This document shows positions 1 through 64,000 of a stretch of DNA of 64,000 nucleotides, in pieces. Source of the DNA: Novakomyces olei (lineage: Eukaryota). Each line of letters starts with the position of its first letter. Position 1 is the stretch's first letter. The stretch covers positions 62,001 through 126,000 of the forward strand of contig JADEYG010000012.1 of the NCBI GenBank assembly GCA_016906335.1, read 5' to 3'. The position numbers were made by a program, and so were the translations under genes. The notes below the pieces were generated by a model. The model was given only the letters and a program-made list of their open reading frames with translations. It made no database searches and was not told the origin of the DNA.

Positions 1-275
1 ATTCCATAATAATCTGCCCAGTCTTTTTAAGTTGGCGTAATCGCAAATATTTCAAGTCAAGATGCATTAATTTCCTCATCGGGCTTCCTTCATTGTGATC
101 TGACTATCACAATATACTTCAATCTACTTGTTGGTGTCCAATATTTCGTTTATTGAACCGTGTATGGTCAATACAATTTTTGTTGTAGTGTGAGCACTTA
201 TGTATTCTGCTTCGCAAGTTGAATCTGCTATTGTAAATACTTTCAATTGACTTGTTTTAGAAAAAAAAAATGATG
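1..275 (-). mobile_element. Degenerate Ty1/copia LTR-retrotransposon RNase H relic, running off the window edge
   Basis: Minus-strand translation gives TIADSTCEAEYISA...NK*IEVYCDSQITMKEAR*, then after a frameshift KLMHLDLKYLRLRQLKKTGQIIME. These match the copia RNase H motifs (T.A.S..EAEY, YCD(N/S)Q, KHID.KY..R....G.I) in the correct order, with in-frame stops and a frameshift. Confidence 0.75.
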
Positions 276-2674
276 TTTCTCTTTTAGCTACTGTTCTAAG
301 TCTACCAACGCTTTACCTGTTGTAATGTGTTTTCTGATTCGCGGCCAACCTACTCAATTTTCTTTTTTGCACTCTTGACACGTTCGCAAGCCCCTCTGAT
401 GAATACATCTAAGCCACAGTGGGAAAAAGTCTATAAATAGAGTGGCCGACCAACAATTTAATTAACAATATTAACAATCATAAATTGCTCACAGCTACAG
501 TACCATATAATTTCATTAATTCGAGCCACTAAGTTACATTCTGATAGCGCTAGTTTCTTGTATTCAGTTCCTGTCATTCCAGTTATTCCAGCTGTTCCAG
601 CTATTCCAGCGTTTCCTCCTCTTTTATTGGTAGCCAGCCATCTTGTTCTCTTTTTGTGGCGTCCAAGCTTGAAACATTTTTATAGCAAGCACCTCGATTA
701 TGGAATATAAATTGCGCTCGACGTAGACAAAGCTTGGATTAAGGACCTCAAACACAATTCCGTTTACTATAGAAATTGTTTGATAATTGCTGTTTATCTC
801 AATGACTGAATGATTATTGAAAATTATTAGCAAGTCTGACGAAGTCGAATCATTTCGGCCTTGGCGTTATTCGATCAGATTTTTAGGGAAATAAAACACT
901 ATTTAAAAATGGATATTACATGTGACTAAAATTTTGGAATATTACAGTTGTCTTAATCAAATTACACATTCAATTGTTCAAAAACATACTTCATCAAATC
1001 TCAGATTGATGATTTAGCCAATTGTTAAATCTAAATGCTTCATATCATCCCACGGACAATAGCGATAATCATTCGAGACGTATGATACAATTATTGGAAA
1101 TTTAATATAAATACGTGGGGGGTTTACCATTCTTCACTTGAGTCGGATAGTTAATATAACCGTTCGAATTTCAAAATAACACTCAACAATATGCAATTAT
1201 AGCGCTTGCCTGGTATTATTAAATTTCCTTGCTTTCAAAGTATTTTCATGTGAACCAACGTTTACATCAAGTATTATTCATTCAATAAGATTTCATGTAC
1301 GGATTTAGAATCAGAAACCAATCTATTAGAAATCGTTTAATACTTCAAACGTTTTAATCAAGTCTTTCTATTTGGTGATCTAAAAAGGCTTAATCTTAAA
1401 TTTTCAAAGTAGAAAATGCTAGCAAAATTTTATTACAATTATCGTTTTAATCAGCGTTTTGGTTTGAATTTCCTCTGCCCCAATACTGATGATTGTGTAA
1501 GTAGGACTGAACATTGCAAAACTAGGAATTGTTTACAAAAAGTCAAATATGCTGAGTTTATCAAGTATTGCGAGTGGTCCCTGATAAATGCTCATTGCTG
1601 ATTGTGCCATAATAGCCTCTATTTTGGAGTAACATGAGTACGCAGTCTGAGCTTGACAAGTGGATAAGAATCCTCAAAAAATAATATGGGTTTCGACTCG
1701 TTTTTTTTGTTTCGAATTTGAATCGCTAAACAATGATTTGTGTATTTCTCTTTTTTTTTCCCAATAAGTTAAAAGTTAGAATTTGTGATTTGTAGCGAAA
1801 CTTTCAGAACAACTGGACATTGTCCCCGTTTATAATTTATTGTACTAAATTACGTATAACAGCATGTTTTCTTTTTTTTTAATTGGCAGCTATCAAGGCA
1901 ATTTTTAACATTTAAACGAACATCTTTCAAAAGCGAGCTTTTCGTAATGCGAGTTTGTCAATTAACGCAATTTTACTCGAGCTCTACTAAAGTCATGCGT
2001 TGCTGTTGGAGTGCGAACATAGTTAAATTTGAATGTCTAGCTAGCACAAAGCCACCCTACGCTTTCAGACTACATTCTAAGGATCTAATCCCACAATGAA
2101 AATGAGGAATACAGGGCAAGTATTGTTCAGAGAAAAGCACAACCTAAGCTTTGAATGGTTGGCACTGCTTCAGGTAATGCTCCACACAGATGTAAAATAT
2201 GAATACGCTCCTTGTTATCTTTCAATTTAAACAACAAACTTCGTTTAGAAAAAAAGAGTGAAGACGCAGTCAATCAAACCATAAATTTCAGATGCGGGGT
2301 TGAATTAAATATCCAAATTAATAAAAATTCATGAATTATATGCTAAACAAAATTCAATCGATTTGCTAATTAGCATACAAATTAAGAAATCAGGTATGCA
2401 TGTCCCTTGGTGCAAAGTGTTTATTGCATTGCTCGTCCAACTGACATTTGTGAACATTCACAAGTAATCAAATGAAGACCAAGCGCAATAAAATACCTCA
2501 ACTTTTACTTTATCTCTTGTGAAATTTAAAAGCGCATACTGAAAATGTAATTACCTATTTCACGGTGAATATGTACTATTGACACGATAAACACTAAACC
2601 ATAAGGAGTAATACGTATATACGATCACCATCCGTGCCATAATTCGCATGCTTCTGACGCAAATGTAGCAATGT

Positions 2675-4496
2675 TCACTTCAAGACACTTGCAATCGCCT
2701 CAACAATTGCTACCACTCCCAATGCACCTGGGTCGGGAAGACCACCTTCATGGTCAAAGTTCGCAATCGTATCCTCCGAAACGTACGACGCTCGGCCAAA
2801 TTTAGCTTGCTGTTTACGAGTACGCTCAAATCCTTCTCGGGAAGCTGTGACAGCCTTGTCTAGATCCTTAGTTTTGGACAATGTCTCCACAAAAGGCGCT
2901 AGAGAATCAATGAGAGTGCGATCTCCAGGACGAGCACCTGTGTATTGGTAGAGAGCTGTTAGTGCCTTGCTCAGTGACTCAGATACATTATCTATATTCA
3001 GAGACTTGGCATCCAAAGATTTGAGACCCTGTGCAAAAGCAGACAGGAAAATCGCGTAAATGCCGCCAGATGTTCCTCCCATTCGATCTTCAAGGATATC
3101 TACAATTTGAAGCACCAGCAAGGCGCCGTCATCTAAAGCAAGTTGTTTAGATTTCAATGCATCAGTAATACCCTGAGCTCCATTAAGAAGAGTCTCTCCA
3201 CAGTCTCCGTCTCCGGCCACAGTATCGTACTGCGTAATCTTTGGCTCATTCTTGGTCACGTTCTCACTAATAGCATTGATAATAGACTTTATAATTTCTG
3301 GATCCGTCTTGAGATTTGACTTGAAAGAAGCCTCGTTTTCCTGGACACTGTTGAACACTGACTCAGCTGCAGTATATTTCTTGCCTTGCCAAAGTCCGTG
3401 CTTGATACCCCAGCCTGGAGCATCCGCTGGTGCATCAATAAGTTGGAGCACCTCGGGGTCATTGATGTTGGTGAGGTTTAGCAACGTAATCGAGAAACCT
3501 GGACCATTAAGAGCAGTGGTGAAAGTGCCTACATAGACACGTGCAAGCTTCAGCTTGTACGTTTTCTCGACCTGTGAAGCAGTAATCTCCAGGAACGCGC
3601 CCAGATCAAGATTGCTCAATCCTCCTAAATTGTTCACCAAAAGCACGACTTCGTCATCTGCATTGAACTTAACGAAAGATCTGTCCGGATCGTCATTAGA
3701 TGCCAACATCTTCAAAAGTTTAGCCACAAGGTTTTCGCGAGTTGGGATTGGAGACACTGTTTCAATACCAGGCTCGTTATGAATGCCCATTCCAATTTCG
3801 ATCTCGTTTTCCTTTAGTGAGAAGTGTTGATCCGAAGCACGTCCAGGCACAGTAGCGTGATCCAAACTTGCTCCGACAGTGACAAGGTTGGAAGTCACTT
3901 TCTTGGCGAGGCTTTCAACTTCCGAAATGCTCTTGCCGGCATCAGCGGCACTGCCAGTGACCTTGTGCACCAATATAGTACCAGCCAAGCCTCGTCGGCC
4001 TACACGTCCACCTTTAGCGCGCCCCACGGAAACATCATCCGCTACGGCGATGAGCCTAACATCAACGCCTTTAGCTTTCAATTTTTCAGCCGCCAGACCA
4101 AAGTGCAATACATCACCCGTGTAGTTCTTTACGACGAAAATGAAGCCTTTCGATGACTTAATCTCATTGCAGGCTGCAATAATTTGCTTTGTTGAGGGTG
4201 ACGCAAATAGAGAGCCGGCAACGGCTCCCGTGAGCATATTCTCCGCAACGAAACCGGCATGTGTAGGCTCGTGACCGCTTCCGCCTATATCCGTTAGTAT
4301 GCATACGCAATTATCTTGTATAGCGGACAAACAAACCTCCTGAAATTACGGCAACCTTGTCCTGTGCGATGTCGCGTCGAAGAATAACGCGCTGGTCCTC
4401 CAGAAGAACAATCTTCGGATTAGTGCGGACCAGGCCCTTGAGAAACTCAACGACTAGCTGGTTAGGCTCAGTCGGGAAAGATTTGTTCGAAGTCAT
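2675..4496 (-). CDS. DAK1: Dihydroxyacetone kinase (DhaK-DhaL fusion), 2 exons
   Basis: Motifs ISGGGSGHEP, KNYTGD, GMGIHNEPG, GDGDCG, MGGTSG, GRASY. Intron 4285-4336 (GTTTGT...ACTAAC...TAG) joins ORFs 4311-4496 and 2675-4330. Confidence 0.95.
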
Positions 4497-4726
4497 AGCT
4501 AAAGGTTTTTGAGCTTAAGCTTAAAATAGTTGTGCTTCTTTGCACTTCCTTTTATAAGCTTTAAGAAAGACGGTTGGGGATTTCGTCTCACGCGTAGAGA
4601 CTCTTTTATGTATATTCTTGGAGTTGAAAACGAAAATATGGGATAAAAGTCGACCGAAATATGAAGTTGTTCCGAGCCTACTCGGGCCAAACACGGGTGA
4701 AAACCAAATAATGTCGAAATGCGGAA

Positions 4727-4738
4727 GCGGGGGTGGGG
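4727..4738. promoter_or_regulatory. Tandem SYGGRG (Mig1/CreA/Scr1-type) glucose-repression sites upstream of DAK1
   Basis: GCGGGG GTGGGG about 230 bp upstream of the DAK1 ATG, fitting a glycerol/DHA-utilisation gene. Confidence 0.45.
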
Positions 4739-6181
4739 CTTTTCCTTAAAATTCCTCTTTTAAAAGGTTCGTTGTTATATCTTCCTTTGGAATAGTAATG
4801 GATCACGTTTCATATTTCTTTAATTCCCCAAGTATGCTAAGCTTTATTGTATGTTTTAACGGGTTCTCTTTTACGTCGTATACCGCCAGCCTTGCGTTAT
4901 GGCGAGCGAACAAGCAACCCGCTACATGTGATACACTTTATGTTCAATATGATATGCCACATCTGGCCGTATCTCGCGAGCTTAAGTCTACAATCTTTTT
5001 TGTAGTAGTTACTGATATGGCTTGACAGGCTAATTCGTAACAAATACACGTAGAAATGAAATTTGGCTGTTTAATATGCATCCCTGTAATTCAGGCACAC
5101 AATCGGCGTTCGCGACTTATGATAGTACGATTTATTAAACCTAAAGATACGCGATTGAACAGCTGCCACTGCACAGGTTGAATTCCCTGTATCATCTTCG
5201 TGAAAAATATGGGATGCCTTTACCATCTGTCAGATATATATGGGCCGAGAACTTACCTGGATTTGCTAGTTTCTGAATTGGTAGGAATGTCTTACATAAT
5301 CCGCCTAGAATAACCCTATTTCTATTATCCGTCTAATGTTACCGATTTGCTATATAGTGCAAACGTAAATATGTGGGATGAACTTGGGATATTTTAGCTG
5401 CTAACATTAAATGCCCTATATAAGATGTAATATATAAGAAGAACAATTGCAAGGCCAATTAATGACTAAGAGATGAGTGGGTAGTTTTACTTGGTGCTTT
5501 TTCATGGGCTAGCACTATATTTATTGCCATTGTGCATGCTCTATGTGGAATGAAATGGTTGATAGCATAATAATTACCCCCATTAGTCCTGGATTTGCGA
5601 CCTTCGAGATTTAATTTCATAGCATACTTATTACTGCTTGACCAATATATATACTAACTGTAAGATTTCGTACTTTGCATTTTGATTATCAAATGTTGCT
5701 GGCAAGAGTGTCCAAGTTATTCAGGGTTAGGGTTATCATATGACCCGGGTTGTGTGAATAATCGCTTAATCCTAAAAATATTGCAGCTGTATTCAAGACA
5801 TAGTTTAGAATACTTTGTTAAAGAATCTAACGAAAGCTACTAGCTATTTCTTTGGTGCCTATTGTCAGTCCTGAGGAGCCATCTGGCCTTTGCTGTCTGC
5901 AACGTAAGCACAATGTGCTAAACTACATGGAGCTGGAATTATATTTTGAGCATCATTTTAGAGCACAAACCATCATTTCTATCGATACTCATTTTGGTCA
6001 GATGCTATCATATCCATAGTGCCTTATATTCAAGGAACCTTCGAAGCATAATGTAAAATTTAGTATGTTTAGTAAATAAGTAATATCTGCATCCTGCATC
6101 TATTGTTGGCTGATATGCAGCTCAAGAATGCACTGGTCTAGAGCAATCCAGTTGAAAGCTTGGCCATGATTATTGCGTCAC

Positions 6182-7240
6182 TTAAAGATTACTTCTGCTT
6201 GCTATCCAAATTTGCCTTTTATTTACCGGAGGTGTAACAAACTCCCCAGATGTCAAAAATGCAATTATATTCTTCATAGCGTTCAGTTCAAAATTAACCC
6301 ATGTATCAACAGCACCGCCAGCATTATGACTAGTCATTGAAACATTTCGCATGCCGGCAAGTAAAGGGTTAATGACAGGCTCGTCATAGAAAACATCAAG
6401 ACCAGCCGCTGCTAATTTCCCTGATTCAAGTGCTCTGATTAGCGCTTTCTCGTCGACCGTTCTGCCACGTGACGTATTGATGATACGAGAACCGTTCTGC
6501 ATGGCTGTAAATGCCTTCTCATCCATTATATGGTGGGTATATTTGTTGTAAGGAACAGATATAATCACAATTTCAACAGATTTCAGCATTTCATAAAGGT
6601 CGGTATGATATGTCGTACCATACTGACTTTCAAACTGTTTATTGGCGCGCACAATATCATAATAATGGACCTTCAGGCCGAATGCAGACGAAAGTTTTTT
6701 AACAGCAAGTTTTCCAATACTTCCTAGACCGACAATCCCAACCTTGAATGATGAAACATTGCGTGATAGTGGTGGAACATTGTTGTGAGCATCAAGAAAC
6801 TTATCAGGGTCACACGACTTGGCTGCATCCTGAGACCAGGTGGTGTAGCGACACACTGAAATCAAATGCCATATCATCAAATCCGAAACCGCATCATCTG
6901 AGCAGGTTGCCCCATTGCAATAATAGATCCCATGTCGTGCAAACTCATCAACGTCGGCCCAGTTGTAGCCTGCACCTGCCGCTGCAAAAATGGTCACAGT
7001 ATCGGGGAGAAAAGATATCAATTCCGCATCCCACATGCCCATCTCACCTCCAGAATTCCAAAACGGACGGAATATAGCATGAAAGTTTCCAAATCGTTTA
7101 GACCTGAGAGCATTTATGAATGATACTCTGTCCAAACAATCATTGCGAATTACCTGGAATCGAGATTGGAATTCTTTTGAATAATAATCGTTGTTGAAAC
7201 GGATAGGCTCGCCAAGATGCAAAACAACTGGTTTCGACAT
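6182..7240 (-). CDS. D-isomer-specific 2-hydroxyacid dehydrogenase (glyoxylate reductase/D-mandelate dehydrogenase-like)
   Basis: GAGY, Rossmann GIVGLGSIG, INTSRG, GLDVFYDEP and catalytic H in SHNAG; intronless 352 aa. Confidence 0.92.
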   Translation of the reverse strand: MSKPVVLHLGEPIRFNNDYYSKEFQSRFQVIRNDCLDRVSFINALRSKRFGNFHAIFRPFWNSGGEMGMWDAELISFLPDTVTIFAAAGAGYNWADVDEFARHGIYYCNGATCSDDAVSDLMIWHLISVCRYTTWSQDAAKSCDPDKFLDAHNNVPPLSRNVSSFKVGIVGLGSIGKLAVKKLSSAFGLKVHYYDIVRANKQFESQYGTTYHTDLYEMLKSVEIVIISVPYNKYTHHIMDEKAFTAMQNGSRIINTSRGRTVDEKALIRALESGKLAAAGLDVFYDEPVINPLLAGMRNVSMTSHNAGGAVDTWVNFELNAMKNIIAFLTSGEFVTPPVNKRQIWIASRSNL

Positions 7241-7590
7241 CGGTTTACGATAGACTAAGTCAAAGACAACCTTAATATTTCAAATGATGTCCAGTAAATG
7301 TCTTGGCGAACGGTAGATATGGCCTTGCTGCTAAAAACAGGAATCTTTGCTCGACCATGCTGCAGCCCATTTTAATATGGGGTAAATTGGTGGGATAGAA
7401 TTTCGTACTATAATCCCACCCATTTTTAGTCGCTTGCTTGTTGTTTGCCTTGACGTGGAAGCAATCAAACGCTTTATCTTCATATATGTGAACGATTGCT
7501 TGTGATCGTCGACGGGCAATAAACTGACAAATAATCGTAAAATGTCCGGCAAACAATAATTTCTACAAATATCGTTTGATTGCAAACCCA

Positions 7591-8441
7591 ATGGCGCGAA
7601 TTTTATGTTTACACGGTAAAAACGACATAATGGCTCTCCTTCTTCCTCTTCTTGCAACTGACCAGGATACTAGGCTATACTCAAAATGGACCAATGTTTC
7701 ATCGCCGTCTGGGTGCATTAAGAAAAGCTCTGAAAGAACATACTTTAATCTTTCCCGACGGCCCTATTGTTCTTCCTGTTCCTGATCCATCGGACCCTGC
7801 GGAAAGAGCGAGACTAGAAAAGTTAGAAAATGACGGTATTTTTGATTCAGAGCCTCATGCTTGGTTTAAACACGATGAGAGCAGACAGGATTATGTGGGA
7901 TTTTACGAGGCGCTTTCGTTTCTTAGCCAAGTTCTGTCCAAGGTATATGTCATTGTCCTCTAGGACCGCTTGTAACGTGGAAGGGCATAATTAATTAATT
8001 AATTAATTAGGATGGACCATTTGATGGCGTGATAGGCTTTTCGCAAGGAGCATTCATGGCAGCCAGTCTGGCGTCTCTACTCGAGCCAGGTCGCTCAATA
8101 CCTGAATCGTTGAAAATAAATCATCCGCCTTTGAAATTCGCTATAATTGCGTGCGGGTTCAAATCATTGTACCCTGGGCATCAATGGCTCTATAACCCAA
8201 AGATCCAGACTCCAACATTCCATCTTATCGGGAAAGTCGACACTATCGTGTCAAATGGTACGTTTTGTATGCTCTATCAAGACACCAACTAACAATGACT
8301 TAAAAAGAGAGAAGCGAAAAATTGGTCAAGGAATGCGTTTCTCCCAAAGTCGAATATCATCCAGGAAGCCATTTTATTCCACAACAGGCCTTGTACAGAA
8401 ACGAAATCAAGCAGTGGATTGAAGACCGCATTTCAGCTTAA
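7591..8441 (+). CDS. FSH1/OVCA2-family serine hydrolase, 4 exons
   Basis: ILCLHGYTQNG, GPFDGVIGFSQGA, PTFHLIGKVD, HPGSHFIP. Introns about 7616-7673, 7943-8010 and 8257-8307. Confidence 0.9.
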
Positions 8442-8740
8442 GCGCGGATTAGAAGCCTTATAGACCTTATCGATAGACACAATGATTTAACGTAGATATT
8501 ATTACTACAAAATACCTCGGACCAAATAGAGCCATAACCCTTATTCTCACTCGAATTAACGTGTCTAGCTTACAATTATATAGGACTCGATATTTGACTG
8601 GCTCTATATACAATTAATTCAAGTATGAATATTACACGTGAAATATTAGGTGAGTAGGGTTTTCCAGCTTGGCAAGTGCATTGCGTAGATGAATAATTAT
8701 TGTTATACGCGGAGTCCAAACTGGAAGCCCAGGCTGAACA

Positions 8741-11400
8741 ATGCTATTGTCAACGTTGGAGCAGATAAAAACGAAAATAACGCAATTGACACTAGATTCC
8801 AAACCATCCCGGGAGCAGGCCTTTCAAACACTATTCTGCCTTGATCCTGACGAAAAGATTGTTCATGAAACTACGGCTGAACTACGGATACCTCGAAGCA
8901 CTCTATCCGGAAATACAAGCTGGAATGGCAGGTTAATTATTAGTACCAGCTTTATTTGCTTTGTGTCGAATGATAATGTTCCGTGTAGGTTCTCGATTCC
9001 GCTTCAGACCATACATAGGGTCGAACGCCTCAACACACAATCAGTGTTCTTCGTACTAGCAATTAGCACGTGGCACGGCTTAGAGATACGAATTATACTG
9101 AGTGGATTACGTCAGAACTGTGAGGCATTTTGTGACAGCTTAAAGCATTGTTTAAAAGTTCAATTTCAATCTCGACGACCCATGCGCCATTTTCTTAGTA
9201 CGTGCTACTCTGAGTATTTAATAATGGATCCAAAGAAAAGACAAAATCCACCACAGCTAGGCTTAGGAGAGAAATATGGATTTATTGGTGACTCAAAAAA
9301 GCTTCGGGATAACGCAAAAATGCGACTTTGGGCGGAGTATTTCCGAGAGAATGGTCGCAATTTGACTACGGTGCGATTTCCTACATTCAATAAGCTTGTG
9401 CGAATTGGGCTTCCGAACAGGCTTCGCGGGGAGCTCTGGGAAGTGACTAGTGGCAGCTTGTATATGAGATGGAAAAATTCTGGCGAATACGAGAAATTGC
9501 GTGCATCGAATGCCGGTGAAACTTCAATATCATTGGAAGAGATAGAGAAAGACCTTTACCGCAGCTTACCCGAGTATCCTGGCTACCAAAACGAGGAAGG
9601 CATTGATTCTTTACGGCGGGTTTTATCGACTTATTCGTGGAAGAATCCCGAAATTGGCTATTGCCAGGCCATGAATATCGTAGTGGCGGCCATGTTGATG
9701 TGAGTCCCATATGCTATTAAATTTTCTGATGGCAATTAACATTTGGTTTTAGTTATGCGACGGAAGAGCAAACCTTTTGGTTATTGAATACGTTATGTGA
9801 AAGGCTTGTACCGGGATACTATTCAACGACAATGTATGGCACTATGTTGGATCAAAGGGTCTTTGAGAACCTTGTGCAAACCACTTTGCCAGCATTATGG
9901 GACCATTTCAACAAACATGATATACAACTTAGCATAATTTCTTTACCATGGTTTCTGTCGTTATATGTGAATTCGATGCCTCTTGTTTTCTCGTTCCGAA
10001 TCCTCGACTGTTTCTTCATGGAAGGACCGCGAGTTTTATTTCAAATTGGATTAGCTATTCTTCGCATCAATGGCGAAGAACTACTAGATGCTGTCGACGA
10101 TGGCTCTCTAATACAGATTCTTAAAGAGTATTTCACGACGCTCGATGATTCTGCTCACCCTAAATCTAAAAATCCAAGAGCTCGGGCAGTGACAAAATTC
10201 CAGGAGCTTATGACAGTTGCGTTTCGCGAATTTCGGGTTGTGAGCACGGGACAAATTGAGAGTCTAAGGAAGAAATTTCGGGAAGGAGTCCTCGAGAACA
10301 TTGAAGACTTTGCCCGACGAACGCAGATAAGAAACTTGAAAAAGACTAGAAAGTTGTCAAGACAACAATTGGAGAACCTGTATGATCATTACTACTCTGT
10401 ACTTCATAAAAGAAGGCTTGGCTATGGTAAAATTGAAACGCGCATGGAGTACGAAGCTTTTCGTGTCTTTTTGTCAGAGATAGCTTCTTGGGCACGTGAT
10501 GAAGAGGTCATAACAGATGCAGCAGGAGTGCGCAGAACTGTCTCAAAATCCAAAAATCCAGCAGAGCATCCATTTATGCATCGCCTATTTTCGAGATGGG
10601 ATCAAACAAGTGTTGGCTCCCTAAACTTCCAAGAATTAGTTGAGGGTGTCGCAGAAATGAAGGAGCAAGATTTGATGCACACAATAGCATACTTTTTCGA
10701 TCTCCATGACGATGACAAAGATGGAATATTGGAAAAAGATGACGTATTAAAACTTTCAGAGTCTCTTTTATTTATAACAAGAAATTTCATTGAGCTTGGG
10801 GAGGGTTACCTGTTATCGGTGAGCAAGTTGATACAGAATTGTTTCGAACATGGAGAAAAAGTCACAGTAGGCGAAAAGCTTGTGGATGCACCGGTGAACT
10901 CTCACAACTTGGCGCTTGATACCCATACCCGCGTTAAGGTGAATTTGCCTACATTTCGAATGATTGTTCTTTCAGACGAATTATTGGAGACCTTTTTCAC
11001 CCTTGGCTTTACATCTTCTATCAATTTGATGTCGGAACCACTTGACGTTGCTAATCGCGGAATTCGTGGCTTCTTTGACGGTCTCGTTACAGACAGCGTT
11101 CGAGTAGCTGATCAAATGCGAAGACGGACAGAATCAGCAACATCTCAGACCAGCACAAAGGCCGGGTCTAGAGGAGAAGATTCAGCGCCAGCGAGTAAAG
11201 ATGATTTCGATTCTCAAGTAAGGCAGGATGACCGTGATCTATTGACAGGAGACGGGGACGATGACGATGACCAGGCGGTATCTTCGCTAGGACACAACAC
11301 AATTGCGGGCTCATCCGCAGCCAATTATGGACATGCATTCGAACCATATGAAGCCGGCAAGGCCTCTGGTTCTTCCATTGTTTTGCATCAAGACGAATAA
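8741..11400 (+). CDS. MDR1: GRAM + TBC + EF-hand Rab GTPase-activating protein (Mdr1/Gyp2, TBC1D8/9-like), 2 exons
   Basis: GLPNRLRGELW, IEKDLYRSLP, GYCQAMN, EF-hand DDDKDGIL; intron 9700-9752. Confidence 0.9.
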
Positions 11401-11704
11401 TAAGCATTCTTTGTATATGTATATATAGGTTTTATTTAATAAATAAAATGAGCTCAACTACCTCTTTAGACATACAATTGTTTTGTATCATGTAATAATG
11501 TAATAGTGTCAGGTTAAGTGTATGTGACAATAAGGGGGAATGTATAAGTAAAGTGTTGCGTAATATAAGAATCTACCATTACTCGGACGGGTACCCGTTT
11601 GCGTATTAGAGGCCAATTACATAGCGTAAATTAATAATAATAAATAAGAAAAGAACATTGTCGCGCACTTGGCAGGCGTCCAGCCGTACTATGATACTAC
11701 CCTA

Positions 11705-14700
11705 ATGTCCGGTAGGCTTGGCGACAGAAGCCAAAGCATATCTTTTACGAGCTCCAGAGCAGAGCACCAAGAAATTCCACTTCACGCATTGGACCAATTA
11801 CGGGGATCGGAGGATGGCGACCGTCCGCTTGACGATTCTGATCTTACTCCCCTAATCAAGTCTTCGGATAGAGACAACATTGACGGCTTGCAGAATGGAC
11901 GAGAAGTTGTGATTGGCGGATCTAATAAAGGTGCATATCCTTCAAACTATGTTTCGAATTGCAAATATAATGCCGTGTCGTTTTTGCCTATTTGCTTGTA
12001 TGAGCAGGTAAGTTTTACAGATTATATTTCCCTGGCCTTTCCCTACTTTTGCTTCTCAGTGATGCTAAGTCTTTAGTTTAAATACTTTTTCAATCTTTAT
12101 TTCCTTTTGGTTGCATTATCGCAATTTCTTCCGCCTTTAAGGATTGGGTATTTGTCTACTTACGTTGCTCCTCTCGCTTTTGTATTGTTTGTAACTTTGG
12201 GGAAAGAAGCAATGGACGATATTACGCGTAGACGACGCGATACTTTAGCCAACTCGACACGCTATGATACTATCAAGCGAGGGACTATTGCTAGCAAAGA
12301 CCTCGTAGTAGGCGATATTCTAGTACTGCACAAAGGCGTTCGGGTCCCAGCGGATTGCATTTTACTCAAGACTGAAGGAGGTGAGGCGTTTATTCGAACT
12401 GATCAGCTGGATGGCGAAACGGATTGGAAGCTTCGAGTCTCCTGCAGTCTAACTCAAAATATTGACGACGAATCACTGAGGGATTGCAAGGCCACAATTT
12501 TCTGTGAACCGCCTTCTAAATCGATTCACTCTTTCCATGGGATTGCCAGTCTCGATGGAGCACGTGTGGCTCTCAGCGAGGACAATACTTTGTGGGCAAA
12601 TACTATTATGGCTTCCTCAAATGCCCTTGGCCTTATTGTATATACGGGTACTGAAACACGTCAAGCGATGAACACGGCCAAGGCCGGCACTAAAGTCGGT
12701 CTGTTAGAGGTCGAAGTAAACTTTATATCAAAGTTTCTCTGCGCTTTTACGCTATTACTCTCGACTGTACTCGTGGCACTGCACGGCTTTGGCAGTAAAT
12801 GGTACATAGCCGTGTTTAGATTCTTGATTTTGTTTTCCACTATTATTCCTATATCTCTCAGGGTCAACTTGGACTTGGCAAAGACCAAATATGCTCGTGA
12901 TATTGAGGGAGACAAAGACCTGCCCGGCACGATTGTGCGTACGTCCACTATTCCTGAAGACCTTGGGCGTATCGAATACCTGCTTTCCGATAAAACAGGG
13001 ACCTTGACCTGCAATGAAATGGAAATGAAAAAGCTGCATATTGGCACTGTTTCATACGCTGCAGACTCCCTGGATGAAGTCAAGTCTTTATTATCGGAGG
13101 AGACCACTTACAGAGCAAGACGAGGAATATCCCAAAGGGCGCGGGACGCTGTTTGGGCTCTTGCTATTTGTCATAATGTCACGCCAGTGGAATCTGAAGA
13201 TGAAGGGGTAGCTTATCAGGCTGCATCTCCCGATGAAATTGCCATTGTTAAATGGGTCGCAGAAATTGGGTTGCGCTTAGAGTATCGTGACAGAAACATA
13301 ATGCGAATTAGACAAGGTGATGTGCTTCATGAAATAAGAATATTAAATCTATTTCCATTTTCGTCAGAGAGCAAGCGTATGGGCATCGTTGCCGACGTTG
13401 GTGGATCAGTTTGGTTTTTCCAAAAAGGCGCCGACATGGTTATGACGAATATTGTGAACAAGACAGACTGGCTTGATGAGGAGTGTGGAAATATGGCTCG
13501 TGAGGGCTTACGCACTCTTGTTATTGGCAGGAAAAAAATACATGACTACGATTCGTTTGCACGTGCTTATGAAGCAGCTTCTTTGTCAATCGTGGATCGA
13601 GATGAAAGCATGGCACGAGTAGTGCAGAAAGGGTTAGAACGGGACCTTGAGCTTTTGGGGATTACGGGTGTGGAAGACAGGCTGCAGGATGATGTGAAGT
13701 CATCTCTTGAGCTGTTACGTAACGCTGGAATCAAAGTTTGGATGCTGACTGGCGATAAGGTAGAGACTGCCAGATGCATTGCTATTTCATCCCGTCTTGT
13801 CCGCAAGAGTCAAGTGTTTGCGACGATTGAAAAGGCTTCCCCATACGAAGCAATTACACAGTTGAAAGAAGCTCCCTCTGATGCTTGTCTGCTCATCGAC
13901 GGAACCTCTTTGCACGGATTGATGGAATATCATCTTACAGAGTTTATGCAGATATCTGTCACTCTTTCAACGGTGGTCGCTTGTCGCTGTAGTCCTACAC
14001 AAAAGGCAGAAGTAGCTTTAGCTATTCGCAATTTTACGCATAAGCGTGTATGCTGTATCGGCGATGGAGGGAATGATGTCAGTATGATTCAAGCTGCTGA
14101 TGTCGGGATTGGATTGGCCGGTAAAGAAGGTCGACAAGCCTCATTGGCGTCTGATTATTCAATTGAAAAATTTTGTTACATTACCCCGCTACTTTTATGG
14201 CACGGTCGAAATGCTTACCGAAATAGCTCAAAGCTGACGCAGCTGGTTATCCACAGAGGCCTTGTAATTGCGGTTGCGCAGGTCGTTTATTCAATCGCCT
14301 CTGCTTTTGAGCCTTTGGCGCTTTATCAGGGTTGGCTTATGGTGGGATATGCCACATTCTACACAATGATGCCATTGTTCAGTCTTGTCCTTGATCGTGA
14401 TGTCACAAAGAGTCTTAGTCTTCTTTACCCTGAATTGTATTTGGAGTTGAAAGGCACAAAAAAGCTCGGTTTGGCGGCATTTTTCCTTTGGAGTAGTGTT
14501 GCCATTTACCAGGGAGCTGTCATAATGGCATTGACTATACAGCTCATAGGTCTTAAAGATATGAAGAGAGCTGTTTCAGTCTCGTTTACGGCTGTTGTAC
14601 TCAACGAGCTAATTGTCATTGCTATGGAAGTTACAACCTGGTAGGTCGTGATGAATTCAGGGATTTGTTTTGTCATTTTTTAATTATTTTGTTTGCCCGA

Positions 14701-14950
14701 ATTGAATCTTGCTAACCTCGCTCTTAGGCATTATATAATGATAACAGTGCAAACGATTACACTCCTCTTATACGTCGGCTCTGTGCCTTTTCTCGGCGAC
14801 TATTTTGATCTCAAGTATCTCATAGCAAAGACTTTTGGGTTTTATTGGAAGACGGCGATCATCTTGGCGACGAGTATTGTACCGCTATGGCTTACACGCT
14901 CGATATACCGTTGGCTCAAGCCACCAAACTACACGAAGCTACGCCCGTAA
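11705..14950 (+). CDS. NEO1: P4-ATPase phospholipid flippase (Neo1/ATP9), 3 exons
   Basis: LDGETDWKLR, SDKTGTLT, LTGDKVET, IGDGGNDVSMIQ, C-terminal KPPNYTKL; introns about 12008-12075 and 14641-14727. Confidence 0.95.
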
Positions 14951-15050
14951 GTTTGGCTTTTCTGTTTTTTAACGGTTTATAGTTCGTACATATGCAGTAA
15001 TTATATAATAATTGATCCAATAGATAAATTTTGTTCCCTTATCTTTTGAT

Positions 15051-15715
15051 TCATGTGCTAATTTTCTTCCGTCCCATTGGTATTAGTCGTTCGTTGCCGT
15101 CATGCTGACTTTTTTTTATTCGCCGCTTTTTGCTGGGCCGATTCCGTTTATTCTTTTTAGCCAGTTTGGGCTGCTCAATTAAGGCTGATTTGCTCCTCCT
15201 ATCCCACGGCTATAAATGTTTGTTAGCATCTGCTTACAGCCCAGTGGAGAAGAAATATAAATTAATTGATTAATAAATAGAATAGCGATTAAAAAAAAAG
15301 TAGAAAAAAGTACTAATTACCCATATCTGCGTTGATAGTGAACGAATGGTATCAAATGTCATAGCAGATGACTCGAACTGTCTTTTCTCTAAATCCGTAA
15401 AGCTAGCACAGTTAAAATTTTTTGTCCTATATTGCCCCAAAACACTTACTAAGCCATAGAGTAGCTAGCAACCCTCTTCGGCGTTTCATAGTTGCCTTGT
15501 GTGGCATATTCGTCGTTGGCCAAGGCCACATACTGCTCAGTGCGCTTCGCATACAGAGGGAACAATAGTAACGGTGAAGCGTCGATATTATTTATAGCTT
15601 CGCCCGTACCAGAATTCTCTAGCTCATCAGTCGACCTGTCTACATACTCAAAGTCTGGAATTAGATCGTCCAATTGCTTCAATTTTGTAGAAGTGCTCCG
15701 ATTTTGCGTGCCCAT
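15051..15715 (-). CDS. Small fungal protein with basic C-terminus, DUF2011-like, 3 exons
   Basis: ORF 15449-15715 continues through introns 15403-15449 (GTAAGT) and 15210-15320 (GTAATT...GCTAAC...TAG) to FTDLEKRQFESSAMTF...WPW...RNRPSKKRRIKK...stop. Family assignment is from recalled motif pattern only. Confidence 0.6.
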
Positions 15716-16140
15716 CTCGGCTCATGCTGCCATTAGTTCCTTCAAACAAAATGATAATAATTAAACTGCGCTACAATAATATGCAATAGACCAAAACTAT
15801 GCAGACGGGTACCCGTCCGTATATATTATTATTATGAGCAAGGTAGACCATGTGAAAGCATCATATGTCTTACGGAAATAAAGTGTCGCTGGGGGATGAT
15901 CTAATTATCATACAGTAAACAGGGCTTCAAGCAGACCATTGGATTTCAAAAACGCCATATTTGTCTCCTCCACCTCGAGTTAATAATATACTCATCTCGA
16001 ATTAGGCCCTTCCACCCTGTGCTAGTGTGTTCAATTACTTATGTAAATAAATATGTAATGAATTATGACAGTTGTGCATGGATCTATCTTAATTATGCCA
16101 AAACTTATGCCTCAAATTTGGTTTTGGCAATGCACTCAAG

Positions 16141-17163
16141 ATGCCAGTTGTGCGGCACACACAGCTAGCTGACCGAGTCCTTTCATTTCGAGATCAGTCA
16201 CCTTTGATAGCAATTGAGCATTCACATTTACAGGCGCCAACTTTAATTTTTCATGAAGTTGTGGACAGGGCTCGAAATGCTGGCTACAAAATCATTCATG
16301 TGCTTTTAAGAAGCAGGCTACACAAATCGGAGAAAGACGACGTCTACATCGAACCATTGACAGACAGCGACGAGCTTAATTTTAAAAAAGTATCAGATTC
16401 AGTCCTACAAAATATCCGTAAACAGCAAGATGCGGCGCGATCACGTGCTCCGAAATTTCTGGTTGCAATTGACTCAATTCAACCATTACTTCTTTCAGAC
16501 GAAGAAATCGTTGCCGAGTTTCTGACAAGTTTTTTGATGTTTCGTAAGTCTTTTAAACATAGTATGCACTAACAGTTTCTAGCCAATACTTGTGTTTTAT
16601 ATACGATGTCGAGTGACTTGCTCTCTCAAAGATATGATGCACCTTCAGCCAGTGTTGCTTTAAAATATATCGCTACCACTATTGTTCAGGTGGAGTCGCT
16701 TCAAGTTAAAATAAAGGAGCAAACCGCTAGTCGCCGCGCTTTGCCATCACCGACTGATAACGATCTTTCCAGGAACGGTGTTCTTTATACCTTGGGAAGC
16801 AATTGTCCAGATAGCTATATTACATTTGAGCATAGGAGGAAATCTGGTCGAGCAATAGTCGAGAATTATGTGTACATTTACAAGGAACGGGCATTTAGAT
16901 CTCTAGAAACAATTCCAGAGCTGGAGACGCCAAAAGCTTATGTACCAGAGACTGGTCAACAAGAAAATTTGGATGATGTGACCTTTAATCTGAGTCTTAC
17001 GGACGAGCAAAGGGAAGCCAAGGACCGGGTGCTCTTGCCTCATTTCCAAGCGCAAACGACTACTAGAACGAACGAATCAGAGGAAACCTCGGGAATATTC
17101 TACACACCGGATTCGGCGGATGACTATGATGATGAAGATGTTGATGACGATATGACGTTTTGA
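16141..17163 (+). CDS. ELP5: Elongator subunit Elp5/Iki1, 2 exons
   Basis: LKYIATTI, EHRRKSGR, TFNLSLTDEQREAKDRVLLPHF, IFYTPDSADDYDDEDVDDD; 39-nt intron 16544-16582. Confidence 0.85.
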
Positions 17164-17202
17164 ATTTAAAAAATCCCGTTTGCTTGAGCCTTCTAAATTA
17201 CA

Positions 17203-18079
17203 CTAGTAAAAAAATTTGTAATAAAGAAAGATAGCGAAAATTATGCCCACAATGCCGATAGGTCCGTATTGCCGCCAAATAGCCTCAAGATTGATGCGGC
17301 GAGCAGCACGGCGATACTTGAGACTTTCATCGCGTAGATTTGAGCTTAGATCAGTCATGCGGTCCAGCGAATCACCACGATACAATAAGTCTTCAATGTT
17401 TTTCGTCATGACACGTGTAACATCCTGTAAGTCTGCATGGAGCTGATCCAAGTTGCTTGAGGCTTTTGGTGCAACAAATGAGCGCTGTAATTTTTGAATA
17501 TTGTTATCTTGTATGTAAGTCAACTGCATCCGTAAATTGACACAAAGGAAGTTGCAAAAATGAGAATAAACACAATAAAATAGGCTTACCAAATTGGACA
17601 AACGCGTAAGGTCGAAGGCCATGCTGTAATGATTCGGCGCCATAATTTGCTTGAAACTCTCGCGATAACTCATTTAAATAGGTGAAAGCTAATTTACGTG
17701 GAAAGCTCTGATCACAAATACAGAGATAACAGATCGATGCATCAATGAGGTAGCTAAAAGTTGTTAATAAAATCCTTTTAATTTGATCCAGATACTGTAA
17801 GATATAATTTCCCGACTCTATTGATGCGCGAGGTTCGGAGTTTAAATTTAATTTTCGGACAACTAATTTGGCCTGATGCTTCTGGTCGGCTAGATCATTC
17901 TCGGCCTTGAATTATGGATATTAGTATAGCTTTCACGATTGGTGTGGTTTTGCATTACCTGTTCATCGTCTACAGATGCTGCTAAAGGAAGACCTGCATT
18001 TTGTTAACTAATTTACAATGGCAATAATTTCGATCTTCTTACTGTCTGTCACACGATAAATAGACGTTGACCGCACCAT
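17203..18079 (-). CDS. SEC22: R-SNARE Sec22, 5 exons
   Basis: MVRST..LPLAASVDDEQ, FPRKLAFTYL, RPYAFVQFD, DVTRVMTKNIEDLLYRGDSLD, C-terminal TM; four GT-AG introns. Confidence 0.93.
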
Positions 18080-18379
18080 GAGGTTGTGTGAATATGCGCT
18101 GCAGACACGGATCTCCTTTATATTTCGTATATAATTGGTGCTAAAAAATATAATGGTAACAAAAACAGATCTCAACGTATTCGAAAAAGCTAGAGAAATA
18201 AAAAAAGAATATTATTAAGCGTAGTATATTCTGCTCTAATTATTATGAGCGTATCGAAAATAATACAAAAAATATTCATTACAATTAACTAAACCAATTT
18301 CGATTACAAATTTTATTATTACTCATATTTAGTCTATTATTCATTGCTATTTTCACCCTTCCCGACAAAGTAATATCAA

Positions 18380-19665
18380 TTAGTTGGATGCAACCTTGCG
18401 CCTCTTCATAGACTTCTTTTTTGACAGGGGATCCTTAGAATTCTGTGACTTTGAAGCGTCCTGATGCTTAGACTCGGCTTCAGGCTTTACAGAGGAAAGT
18501 AAGCTTTTTACAGGAGCCAAGTTGGGCTTGGAAGCATCTTTACTTTCTTCCAAATTTTCCCCATCCACTTCAAGCTTATAAGGCTCAGAATCACTTAGCC
18601 AGACAGGTAAAGCAGCGCTGTCCAATGTCTTTATGTATAGTCCACGAATGCCGTCCCATCCTTTAGGAACAACCGCATTATTCTTGAATGTTTGTTGAGG
18701 CGCTCCAACAGTCTCACCGCTCGTACCAACAAGAGCGCCAACAATATCTTCAACATTTTGAGCCAACTGCTTTGCGGTCATTCCTGTGTGTCCAATTTTG
18801 ACTGAAGTGCTCGTTCCTGGAGACAAATTGATATAAACACTCTCTAAAGCTTTCTTTATTTCTTTCTCAAGCTTTTCTGGTCCCGTTTTTATATCGTAGT
18901 CCTGCCCAATCGGCTTTTTGGGTTGACTTGACAACTGCTGCTTCAATTTTTGCGATTTTGGTAACGGCCTTGTTTTTTGAATTTCAATAGTTAGGGGAAT
19001 CTTCGACTTTGCCTTTTTGTAAAACGTTGAACCCAATGAGCTAGGTAACAACTCTCCAATACGATCATCGGCGAGAAAGACGTCATAAGAGTCACGCAAC
19101 CGCCGCTTTGCTTCAAAATTGCCGTACTTGCCTTTGAACTTTGAAATGCCCACCACCTTCGTTACAAGCTCCTTAAGTATCGGATTAGATCGCACCATCT
19201 CTTTTATAGGCTCTGCAGGATCTTTTACAATTAGGCAGCATTCGACTGCTCCACGCTCTTGAACTGGATTTCGCACAATACTATATGGTTAGCATATCAA
19301 AGCAAAGAGAATAAATTCTTGATAAGCATCAGAAATTATTATTGAAAAAAAAGTCAAAAGAGTCCTTACATTCTTTTTGGTTTGAGCCGTCTTCGATCTA
19401 CAATGACATCCATTGTGCCGACTTGTAAATAAACTGGTTCACCGTGTGCAGCATTATCATTGACTTCTTGATCAAAGTCATCTAACAGGTTGCGCTTGCG
19501 TTTATTTCCATGCTTCGCTGCCTTTTCATTCAGTCTTGCTGTATGCTTGAGTAAAGCCCGGGCCGCTTTCAGCAACTGATATGGTAAGCCTCATTTAAAG
19601 CGTTAAAAATGAAAAACGATTGTATAAAGAAAACTGACCTGCTCATTGTCGAGTCGATGCTCCAT
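18380..19665 (-). CDS. Ribosomal-L1-domain nucleolar protein (Cic1/Utp30/RSL1D1-like), 3 exons
   Basis: KAARALLKH, CLIVKDP, YDVFLADDRI..LP..LG..FY, YIKT..SAALPVW. Confidence 0.85.
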
Positions 19666-19982
19666 TGAAAATAAATATTTTCGGTGAGCTTTTTCCCTTC
19701 CTTTTTTTTTTATATTTGTTTCGTTTAATAGCTATAAAGAAGAGTGTTTATTTGAAGCGCAACTATTATCCTACATACTAAAATTTAAGCCTGGCAACAG
19801 CCAGAAAATAATATTAGTGCATATTAAAGCTGCTGACTATATTCACCATTATATTCGCTGACTTTAAAACGTAATAAATAACCCCGAATAGCCAACATAA
19901 TAAGCGGTCGCAGTCGTTATTATAATCATACTTCATTCTAATCGCCGCTACTTCTTCCGGAGAACCTACGCAGCCAAGCGTC

Positions 19983-20540
19983 ATGGCCGGCCTAAAGTCG
20001 ATTATGGGCTTGTCCTTTGTGTTGGCCATAGGTAATAGAATTGTACGGCATAATTACTAATACAAGGCTTTCTTCTTGTTATTCTCTCATGTGCTCTTTA
20101 CAAAAACTGGTTGCCGTTGCTTGTTGCTCTTACCTTTGTGCTTGCTCCAATCCCCAACGCTATTTGCTCACGTTTTTCGCAAGCTGACGATCTCATAAGT
20201 GATGAAGATCGGTAAGATCATTGCTTTATACTGACTAGACTGCTAAATTATAAAGATCTAGTGCTGCAGTCGGGTTTGGCCAATACATGACAGGCTTTCT
20301 CGTCGTCAGCGGCCTTGGTACGTACATTCTATTCTTTTTCGATTATTGGCTCTAAACTGCTCTTTGCCCCTTTATTTTCTCTTAATTTGCTGACCAATCT
20401 TAGCACTTCCGGGGATGCTTACTCATTGCAACGTCATCATCAAAGAAGCGGGCATCATGTCTATTAGCGGTGGTCTACTTGTATATGGCACGATTATTGC
20501 ATACTCTCATTTTTTCTCTCAGCAAACCGAAGATTATTAA
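19983..20540 (+). CDS. VPS55: Vps55/OB-RGRP vacuolar sorting membrane protein, 4 exons (absent from ORF track)
   Basis: Spliced product MAGLKSIMGLSFVLAIGFLLVILSCALYKNWLPL...LAPIPN...FGQYMTGFL..S..ALP..L.H...FFSQQTEDY; first intron 20032-20066 is 35 nt. Confidence 0.9.
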
Positions 20541-21179
20541 GCAGTTTAATAAGACCGGCGCATGAAGCTTCCAACGTGCTTATCTGTAAGGGTGCAAAAT
20601 GAATGAAAATTCGCCTCTGTGTCTTTGCTCATCACGAGATACCTTTTCCTCGTGTCTAAGTCGGCCTTGTGAACCATTAATGATTATGTATATTCACTCA
20701 AGTGACATTTAGCATGTAGTTTTACAGTGATAGAGTTTTAAAGGGTTTGAGAGGTAGTCTTACAATGTAAGTTACCCATGGCATGCCACATTGACATGTT
20801 TTTGCCTTCTTGTGGTCTAGCAGTCGTTTCCTTTTAATCAATATTCTTAGTTGTCTTATTACCAGTACCATCGATTTTGAAAACTAATTACAGATTAGTT
20901 TTATTTGGGCTTAGAACATTTTATCCTGTTTGTGCAACTATCCTTGTTTCCTTAGAGAAATAATCACGGCATGCGAGTAGCCATACGAGAAAGCTTCAAA
21001 ATAAAAATGTTTAATATACTACTATTATTTCAAAATAAACAGTACACATTACTCGTCCATTTTGTTTAGATAATCTATAACAATGAATACAATAGATATG
21101 GGTATCATACGGTAATTGCGAACAAGTTTGGCAGAAAACAAAAGCAAGAATTTCACTTCATGGGTCTCATTGTTTTTGC

Positions 21180-23732
21180 CTATGTCCACAAGCGTGCTTC
21201 ACCATCCGCTCCAGCGCTTATAGCCCAAGCATTTGTACCGCCCACCCAGGAGGCTCCCAATACACCGAGTCCATTAAAAGTCGAATGACCTCTCAGAATT
21301 TTAAGCGGCACAATCAATGGCGACAGCATGAGATCTGCAAACGTACGACCATGAAAGACTTGTAAAGAGCCGTCATCAGAAGCAGATATAAACAGGGGTA
21401 AATCAGGATGAAATTGAACGTCTCGAATAGCTTTAGCATGGAAACGCATGGTTTTAAAGGGCTTATTGCCCATATCAAGGTCGAACCAAGCCAACCTCCT
21501 ATCGTAAGAGCCCACAAGAATATGATCTCCACTTGGATGAATGGAAACTGAGGAAACCCAACGCATTCCTGTCTGCAGAGTACGAACCAACTCTCCCTGA
21601 GAAAGGTCAAAGATACGAACGTAACGTTGGGTGGCAACTACAAGCCATGGCTTAGCCGGATGAAACTTAACTGCCTGTATCTGTCCATAAGCTCGACGGA
21701 AAGGAACTTGCGTCCGATGCCGAGGAATGTGATGAATTAAAACAGCATTAGATTCACTGGCTTGAGACGCTGTGACGAGATATTCACCACGGCGATGCCA
21801 ATTCAATCGTTTAATTACGCTTTGTACCGATATTTGTAAACAAATGCCTTGTTCTTGCTGTGATTTTGAGCATTTCGTCCATTTATAACGCGGCTGTTTC
21901 TCCCCGCCCGAAGCAGCTACGCCAAATCCATTTAGAAGGAAAGCCCTGCATTCCCCTGCATCGGTCTCGGACAGGATTGATGGAATTATAAAATAAACAG
22001 AGGCCCCAGAAGCAGCAGCAATAAAAGGATGCTTAGAATTGGGATTCCAAGCGACATGATCAATTTTGTCGCCGACAAATGTGCTATATAATAATCTGCC
22101 ACTGACAATTTCCCAAACTTTGACTGTTCCATCATCGCCGCCTGTAGCAAGAAATTCTTTGCGTAAAACATCACACGTCCGCACACTTCCCTCGTGTCCC
22201 TTATAAACAACTGCATTTTTTACAGGGAAGGGTCGTAACTCTCTTGGCGACGGCAGTTTTGGTACAAGCGATTCTGGATCAATATTGAGCTTGCTGTGCC
22301 TGACACGGGGAGCAAGGTACAAGTCCAAGCACCTCTCAAACCTTTCGTTTACAAATCTTTGCCAGCCAGGGACCAGACGGAGAGCAGAAAATTTTTTGGC
22401 AATAAATTTAGATTTGCCTTCTTCATCGTCCAGCTTGTCAAGAGCCTCTTTCTCTTCTTTGGTAGGGAGATATTCTTCCGGAGGATTATAAGACTCTTCG
22501 TGTCCGGGAAGTCTCATCTTGGGAGCGGGCATATGCATTACATGATCCTTGCGTTCATTCTCCAGGCCAGCCCATACATCGTACCTTGCAATGTCTTCTT
22601 CGTCTTCTTGTTTAGGCTTGTTTGGTATAATGCGGCCTTCTTTGATTGCTTTAGCCAGTTGTACAATCTGGAACGTTAGCGGCAAAATAAGACTTGAAAG
22701 AAGGCGAGGAAAGAATCTAGAATATCAAATGATAGACTTCTGAGAAGTATTCTGAAAAATGAATAAATAAGTGAAACAAAATCAAAATTCACGATCACTG
22801 ATAGGCAAAAGTGGTTGAGAATATGTATAAACGCAGCAACGAAATATTAGAAATTCAATTGCAGGGCTTACCTTCTTTTGTTCGTGTTTGCTGGGCACGA
22901 ATCGACTTTTTGGCTCATTGCCTCTGTTAGAGATGGGAGTGACCTGTAGCCGAGACGTGAACCAGTCTACGTATTCAGGATAAGGATCTGATGCTTCGTC
23001 AGGCACAATATTTTTGCTGACGCGCTTGAGAGTTTCAATTTGCTCAGGCGTAAGCTTGGCCATCTCTCCAGTTTCTGGGTCCAAGACGCCCGTGTACGCT
23101 GAATCCATATCGAGTTCGCCAAGTAAGGCATCGATAGCGTCTCGGGTTGCAGGACGCATTATCCTTTTGCCATTGATATCATAGCCAATATGAGGCATTT
23201 CATTATATTTGGCAAGAAGTGCAGTGTCTCCAATTGTGTTTGTAGCAGACTCGGTACTAGAATCGCTGGCATAACCTGCGTCAATCTCTGGCTTTATCTT
23301 CCTCTCGACTCCATTAGAATAAGATCCATATTGAACATCATCATCATCATCATCATCATCATCTTCTTCCTCTTCCTCTCCGCTATCGCTGTCGGTAGGA
23401 TACTCATCAGAGGGAACATCATCTGGCTCACTGTCTGCACTTATACTTGTTTTGCTGTCGCCCTCTGACGAACTCTGCAGGGATTCCGAGACATCTTTAT
23501 CATCCTCGTCATCATCTGTGAGTCCAGGGTCTAACTCAACATCAGAAGAAAATGATGCTTCTGAAACTGAATCATCTTCATCCTTTTCATCGTCGGCCGC
23601 TGGACGTTTTACACTGGGAATTCGTTTCTCTGATACTTTCGCACCATTTAAAGACTTTTTTGTTAAATCCCGTGCTGAGCTATTATTAAACTTTGTGTTG
23701 CTTTGCCTTTTGGCTCTTTCTCTGCCAGGCAT
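21180..23732 (-). CDS. ERB1: Ribosome biogenesis WD40 protein Erb1/BOP1, 2 exons
   Basis: PHIGYDINGKRIMRP, EPKSRFVPSKHE, ESYNPPEEYLP, ERFERCLDLYLAPR, WD repeats; intron of about 200 nt near 22670-22872. Confidence 0.95.
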
Positions 23733-23794
23733 GACGGCTTTGCCCCTTAGGCTGACTTTGTCGCTCGCCAAAATTTTTGCCAGTTGCAATATAT

Positions 23795-23968
23795 TTATAT
23801 TTATTATTTATTATTTATTATTTATTATTTATTATTTATTATTTATTATTTATTATTTATTATTTATTATTTATTATTTATTAATTATTATTTATTATTT
23901 ATTATTTATTATTTATTATTTATTATTTATTATTTATTATTTATTATTTATTATTTATTATTTATTTC
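23795..23968. repeat. Compound A/T microsatellite (TTA/TTTA units) just upstream of ERB1
   Basis: Pure T/A array of about 170 bp; it produces the spurious IIYYLLF ORFs. Confidence 0.95.
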
Positions 23969-24126
23969 TATTTCATAAAGATCAACTATATATCTAATAC
24001 TTGAGCAGATTGCAGATACTGGAAATAACGATGCTTAATGAAAAGATTAAATTGTTAAATACATTTTTAATCATGCAAACAACACTTGGCATCTCGTCTT
24101 AAATTGCTATTGTCATAGCCATTAAT

Positions 24127-24487
24127 CTAGTGGTGCTCGTGGGCCTTATGTTTGCGATAGCTGAAGTAGTAATTGAAAAGGTACCCGCCTCCAGCAACGA
24201 TGAAGATGGCATGCAGGACAGGCCAACCCGTACCATCATAGCGAGCACGATAACCTCGACCCTTGGAGGAAACCTCGCCTTTCGGTAAATGGGTATAAAA
24301 GTTCACAACACGGCTCATTCTGGCGGCATCCTTGGGGGCTCCGATAGCCTAGTTAGAGTTATGTCAGTTATAGTTTCAGCAACTAGAAGATATGGAAAAA
24401 TAACATCGAATGACTTACCGAGGGCGAAGCAATTTTAGGAGGTACCAAAGAGCGCGTAGAATACGCGCGACGTGCAATAAAAGACAT
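24127..24487 (-). CDS. ATP17: Mitochondrial ATP synthase subunit f, 2 coding exons plus a probable 5'UTR intron
   Basis: MSFIARRAYSTRSLVPPKIASPS|AIGAPKDAARMSRVVNFYTHLPKG...RYRARY...P.LH...GY..NYYF...HH. Confidence 0.9.
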
Positions 24488-24546
24488 CTAGAACATATTA
24501 GATCAAATCCAAGAAAGTCTCAAAATGGCTCAAATTCAGCTAAAAT

Positions 24547-24617
24547 TCAGATGATCTGCTCGTCATCTTTAATTGTAACTTGAAAACTGAAAATTGAATT
24601 GAAAAAGAGATCATCAT
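24547..24617 (-). ncRNA. Candidate intronic box C/D snoRNA
   Basis: ATGATGA (box C), ATGACGA (C'-like) and CTGA (box D), 71 nt, inside predicted intron 24488-24786 and about 45 nt upstream of the CTAAT branch site. Confidence 0.5.
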
Positions 24618-25074
24618 TAGAAGCCAGATATTCCGTAATTCTAAAGTAAGGCAACTCGTAAATCCTAGATCCAAGGTTCAAGATCAATTGCAGCATCGTA
24701 ATTTGACCATAAAATTGTCCATAGATAGACGGCCAGGTCTGTAATAGCCAAATACAAAGTCTTTGCATAATTGGAGTTGGGCTTACCCTGTATACTTTCT
24801 CGCAAAGCTTTTGAACTGGCCTTTAGTGACTTTGTCCTACCGAGAACTGTTCAGCAAATTAAGCAAACACCACCGGAATAGCTGCCGCCATTTGCACCGG
24901 GTTTTCTGAAAGATGAAGTCAGGGTTTTTTCATAACATATACTCCACACCATTAAGTATGGATTATAGTAGGGTGTAACCCTAAGAGTTCCTTCATGACT
25001 GCTCCAAGCATGTATACAGAATACTACACACAACACACAATATAGAGCGTCACTAAATACCTAAATACTAAACA

Positions 25075-25577
25075 ATGGCACCTCGACCGGCTACAGCGGC
25101 GGCGGCGCCTCAAAAGAAGGCCAAATCGGCCAAGGATGCGGCTCTTAAAGGCACACACTCTAAGGTTTACAAAAAGATCCGCACCTCGCCGACTTTCCGA
25201 CGGTATGTTTGAAGGTTTTGGCCTCTTGTCAATACTAATATTTGAATAGGCCAAACACCCTCAAATTGGCACGGAAGCCAAAGTATCCACGCAAATCTGT
25301 GCAGCACCCTCCACGCTTTGATGCGTACAAAGTCATCATTGCACCACTTAATACTGAGTCGGCCATGAAATCGATCGAGGAGCAAAATACGCTAGTCTTC
25401 ACTGTCGATCGCAAGGCTAACAAAAACCAAATTAAGGAGGCGATTAAGAAGGTGTACGAAGTTGATGCTCTTCGCGTAAACACGCTCATTACGGCACGCG
25501 GTTCTAAAAAGGCTTACGTCAAGCTGTCCGCTGATGTCGATGCATTGGATGTTGCTAACAAAATTGGCTTTATCTAG
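25075..25577 (+). CDS. RPL25: 60S ribosomal protein uL23 (L25), 2 exons
   Basis: [53 protein letters not shown]; intron 25203-25249. Confidence 0.97.
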
Positions 25578-26299
25578 ATACATAATCATTCACTTTGAAA
25601 AAGGATTCTGAGCGCTTGTCGTTTCCCTGTGTGTCGTGCCTAATTGTAGAAAAGTTGATTTATAAACCCTATTGCCGAATCGAACTGTTTGCATCATATC
25701 TACGTTCAGCGCTTTCTCTTGAGTCTGCCTGGCGGTCTACAATGCTTCTCGACGAACCTGAAGACAATCGGAATAAGTATATTAAGCAATTGCTCTTTAA
25801 TACGTTTCAATGTATGCTGTATATCATGATATGGTTTTCTGGTGTTCGTAGTGCAACAGTTGACATCTTTTAAGCTTAGCAAACCTATTGAATCCTCCGT
25901 TGTTCTTCTTTTGCGGTAAAGACCGCGCAATATTGTGCAACAAGCAAAAGTTTGAATAATATAGTACATAAGACTCGTCGCCATAATAACATTATACCAC
26001 AACAGTATTATAGAGAGAGGCATATATCATTCTGTGATATTAAGTGTATACCCTTTTACGCACGTGATTTTATATGACATAAAATTATTTATTTATTACA
26101 TGACAGAAACGTACTAAATCGCTTTTATTGTTAGTTCGAGGTATAATGTACTTGTCACGAGGCGACGCGTAGAACCGGTTCTCCAAACACAACTGGCCTC
26201 AGCTTTGGCATGTATAATGACTTGAGCAACTAACGAGCTGCAATTTTACTTGACACGCAGATATTTGAATTTCCATCTGACGGCGGAGGCGTTGATACC

Positions 26300-29200
26300 A
26301 TGGATCTTTTTGGACCCGTCGAACCTGAGACGGAGCAGTTATTCCAGGAGAATATCGGTGACGATGACATTGTAACAGATGAAGATTTTACAAAAGCATT
26401 ACAGGAACTGAACGTAGTATGGCCTTTATGCAGTTTTGTTCAAATTTCTCGTTTGACTCTTATTTTATTTTATTTTATTTTATTTTATTTCTTAATTTAA
26501 TTCAATCTTTCATACATTCATACTTCTGGCTGGTGCTAACGTTACGAAAGAATGATACACCTGCGAATGATGCTCATGGTGCGGGAGATATTAGCCATGA
26601 CCTCGGTCAAGCACATGCACAATCTTCGCAAGAAGCTTTTGATTTAACTGCGTTTGATGCGCCGACTGATGTGTATGCACCTAGCAAAGATTTGCGGCAG
26701 CGATCAACGTCGTTCCCTTTGCCAAACGAGCAAACCACTGAGCAGCTGACAAATCTTGTTTTCGACACTGCACAAACGTCTGGCCAAGCGCCCGTTGATG
26801 CAAACAATACAGGGAACAATGAGCCGTATCATTACATGCCATCATTTCCGCAACACTACGAAGGGCAAACCGAGAAGGATCCTGTATCGAGGCCCGCTCA
26901 GCCCGCTAGTGCACTCACAAAAACGACTGTCCCGGGTGTAAATTTGCGTGGCTCTTTCAGTTCTCCTTACGATTTGCCTGATTCTGTTTCTTCAAGGGCG
27001 GCCTCCAGGCAAGCAGCACGTTATCTGACTCATTTTCGGCACGAAACAACACCTCAGCCGGGTCAAAACATTCGCAATTCTTACTATTTGCCCTCCCGTG
27101 ACTCGTCAACGAGTAATGCAGTGTACACAGGCCCAAGTACTGCTGCAAATCACATATCGCCTCCACCTGCTGTGCCAGAGCCGCCAAGGCAATCGGGTCC
27201 TCCTGCTTCAATTAGACCGCAAAGCGGACCTTCTTTGCCTTCGAGCTCAGCCAAGCAGTACCAACCGGCGGCTGCCTTAACGGCTCAGCAAAGTAATGCG
27301 TATCAGCCATCAGTGCAGCCATTACAAAATACACGGGGCCCGTCGAGTTTAGCAGCAAGCAATTTCCAAAGCAATGCTCCGCCTACATCATCTCAACAAG
27401 GCTATGCGCCTGTTTCTTCTGGCAACCTATCACAGCATCGTGCTCCGAGCAATTTGATGAGGCCTGAATCACTGTCTGCCGGATACAGGCGAGCAGGTTC
27501 TTCTGTGTCTATACGCAAAGCCTCTCCCTTTACTCCTCCGCCTCTGGCCAGAGCTGCATCGGAGGCACATTATACAACGGATACTATACAGTCGATAGCA
27601 GTGCCTCCCGCACTGGCTGCTTTGGCTTCAGACCAGCAAGAAGCTGAAGCTACAGCTGCAATTGAACCTGAACCCGAGGCTGATACCTCCTCTCAACAGC
27701 AGCAGATTGCGAATGAATCAAGTGCCTTTGAGCAGAATAATCTCGACTACTTTCCTCAGCCTCTACAGTCGGCTCTAGACGCAGAGACAAGTGACCGTTT
27801 GCAGGATAAAAGTCCTGCCTCTGAGTTTGGTATTGATCAAACAGACAGAGATTCTGGGCCAAAGCAGCTATCAGAGTCGGCCAAGTTTGATACAGAGACT
27901 TCAATAGCAAATTACGACTTACAGACGGAGGAGAGCAAGGTCAATTTGCCTCTTGATTACACTGCAGACCCCCAACCCAAATGGGACACTGTTCCAAAGC
28001 GGGCGGATTTGGTGGACAGAAGACCCTCTCTACCTCTCGCACAATCCGCACCTTTTAATGACCATTCTCTCTTGTCCTTCACAAAGCCGGAGATGGAGCC
28101 ACAGCTGACGGAAATTGAGAGGGCACGTTCTGTCCCTAATGTATACAGTCCTAACGCACAAAGGCAACAGGTGCAAGCTGTATTGCACTCGTACATAGAT
28201 TCCGCGGGTCCACTAAGTCTGACACAGGAACAGAATTACGAGTTGATTCAAAGGGGGTACCCTTTGATAGATTTCGGATTAGAAGGGCAGCTGTTGACCT
28301 CCTTTCCAGGTGAGCAGCATCGGTTCACAAAGACTGGGCCATTGTCAATTCGTGTGGCTGGTGACGTTTACTTGCGCAGTGAAAGGTCTGCAGTCATTGT
28401 GGATGGCAGTTTCCCCGGACCCTTGTTTACAGTACGCGGCCCAGAAAAGGCCAAGAAAAAGGATCTGTCTGCTTGGTTGCAGAGTAGGGTATTGGCGATT
28501 GAAACAAAGGATATGGCGAGTACTACAATTAGTGCTTTTGAGCTGGACGAGTTGGAAAATAAGAAACTACTTTTGCAGGTCATGAATACGCTTCTTCAAT
28601 TTAATGGTACGGTTGACGAGAAATCTATACCCGAGCTACGGAAGCTGTTTGGAGACCAGCAGCGAGTAGGAGACGGCAGTGCAGCTGCTTTGTTCCCCTC
28701 AACGGTGGGTGGGGTAGGTACAAGTGCCGGCCTATCTGATACTGGTCTTGGTGAACGTTCGGGTTCAATTACAGTGCTGCGTTCAATAGAAGCCTTACTA
28801 GAACAAGGAGATCGCCAGGCGGCCGTAGATCTGGCGCTCGAGCAAAGACTGTGGAGCCATGCTCTTGTAATTGCCAGCAGTGTGAGTAAAGAGGTATGGC
28901 TGCAGGTTGTACGCAATTTTGTGGATAGTGAACTTGCCGCTACTTCCGGATCCAGTATGTCGTTTGGCAATTTAAGGCTGCTGTACCTTGTATTTTCCGG
29001 AGCTGGCTTGTCTTTGGGAGGTACCGGTAGCCCAACCTCAATTGCCTTTGCAAATTCTGTGCCAGGTCTTGACTGGAAAAGAGCTGTTGGCGCAATGCTG
29101 GCCAACTGGGCTCCAGGCACAGCCGAAGCAATACTGTCTCTGGGAACCATTCTGCGAGAGCGCAATGATATATATGCTGCTCATTGCTGTTTTCTTTTGG

Positions 29201-31551
29201 CCAACTCAGTGGTTACGTTTGGACCAGCAGAGACAGGAGCTCATTTGCAGCTGGTTGGGGCAGATTCACGACGGTCTGTCAGCGCTGGCAATACTAGTGA
29301 TAATGATATTATCAATAATACTAGTAGCAAAAGTCCTAATACCGCTACCGCTACTGGTAATAATAATGGTAATAGCAACAGCAATAGCAATAGCGATATC
29401 AACAATGACAGCCACACCTGGTATCTTGAACCTGACGCTCTTGAACTGGCAGAAGTGTTGGAGTACATGTTGAGCCTGCGGTCCGGAGCCGTTTGCAAGC
29501 CGCATCTTTTCGCCTTCAAGCTCTGGAAGGCCTGGAGACATGCTGATGCTGGCAATATAGGGCAAGCACAGCGGTACTGTGAGCATTTGGGTAATGAGCT
29601 GGCCAAAGCAGCAAAGTCCGCCAATGCACCTTTCCCACCTTTACTGGGGAATATGACGTCTTCCCTGCAGGAACTGTCGGCAAAACTAGTACAGAGTGCT
29701 CACAGTGCGGGCGACAATGCTTCAGCAGAGTCATGGTTCACCCGGTCAATGAGCCGGCCAAAGCTGGACAGTTTCTGGACGTCTGTAGAGGGCCATCTGA
29801 GCAAATTCGTTGCCGGCCCAGACGAAACTGGCACCAATAATGGGGCAGGTGTGGGAGGACCTGCTGGTCCACTGGCGGACGGCAGGTACCCTGCTCAAGA
29901 AGAAGGACCTTTTAGTAGAATGGGTTCAGTCTACAATTCGACAGCTTCCCTGCCGGGTCTTGTTCACAGTAATGGCAACCATATATCAGGCTATGAACCG
30001 GCATCTCGGCCGAATCCTCGGCCACAGCAACCGCTGCAGCCATTGCCCCCTCGTGGTGAGCACATTATGCCTTCAAGACCAGCTTACATGCAAAGTTCTG
30101 AAGGCAATACACAGGCAAATGCTGACTACTCTCGTTCCAACTCGGCAAACAGCTGGACAGGCGTAGGCTGGCCAGGTCAACCACCAAACATGTACTTTGC
30201 AAAGACGGCACCTCAGCTGCAGATGCAACAGCAAGTACCGTCTGGTGTGCCAGGCGAGTCGGACACAAATCTAATTAATTTGCCCGGCAGCGGACAGTAC
30301 AATCCGTACGCTGAACCTGCCGCAATACCCAACAAATTTACACAGCCTGCACTGCAGCAGTCGGGTTATCCGTCGAATGCGGGAGTACCAGACCAGACTG
30401 TGCCAGGTCAAGCGGGATATCCGAGCCAGGGTTTTCCGGGCCAGTCGGGTTTTCCGATGGCCTCCACGCTTAGCAGCAACGGCGCACCGGCTAATAGCTA
30501 TTTCAATAACAATGTACCCGCACAAGAGGCAGCAGCGTATACGCCATCAAATGGGCGACTGTACAGCGGCGCAGATGCACAAAATGATAAAGTGCCAATG
30601 TATCAGCAAGGAGTCCCGCAGCATCAACAACCCTACCCACCCTCAATGGCCCATGAGGCCTATATGGGCCATCATGCGACTCACAGCACAGACGCTTATA
30701 TACCCAAGGCAGTAAGAGAGCAAACTGCCACAGAACCCGATGCCGATAAGAGCGAGACCAAGTCGACAAACAAGTCTGGATGGCTTGGCGGATGGCTATT
30801 TTCCGGGTCCGGGTCGGGACAGTCTGAGCCGAAACCCAGGGACAATACGCATAATGCAGCACAAAGTGAAGCGAACCCCGACACGAAACCCGAAGCGAAA
30901 CCCGAAGCGAAACCCGAAGCGAAACCCGAAGCGAAACCCGAAGCGAAACGCCAAGAAAAATCCGAAGCAAAACCTGAGAAACCAAAAGAAGAAAAGCCTG
31001 CAAGTCGAGGATGGTTTGGATGGGGTAAAAAGGATAATGATGGCGATCATCAAGTATATAAAGCAAAATTGGGAGAACAAAGCCAATTTTACTATGACAA
31101 AGAACAGAAGCGATGGGTTAACAAGTCAGCTGCTCTGGACAACGCAGCGGCTGCACCGCCTCCGCCTCCAAAGGCAGCTACTCCTGCTATGTCGGCCTCA
31201 CTTCCGGCTTCAAGTCCGTCATATGTGCCTAATCCTCCAGAGACAAGCTCTACTTTCCAGACCAGCCTTGGACCTCAATCTGTGCAACCAGCATTGCCTC
31301 ATACACAAGGCCAAGACCAGGGCTCTTTTCCTCCCTCAGTCACGCCGTCGACTGCTCCTTCTTCAGCGTCTGTCCCCCCACCATTGTCTCGTCCAAGGCC
31401 GCCTGTAGGTGATAGTCTGGACGACCTTTTAGGCGGGCCTGCGCTTTCACGAGGATCCACGCCTGGTTCTACTCCCGGATCAGCTGCTGCCGGCCGGAGG
31501 GGCAAAGCAAAGGCCAAAGGTCGGTATGTCAATGTCATGGAGAGCCAGTAG
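26300..31551 (+). CDS. SEC16: COPII scaffold Sec16, 2 exons
   Basis: P..DFG..G.L, FPGPL, LWSHALVIASS, AAHCCFL, KAKLGEQSQFYYDKEQKRWVNK, C-terminal RYVNVM; intron about 26417-26550. Confidence 0.88.
30884..30948 (+). repeat. Coding 12-bp tandem repeat (CGAAACCCGAAG)x5 encoding KPEA
   Basis: Exact copies inside the Sec16 C-terminal region. Confidence 0.9.
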
Positions 31552-32055
31552 CCGGCTTATATATGAATTTAAAATCGAATAAATAGAACGCATAACGCCT
31601 TGACCTGGCAGGCGTTTATAGGAGTTCTTATTGGATACAATCAATAGCTGAAGAGATGCCGGTTGGCATCAATAACTTTTCATCATGGTTCCGTGCGTGT
31701 TTAAAAGCAAAGTGTAGAAAGATTGTTTGCTAGTAAATTGTGTGGTACGTGCGTGGATTTCTAAAGCCAAAGTGCGGCCGATTAAAGGACAGTATGTAAT
31801 GAAACTGCATCTCAGGGTGGCATACAGCATTCGTGTAATACGCTTCTCTTGTCTATACTCCTGCAGCCGTGAAATGTTGGTGCAGTGAAGGCAAGATGGC
31901 AACGAGAGCAGGCATAGCATAACCGTATCATATTAAAATAAACCCTAAAAACTGGCACAGTCCTTGGCAGCAAATGAAATGGGTGCATGAACTGCGACAC
32001 CCAATCAAACGAGGCCGTAAAGCAATCAGCACGAGCCAATAGAACCAAATGATTG

Positions 32056-32697
32056 TTACTGCACCCGATGCACGTCTGCACGCCGCATAATAATTACATC
32101 ATCCTCGTCGTCAAGGTCGTCGTGGTCGTGACTGTCGGGACGACGCGTGCCAGTGCTGTCAAGCGAGGCAGCATTCGCGTCATTCAGCTCCTGCTCTGAG
32201 CCCGTGTCCGCCTTGTCACCAGCTTCGGCTGCCTGTTCGCGATACAGAGGCGAATGAGAGGGAAGCCGGGCACCAGTGCCGGCTCTGTACTGCAAATGTA
32301 GAGGTAAATTTCCCTGTAAATTGCCCTGTAAATTGCCCTGTAAATTGCCCTGTAAATTGCCCTGTAAATTGTGACTAGTCGGCTGACTAGTTGAGCTCTC
32401 TGTATAGCTTAGCGCCTCAAAAGCCAACGGCTGCGGAGACGGAACACGGCTAGTCGCATTGCTCCAAGCCGCCGCGTACTCTGCGTCCTCCACGTGGAAG
32501 GAAATAGGGCCTGAATCGACACGTGCCAGCCTCGCTGAGGATCCAACTACCGCGTTACCCGCCACAGCAGAAGAGCCCGCGAGCGGCGACAAAGGCGACG
32601 CTGGAGCCGTTTGTGAAGAGTGTGGAGAAGAGCTCGGCGACCTGACCGCAGAAGGTTGAGTCGGGCTCGTTATAGACACAATTGGTGTCGAGGTCAT
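32056..32697 (-). CDS. Hypothetical disordered S/P/A-rich protein with (NLQG) repeat
   Basis: 213-aa GC-rich ORF with telobox and microsatellite upstream; no recognisable domain. Confidence 0.5.
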   Translation of the reverse strand: MTSTPIVSITSPTQPSAVRSPSSSPHSSQTAPASPLSPLAGSSAVAGNAVVGSSARLARVDSGPISFHVEDAEYAAAWSNATSRVPSPQPLAFEALSYTESSTSQPTSHNLQGNLQGNLQGNLQGNLQGNLPLHLQYRAGTGARLPSHSPLYREQAAEAGDKADTGSEQELNDANAASLDSTGTRRPDSHDHDDLDDEDDVIIMRRADVHRVQ

Positions 32698-32910
32698 GTA
32701 TGGCGTGGGGACAGTGCCAACACTCTGCTCTGGTGCCCTATATTCTTCTACGGAAAACGTTCCTAACCCTAATCTTGCTCCTTTTAGAACCGCTCCTACT
32801 CTTCAGCTGCCTTGCTGCCTGCCTGCCTCGTAAATATTAGGAGATTGCTGTATCAGTCGCCTATTGGCCCATTGTCGTGGAGTGCCGTGGAGTCGGTCTC
32901 TATAGTATCT

Positions 32911-33033
<123 letters not shown>

Positions 33034-33529
33034 GTTTACGCACTATATAAAATAGCACTCTTCAATTGGCTTAAGAGTGTAACTGAATTATAATGATCTA
33101 TCCTATCGCGCTGTTCCTGCTAAAAACATCGAGTATTACTCCCTCATTGCCTTATAGGTGGATAGAAAGTGAATGGCGTCACGTGATTAATTAAAATAGT
33201 GCGGAGAACAGATGGATGATTGGGCTTAGCTGCTTGTTTAGGTTGATTTCTATTTTTATTATCGCAAAGCTTTTTTCTCTTCTTTTCTTTCTTTTCTTTC
33301 TTTTCTTGTTTTTTTTTTTGGTAAAAGTAGTAGGCTCGAGTGTAAATTTTATTAGCGATCGTAAATGCTTGATCTTCATGAAGCCAGATGGTCGGCGTAA
33401 AGGCGCGTCTCGGTTTAAACGTTCTTTTACATCGTACATACATAGTATAATCGCACCATTCATATTTACAATTCTGCTACCTATTTGCAGATGCTCGTCG
33501 AATACATACAAATGATCCACTGCCCGAGG

Positions 33530-34737
33530 TCAGTTTGTAAAAGTGGCATCAATCTGCTTTAATTGGGGCAGGGCCAGTTTTACTTTGCGGCGGTAATTGG
33601 CCCCAGAGTCTTTTTGTATGGGGTTTCCCTCCAAATATATTGTTTCGAGATGCTGCAAGCCTGATAGTTCGCACTCCATCTCGCCAAAATCGGTCAGTAA
33701 ATTATCGCTCGCCCAAAACTCTTCAAGAGCCTCTTTGTTTTGCAAATACTCAAAGTGTTTTACTCGGTTCGCAGTGATATCGAGAACGCGGAGTTTGGAA
33801 AGGTTCTGGATCCCGTCCAGTGACTCCAGAGCATTATGTGATACATACAATTCTTCCAGTGATCCGGCCAGGGATCCCAACTGTCCAAGCGACGTCAGAC
33901 GGTTAGACTGTATCGAGAGTACACGCAAGTGGCATAAGAACGAAAGATCAGGGATCGCCTCGATCTTATTCTTGCCTACCCATAATTCTTCCAGCCCATT
34001 CAGAGCTTCCAGGCCCGTTAGTTCCTGAGCTGAATTAGCTGAAGAGAAAGTCTTTTTATATAAATACCTACTCTTATACGATTAGCTCCCAGCTCCAGGC
34101 TCTTCAAATTTGGCAGCTTGGCGAGATTGGTGATATGCCGAATCTTGTTTTGCACAAAGTAAACGGTCTCGAGACGAGAGCAGTTTTCGAGATGGGAAAT
34201 ATGTCTGATTTTATTGAAGCTGAGATCCAACACCACCAAATTGTGCAACTCGTCGAGGCCTGTCATGTGTGTAATAAGATTGTCATAGAGATCAAGCTCT
34301 TCCACTTGCGTAGGAATGCCTTTAATCTCTGTGATTAAATTCTGTCGCAGACACAGTTTCTTTCATTAGCGCCAACCAGAAAAAAATTGCAACACGATAC
34401 AATACCTTTATGTTGTGAAACCGCGACAGTCTCAAGGGTTCAATGTTTCGAATCTTGGAATGCATTGCTGCTACGTCCTATTTCATTAGCGTGAATAGTA
34501 TAGAACGTCAAACCAACCTCCTCTTCGTCCGGAATATCGTTTAGTAAATCTGTAATGTTACAATTATGATCAAACAATACTTGCCGTAAGAGCGTTACCC
34601 TCATCTGCATCAATAAGATCAGTATTCGGATCATCGTGCACGACTGACGCCGAGGGCCAAGACGCCGCCAGATCGGAAGATATGTCTTTGAACTGAGGGC
34701 TTAACTGCGCCTCATCTTCCGATGTATCTCTGTCCAT
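33530..34737 (-). CDS. SDS22: PP1 regulatory LRR subunit Sds22, 5 exons
   Basis: LCLRQN, ELDLYDNLI, LDLSFNKI, LELGANRIR, ELWVGKNKI, LSIQSNRL, YRRKVKLALPQLKQIDAT. Confidence 0.93.
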
Positions 34738-35148
34738 TGACCTTGTCGCTCCACTCGGGAGTCAAGTTAGAGTTCAAACAAGTCAATCGAGAATGAGGTA
34801 AGATATATAATATATCATTATGTCGACATGATAATCATACACAAAATAGTAAATTTAACAATATATTACAATAACATTACAATTGTATTGTGAAATGCTT
34901 CTTGTTTCTGAAAAGATATATTAAAGATCAGTTACCGGTATTTATAACAGTTAGTGCTAGAATAAGAAAATAACCCTAACCCTAATAGATTCGGGCTTAC
35001 TACGCCCAACAATAATATTATTGTAATATTACAATAATATTACAATAATATTACAATAATAAAACAATGAATATAAAAACAAATCGTCGCGAATTAGGAT
35101 AATCACAGATCCAATACGAGGCATATAGACAGCCTGGCACGATCCAGC

Positions 35149-36276
35149 ATGCTCGTCCAAACGGCAAGATTAGCGGGAAAAAGCTGCTTGCACTGCCGGC
35201 GGCTTGCAACAGAGACTGTCAGTAAGAGCAGTACAGCTGCAACTACAGCCCCGGCTTCAAGCAGCAGCCGTGTGAGTACTGGTAAAACTGCCACTCCCAG
35301 CGTTGGATCCAATACTAGTGCCAATGCTGGACCGAGTGGAACGCCACCGAATTCACTTTCCGCAGGCTCCGCTGGGGACGAAGCACCAGTCGCTGCTTCA
35401 GATACGGCGTTCAATATCCTCGACAGAAACTCGCCTCCGGATTTGCCCATCAGGCCAAATTATCCCTTTGATATTAAACCCCCACCGCCTTCCTCCAAAG
35501 GCGCCGGGCGGGATAATGCGTCTGCGGTGGAAGAAGAATCATTATCTGAAGAGCTTTTGCCCAACTCTGAGCACGTCTCCAGTCGGCACTTAGACCGGCA
35601 CCCGGCTTATCAGTTTGATACTTACCGGTGTGTCCAGCGTATTGAGAGAGCTGGTCTCACTCACGCTCAGGCCGTTGCAGTAATGAAAATAATAAAGGCA
35701 AAGATGGAATCAAGCGTAGACAGGGCTCGTGCAACTTATGCATCAAAGGCGCTTCTCGACAACGATCTTTACCTTTATTCAGCGGCACTTTCAGAAATGC
35801 GGTCGGAATTCCAGTTGTCTTGGAAGAACGAGGCTGCTAAAATGCAGGTACAGATCCAGTCTATTGGACGCGAAATTGAAAGGCTTGATGAGGATTTAAA
35901 GGGGTTAATGTTGGAGATGCGTAATGAGAATAGCAAGGCCTTAGAGGCCCGGAAAGCGGAGGCACGGGCGGACGAGAACTCTCGAGCTTTACAGATTCAG
36001 GAGGTGAATAGTAAGCTTAACAGCGCAATTGGCTTTATGCGCGTTGATATTGAGAACAATAAATGGAACTATGTCGGTTGGGTTCTTGGTAAGTGAATCC
36101 CGCTTCAGTGTTGTAATTTTATTAACATTTTAGCTTTCCCGGCCGTTATCACTTCTATTTTTTGGTGGACAAAGGGCGGAAAGACTATACGGCAGCAGCG
36201 AGAAAAGGCCAATAACAGAATACAGGAGCCTCCACAGCCAATTTCTAGCGATGACAGCTACGTTTCTCTAGGTTGA
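35149..36276 (+). CDS. Mitochondrial DUF1640/CCDC90 (Fmp32/Put7-like) coiled-coil protein, 2 exons
   Basis: Presequence-like N-terminus, FDTY..V..IE.AG.T..QA..VMK, LY.AALSEMRSE, coiled coil, IE..KW, TM segment, ending YVSLG. Confidence 0.8.
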
Positions 36277-36398
36277 AAATAGAACGAGGCACGATCAAAG
36301 CATAATCCAAGCATGTCTAAACAGGCAGCGCTACATTTATGGAGGGGCCCTTTTGCATTTAAGCCAGTTTTATCATTGCATTTTCTTATCCTTTGTTC

Positions 36399-38289
36399 TC
36401 AACCCTCTAATTTGTCATGTGTCCGCTTATACATATATATTTCCTTCAATGCTTCATCCGCATCGTCCTGAAGTTCGTTGTACCGTGTACGCACAATGTT
36501 GCATACGTCTTTGAGCATAGATTCCGTCTCACAGCTTTTCATGACCGCCTGATCATTTTCTACAGTTGCGCTAAAATCAGGAAGCGGATTGGTCAGCTCG
36601 TCCAGTACGAGTCGAAGATGTAGTGTGAGTGCTTCTTGTTGCCTTTGCATACGTGCAATCTTGGCTTCTTTTCTCGCAAGTTCGGCTTCATATACTTCTC
36701 GCATTTTTTCCATATTATCGTGGGCCCTTGTAAGCTCGAGATTTTCACACTGCATGACATTTAACGATTCTGTTAATTGTCGAATTTGCTGCTCATGCAA
36801 TTGTGCACGCTCAGCAGACGCGTTCACGACTGCTTTAGTTTGAATGTGTTTAGTTGCATCTGCGTATCGAAGCGTGGAAATGCTTTCTGCATAATCGGTG
36901 GGTGAAATACAGGCAATCATGGCTGTTTTGGAATTGCCACCGAGACTATCGGAAAGTAGATAAGTCAGCAGTGATTCACGGAACGGAATTGTACTTCCGC
37001 CTTCCGCAAGAAGGTTTATCACTCGTCCAAGTGTCGTTAATGACCGGTTGATGTTTGACCCTTCTCGAAATCGATCTCCTTTATGCCCCGTTGCATTTAC
37101 CCGTTCTGATCCCGCGAGATCGACCAGTCTTTAAAGCAAAGGTTAGCTTTAAAATTTCATTTGAATAGAATTCTATTTGAATTAATAGCATCTTAATTTT
37201 ACCTGAATCGCGAAGTTTTCTCGATACCACCTGTTGAAGAACGTTGTTTCACGGAAAGAGTCAATATCGCGTGTGACCTACTAGAGCTATCGTTCATTTT
37301 CGTCGCAGCTGTCGACCGAGCCTTGGGTGGTTAGCGTCGTGAAATTTTGTTTGTCTTTAGCAAATTTGGATTTGATTTCTTCAACTTACTTTTGTCCCCA
37401 GTCTTATAAATGTTTGAATCTCTTCTAAAGAGCTCACTTCAAATTCACATAAGCCTTCTAAGAATGGACCCTCTTTGGGAGATTCTCGGATTTTCAGACT
37501 GCGTTGTTTCCCTGCAAACTCCTTTGCATTCAACAAGTCAATCGCAATCTCATTGTATATCTCGTAATAGCTCACAGACACTTTGAACTCTGTTCCGGTG
37601 CAGGTTGCAATCTTGTCGAAAAGAACCTGGCAAACTCGCGGTATTATGCCCGGGTCTTTTGGCGTACCCATCTTCGCTATTAGCCAATCATAATTTTTCT
37701 TTTAAATAGTACCATTGTATGTGTTTTGCCGCTGCCTGTCTGGCCGTCTGGTTGAATTTAGAAGATTTATCACAGGGAAGGGCAAGCATAATTAAAGCAA
37801 AAGAAAACAGAATTGAATAATCCAAAGCTAGCCATCTGGATCCAAAAAAGAAACAATTTAATAGAAATTAAGATCAATTGTATTGCAAACCTACACGCAA
37901 AGATACAAGCGTTATAGCCCTCAAGTGAATGCTCAATAAACTCCTTGCCCACCACACGAAACACGTCATCCTGACTACAGAAATGCGCGTCTTTCTCGTT
38001 CACTGACCACATTGACCGATCATAGATAAATTGCTTTATTGAAGCATCATCCCTTCGTCTCGTGCCAAGAGAACTAGAGTCGTGAGGTGTGGTTATTCGC
38101 GTAGTCAGCCCATCGCTATCCATGTCTATGATGCATCTTGAGCCCACTTGTTTCTCTGCTCATGTGTTAGAGGTTTGGCTTTTCAACAATCAACGCACCT
38201 CGTGTATTAAGTGGCCTTGCACGCACATAAACCTGTACATTATTGCTTTGTCCTTTCCTCAGTGCTTGCGCCTTTGCTGGTCGAGACAT
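36399..38289 (-). CDS. Short fungal kinesin-3 motor (no FHA/PH tail seen), 6 exons
   Basis: [82 protein letters not shown]; five introns. Confidence 0.9.
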
Positions 38290-38821
38290 GGTGCTTTGTG
38301 CTCTTTGATTATCGCTCAGTTATTTGTTTACACCCACAACAACATTTAGCATTACTTGGACGTTCTCTTGCCCGCTCCGATAAGCAAAAAATGTATTCAC
38401 AATTAACCCTAACCCTACTACTCGACTTGACGTTTGTCAATGAAATAACGCCTCAGATTGTTTAGATCGAGCAATACCTCAGAGGTATGAAATGTGCTGT
38501 TAGTAACTTGATTTGCACTATCTCGAACGAACATTTCTGTCGTCGCAAAGCAGCAGCACCAGGATGTACGTTTCTACGAAGATTATGATGTACAATTTAA
38601 TTTGGTTTTAACGGTAATTATTTGCATATAGCTGTTATACCAAATTGAACGTGATTTGATACTTTCTACCTATCTGCCGTTAAATCGAATATCAAAGGCG
38701 TCCGTATAGTTCAGATAACCTTTTAAAATTCAAACAGGAACAATTGCTCTTTCTTTTACATTGAGCCGTCTAAATGAATAGAGGGTAGCCTTAGCGTGGG
38801 TTGATAATGGGGACACTAATG

Positions 38822-38996
38822 ATATGAATAATATGAATAATATGAATAATATGAATAATATGAATAATATGAATAATATGAATAATATGAATAATATGAA
38901 TAATATGAATAATATGAATAATATGAATAATATGAATAATATGAATAATATGAATAATATGAATAATATGAATAATATGAATAATATGAATAATGA
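38822..38996 (+). repeat. (ATGAATAAT)x19 tandem repeat at the 5' end of LAA1
   Basis: Perfect 9-bp units, in frame with the first LAA1 exon. Confidence 0.95.
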
Positions 38997-39060
38997 ATAT
39001 TATTCTGCGATTTATACGTATGTCATACCGTGCAACCTGAATCCAACGTTGGCCGGCGGC

Positions 39061-42000
39061 ATGAAATGGGAGCTTGACAGGTCGGGCCTCGAAAAATTCA
39101 CGGCGCGAGAGCAGCCAAAGATAGTGCTTAGTCAACTTGCTAAAGCAAAACGGTTTCTGGAAGCCAATCCGGAGACTGAGGCGCCGACAATATGGCAGGA
39201 CATTGTACGGCCAGCATTGGAGCTAGCTCAGGTCGCACCTTTACCGTACACAACTGTCAATACGCGCATGCTAGCGCAAGTGATCAATATAGTGATTTCT
39301 AAAAGTAAGATTTATATGCTGCTCTGATTAGTTACTAAATTTGCTCTCAAGATGATTCTAAAGTGTCCACCGATTTGCTGTCGAGCATCGTCGATGCGCT
39401 CAAAGCTGGTATAAAGGATCAAAACGCGAGGATAGTAGTGTTTAAAGTGCTAAACAATTCAATCGCTGCTGCACAGAGACCGGAGCTTGTCGCCCTATAT
39501 TCCTTGGACATTGCCACGTTTTGCCTCAAACAGACAAAGCACAAGCTCACTCAATCGACCACCAAAACACTCTTCGGACTTCGTGTAGAGGCATTCATTC
39601 TAATGAAATATATTGTGGATCTGCGGTTAAATACTCCCGAAAACTTTGCAAAGGAGTTGTGGAGAGCAATGAAGTCCAGTCTTAGCTCTAAAGCAAGCCT
39701 AGAGCAATTATCGGCTTTGAGATGCCTTTCTTCTTTCATTGGGGCCCCTCAAATGGCTTTGGTGACTGACGTGGAAAGCTTGGTCTCACTGCTAGCACGG
39801 CATATCCCAACTTTTGGGAGAAAATGCTGTGATTCCGCTGCGGAATGCCTGGGTGTCCTTGTTTATTGCCATGCTTCAAAAACCAAGGAAAATCATGAGA
39901 CTCGTACATCATTGGAAAACTCTATTGGACAATTTCCGATTCATTCGGCTCAGTTCTTTGCCGATGCTCTCTCTATCATTACTGACTTATTGTTAAAATA
40001 TCCAGGTGTACAAAACTTTCATCTTGTTTGTTTCAAGGCCTACCAAGATGCGCTGGGGCTCATGCCTTCGCGTATAATCATTTCACAAACGCATCCTATC
40101 ATTAATCATTTCTTGCAAGTCCTTTCTTCCCCCGTAATCGATGGAAAAGCCTGGCTGAAGCGTAGAATTCGGTCAAACATGAAGCTGGTGTTGGAACAAA
40201 GTCTCAATTTATCCCTAAACGAGCCAACGGAAATTAGTACAATCAAATGCATTTGTGAAGATCTGCTCTCTGTTCAAAACGTGCGCTCACATTTGAGGCC
40301 TAATGCGGTGGCATTATGTTTTTTTGAAGCTTCTACTCTCGTTTTGCGAGTACAAGATGCTCTCTTACCGATAAAGGTGAGTTATACATGACTTTTTTAA
40401 GATTTTTGTATAATTTTATCATATTGCTTTCATTGATTTCTTTCTAGATTGAAATCTTGCGATAAGTTTAATTCATTTTATTCTAGTCTTGTTTGTGTCT
40501 AACTGATAAGGACATTATCGAACGCTGTATTTTGCGATGGCTGGACGAAGGTGACGAAGTGATAAACACGCATTGCGCTGTTTTCTCGTGGCATTACACG
40601 TTTGTGGTGCCATCGACGATACCATCTTTGTTTAGTCAATTTATGAACAAGGCGGAAAAGTTTTACAAAGGATTTGAGGTAGAGAAAAAAATTAAAAATT
40701 AAATTTTATGCTAACAACGACTCGTTTAGACTGCTGTTGATAAAAAAGTCGTGAACAGGCTGTTTTCCTATGCATATGCTCTTGCGGGCCTGACCCGTGT
40801 ATCTTGGCAGAAGCCTTTGTATACATCTCCAGAAAATTTTACCAAAGTTTTCGATTATGCGACTCGTATATTAGAGTTTAGCAAAAGTCGTGATACAATA
40901 TTGTCCAGTCGGCTCTCAGAAGTCGCGTGGTGTTTGCTTTCTTCGCTTATGGTCAGCGAAGACGTTGTGCGCCTTAATCTCGCGGAGTTTTTCGTTTTGT
41001 GGAAGAATGCAATTCCGAAGGAAGTTACAAGCATGCAGCATGAAGATCCGGTCGTACTAAACTCACGAATTGCTTCGCATAATCAGTGTCTGCATTCTAT
41101 ATACTCCTTCCTTGTACACTGTCCAAAACTCGCTACGTCTGATGTGGAACTGAGACTCATGTCTGTTGTATCATCCAACATGCTATTCTTAAAGGCAGTT
41201 CCCAGTCAAATAATGGCCGACAGTTCTCAACAACAACAGTCAGTAAAGAATGAACGTCTTGATCTGCATCAAACATGCGAGGCATTAACCTACCTTTGCT
41301 ATTCTCTTATGGCAAATCACTTGGGACACGAGATTCTGGGCAGCGATTTACTTTCGCTCTCAGTTTCACGCTTTGCCGACCCTCTTGTTATAGGCAGACA
41401 AAATTCTTCTGCAACTACGGGGATGGGGGATTTATGGAATACAACTGATAATTATGCTTATGGTCTTTCACATATCGCAGAGTATGAGCGCACTAATTTC
41501 ATGTCACTTACATTATCTTCGGGAATATCTTTTTCCACAAAATACGGGAGCTTTGTGCCCCGATCTGATGATATTGAATCACGATCACCTTTTGCCTTTG
41601 ATATTGAGGACGATCGAATGGGCGCGCTCAATATGCCTCTTGCCAGCCTTTACAATTATCGTGGGGTTTCTTTGCCGGCCACTAAATTAGTGGACTCTTC
41701 TATCATTCTGTTTGGTACTTTATTACCTCTGCAGCCTATCAAGGTTCAAGAAAGCATACTGGACGAAATGAGTACTTTTCTGGAGCCACGTCAAACATCG
41801 CTATCTGCTCCACGTATATTGGCTTCTAAGATTAATATTGCTATTGCTCTTTCGATTTATGTCAAGACTTTGTTGGCGGTTGAATCGATTTCGGAAAAGA
41901 TCTCCAGCTTTCGTAGATGCATTGCTATGGTCAATTCTTTCTTGAGGGTAAGAAGAGAAAAAAATAAAAAAATTAACTTTAAAATAAATAGAAGATAATA

Positions 42001-45000
42001 AAATTAGAAAGAAAAACAAAACAAGAGAATTGAAAAATAAAAATAAAAATGGAAGTACTAACAATAATTTGAAAATGTTAAATGTGAAAATTGAAAATCA
42101 AAATTCTATATACAACACCAGCATATTGGCCGTCAAAAATAATACAAAAAGAAAAATTACCGTACCCCAGCATTACTAACAATTTTATAGGAATTTGCTG
42201 CGGATACTGATCCCGTGCTAGCGCATATCGCCGGTGACAGCCTTGCAATGTTGTGCAAGCATGCGTCAATGAATGAACTGGCGCAGGATACGGAGTACTT
42301 CATACAAAAAATTGTTAAAAATACAAATCCCGAGTTAAGGGCTAATTGTATAAAAACTCTGGCTTGGGTGCAAGCTTCGAAAGGCAGAGCCACGTCTTTG
42401 AGAAATTTGAGCAATGTTTCCAACGTCGTTTTGACGCTTTTGCAAGATGCGCATCCCCTCGTTCATGGTACATCGCTGCAAAGTCTTGCTTATCTTATTG
42501 AGCAATGTGGTCTCTATGACGCGAAAAAGGTTATTGATTCAATCTTGATGTTTGCGTGTTCCAAAGAGAAGGATCTTTCCTTAACAATGAGAAACTTTTC
42601 AAACTTGGGACTGGAAGTCCCCGTTGATTACTATATCGGCGTTGTACTGGAAGCTTTTGTGATCTCAGTTGGTCCGGAATTGACTTTAAAGCCTGAATTT
42701 GTCAGCGACTGCTGGATTCTGATAAACGTTCTTTTAATGCATCGATCTGCTTTAGTATACTCTCAAGCCTGGACGTGTCTTCGTCAGTTTCTGCTGTTTG
42801 TGAAAGTACCCGGCGAGGCTGAAAAGTCGGTAAAAACACTGTATGAAGTTATTACGCATCGTAGTGCGCGGGTGCGGTTATCCTCTTTGGACGCTTTGTA
42901 CCAGATTGTTAGATTGTTCCCGGACACAATGCAAATAATACTAAAGCAAGATCGAGGTTTCCGGCTCTGGTTGACTGTTGATCAAGATTCTGCTAATGGA
43001 GCGGTACGTGGCCTTTTGGACTTGTGGTACGCCTTTGTGAGCAGACTGAGTCCTGCTCTTGCCTTTGAGTATCTGTATAGAATTGCCTCAAACACAAGAG
43101 ACTCGTCCGGTAAACGTAAGCAGTTGCAGACGGAAGCCATAGACAATTTGGACGAGGAAGCCATGTCGATTGCCACAGACGCAAATCTGGATGAGGACAT
43201 TTCGCTGGTCGTTTTTCGCTGGCAATCAAAGTTACTTGCCCTGCAGTACATTCATAAACTCGTTTCGCTTTCCGATCCAGCGGATTCCAAGGACAGTATC
43301 ACAAAGATCTTGATGCAAAGATTACAAGACTTGATCTCTTTAACGTTTACAGCCTCAACCAGCGAAATTGTAGATTTTGGACTGGAAGGATTGAAGCTTT
43401 TGCGCTTGATACTCCGAAAATATGCAGCTGTTCCAGATCCACATTTCCAAGAATTGTCTATACTGGAACAGCATCAGGCTCAGATTGTTAGTGCACTGAC
43501 TCCAGGGTTTTCCAAGTCTGCTTCGCCCGAGCTTGCTACTTTTGCCGTCGAATTAGCGGCAGATTTTGTAGCAAGTTCTGTGGTCCCTGATCTGGGCAAA
43601 ATGGCTCGAGTCATTAGACTCCTGACTGGATCTCTTGACGAGCTTACGAATCCTTTGACTTTGAATGGAGCCGGTGCAGGAGCCGGGACGGGAACTGAAA
43701 ATGTTCAAGGTATCTTGAAGATCGCAGTACTTTCTTCATGGGCGAAATTGCAAACAAGCTCCCTTGTCCAAGCTTATCTGACCGACATTTGCAAGCCTCA
43801 TCAATTGAAACTTGCTTCTCTCTGGCTGAGCTGTTTAAGGTCTTTTGCCAGGTTAAAGTTTCTACCAATGGCAGCAACAGAGCTCGATATAGCCTCAGGC
43901 CGGGTCTCCTTAATTGCGAGGTCAGTTCTTCTGGGCAAACATGAAGAGACCTGGATTTCTATGGTCAATGCAATTGCGAGTTTATTGCAGAACAACAATC
44001 AGCTAGTTATTGAAGCTCTGAATTCAACGCGAAACACAAACAATCCCGCTATTTGTTCAACTGCATATGCAATAGCATCCAGTGTGTCTGTACCTTCTAA
44101 TCCAGAGGAGAACGAGTCCGATGGAATAGATTACAGTAACGAGCCAGTGGCATTTTTCTTCATTTTATTTGGACTTTGCCTACAGAGCCTCGTTCTTTCG
44201 ACGGACCGTATGGTATACAACGAGTCTCTGGCACCAAAGCTTGAAGTGTTAACGGCAATGGACCGGTTCTTACAACCTGAAATTTGCAGGAATATTGTTT
44301 ATGACGAAGAAATATTTGCAGAATTAACGCAGATACTTTCTCGTCTGGTGCTTACAGAGGGATGGGCAGTACGTGCGAAAATAACACAAATTGTTTACAA
44401 TTTAGCCAGAGCTCATCCAGCGGCAAAAGAGCTGTCGCTCAATTCTGAGATTGATTTAACACATTTTGGTGATTTGTCATCCGTAGTTGATCAGCTTTTT
44501 GAGCTCTCTCGGATCGTTACAATGGCCCTGCTGTATTGGGAGCCGGTTATTGAAAAAATGGGGCTCGATGATAAAGCCGGTGAGACTATAAAGCAGGGGC
44601 TCTATACTTTTATTGAGATTGCCAAAATATTCCCTGTTGTTATTCGTAAGGATCTGTACAGGGCTGCCTTTTTCATTATTAAGCATTATTTAACGGGTCC
44701 ATCAACGGGTAAAAGGGTTGGCGTTTATGTTTTACCAAGTGTAAAACAACTGTGCAGTGCTAGCCTAGATCAGTTTGGACCTAAGGGGGCCATGGACATT
44801 ATAAGAGATGCGCTTGATACATTTTCAAGTATGATCAGCAGCAGCCAGGTGGAAACACGTCAAAAAGAAAATAGCCTGGACGAGGGCCAGCATGATCAAG
44901 AGTCTATTAGCAGCGGCGATAGTCTGGACCGAGACCAAAGTGCGAGTGCAATTTTGGCAGGAACAATCATTATAACAACAGCCGGCTCCGTTTTCCCCGA

Positions 45001-45610
45001 ACACGATCCTCCTGTTATCAGATTTGCCTCGCATCTGATACGATCGTTTGGTGTGAAATCCACTACTGTCATTTCTCTGCAGTGTATAAAATCAGTATTG
45101 TCCTGTGGCAGTGGCAGTTCACCTGCGTGGATTAAAGGCCCTATTTTAAGGGACATTATCCGGTTTACCGTGGATTTTGTACAGGCTCGTAGGCAAAAGG
45201 GCGGGGAGGCACAACTGGCAGAGGATATGCTGTACAGATTATGCCAGCTTTTATCGTTTCAGGCGGCAGCCAGTACAACGGACTCCTTTTCTGCCACAGG
45301 GAGAGAAGCCATGATGGCCCTTTGTATCCCCTTGTTTGTTGTATCGTACAAAGTGTTAGAGTTGGAATCGCACAGGCAGGCTTTAAAGGAAGCTCTATTG
45401 ATACTGGCCACAGAGGACAGTGAGATGTTTCGTCAAAAGGCGAACGCTCTTCCAAAGAGCTTGAATGACGGGCTGCGAGAAATTTTTGCCGCTCAAGAGA
45501 GACAGTCGACGGACGAGATTCAACTGCCTGTATCTAGCGTGAACAAAACAGAGGAAACAATTGCTCTAAGAACAAGTTTTGAGGATGCAATGGGCACAGA
45601 GTCCTCATAA
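39061..45610 (+). CDS. LAA1: HEATR5-family AP-1 accessory protein (Laa1/Sip1), 5 exons; start may be 38824
   Basis: About 2000 aa of helical repeats with QPIKVQESIL, DAHPLVH, RWQ, DLI.L.FTAST, PDPHF.E..ILEQHQAQI.SALTP.F....SPEL; introns near 39305, 40377, 40679 and 41949. Confidence 0.85.
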
Positions 45611-45912
45611 AGGGGCTGCGTTTACTGCGTCGCCGTTGTAGCGATACCGGGATGATTAATATATACATTCAATTGTGGAATATGGGCAAAAGACGGTAAT
45701 TGCAGCGAGAAATGCAGAGTCATTTCAATGATATCTAGTCATTTGAGGAGTGAAAAACATGGAGCATAAATCACTGTAGAGCTAATCAACAATGAATGAA
45801 TGAATAATTGCTAGAGATCGACGCTGTCCATCTACAAACGGGATTCAAAAAACAATATAACAGCAAATCTAATATATTAATGTATTGCTTGTACTTTACA
45901 TAAAATTCGAAT

Positions 45913-46650
45913 CTAGAGTCCTGCCAATTGCACGAAATTCAGTTGTGTTTGTATAGCTGCAGGGTCCAACACGGATTTCTGTACCACTACATCGGCCTTG
46001 TAAGCAGAAGCAAAATTTGGCAGCAAGCAAGCGCCTGCACGTGCCACACTGGCATCAGCCACTCCTTCGCGTACTAGACTCGTACTCACTTTGCCCCGAC
46101 TACCGAGACCGCAAAAGTCGATACTGTCGAAAAACTGGAGATCCGGGTCAATATTCAGGGATACACCAGAGAGCGCAATCCCGCGGCTAACGTGGACGCC
46201 AATGGCTCCAATCTTTCGATCCTCCCCGATCCATAGTCCCGGGTTATGTGTCGTATTAGTAGCGAGTCCCATGTCCGAGCACGTGGCCTGCAAGACGCGT
46301 TCCATACGGTGCACGTGGCATCGCGGAGTTAGTTTTGAAGCCTTTAGATCAAGAATCGCGTAAGCAACTAATTGACCAGGTCCATGGTACGTAGTCAGTC
46401 CGCCGCGGGCACTATGGACCCATTTAGCCACGTCGTTTTGCGGCTCCAGCTGCTTTTGCCGCCGGCCCATAGAGTACACGTGATCCATCTCCATGAGCCA
46501 GAGGAACCCTGTTTCTGGGCTCCTCTCGTGCTGCTTTTGCCTCTGTGAAAGAAGCCATTGTGCTGCAATACTTTGAGCCACATCAACACGCTCAAAGTCT
46601 ACCAGGCACTGGCGCTGGCGGCCGAGCCAGTACGCCAAAACACGCGACAT
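45913..46650 (-). CDS. LIP2: Lipoyl(octanoyl) transferase LipB
   Basis: VYSMGRR, RGGLTTYHGPGQLVAYAILDL, RKIGAIGVHV, G.SLN, I..CGL. Confidence 0.92.
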   Translation of the reverse strand: MSRVLAYWLGRQRQCLVDFERVDVAQSIAAQWLLSQRQKQHERSPETGFLWLMEMDHVYSMGRRQKQLEPQNDVAKWVHSARGGLTTYHGPGQLVAYAILDLKASKLTPRCHVHRMERVLQATCSDMGLATNTTHNPGLWIGEDRKIGAIGVHVSRGIALSGVSLNIDPDLQFFDSIDFCGLGSRGKVSTSLVREGVADASVARAGACLLPNFASAYKADVVVQKSVLDPAAIQTQLNFVQLAGL

Positions 46651-46899
46651 TAGCCATGGAACTGACTAGTTGGATGGCACTCTTTCCTCTATTGATCCAA
46701 TATTGTTCAATAATTTTTTATCAGCTTGGCCATATATACATTATCGTACATTAACAGTGCATTGATACATGAGCCGTACATTAATCGTAGACTAATTAGT
46801 ACATTAATCAGCAAGGTATATCAAAGACGCATAATGTTGTAGTTATTGTGATGCTCCTATACATCGAAATTCGATTATAATCGCAAAGCTGACTTTACA

Positions 46900-47525
<626 letters not shown>

Positions 47526-47928
47526 TAGAATCTGGGTTGGGGCCGAGTGAGTTGACTCCTGTGCTTTTACCTTTTCCACGTTCTTGGGTTTAAACCGTTC
47601 CATGTCAAAGAAGGGCCAAATATCAAAGAAACGTTCAGCCATGCAATCCTCTGACAAAATGCATGGACAAGCTACAAACTAGTAAAATTTCTACAAACTA
47701 GTAAAACTTGAGTGTACGCTCAGTTTGCCTATTGAACGAGCCAATAATCAACAAAAAATAGGCAATCATCTAGAGCATTATAACATCAGGCAGGCACCCT
47801 TTTCTCCTCCTCCAATATTTTACAAATAATCATAGGAATGCACAGCCGGCTCGCTTGTTTATATTTTTCTGTCTCAGTGACGTTCAATCCTTAGATAGAT
47901 CCAATCGCTTTACGGTTTTGCTCTCCCT

Positions 47929-48971
47929 TTAATCTCTTCCATCTGGAAAAGAGCCCAAAATACTGATAATCATACCTAGTCCACGTATGTGGTTCAGCAC
48001 TGGCTGTAGATCAGAGGCATGAGCAGCGCACTCGAGGAAAAAGACATAACGCCAAGCTTCGCGGGCGGGATCAGGCCGGGAAACCAAATTTGTTAAATTG
48101 ATGTCATTAGCCTTGAAAGCAAAAAGGGCGTCAGTCAAGGCTCCAGGAGCATCGTTTTGCATTTCTATTCGTACCAAAGTACGATCACGGCCTGACTTTG
48201 GAGCATAATTGTGTGATAGAACCAAAAACCGCGTGCAGTTACCTTCTTTATTCTCAATACCTTTTGCTATTAAGGGCACATGGTAAAGCGGTTCGCAAAT
48301 TTCACTGCTAATTGCAAGTGCATTAGCATCGTGATTCGCCATTTCAGCAGCCCTTGAAGTCGATCCTACAGGGATTCGCTCTGCTTGCGGAACGTTAGCG
48401 TCAAGCCAAACGTCGCACTGGCCAAAAGCCTGTTTGCGTAAGCAAGCAATGAACATTGAATATAATACGCAAAAAAAAAAAACAAAACAAAAAGCAATCG
48501 ACAGAGTCAATGATTAAATAGGTAAAACTGAACCAGATTCGAATCATTTTGAACACAAGCACGAAACTGCATTATACAATATCGGCCAGTAACATACTTG
48601 TGGGTGAGAGTAGACTCGCTGTACTTTTGCCAATTCTGAGCACCTGCTCAAAGCACATGGCCGTACTTTGACGTAACATTCAGCACAGGCAACGAGATCT
48701 TTCTCGCCGCGTAAAAGATCAAATGCTCCTACTACGGCTCCATTTGTTGAATTCTCTATTGGTAAAAGACCATACTGTGCGCTCCCGGAGCGCACGGATT
48801 CAAAGACATCTGTACGGTAAATTTACTGACTTTATTCAAACATTCAATTAATTATTTACCTTGGAAACGAGTGCACGGAAGCAATTTTGCTGCTGCATAC
48901 CCTTGCAGACCTGCCTCGTGCGAAAAACTGCCAGCCGGGCCCAAGTAAGCCAGCGTGTCGCCGTGCTCCAT
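47929..48971 (-). CDS. PHA2: Prephenate dehydratase, 3 exons
   Basis: AYLGPAGSFSHEA, PIENSTNG, YSHPQAFGQC, N.TRFLVL, ACT domain PGAL..AL..F....INL....SRP, LGSFP. Confidence 0.92.
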
Positions 48972-49488
48972 CAAGATGCGTCTCCTTGAGCTGCCATAAG
49001 TCAAATGCCCTTTTTCAAATAAATTTATTGTGCGACTAGCAGATGGTGACACAATACATTTTGTCGTAGATTTAAAGTACTATGGGCCAAACATTTAAGA
49101 CAATATGGTCATACACAACGTTTAAGGCATGGCTTAATTAGGGTTTAGTAGGGTTTAGTAGGGCTTATTGAAGCCTATCAATATTTCATCCTATGAGTAG
49201 AGAGTCTGAAGGCATAGGACAAGGAGAGACGGCAAGAAGATTCCAGCAAGTATTCTTAATTCAATCTGTATGTTTGATTCTATTTTAATGCGATACTAAA
49301 GCGTGGCAGTTTTACGACAGTTTTATTAGTGGATTTTTGCGAATAAACATGTTTTTAAACGCAAACACAAAGAAGGGTATTATTACTTTTACGATTGAGA
49401 CAGTCCAATCTAAATAAATTTCATACACTATAATTATCGTCTTTCAAGTAGAGCACAATCAACGCTTCCACAAAAAATTTAAGGCGCA

Positions 49489-50857
49489 ATGTCGTCGGTA
49501 GACGTGCAGAATGAAGAGGCAAACATCGAAATGTGGAAGGTCCGGCGCCTCATTAAAAAGCTGGAGTCCTGTCGAGGGTAAGTGCACATCCTTTACCGCA
49601 CATGGGTTCTAAATAATTTTCCTATACAGAGCAGGCACTTCCATGATTTCACTGATCATTCCGCCCAAGGGACAGATCGCCCAGACTAACAAGCTGCTGG
49701 CTGAAGAATTTGGCACTGCTTCCAATATCAAGTCGCGTGTGAATCGGCAGTCTGTTTTGGGTGCGATCACATCGACGCGTGAGCGGCTCAAGCTGTACAA
49801 TAAAGTGCCTCCGAATGGTCTAGTTATTTATTGTGGTGAAATCATGACGGAAGATGGGAAAGAGCGTAAAATCAATATTGATTTTGAGCCTTTTAAGCCT
49901 GTCAATACTTCGCTGTACTTTTGCGGAAGCAAGTTCGATACTGATGCCCTGTCAGAGCTGCTAGAGAGCGATAATAAGTTTGGCTTTATTATTATGGACG
50001 GTCACGGGGCTCTTTTTGGTACGGTTTCAGGTAGCACACGCGAAGTTCTACACAAACTGCAAGTAGATCTTCCAAAGAAGCACGGCCGTGGTGGTCAGTC
50101 TGCCCTTCGTTTTGCCCGTCTTCGCGATGAGAAACGTCACAATTATGTGCGCAAGATTGCCGAGTTGGCAGTACAGTTTTTCATTACAGATGACAAGATC
50201 AACGTTGTGGGTCTTGTACTTGCCGGTTCAGCCGATTTCAAGACAGAGTTGAGTCAGAGTGACATGTTTGATCCCCGCTTACAGGCTAAAATTGTAAAAA
50301 TCGTCGATGTTTCTTATGGAGGCGAACTCGGGTTTAACCAGGCTATTGATCTCGCTGCTGATGCCTTGCAAAACGTAAAATTTGTTCAGGAAAAGCGTAT
50401 CCTGCAACGCTACTTTGAAGAGTGTGCACGCGACAGCGGTAAGGCGGTATACGGAGTGGAGAATACGTTATTAGCTCTGGCGGAGGGAGCTCTTGAAGTT
50501 CTTATCTGCTTTTCCGAGCTTGAAGTCACTCGCTGGACGCTCAAGAACTCGGCTGGCGAAGAGGTTATTATCCATACTACTAAAGAAGAGGAAGAAAAGG
50601 GCCGTGAAAAGTTTTTAGACCGGGAAACGGGCCAAGAAATGGAGTCGGTTGCAGAGCCCGTGCCTTTACTTGAATGGCTTACAGAAAATATCAAGAATTA
50701 TGGTACTTATTTAGAATTTGTTTCTGACAAGTCACAAGAAGGCAGCCAATTTGTAAATGGGTTCGGAGGGTTTGGCGGCATCATGCGGTACACGCTTGAT
50801 TTGGACGCGATTGCGCCCAACAGCGAAGACGAGTACTATGATGACGATGACGAGTAG
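49489..50857 (+). CDS. SUP45: Eukaryotic release factor 1, 2 exons
   Basis: [27 protein letters not shown]; intron 49578-49629. Confidence 0.97.
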
Positions 50858-51033
50858 AAATATTGACATGTATTTGCAATATGTCATTTATCTTTAAAAT
50901 AATTTATTATATGCTATATAATACACAATTTTGGACTTTAATTTCGTCAAGACTCATTAGAAGCTTTTGTGAGCTGTAACCATAACGAATATACATAATG
51001 AATGGTAGAAAGAAAAAAACAGAATATGAGCGC

Positions 51034-51479
51034 CTAAGCTTTGTTTCCAGTTGAGGCCGGTTCCCTTGAACCTTTTTCGATTGTACTCATATGTGTAACC
51101 CAGGCTAAGCAGACAACGGTCAGATGGTAAAGGGGTAAGACACTAGTATTCAACTTACCGGGATCATTTGAGTTCATGCGCTCCTTCAAATGAGCAATCA
51201 AATTTTCGTTCCTGTCAGACCGCTTTCGCTTTTCACGCTCGTACTGTTCCCGCAACGGTGGTGAGAGCCTCTTTGCAATATTAGCCTTTGCTAGTGGCCA
51301 CAATATACTACCTCAATCATCTGTTCGTCTGTCGGTACTGTGAGTTTCATCAGCCCATAGCCAAAGGCCACAATAACGCCTGACCTGAACAGTGTTAGCA
51401 GGCTTCATGAAAGAATAGAGACGTACCAGAAAAATGCACGGCCGAGATGAAGCCGTCTACTCGGTATCCCTGACGACAT
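51034..51479 (-). CDS. CBP4: Cytochrome b assembly factor Cbp4, 4 exons
   Basis: Spliced ...GYGLMKLTVPTDEQMIE|RLSPPLREQYERE...NSNDP|AW; three GT-AG introns. Confidence 0.78.
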
Positions 51480-52079
51480 GTTGAACGCTGTAAATATCGT
51501 ATAATGGAAAGATTAATTATTATTGGAGACTCTGCCATTTGCCTGCGCGAACCACATAGTAATAACTTAATGCGTTTTGTATTTACTGGCTAAATAATTA
51601 AATTATTACGTTATTGAAATTAAATAGAATAGTGCGTATAATAACGAAACGGTCCATCGAGCTCACACAAGTGTGAAATGGCGGGGGAAAACGTCAAAAT
51701 TGGATAAGAGTAATGAAAGCGTCTGATGATTACTTCAAGTCTAAATGGTCTCTCTCAGACGGAAAATTGTGTTATTTTCCATAGAGCTAAACTCCCGTCT
51801 TTTTTTCATAGTTTTTTTTTTAATTAGATTTCTTTTTAATAGATCTACTATACTCCTCGAGGAAGAGGTATGATAAACAGAAAGTAAACAGACAAAAAAA
51901 GGATCAATGCCGGTAAGCTTAGACGCGACTACCTATTGGCGTATCTCTATTTGGCCTGCAATGGAAATATATCAATATCAGCGGCATATCAGATTCGATA
52001 GACAAAAGTTCAATAGGGCTCAGCAGGCAATAAATGATATTATAAATTTTTCAAACGACTTTTACTCCATAAACACAGA

Positions 52080-52617
52080 CTAGTCGGCTGTAATGAGCTC
52101 ATTAACAGACCAGTCCTCGTAGGCGCCGTCAGGGAGATACCGTCTGATTAGTAGGGGAATCCGTTTTTGAACAAGTTCTTTTTGTGCGATAACAAGAGGA
52201 TCGCTTTCGCCCTCCAAGTCTACGAGTACGGGCGCATTGAGACTAATTTGAAGCGCACGTGTTCCTAAAATACGAGCCTTCTCGTACTTTGTGAGGTAAG
52301 GGGTAGTCTGCCGCTCTTCTTTTGGAATTTCCCTAGTGCCGTCGCTGCCGCGTACAGCAGCAGCAGCAGCTGCTGCTGCTACATCGCCAGAGAGGATATA
52401 ATCATGTCCCGATGTGTCTGTTCCGTTTATACCATTAACGCCATTTACAGCTGTATCTTTTTCCTCCTCGTCGGCTCCAGGCGGCGGCATAAGCTCGTCC
52501 TCTTCGAAAGCCGGCTCATCAAAACCGTAGCTGCAGTGTTAGACTTACTCTGATCTATAAAATATATTTGTTTGATTCATACTCGTCTCCTCCTTGATCA
52601 TCATCGTCGTAGTCCAT
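52080..52617 (-). CDS. RPB6: RNA polymerase common subunit Rpb6/Rpo26, 2 exons
   Basis: [42 protein letters not shown]...[18 protein letters not shown]. Confidence 0.96.
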
Positions 52618-53243
52618 TTTGCGTGTATTCTTCCAAGAAAAATCGTCTTTTTCTATCGCGAATTATTATTATATTTTATTGTTGTTGCAACTAACGGTAG
52701 AGCCGCCATAATAAGGCTCTGAAAAATTGTGTATTATTTGATTCAATATAAAGTTATTTACGTATAAACAAAACATGAATAATTCAGCAATTTTACTTGT
52801 AGGCATCTGCTCTTCAGGGCTACTAAATTCAGCATCGTGCCAGCGTAGAGCTTGATTCATGAAGAATTGGCTGCAAAAGTATGTTGCTGCAATGAATGTA
52901 TTTGCATACTGCTGCCACAATGGCTTCGTGCAAATATTGTATTCGCTTTTAGTCTTGTTTAAAGACCTTATAGTATTATTAGACTCAACACCATCCATCC
53001 TCATATTGTAGTAGATAAGACAAGACAAGGAAGAGATAGCCAACGATAACAGTAACGATATTCAAAAATGTAGTGTAAAACTTATAGGGCACCCTGGAAC
53101 CAATCTGATTAAAGTGATATACCCGTAATAAACGTATAAAGGGGGTAGCGTACAAGATAACATATAGGATAGAAAAACGAGAAAAAAAAAGTTTCAAGGC
53201 AGCGGGTAAATCAAGCTTTGCCATAGCCAATTTCACAGTTGAA

Positions 53244-54629
53244 ATGTCGTCGTCAGAGAACACGTGTGCGCCAACTGGCTCAAAGAAGCTTGTGCTTGCG
53301 TACTCTGGAGGCCTGGATACGTCATGTATCCTTGCCTACCTGATTGAACAGGGATGGGAAGTTATCGCCTACAGTAAGTTGAAGAGGAAAAACGATAAAA
53401 AGACTGAATTTGGTGGCAATTGACTAACCATGATCATAAATCTGCTCGGGCACAGCCCTTGCAGATTGATATTTTGAACATTTTAAGTGGCCGATGTTGG
53501 TCAGGAAGAAGATTTCGAAGAGGCTCGCAAGAAGGCACTCAAGATCGGTGCCAGCAAAGTATATATTGAAGATCTTCGTGAACAATTTGTGAAGGAAACC
53601 TGTTTCCCCGCAATTCGCTGCAATGCGGCTTATGAGAACGTGTACCTGCTGGGAACCTCATTGGCTCGTCCTGTTATTGCAAAAGCACAGATTGCAATTG
53701 CGGATAAAGAAGGCGCTACTGCAGTCTCCCACGGTTGCACTGGCAAGGGCAACGACCAGGTCCGTTTCGAGCTTGCGTTTTATGGATTAAAACCAGATAT
53801 CAAGATCGTTGCTCCCTGGCGTGATCCCTTGTTCTGCAGCCGTTTCCGAGGCCGCAGTGATCTGCTCCGTTACGCAGCAGAAAAGGGTATCCCAGTCACA
53901 CAGACACAGGCCAAGCCTTGGTCCACGGATGAGAATCTGGCTCATATCTCTTACGAGGCCGGTATCCTTGAGGACCCGGATGTTACCCCACCAAAGGATA
54001 TGTACAAATTAACCGTGGATCCATTGGATGCTCCGGATAAGCCGGAAGATTTCTCCATTGACTTTGCTAATGGCTTCCCTGTCCGATTGACTTATGAGAA
54101 TGGAAAGGCCGCTACAAAGCCGCTTGATCTGTTTTTGACGCTCAACAAGATTGCTCGTCGCAACGGTATTGGCCGAATTGACATCGTGGAGAACCGTTTC
54201 ATCGGTGTCAAATCCCGAGGCATTTACGAGACGCCGGCTATCACAATCTTGCGCCTGGCTCACATGGATCTGGAAGGGTTGACCATGGATCGCGATTTGC
54301 GTGCCCTGCGTGATCAATTTGTTACCTTCAACTATGCACGTCTGCTGTACAATGGCTTTTTCTACTCGCCTTCTATGCGCATGCTTCACGCTGCCATTGA
54401 TGCCAGCCAGGAGACTGTTAACGGAAAAGTTCGTGTTCGGGCTTACAAGGGCAATACTATTATCCTGGGCCGCAGCTCCGACGAGAAACTTTACAGCGCA
54501 GAGGAGTCGAGTATGGACGACCTCACCGGGTTCGATCCTACTTGGGCCACTGGATTTATCCAGCTGCAAGCGCTGCCGCTCAAGAAGGCGACTGCCGCTC
54601 TGCAAAAGCACCTCAAGGAAGATAAGTAG
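53244..54629 (+). CDS. ARG1: Argininosuccinate synthase, 2 exons
   Basis: [58 protein letters not shown]; intron 53374-53487. Confidence 0.97.
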
Positions 54630-55022
54630 AGCAGTGTAAAGGTTCTATAGTGAATCTGACAGGAATACAAGTGTAATTAGTATTGGCTTAGATGTAGCTC
54701 CGAATAAGACAATTGTATTCTGGTAAAGAGTAGTGATATTCTTGTCAATGCAGCTGTAGACGAAGATCATGACACGTACAGCCAGAAGCCTTGCAGAATC
54801 TTGATTGCCATTGTGATTGTGCGCGAATTGCAATATTGTTGGCCAATTGGCTGCTACAAGAACAAGTAAGTACCGTAAGCTATACAGTTTATTGTATACA
54901 TTTGTTTCATTGCCTTGCTTATTTTATAAATTTATATGTAAATAAATAGATAAATATATGTATATATAAATGTATATATAAATTACAGATTTAAAATAAT
55001 CCTATATAATATCAACACATCT

Positions 55023-55046
55023 ACCCTACCCTACTCGACAGTCACA
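55023..55046 (+). promoter_or_regulatory. Homol E (ACCCTACCCT) + Homol D (CAGTCACA) ribosomal-protein promoter module
   Basis: Exact S. pombe-type boxes 60-85 bp upstream of the RPS0 ATG. Confidence 0.85.
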
Positions 55047-55106
55047 AAACTAACAACAGAAATCATTTTCGAGCACAACAGACTCTCTGTACTAGCATCG
55101 TCCACA

Positions 55107-56114
55107 ATGGCGTCCAAACTACCGACTATTCTGCAGCGTAAGCATTCGACCGTCATCCTGAAACTAACAGACTTTAGCGACGGACGATGATATCCGAAAG
55201 CTGTTGGCTGCACAATGCCACATTGGCTCCAAAAACGTTGAGGTACGATTTCAAAGTCTATCGTTTGTCGATTTGACGATATGAAATAAATAAATAACAA
55301 AAACTAACGTTGTCAGAACCGCATGACCTCGTACGTGTGGAAACGCCGTGCTGATGGTGTCAACATTATCAACGTGCAAAAGACGTACTCCAAATTGGTT
55401 TTGGCTGCTCGCATCATCGCTACAATTGCCAACCCGGCCGATGTATGTGTCGTATCTCAGCGCCAATATGGACACCGGGCTGTCCTTAAATTTGCCGCTG
55501 CCACTGGCGCCTCTGCTATTGCCGGCCGTTTCACTCCCGGTAGCTTCACCAACTACATTACCCGCTCTTTCAAGGAACCCCGGCTCATCATTGCCACCGA
55601 CCCGCGCACGGACGCTCAAGCTATCCGTGAAGCCTCCGACGTTAACATCCCCGTTATCGCCCTGGCCGATTTGGACGCTCCCTTGAGCTTTGTAGATGTT
55701 GCTATCCCCACTAATAACAAGGCACGCAACGCTATCGGCCTGGTTTGGTGGTTCTTGGCCCGTGAAGTGCTACGCCTTCGTGGCTCTATCTCTCGTTCCG
55801 CCGAGTGGGACGTTATGCCGGATCTCTACTTTTACCGTGATCCTGAAGAAGAGCGGGAAGAGAAGGAGGAAGCCGAAGGTGTTCCTGCCGCTGTTGCCAG
55901 TGAGTTGGCGGCTACTGCTCAGGCTATTGCCCAAGGAGCGGGCAATGTTGCCGGTGCTGATTGGGAAGTGACTGGAACAGCTGTTGCCACTGAGACTGCA
56001 GCACCTACCGCTGGTGCTGCTGCTGGTGCTGAGCAGTGGGCCAGCTCTGACTGGGCTCAGCCTCAAGCGTCTTCTGACTGGGCGGCCACTGAGCAGCCTG
56101 CCAGCTGGGCATAA
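55107..56114 (+). CDS. RPS0: 40S ribosomal protein uS2 (S0/SA), 3 exons
   Basis: [66 protein letters not shown]. Confidence 0.97.
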
Positions 56115-56457
56115 GCTATCTGCATCATTTAGTAATGGAAAATTTGCTGCGTAAACGCTTGTGTCTGTTTATTTTATTGGCTTTTGTTTGTTGGTTACAA
56201 AGAAGAATGTAAAGACGTAGAGTACAAGGATTGCAGTATAGGCGATGGCCGTTATTATCAAGGATGCATCTCGTAGTAGAAATAACTCCCTTCTCAATCA
56301 AGTGGCAGTTTTACCGGGACACCATTGCACGCGTCGCAAACTTTTTGCCGAGTTTGAATGGTTTTTGATTTAATTGCCGCTCGAATATTACAAGCAAAGT
56401 TTGAATTGCTCATATTATTAGTCTTTAGGAGAATTCTTGATGCCGCAATTAATATAA

Positions 56458-56790
56458 ATATGTTTGCACGTAGGACCCATAAAGCCAGAATAAATGTTGC
56501 ATTTCTGTCTCTCTTGAGTAACAAGCTCTGCTACCCACGTGAACAAGTATCTTCAACATATTTGTGTACAACTAATAAGAAAGCTGTACCAACAATTATA
56601 TGAGCAGAATGGAAACCAGTAGCTAAATAGAAACAACTACCAAATATGTTGAAGGAAAATAAAGTTGAATTTTAGCAAAGACTAGTGCAAAAGAAAAGTT
56701 GAACTGCATTGACCGCCTGCAGAAAGTTCGGGCTGGCGAATGCATATGTATCTCACGCATTCATATATACGCCATATTTGTTACATGCTC
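56458..56790 (-). ncRNA. Candidate structured ncRNA with H/ACA-like 3' end
   Basis: 14-bp perfect stem 56551-64/56641-54 closing two G.U-containing hairpins, followed by a second hairpin and ACA+3 nt; identity unknown. Confidence 0.4.
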
Positions 56791-57842
56791 CATAATTAAT
56801 TTAACCAAGAAATTATGCGAGTACTTAGGTTTAGGGTTAGCTCTCTATATTAAGGATTAACCTCTCCATAGTAGATTAAGTTCTAGCAAACAACACGCCA
56901 TACAGATTTGTATGTTTACTTATACAAATCTACGCATGCACGTGACAGAGTGTTTGACTAAATAGGTTGTTTGTCATGTGAAGATGGCAGATTGGGCATT
57001 GAATTTGTGCTTAATAAGATAATTGCACGCGTCAAACCGCGTAAGGTGCAGTCAAATTCTTAAGCATATTGATGGCTTGTTGCGCCTTAAAATTATTGGG
57101 CGTCATATTAAATTTTTCTGAAACACAAAGGTTCTATCCCCAAGTGCAACCTAATTTCTGGAGCTTTATAAATACATATAGTTGGCCACAGAACGTAATT
57201 ATGACCCATCGACAGTGTCCAGCTTCGCTGCTGACCAATTTCTCAGAATTAACGCCAAATACTGGCTAGATCGAGGGTTATATAGAACGCGGTCTTCACC
57301 CTCTTGTAACTTTTTGCCCTCATCATTCAGACGTAAATCAATGAGGACAGATATTTAAATACTTCAATATCACATACACGCCGCCAAACACTGGCTCAGA
57401 ATGCAAAAAGCCAGATCAATTATAAACAATTATTCTACGAAGCAAATTGAGAGGTTATAAAGTCGGCGAGATCTCAAAGCACTGGGGAGATGAATAAAAG
57501 CGACTTTAAATGACGTACATAGTGACATACCAGTAAACTAGACTCTGAAATGTAAAAGCCAAGAATGAACGAATAAAATAATAATTATAGTCGAATTTCA
57601 ATCGCAGTCACAGGTTATTTATAAATCCAATCTCCAATAATTGTTGCAAATCGGAGACCAACACCAACCAGACTTCTCTCATGCTCGATTTCTCTCATTC
57701 AATATGGCTCTTATGCTCAATTGTATTACTGTCCAAACAGCTATTTAGAAGTCATCTAAATGTAAATATATATATATATATATATAGATAATTCTGGTTT
57801 GCCTGTGTAGTGGGTATTTAGATGCCTGGTATATACAGTATG

Positions 57843-60020
57843 CTACTCATACGTAAGTCGCCTCGAGGCTCCCAAAGTACTCGAGCGACGACCATTAGGC
57901 GTCTTTGCCACAACACCCGTCCCTACACTTGTACGTCGACCGCTTGACGGAGTCGGTAGCCGCGAAGGTCTCGGTAGAAGCGAGCTCCTTGGCGTCTCTG
58001 GAGCGGGCAAAAACCCCAGAGTACTTAAACGCGTACCGACGCGTAAAGCGTTCGGCTCCGGTGTAGATCGGGCCGATCGCGACGGGCTCGGAGCATTTGG
58101 CACGGGAATTCCCGATTTCCTCCGTGGCTCGGGTTCGAATCTCGCGGGGCTGCTTATCCGAGGCGCTCGGAGGATGGGTCGACGGAATTCGGATCTCACT
58201 TCCAACCCTGAATCGGGCCGGGAAACCGACTGAAGTCCATACTTTGATTCGCGTCTCGAATCAGGCGAAGGACGAGAGTGAAAGTCTGTGGACAACTTGC
58301 CCGTAAAATTAGAAGGCTGATTCTGATTCTGATTCTGGCTTTGAAGCTGATTCTGACTTTGAGGCTGAGAAGCAGACCTTCGTGGACTCAAATGAACGCG
58401 TGGAGTAGGAAGCTTAGAAGGAGACATTACTGGTAATGAAGACGTAAATTGCTCTCCTCGAATTCGGGAGGCATGTAGGCCTAAGGGTCTTCGCGAGACG
58501 GGATAGCCTGTCCGGGAGGCTCGTACAGGCGAAGCTGCCTCTGCCTCTGTGTAATAATTGTTGTAAATAGAATCCACCGGCTCATCTTGTTCAGGAGGAT
58601 CCAGTAAAACAAAATCGTGCAATTTCTGGTGTAGATTATGTTCCTCTCCTTTTGTGCGCCCTGCTTCCGTAGTATTTTGAACATTGTTCAGGGACTCGTC
58701 TAAACTATTTTTATTTTGTCCACTGTCTGGAACATTGATTGGCTGTTGACCAGGCTTATGACCAATTTGTTTGTGCAATTGATGGTTCTCAATGTCTGCT
58801 TTTAAATACTCTGCATGAGAGGTTTTAAATAGAGCGTGTCGCCGAAGCAGAGCATCATAATCACCCACTGCCTGACTGCCCGACACGTGCTTTTCTCGAA
58901 TTCCCTGTTTCATTACATCCAGCAGCCGTGAGACCAAGCTTTCTTGTGTTTCCTTTTGCCAGGCAAATGCTTGATAGAGCACATTCCCCTGACGAACCTG
59001 TTGCAGAGCTGTTTCCAGGTCCTTTATCGCCGTCAGAGCTAAAGAATGAGCTCGATTAAACACCAGCTGCCATTTATCAATAACAGTCTCCCTCTGTAAA
59101 GCTTGGAATTCAGATTGAACACGAGTAAAATGCTCTTGAGCCGCATTGAATCGAGATGTTAGTGAGCGTACAGCGTGAGGGTACAATGCACTCGCCCGCT
59201 CATCAAACTGAGTGAGCCGATGCTTGTACATACTAAAAGAGATTGCTATAGGAGAGATACGTAAGCCCAGAGTTCGTATTGCATCAGACTTTGACTGATC
59301 CCACTGGAACAGTTTGCTGTCCGGCAGCTTTTTGTTTGGCGTCCCAGTGTTCTCCCCCTCAGGTACTTGTTCCGTTATCCGTTCCAAAATATCGATATCG
59401 CCATCAAGTATTTCAAGGGCTGATACTGACGCGCTCTGGCTCTGCCTCTGTTCCTCTAGCTCAAAGATACGCGTTCCACAATGATCCAATTCGCCTTTAA
59501 TTGCCTCCAAAATCGATACACAGTCCCGCCAATCAATTGCCACTGCAACACGCCGTTCTAATTGGCCAAGCAATGAGATTGTAACCTGCCACACGTGCAA
59601 AAGGCGGTTGTTGCGGTCTTGTAGATCGGAATACAACGCGTCACGTTGAGCCATGTGCTCCACAAGAGCCTGAAACGCGTCAAATGTTTGTACAAACTGA
59701 GAAATGTCGTGATGAACAGTCGACAGCGACAGCTCACCAGAAAGCATCCATTCAATTGCGTCATCGTCTATAGGAGAGGGTGTGCCATTTGCTTGTGTGC
59801 GGGGGACACGTTCCTTGTCACCAGTGGCGTCCCGTAATAACACGGCCGCATTCTCTGCCCACTCGGTTATTTCTCGACAGCAATTTTGTACACGACTTTT
59901 TACATCATTGTCGTACTCTGGAACGTCTTGCAAGGACCGTACTTCGTCCAGCGCCGGGAATTTTAGTCTCCGTAGCTGTAACACTTGCGCTTCTAAACCC
60001 TCCTCTCCATTAACTGCCAT
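57843..60020 (-). CDS. KAR9: Kar9-family cortical/spindle-positioning protein
   Basis: Helical N-half with AIDW, FELEE.R, P...S...RL.QF, L..E...DKW.LVF; basic S/R/P-rich C-half with SxIP-like motifs (SGIP, SKLP, SRLP). Confidence 0.75.
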   Translation of the reverse strand: MAVNGEEGLEAQVLQLRRLKFPALDEVRSLQDVPEYDNDVKSRVQNCCREITEWAENAAVLLRDATGDKERVPRTQANGTPSPIDDDAIEWMLSGELSLSTVHHDISQFVQTFDAFQALVEHMAQRDALYSDLQDRNNRLLHVWQVTISLLGQLERRVAVAIDWRDCVSILEAIKGELDHCGTRIFELEEQRQSQSASVSALEILDGDIDILERITEQVPEGENTGTPNKKLPDSKLFQWDQSKSDAIRTLGLRISPIAISFSMYKHRLTQFDERASALYPHAVRSLTSRFNAAQEHFTRVQSEFQALQRETVIDKWQLVFNRAHSLALTAIKDLETALQQVRQGNVLYQAFAWQKETQESLVSRLLDVMKQGIREKHVSGSQAVGDYDALLRRHALFKTSHAEYLKADIENHQLHKQIGHKPGQQPINVPDSGQNKNSLDESLNNVQNTTEAGRTKGEEHNLHQKLHDFVLLDPPEQDEPVDSIYNNYYTEAEAASPVRASRTGYPVSRRPLGLHASRIRGEQFTSSLPVMSPSKLPTPRVHLSPRRSASQPQSQNQLQSQNQNQNQPSNFTGKLSTDFHSRPSPDSRRESKYGLQSVSRPDSGLEVRSEFRRPILRAPRISSPARFEPEPRRKSGIPVPNAPSPSRSARSTPEPNALRVGTRLSTLGFLPAPETPRSSLLPRPSRLPTPSSGRRTSVGTGVVAKTPNGRRSSTLGASRRLTYE

Positions 60021-60551
60021 TTTTTTGTAATTTAATACTTTATATTTTGGTTTTTTTGAGCTTTGGCGGATGGAGCAAGGGGACGCTGCTCGCGGTTAGA
60101 AAGACATTGCTAGCCACAACTCTGCTCTGGAGCCATCGATCGTCAAGACTGCGCAGGCTCAATCTAGATTACGACTGGACTATAATTTGAGTATTATAAA
60201 TACCACGCTTGCTAGAATCAATCGTCCTTGTTTTATCTCGAATACATAAATATAAATAAATAAATAAATAAATAAATAAATATAGAAATAATTAATCTAT
60301 TTGTTTAATTTTTGTAACTGCTCATCTTGTTAAGATAAATAAAATTTGTTTGGTGTGGATACAATTTGTTTTCGCCTTTACTACGCGTTTTGTATGGAGA
60401 CCGTAATAGAGTGTGTTTATTATACAGAGATATGTGAAGGCGGACTGAGCAAATAGTAATATTTTTATTAAAACTTATATACTGAATGACAAGTTGAAGC
60501 TTATCATATAACAGTGCCATACTTGTCCTTTCCATACGCGGACTCATCGAC

Positions 60552-61684
60552 TCATGTTATAATCTTTTGCTGGACATAATCCACAGTCCTTGTGCCCAAT
60601 TGACTGTCGACCCATGTCCGTGTCTCCTCAACTTCTTGCACACTTTTCGCTTTGTCTAATCGCTGTAAAGCTTCGTCCAAAACAGTAGCCGAAGCCGATC
60701 TTTCTTTGCCCGTCGCAGCCAGGGCCATTTGTTTCTCTAATTCACCATTCTCTGCTTCCAGACGTGCCACCCGCTCTTGTAAATCCGCTTTATCGCCCAA
60801 TTTTATGCGTGGAGGAAGCACACTCGGAGCTTCAATATCGTAAACATTCTGCAACGATTCAAGTACATACTGCATCCACTCGTGCTGCCTTGCATATCGT
60901 GCCCGACTCACATTACGCGGCGTCATCATATCAATCTCGTCCCCCAACAGTCTTTCGTCTTCCTCTTTCACCCGTTTCCTTGACCCTGTCGCTGTTGACG
61001 CATTAGCGGGCGCAGGAGCAGGAATAGGCGCCGGAGCAGCAGCAGCGGGAGCAGATGAAGCTGGAGCCTGCTTTGTTCCACTGCTTAAAAGCTCTACCAG
61101 CTGAAACTGCCGACTTGAGACTGTGGGCAAAGGGTATTGCCGCGGCGGCTGTGGATGGGCAGCTGCCGGATTAACAGGGATCCGATCAGTATCGACAGAT
61201 CTTAAATACTGCAATAGCCACAGACTATCATGGCCTCCATATTGCGAGGTTACTCGGAACCGCCGACGCACGCGCGACGTTATTGCTTCAGCTCCCGGGT
61301 AAAATCCGAGCTTGCACTCACGGCATTCAAGTATGCGCCCGGGCGTCTGTACCTGGTGGACCGTTTCACTGTCCATATATTGAAGCCCGTCTGGAGGAAC
61401 ATTGGCACTTTGTGGAAGAAAAACGAGTATTACACTTCCATCTGCGGGTCTATCAATCGTGTTCCATACAAAGGGTATCTAGGCGTAAGCCAAATTCGTC
61501 TTGATTGATTGCTTTTGGATAGACTTACCTGAGGAAGAATTGAGGCCGCTCTCAACAACATTTCAACAATATTTTCGAGCGTTAGTTGCGCGTTTGGAGG
61601 GTAAGAGAGCACTGCCCGGCACCAAACTTGGCCGCGATATTCGCGCGGCAGGCCTTGCAGCGCCTGTGTCGCGGACACAGCCAT
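60552..61684 (-). CDS. ssr4: SWI/SNF-RSC subunit Ssr4 (DUF1750), 2 exons
   Basis: Intron 61479-61528 yields ...LLRA...|IPFVWNTIDRPADGSV...DGLQYMD.E...K.GF.PG....SR.RRRFR...LWLLQY...GDE.D.MTPR.VS.ARY.RQHEWM. Confidence 0.8.
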
Positions 61685-61738
61685 GTTTTAGTGCCTGACG
61701 GAGTTTGAGTTCGACCACAATGGATGAGAGTAAAATGA

Positions 61739-61975
<237 letters not shown>

Positions 61976-62286
61976 GGATAGAACTCCATATAATAGCAGG
62001 CTTATAGTACCACAGCCATTATTCATGCCAGAAGCCATGCTACATGGTTTCGCGTGGTAGCCCTGATTGTTTTAAACCATGAGCACTAAGGATCACTTGC
62101 CCTTTTAATATAAACTAAAAGCATTGTACGAATTGGTAATGAACAAAATGCACGATCGATTAATCTATATACTTTATGACCGTATTTACACACTATCCTT
62201 GCCGAGTGTCAGCACAGTCGTTCAACATACACTATACACTTTCTGGCCAATCCTCTCTATTCTGTACGGCACGACATAAAAGCGTT

Positions 62287-63117
62287 TTATTGTTTTTGAC
62301 TCATTGTTAGTACGTCTGTACGCCTTTGGGCCACAGATATTTGCTCGGCGACCCAGTTCTGATCGTTGACAAGCGACCCAGAGTCATCTGACCGGGCAAT
62401 TGCCGCTTTAATACGTGAGTAAGGAGCTTCACGCAATAAGCATTCTCGTAGTATATAATCTTGTGAAAACTCAACAAATATTCTAGTGTCGAATATGCGA
62501 AACATTACCTCGTCGAGGCGCATAAATAGGCGTGAAAGGAGGAGTAAACGCTCTGGCATAACCCGTATACGGATGGTTAGATGACTTGTGCCATTGTCAC
62601 CTAGCTCATCTTCATATAATGTCATTTCATCGTAGAATAATATAGGATCTTGGCGCTGTAGTAATGCGACGGGAATAGTTAGAGCTTGCTCATCTTTGAA
62701 AGCATTCGGGACCTGAGCGCCCTTTAGCCTAGCAACACCGGCATAATTAGAGCTATAAGTCCAGTCATAAGACTTAGCTGCTCCGACGGATTCCTCGGAA
62801 AGATCCCGTGAACGACTCCATTCCTTAGCATAAGGCACTTGCAAAAGAGCCCCGCTGGAACCAGTGCGGTCAGTGGCTTCCAGTGCCTGTAAAGCGTCAA
62901 AACGAAGAACCCATCCCGATGATTCATGAGCAATTTCAGCATAATTTCCTCCAAAGTACATCTCTGGTAGAGGAATCCCCAAACGCTGAGATGCCTCGTC
63001 CATTTCTCGTGCTCCCGAGATGGGTTTTTTACAAGTAGTTACACGCCAGCCATTGACAGAAATAGACCTCAAGGGCCCGTCTTCCCGCACTGGGAATTTG
63101 TCCTGAATGTCTGCCAT
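62287..63117 (-). CDS. TIP41: Tap42-interacting protein Tip41/TIPRL
   Basis: GIPLPEM.FG.N, YDWTYS..Y.G, DPILFYD...LYEDELGDNG, RVMP, RLD.V..R..DTR. Confidence 0.95.
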   Translation of the reverse strand: MADIQDKFPVREDGPLRSISVNGWRVTTCKKPISGAREMDEASQRLGIPLPEMYFGGNYAEIAHESSGWVLRFDALQALEATDRTGSSGALLQVPYAKEWSRSRDLSEESVGAAKSYDWTYSSNYAGVARLKGAQVPNAFKDEQALTIPVALLQRQDPILFYDEMTLYEDELGDNGTSHLTIRIRVMPERLLLLSRLFMRLDEVMFRIFDTRIFVEFSQDYILRECLLREAPYSRIKAAIARSDDSGSLVNDQNWVAEQISVAQRRTDVLTMSQKQ

Positions 63118-63682
63118 TCAAGCTAGCACTTTTCTCAATTTTAAGAATAACAATTAATTTTAATCGTATTGAACGTTCTCCACTAGTCGAATTTCAATCG
63201 TTAGATCAAAGACAACCTAAACATGGGCATTGCAATAGTCACCCATTTGTTTTGATCGATACGAAATCACAAAAATCAAAACACGATATGAAATTCGAAT
63301 CTGTATCACCTGGCCGGAGACGATGTCCGTTGCAGGTATCTGATGGCTTTTCAAGCCAAGAGCGCTCACGATACTTTGGCACTAAATTTTCTTGTGTCAC
63401 CCGTATCACGATACTGATTATAAAGAACAATTACCGTCAAGCGTCTTTTCCTTGGCGGCAGAATGTGCCTAATACTCTATCGAATTGGCCTTTAATTGTA
63501 TATAAATCAGGCTGCTTCAATACTATTGGCTTTGTATGTCATAATTGGCTCATTATAATATAAATGATTTTCGTACAAAAATAGCCGGCATATCTTGGAT
63601 TAATCATACTTTTGTATAGTACAATTTCATACGTATATTAATATTAATATATTCGCGGTTACCACATTGCACTTTATGAGCA

Positions 63683-63904
63683 ATGCCGCAGGACGACGAG
63701 GGCTCCTCGAGCACCGGCGATCTTTCGTCGTTTTACGAGCAGTGGCAGGCTGATATAGAAACCCGGAAGCGGCATCGGCAGCCGGTACAGGAGCAGGACA
63801 GTACCCCCGACAGCTCAGCTTTGAAAGTATGGGAGACGGGACTTCGCTGCGAGCAAGAAGGAAAGCTGAGCGATGCGCTTGTCAACTATCGCAAAGCCTT
63901 GAAG
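63683..63904 (+). CDS. First exon of an Hrt3/Pof7/FBXO9-like F-box protein (truncated by window end)
   Basis: L.SF..QW..DI and AL..WE.G...EQ.G.LSDAL..YRKA.K, followed by a GTACGC donor. Confidence 0.6.
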
Positions 63905-64000
63905 GTACGCAAATTGTGGCAGAAATAAATAGAGAAAAAGAGAGAAGAGAAGAGGAGAAAATAGAAAAAGAAAAAAAAGGGCAATAAAGGGAAAAAGCAT

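Follow-up and report, generated by a model that had tools for sequence, protein, structure and literature searches.

The distance between branch point and acceptor separates yeast species into constrained and unconstrained classes (PMC3239191), and Irimia and Roy described this distance as convergently constrained in several yeasts (PMC2483917). In S. cerevisiae the relative branch-to-acceptor distance is reported to have to lie below 45 nt (PMC11585973), and those Saccharomycotina gaps of more than 60 nt that were checked by the authors of an earlier study all fold stably (PMC3239191). In the S. cerevisiae COF1 and UBC13 introns, disruption of the stem either exposes the first upstream AG to use or blocks the second step, a defect that is relieved by compensatory changes (Gahura et al. 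2011, PMC3239191). In S. pombe, weakening of the fold impairs splicing of rap1 intron 2 and of atg20 intron 2, and compensatory changes likewise rescue it (PMC9508853).

Here we analyze the single intron of an argininosuccinate synthase gene, ARG1, in a 64-kb window, a term that we use for the whole 64,000-nt stretch of DNA under study. Like COF1 and UBC13, this intron combines a long gap, a stable predicted stem and apparently silent, non-productive upstream AGs, and its stem is predicted to act as theirs does, by masking AGs and by shortening the distance (PMC3239191). Unlike them it belongs to a different gene in a different lineage, the gaps of its host being otherwise of 6-17 nt and thus of the type called "constrained" in that study, and in contrast to the nested stems of COF1 the ARG1 hairpin is a single small element of 29 nt (PMC3239191). 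The structured, branch-distant introns of S. pombe are comparable in that they arise in a genome of mostly short gaps, where a few dozen exceptions fold, but the emphasis there lies on effective distance and on the proteins Sde2, Cactin and Tls1 rather than on masked out-of-frame AGs (PMC9508853). A further parallel is K. lactis ACT1, in which structure hides upstream cryptic acceptors (Deshler and Rossi 1991, as cited in PMC3239191 and PMC9508853), although this is another gene, its structured region is far longer and the test was made in a heterologous construct. Among the literature matches listed, we found no description of an ARG1 intron switch or of a similar ARG1 case. The initial annotation of the locus had stated that stems between branch point and 3' splice site steer acceptor choice in S. 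cerevisiae and that one of them, in APE2, serves as a thermosensor; the sources cited here agree with it on this precedent (PMC3239191, PMC11585973).

Anatomy of the ARG1 intron

The region 53244-54629 (+) encodes argininosuccinate synthase in two exons split by one intron (Table 1). The Pfam profile PF00764 is matched in two parts, 1-31 in exon 1 and 31-162 in exon 2, the latter exon shares 66-78 % identity with fungal argininosuccinate synthases, and joining of the two exons gives the sequence ...GWEVIAYMADVGQ.... The intron opens with a GTAAGT 5' splice site at 53374-79, and the synthase frame (423 codons, ...GWEVIAY-MADVGQ...) is restored by the AAG acceptor only. When the intron is retained, the frame ends at TGA 53421-23. 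This stop codon overlaps the branch heptamer GACTAAC.

The initial annotation had placed GACTAAC at 53422-28 and the required AAG at 53485-87; both positions are right, and the branch A of the heptamer lies 60 nt from G53487. Just two AGs are found between these signals, in the CAGs ending at 53455 and 53464. As also claimed, use of the one or the other adds 32 or 23 nt and shifts the frame, both products stopping at TGA 53467-69; the resulting ORFs have 47 codons (53455) and 44 codons (53464).

Table 1. Coordinates of the ARG1 features and of other elements mentioned in the text (positions are those of the window).
Feature	Position	Strand	Remarks
ARG1 exon 1	53244..53373	+	ATG at 53244; 43 codons plus first base of Met codon
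Sole ARG1 intron	53374..53487	+	114 nt, phase 1, GTAAGT ... AAG
Consensus branch site GACTAAC	53422..53428	+	predicted branch A 53427; 60 nt to G53487
Predicted hairpin	53439..53467	+	7-bp stem, 2x2 internal loop, 4-bp GC stem, ACA triloop
Putative decoy acceptor CAG 1	53453..53455	+	+32 nt, frameshift; within hairpin
Putative decoy acceptor CAG 2	53462..53464	+	+23 nt, frameshift; wholly in 3' arm of stem
Weak branch candidate GATTGAT	53464..53470	+	A 53469, 18 nt to acceptor; 0.07 bits
Premature TGA	53467..53469	+	reached from either decoy CAG
Spacer between hairpin and acceptor	53468..53484	+	U-rich, without AG; direct sequence reading
Weak branch candidate TTTGAAC	53473..53479	+	A 53478, 9 nt to acceptor; -0.77 bits
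Productive acceptor AAG	53485..53487	+	next bases TG-GCC-GAT (M-A-D-V-GQ)
ARG1 exon 2	53488..54629	+	ends at TAG stop 54627-29; PF00764 31-162, then PF20979
Telomere-like and ACCCTACCCTAC blocks	32762, 34975, 38408 (+); 56841 (-); 55020-55040 (+)		
Three CTTAC introns	48430-48597, 61479-61528, 17508-17589	-	prephenate dehydratase, Ssr4, longin-synaptobrevin

The closest protein relative, P0001, is 78 % identical to the ARG1 product, named fungi reaching ~71 %. Its gene call carries 18 non-homologous residues followed by V-ADVGQ, as expected from read-through of a phase-1 intron before TG-GCC, which indicates that intron position and phase are shared between the two genes. The Leu codon preceding this Val must end in A, so the corresponding acceptor would be TAG, not AAG. 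Apart from P0001, 119 homologues were compared; they carry [FYC]-[MLCT]-A-[DN]-[VIL]-GQ at this place or start at that Met, with the single exception of P0077 (VVDVGQ). Five entries (P0049, P0073, P0086, P0103 and P0120), among them the argininosuccinate synthase of Tortispora caseinolytica, start exactly at M-AD[VI]GQ and are devoid of the first ~34 conserved residues. These starts suggest missed first exons, and hence an intron at or near the site in other lineages. A metagenome scan for ARG1 returned 80 loci, the best of them at 67 % identity (L001, a fungal metagenome ARG1, 2150-2620). Within the first 350 nt of this locus there are at least four short introns; one precedes, by five codons, the Met codon that is split in ARG1, and another directly follows GQE. 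Intron positions near the site therefore vary between lineages and, since they are placed elsewhere, the L001 introns are of no use for assessing covariation of the stem.

ARG1 departs from the acceptor rule of the other introns in the window

Intron statistics were compiled from the 64-kb window only and comprise 19 introns besides that of ARG1, all of which are predicted models. They were obtained from strict-signal scans, from the continuity of Pfam profiles across adjacent ORFs (for instance RabGAP-TBC 2-101/103-216, Iki1 3-119/123-291, BOP1NT 1-114/111-259 and PDT 32-104/102-179) and from manual inspection. All models rest on ORF joining, and 9 of the 19 are further backed by a Pfam match that is split or N-truncated; the weakest are CBP4, with its short first exon, and ORF39339 and ORF47265, which have no Pfam match.

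In these 19 models the branch-like motif nearest to the acceptor lies at 6-17 nt (median 10), against 60 nt in ARG1, which bears out the earlier estimate of roughly 4-20 nt for most other introns. Their acceptors are TAG in nine cases, CAG in seven and, as in ARG1, AAG in three. Without exception, the acceptor used by these models is the first AG at 6 nt or more beyond the branch A, AGs at 3-5 nt being skipped in 4 of the 19. Among the 20 introns ARG1 alone breaks this rule, by which CAG 53455 is predicted instead.

The branch motifs of the 19 introns are CTAAC (11), CTTAC (3), CTAAT (2) and TTAAC, CTAAG and CTGAT (1 each). In three introns on the minus strand (Table 1), [GA]CTTAC is found 7-9 nt from the acceptor with no CTAAC nearby, which suggests that CTTAC is a second tolerated branch motif in this organism. 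The Laa1/HEATR5 intron (41948-42190, +, 243 nt) contains two ACTAAC motifs: the upstream one, at 42057, is followed by 60 nt without AG and lies 129 nt from the acceptor, and the downstream one, at 42175, lies 11 nt from the TAG acceptor.

A predicted hairpin encloses both intervening AGs

The arms AATCTGC/GCAGATT and GGGC/GCCC, proposed in the initial annotation to pair at 53439-53467, were recovered as the centroid fold of the 59-nt gap. This centroid has an energy of -16.7 kcal/mol (z -3.58), and only 1 in 200 dinucleotide shuffles folds as well. The entire ARG1 intron folded alone gave a z of only -1.75, which indicates that the fold signal is local. The mean pairing probability of the stem was 0.96, 0.92, 0.93 and 0.92 when computed in contexts of 114, 187, 457 and 751 nt, respectively.

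Both AGs of the gap lie inside 53439-53467, and both are non-productive. The earlier statement that the hairpin covers the two CAGs holds in the sense that both are enclosed, but not in the sense that both are fully paired: the first CAG has its C53453 and A53454 in the ACA triloop, with G53455 alone paired, whereas the second CAG has an unpaired probability of 0.0 at every temperature tested (15 to 60 C).

Folding of the core hairpin in 29 nt leaves 11 nt upstream and 20 nt downstream, that is, an effective distance of ~31 nt, about twice the longest gap (17 nt) among the 19 other introns. This value is inside the <45 nt quoted for S. cerevisiae and outside the 6-17 nt of the window. In a minor conformer an extra outer helix pairs 53430-32 and 53434-36 with 53479-81 and 53475-77, respectively. 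This helix is present in the minimum-energy fold of the gap (ensemble frequency 0.14), has a pairing probability of 0.12-0.20, and solely with it does the distance from branch to AAG fall to ~10 nt, the spacing that is usual for this genome.

We then consider how often such a structure occurs. In the 64 kb, 29-nt windows folding at -15 kcal/mol or better were found at 13 loci on the + strand, including the ARG1 hairpin (-15.6 kcal/mol), and at 8 on the - strand, several of the other loci being GC-rich coding repeats. From the + strand background, roughly 0.01 such loci are expected per 58-nt gap. None was found on either strand in the 19 other introns (1646 nt), and apart from the ARG1 hairpin the 20 introns contain no strong local structure. 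The observation is real and non-random; it comprises the anatomy of the sequence, a predicted fold that is rare, the consequences for the frame and the outlying distance.

An inverted repeat could nevertheless have nothing to do with splicing and represent a chance palindrome, an insertion footprint or a DNA-level protein-binding site, the AAG being selected by other means, for example through second-step factors able to cope with remote acceptors. In S. pombe it is Sde2, Cactin and Tls1, not structure, that handle some branch-distant introns (PMC9508853), a 1-in-100 event is conceivable given that 20 introns were inspected, and no second copy of the hairpin (up to 3 mismatches) was found in the 64-kb window by which a repeat family could be confirmed or excluded. 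However, this explanation accounts neither for the coverage of both AGs of the gap and of nothing else in it, nor for why two CAGs, 28 and 37 nt from the branch, would be passed over, given that the acceptor is the first AG at 6 nt or more in all of the 19 other introns, and we hold it to be very improbable.

Target stem-loops of Rnt1 (RNase III) are capped by an AGNN tetraloop. The ARG1 hairpin does not fit an intronic Rnt1 target in this respect, its loop being the triloop ACA.

The strongest local fold of the window was observed at 52300-52400, in the GCN (poly-Ala) repeat of RPB6, where 29 nt fold at -19.8 kcal/mol (+ strand) and -22.3 kcal/mol (- strand); this is a coding repeat, not an RNA element. 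Among the other repeats of the window are short telomere-like CCCTAA/CCTAACCCTAA blocks in intergenic regions and a ACCCTACCCTAC block just 5' of the RPS0 gene (Table 1), all of which may be Tbf1-type promoter elements, and, adjoining one of the telomere-like blocks, an AT-rich run of TATTGTAATATTA-like units with inverted copies (35010-35075).

Branching at the distal consensus site is favored

Since the branch motifs of the window are not uniform, the ARG1 intron was scored with a matrix derived from the 19 heptamers of the other introns, a partly circular instrument in that the training motifs had been picked by pattern and pattern-like sites are favored. GACTAAC, the sole consensus branch site in the intron, scores 9.63 bits (range of the 19 introns, 4.53-9.83), and the second-best heptamer 1.69 bits.

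The alternative is that a weak proximal branch is used, either TTGAT (A 53469, 18 nt) or TGAAC (A 53478, 9 nt). Such a branch would preserve the short spacing typical of the genome. In that case both CAGs would precede the branch and do no damage, with GACTAAC serving as a decoy or as a second branch and the hairpin being incidental. Spacings of 9 and 18 nt agree, or almost agree, with the range of the 19 introns, AAG 53487 is the first AG downstream of either candidate, and the degenerate branch motifs of the window, where according to the intron models non-consensus ones are in use, make a weak proximal branch possible. The Laa1 intron, with its distal and proximal ACTAAC, shows that an upstream consensus copy can occur alongside a proximal site. 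The read-through residues of P0001 permit, without requiring, a YTAAC ~12 nt from the acceptor, which is a lead only; such a motif would suit a history in which an ancestral proximal branch decayed in ARG1 and the distal consensus took over. However, when the 19 read-through residues of P0001 were compared by degenerate back-translation with the ARG1 intron, the alignment was not significant, 89 of 500 shuffles scoring as well. The two proximal candidates, at 0.07 and -0.77 bits, fall far from GACTAAC and do not reach even the minimum of the 19 training introns (4.53), and TTTGAAC has a G where 19 of 19 have T. GATTGAT overlaps the base of the hairpin stem, in which U53466-67 are paired, and A53469 is also paired in the 74-nt minimum-energy fold, so that the hairpin would occlude the TTGAT candidate. 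Finally, proximal branching would neutralize the CAGs but leave unexplained a hairpin of roughly 1-in-100 occurrence that sits exactly over both AGs. We consider proximal branching unlikely and, on the combined grounds of matrix scores, occlusion of TTGAT and an otherwise unexplained hairpin, favor A53427 as the branch point.

No support for a regulatory switch

The initial annotation had gone further and read the hairpin as a structure-gated switch between productive splicing and nonsense-mediated decay (NMD). According to this proposal, temperature, an RNA-binding protein or a metabolite would tune the hairpin, and the balance between the AAG and the early-stop CAGs would set ARG1 output. 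The anatomy permits it, as two CAGs of stronger consensus would be restrained by structure alone. Temperature-dependent acceptor choice is known for APE2, RPL23B and ATG38 (PMC11585973), and structured S. pombe introns with distant branch points splice in a heat-sensitive manner (PMC9508853). The computed properties of the ARG1 hairpin argue against it, and we regard a switch of this kind as very unlikely.

With respect to temperature, partition-function calculations on naked RNA in silico gave a pairing of 0.91-0.93 for the 7-bp stem and of at least 0.98 for the GC stem over the whole range from 15 to 60 C, the reverse of what a thermosensor requires. The APE2 thermosensor resembles ARG1 in that a stem-loop between branch point and acceptor occludes an alternative acceptor (Meyer et al. 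2011, as cited in PMC11585973). It differs in that its stem hides an AAG while splicing goes to the distal CAG, the reverse of ARG1; in that this stem melts on heat shock, whereas no melting is predicted for the ARG1 stem up to 60 C; and in that its alternative product is in frame (+6 residues), whereas the ARG1 alternatives are frameshifts that end after 44 or 47 codons (PMC11585973). An APE2-type thermosensor is not supported for ARG1, the stem being not marginal in silico and neither alternative giving an in-frame isoform.

With respect to metabolites, an Rfam cmscan of 53000-54000 with E values up to 1 returned no relevant family, riboswitches included. The sole match in this interval was a chance-level lncRNA in exon 1, which scored 16.7 bits where the gathering score is 70. 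Riboswitch-controlled splicing, whether of the fungal TPP type or of others, is not supported, as no curated Rfam aptamer is matched in 53000-54000. The structure itself is a plain hairpin, its stem interrupted by a 2x2 internal loop and capped by a triloop; it is without pocket-like complexity and presents no obvious ligand pocket.

Nothing points to a switch operated by a protein, which is conceivable but most improbable. If the hairpin were opened or clamped by a factor acting in trans, a structure-gated choice between productive and NMD-directed splicing could control arginine biosynthesis post-transcriptionally, a scenario to which we assign little probability; the candidates would be an arginine-responsive RNA-binding protein or a helicase. 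If true, gating by a trans-acting factor would constitute a control layer not known for ARG1 in any fungus.

The interpretation given in the initial annotation thus comes apart into two halves: the structural half fits everything that was computed, and the productive/NMD switch is without support.

A proposed constitutive fidelity element

The account that we prefer, and consider reasonably probable, is one in which the hairpin ensures correct acceptor choice at all times. The ARG1 pre-mRNA would branch at A53427 of GACTAAC, from where the usual rule of the window would select the out-of-frame CAG 53455 or, failing that, CAG 53464. Upon transcription, the sequence 53439-53467 would form a compact stem-loop that locks away both CAGs and cuts the branch-to-acceptor path from 60 nt to ~31 nt, or to ~10 nt in the minor conformer with the outer helix. 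AAG 53487 would then be the first accessible AG, following a U-rich spacer free of AG, and its use would lead to full-length argininosuccinate synthase. Leaky use of the CAGs would give rise to early-stop transcripts, which are expected targets of NMD. With the CAGs locked in the hairpin and the path shortened, the hairpin would be a constitutive fidelity element, not a sensor. The choice of branch, the formation of the hairpin in vivo and its control over acceptor choice are what we infer in this scheme.

This structural reading, which concerns a predicted fold, is well supported by the anatomy of the intron and by precedent, and the reading as a regulatory switch is unsupported. With ARG1 a known mechanism gains a further putative case, in the unusual setting of a genome whose gaps are otherwise short. 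No new question is opened by it, as mutagenesis in S. cerevisiae and S. pombe has demonstrated the principle from 2011 onwards.

Gene-prediction programs relying on the first AG beyond the branch would annotate the ARG1 splice junction wrongly. The intron would also make a clean natural test case, comprising a single small hairpin that masks two out-of-frame CAGs, and an AAG acceptor that is weaker than these. If the mechanism holds, structure-guided acceptor choice would extend to a deep-branching, intron-rich yeast with short branch-to-acceptor gaps.
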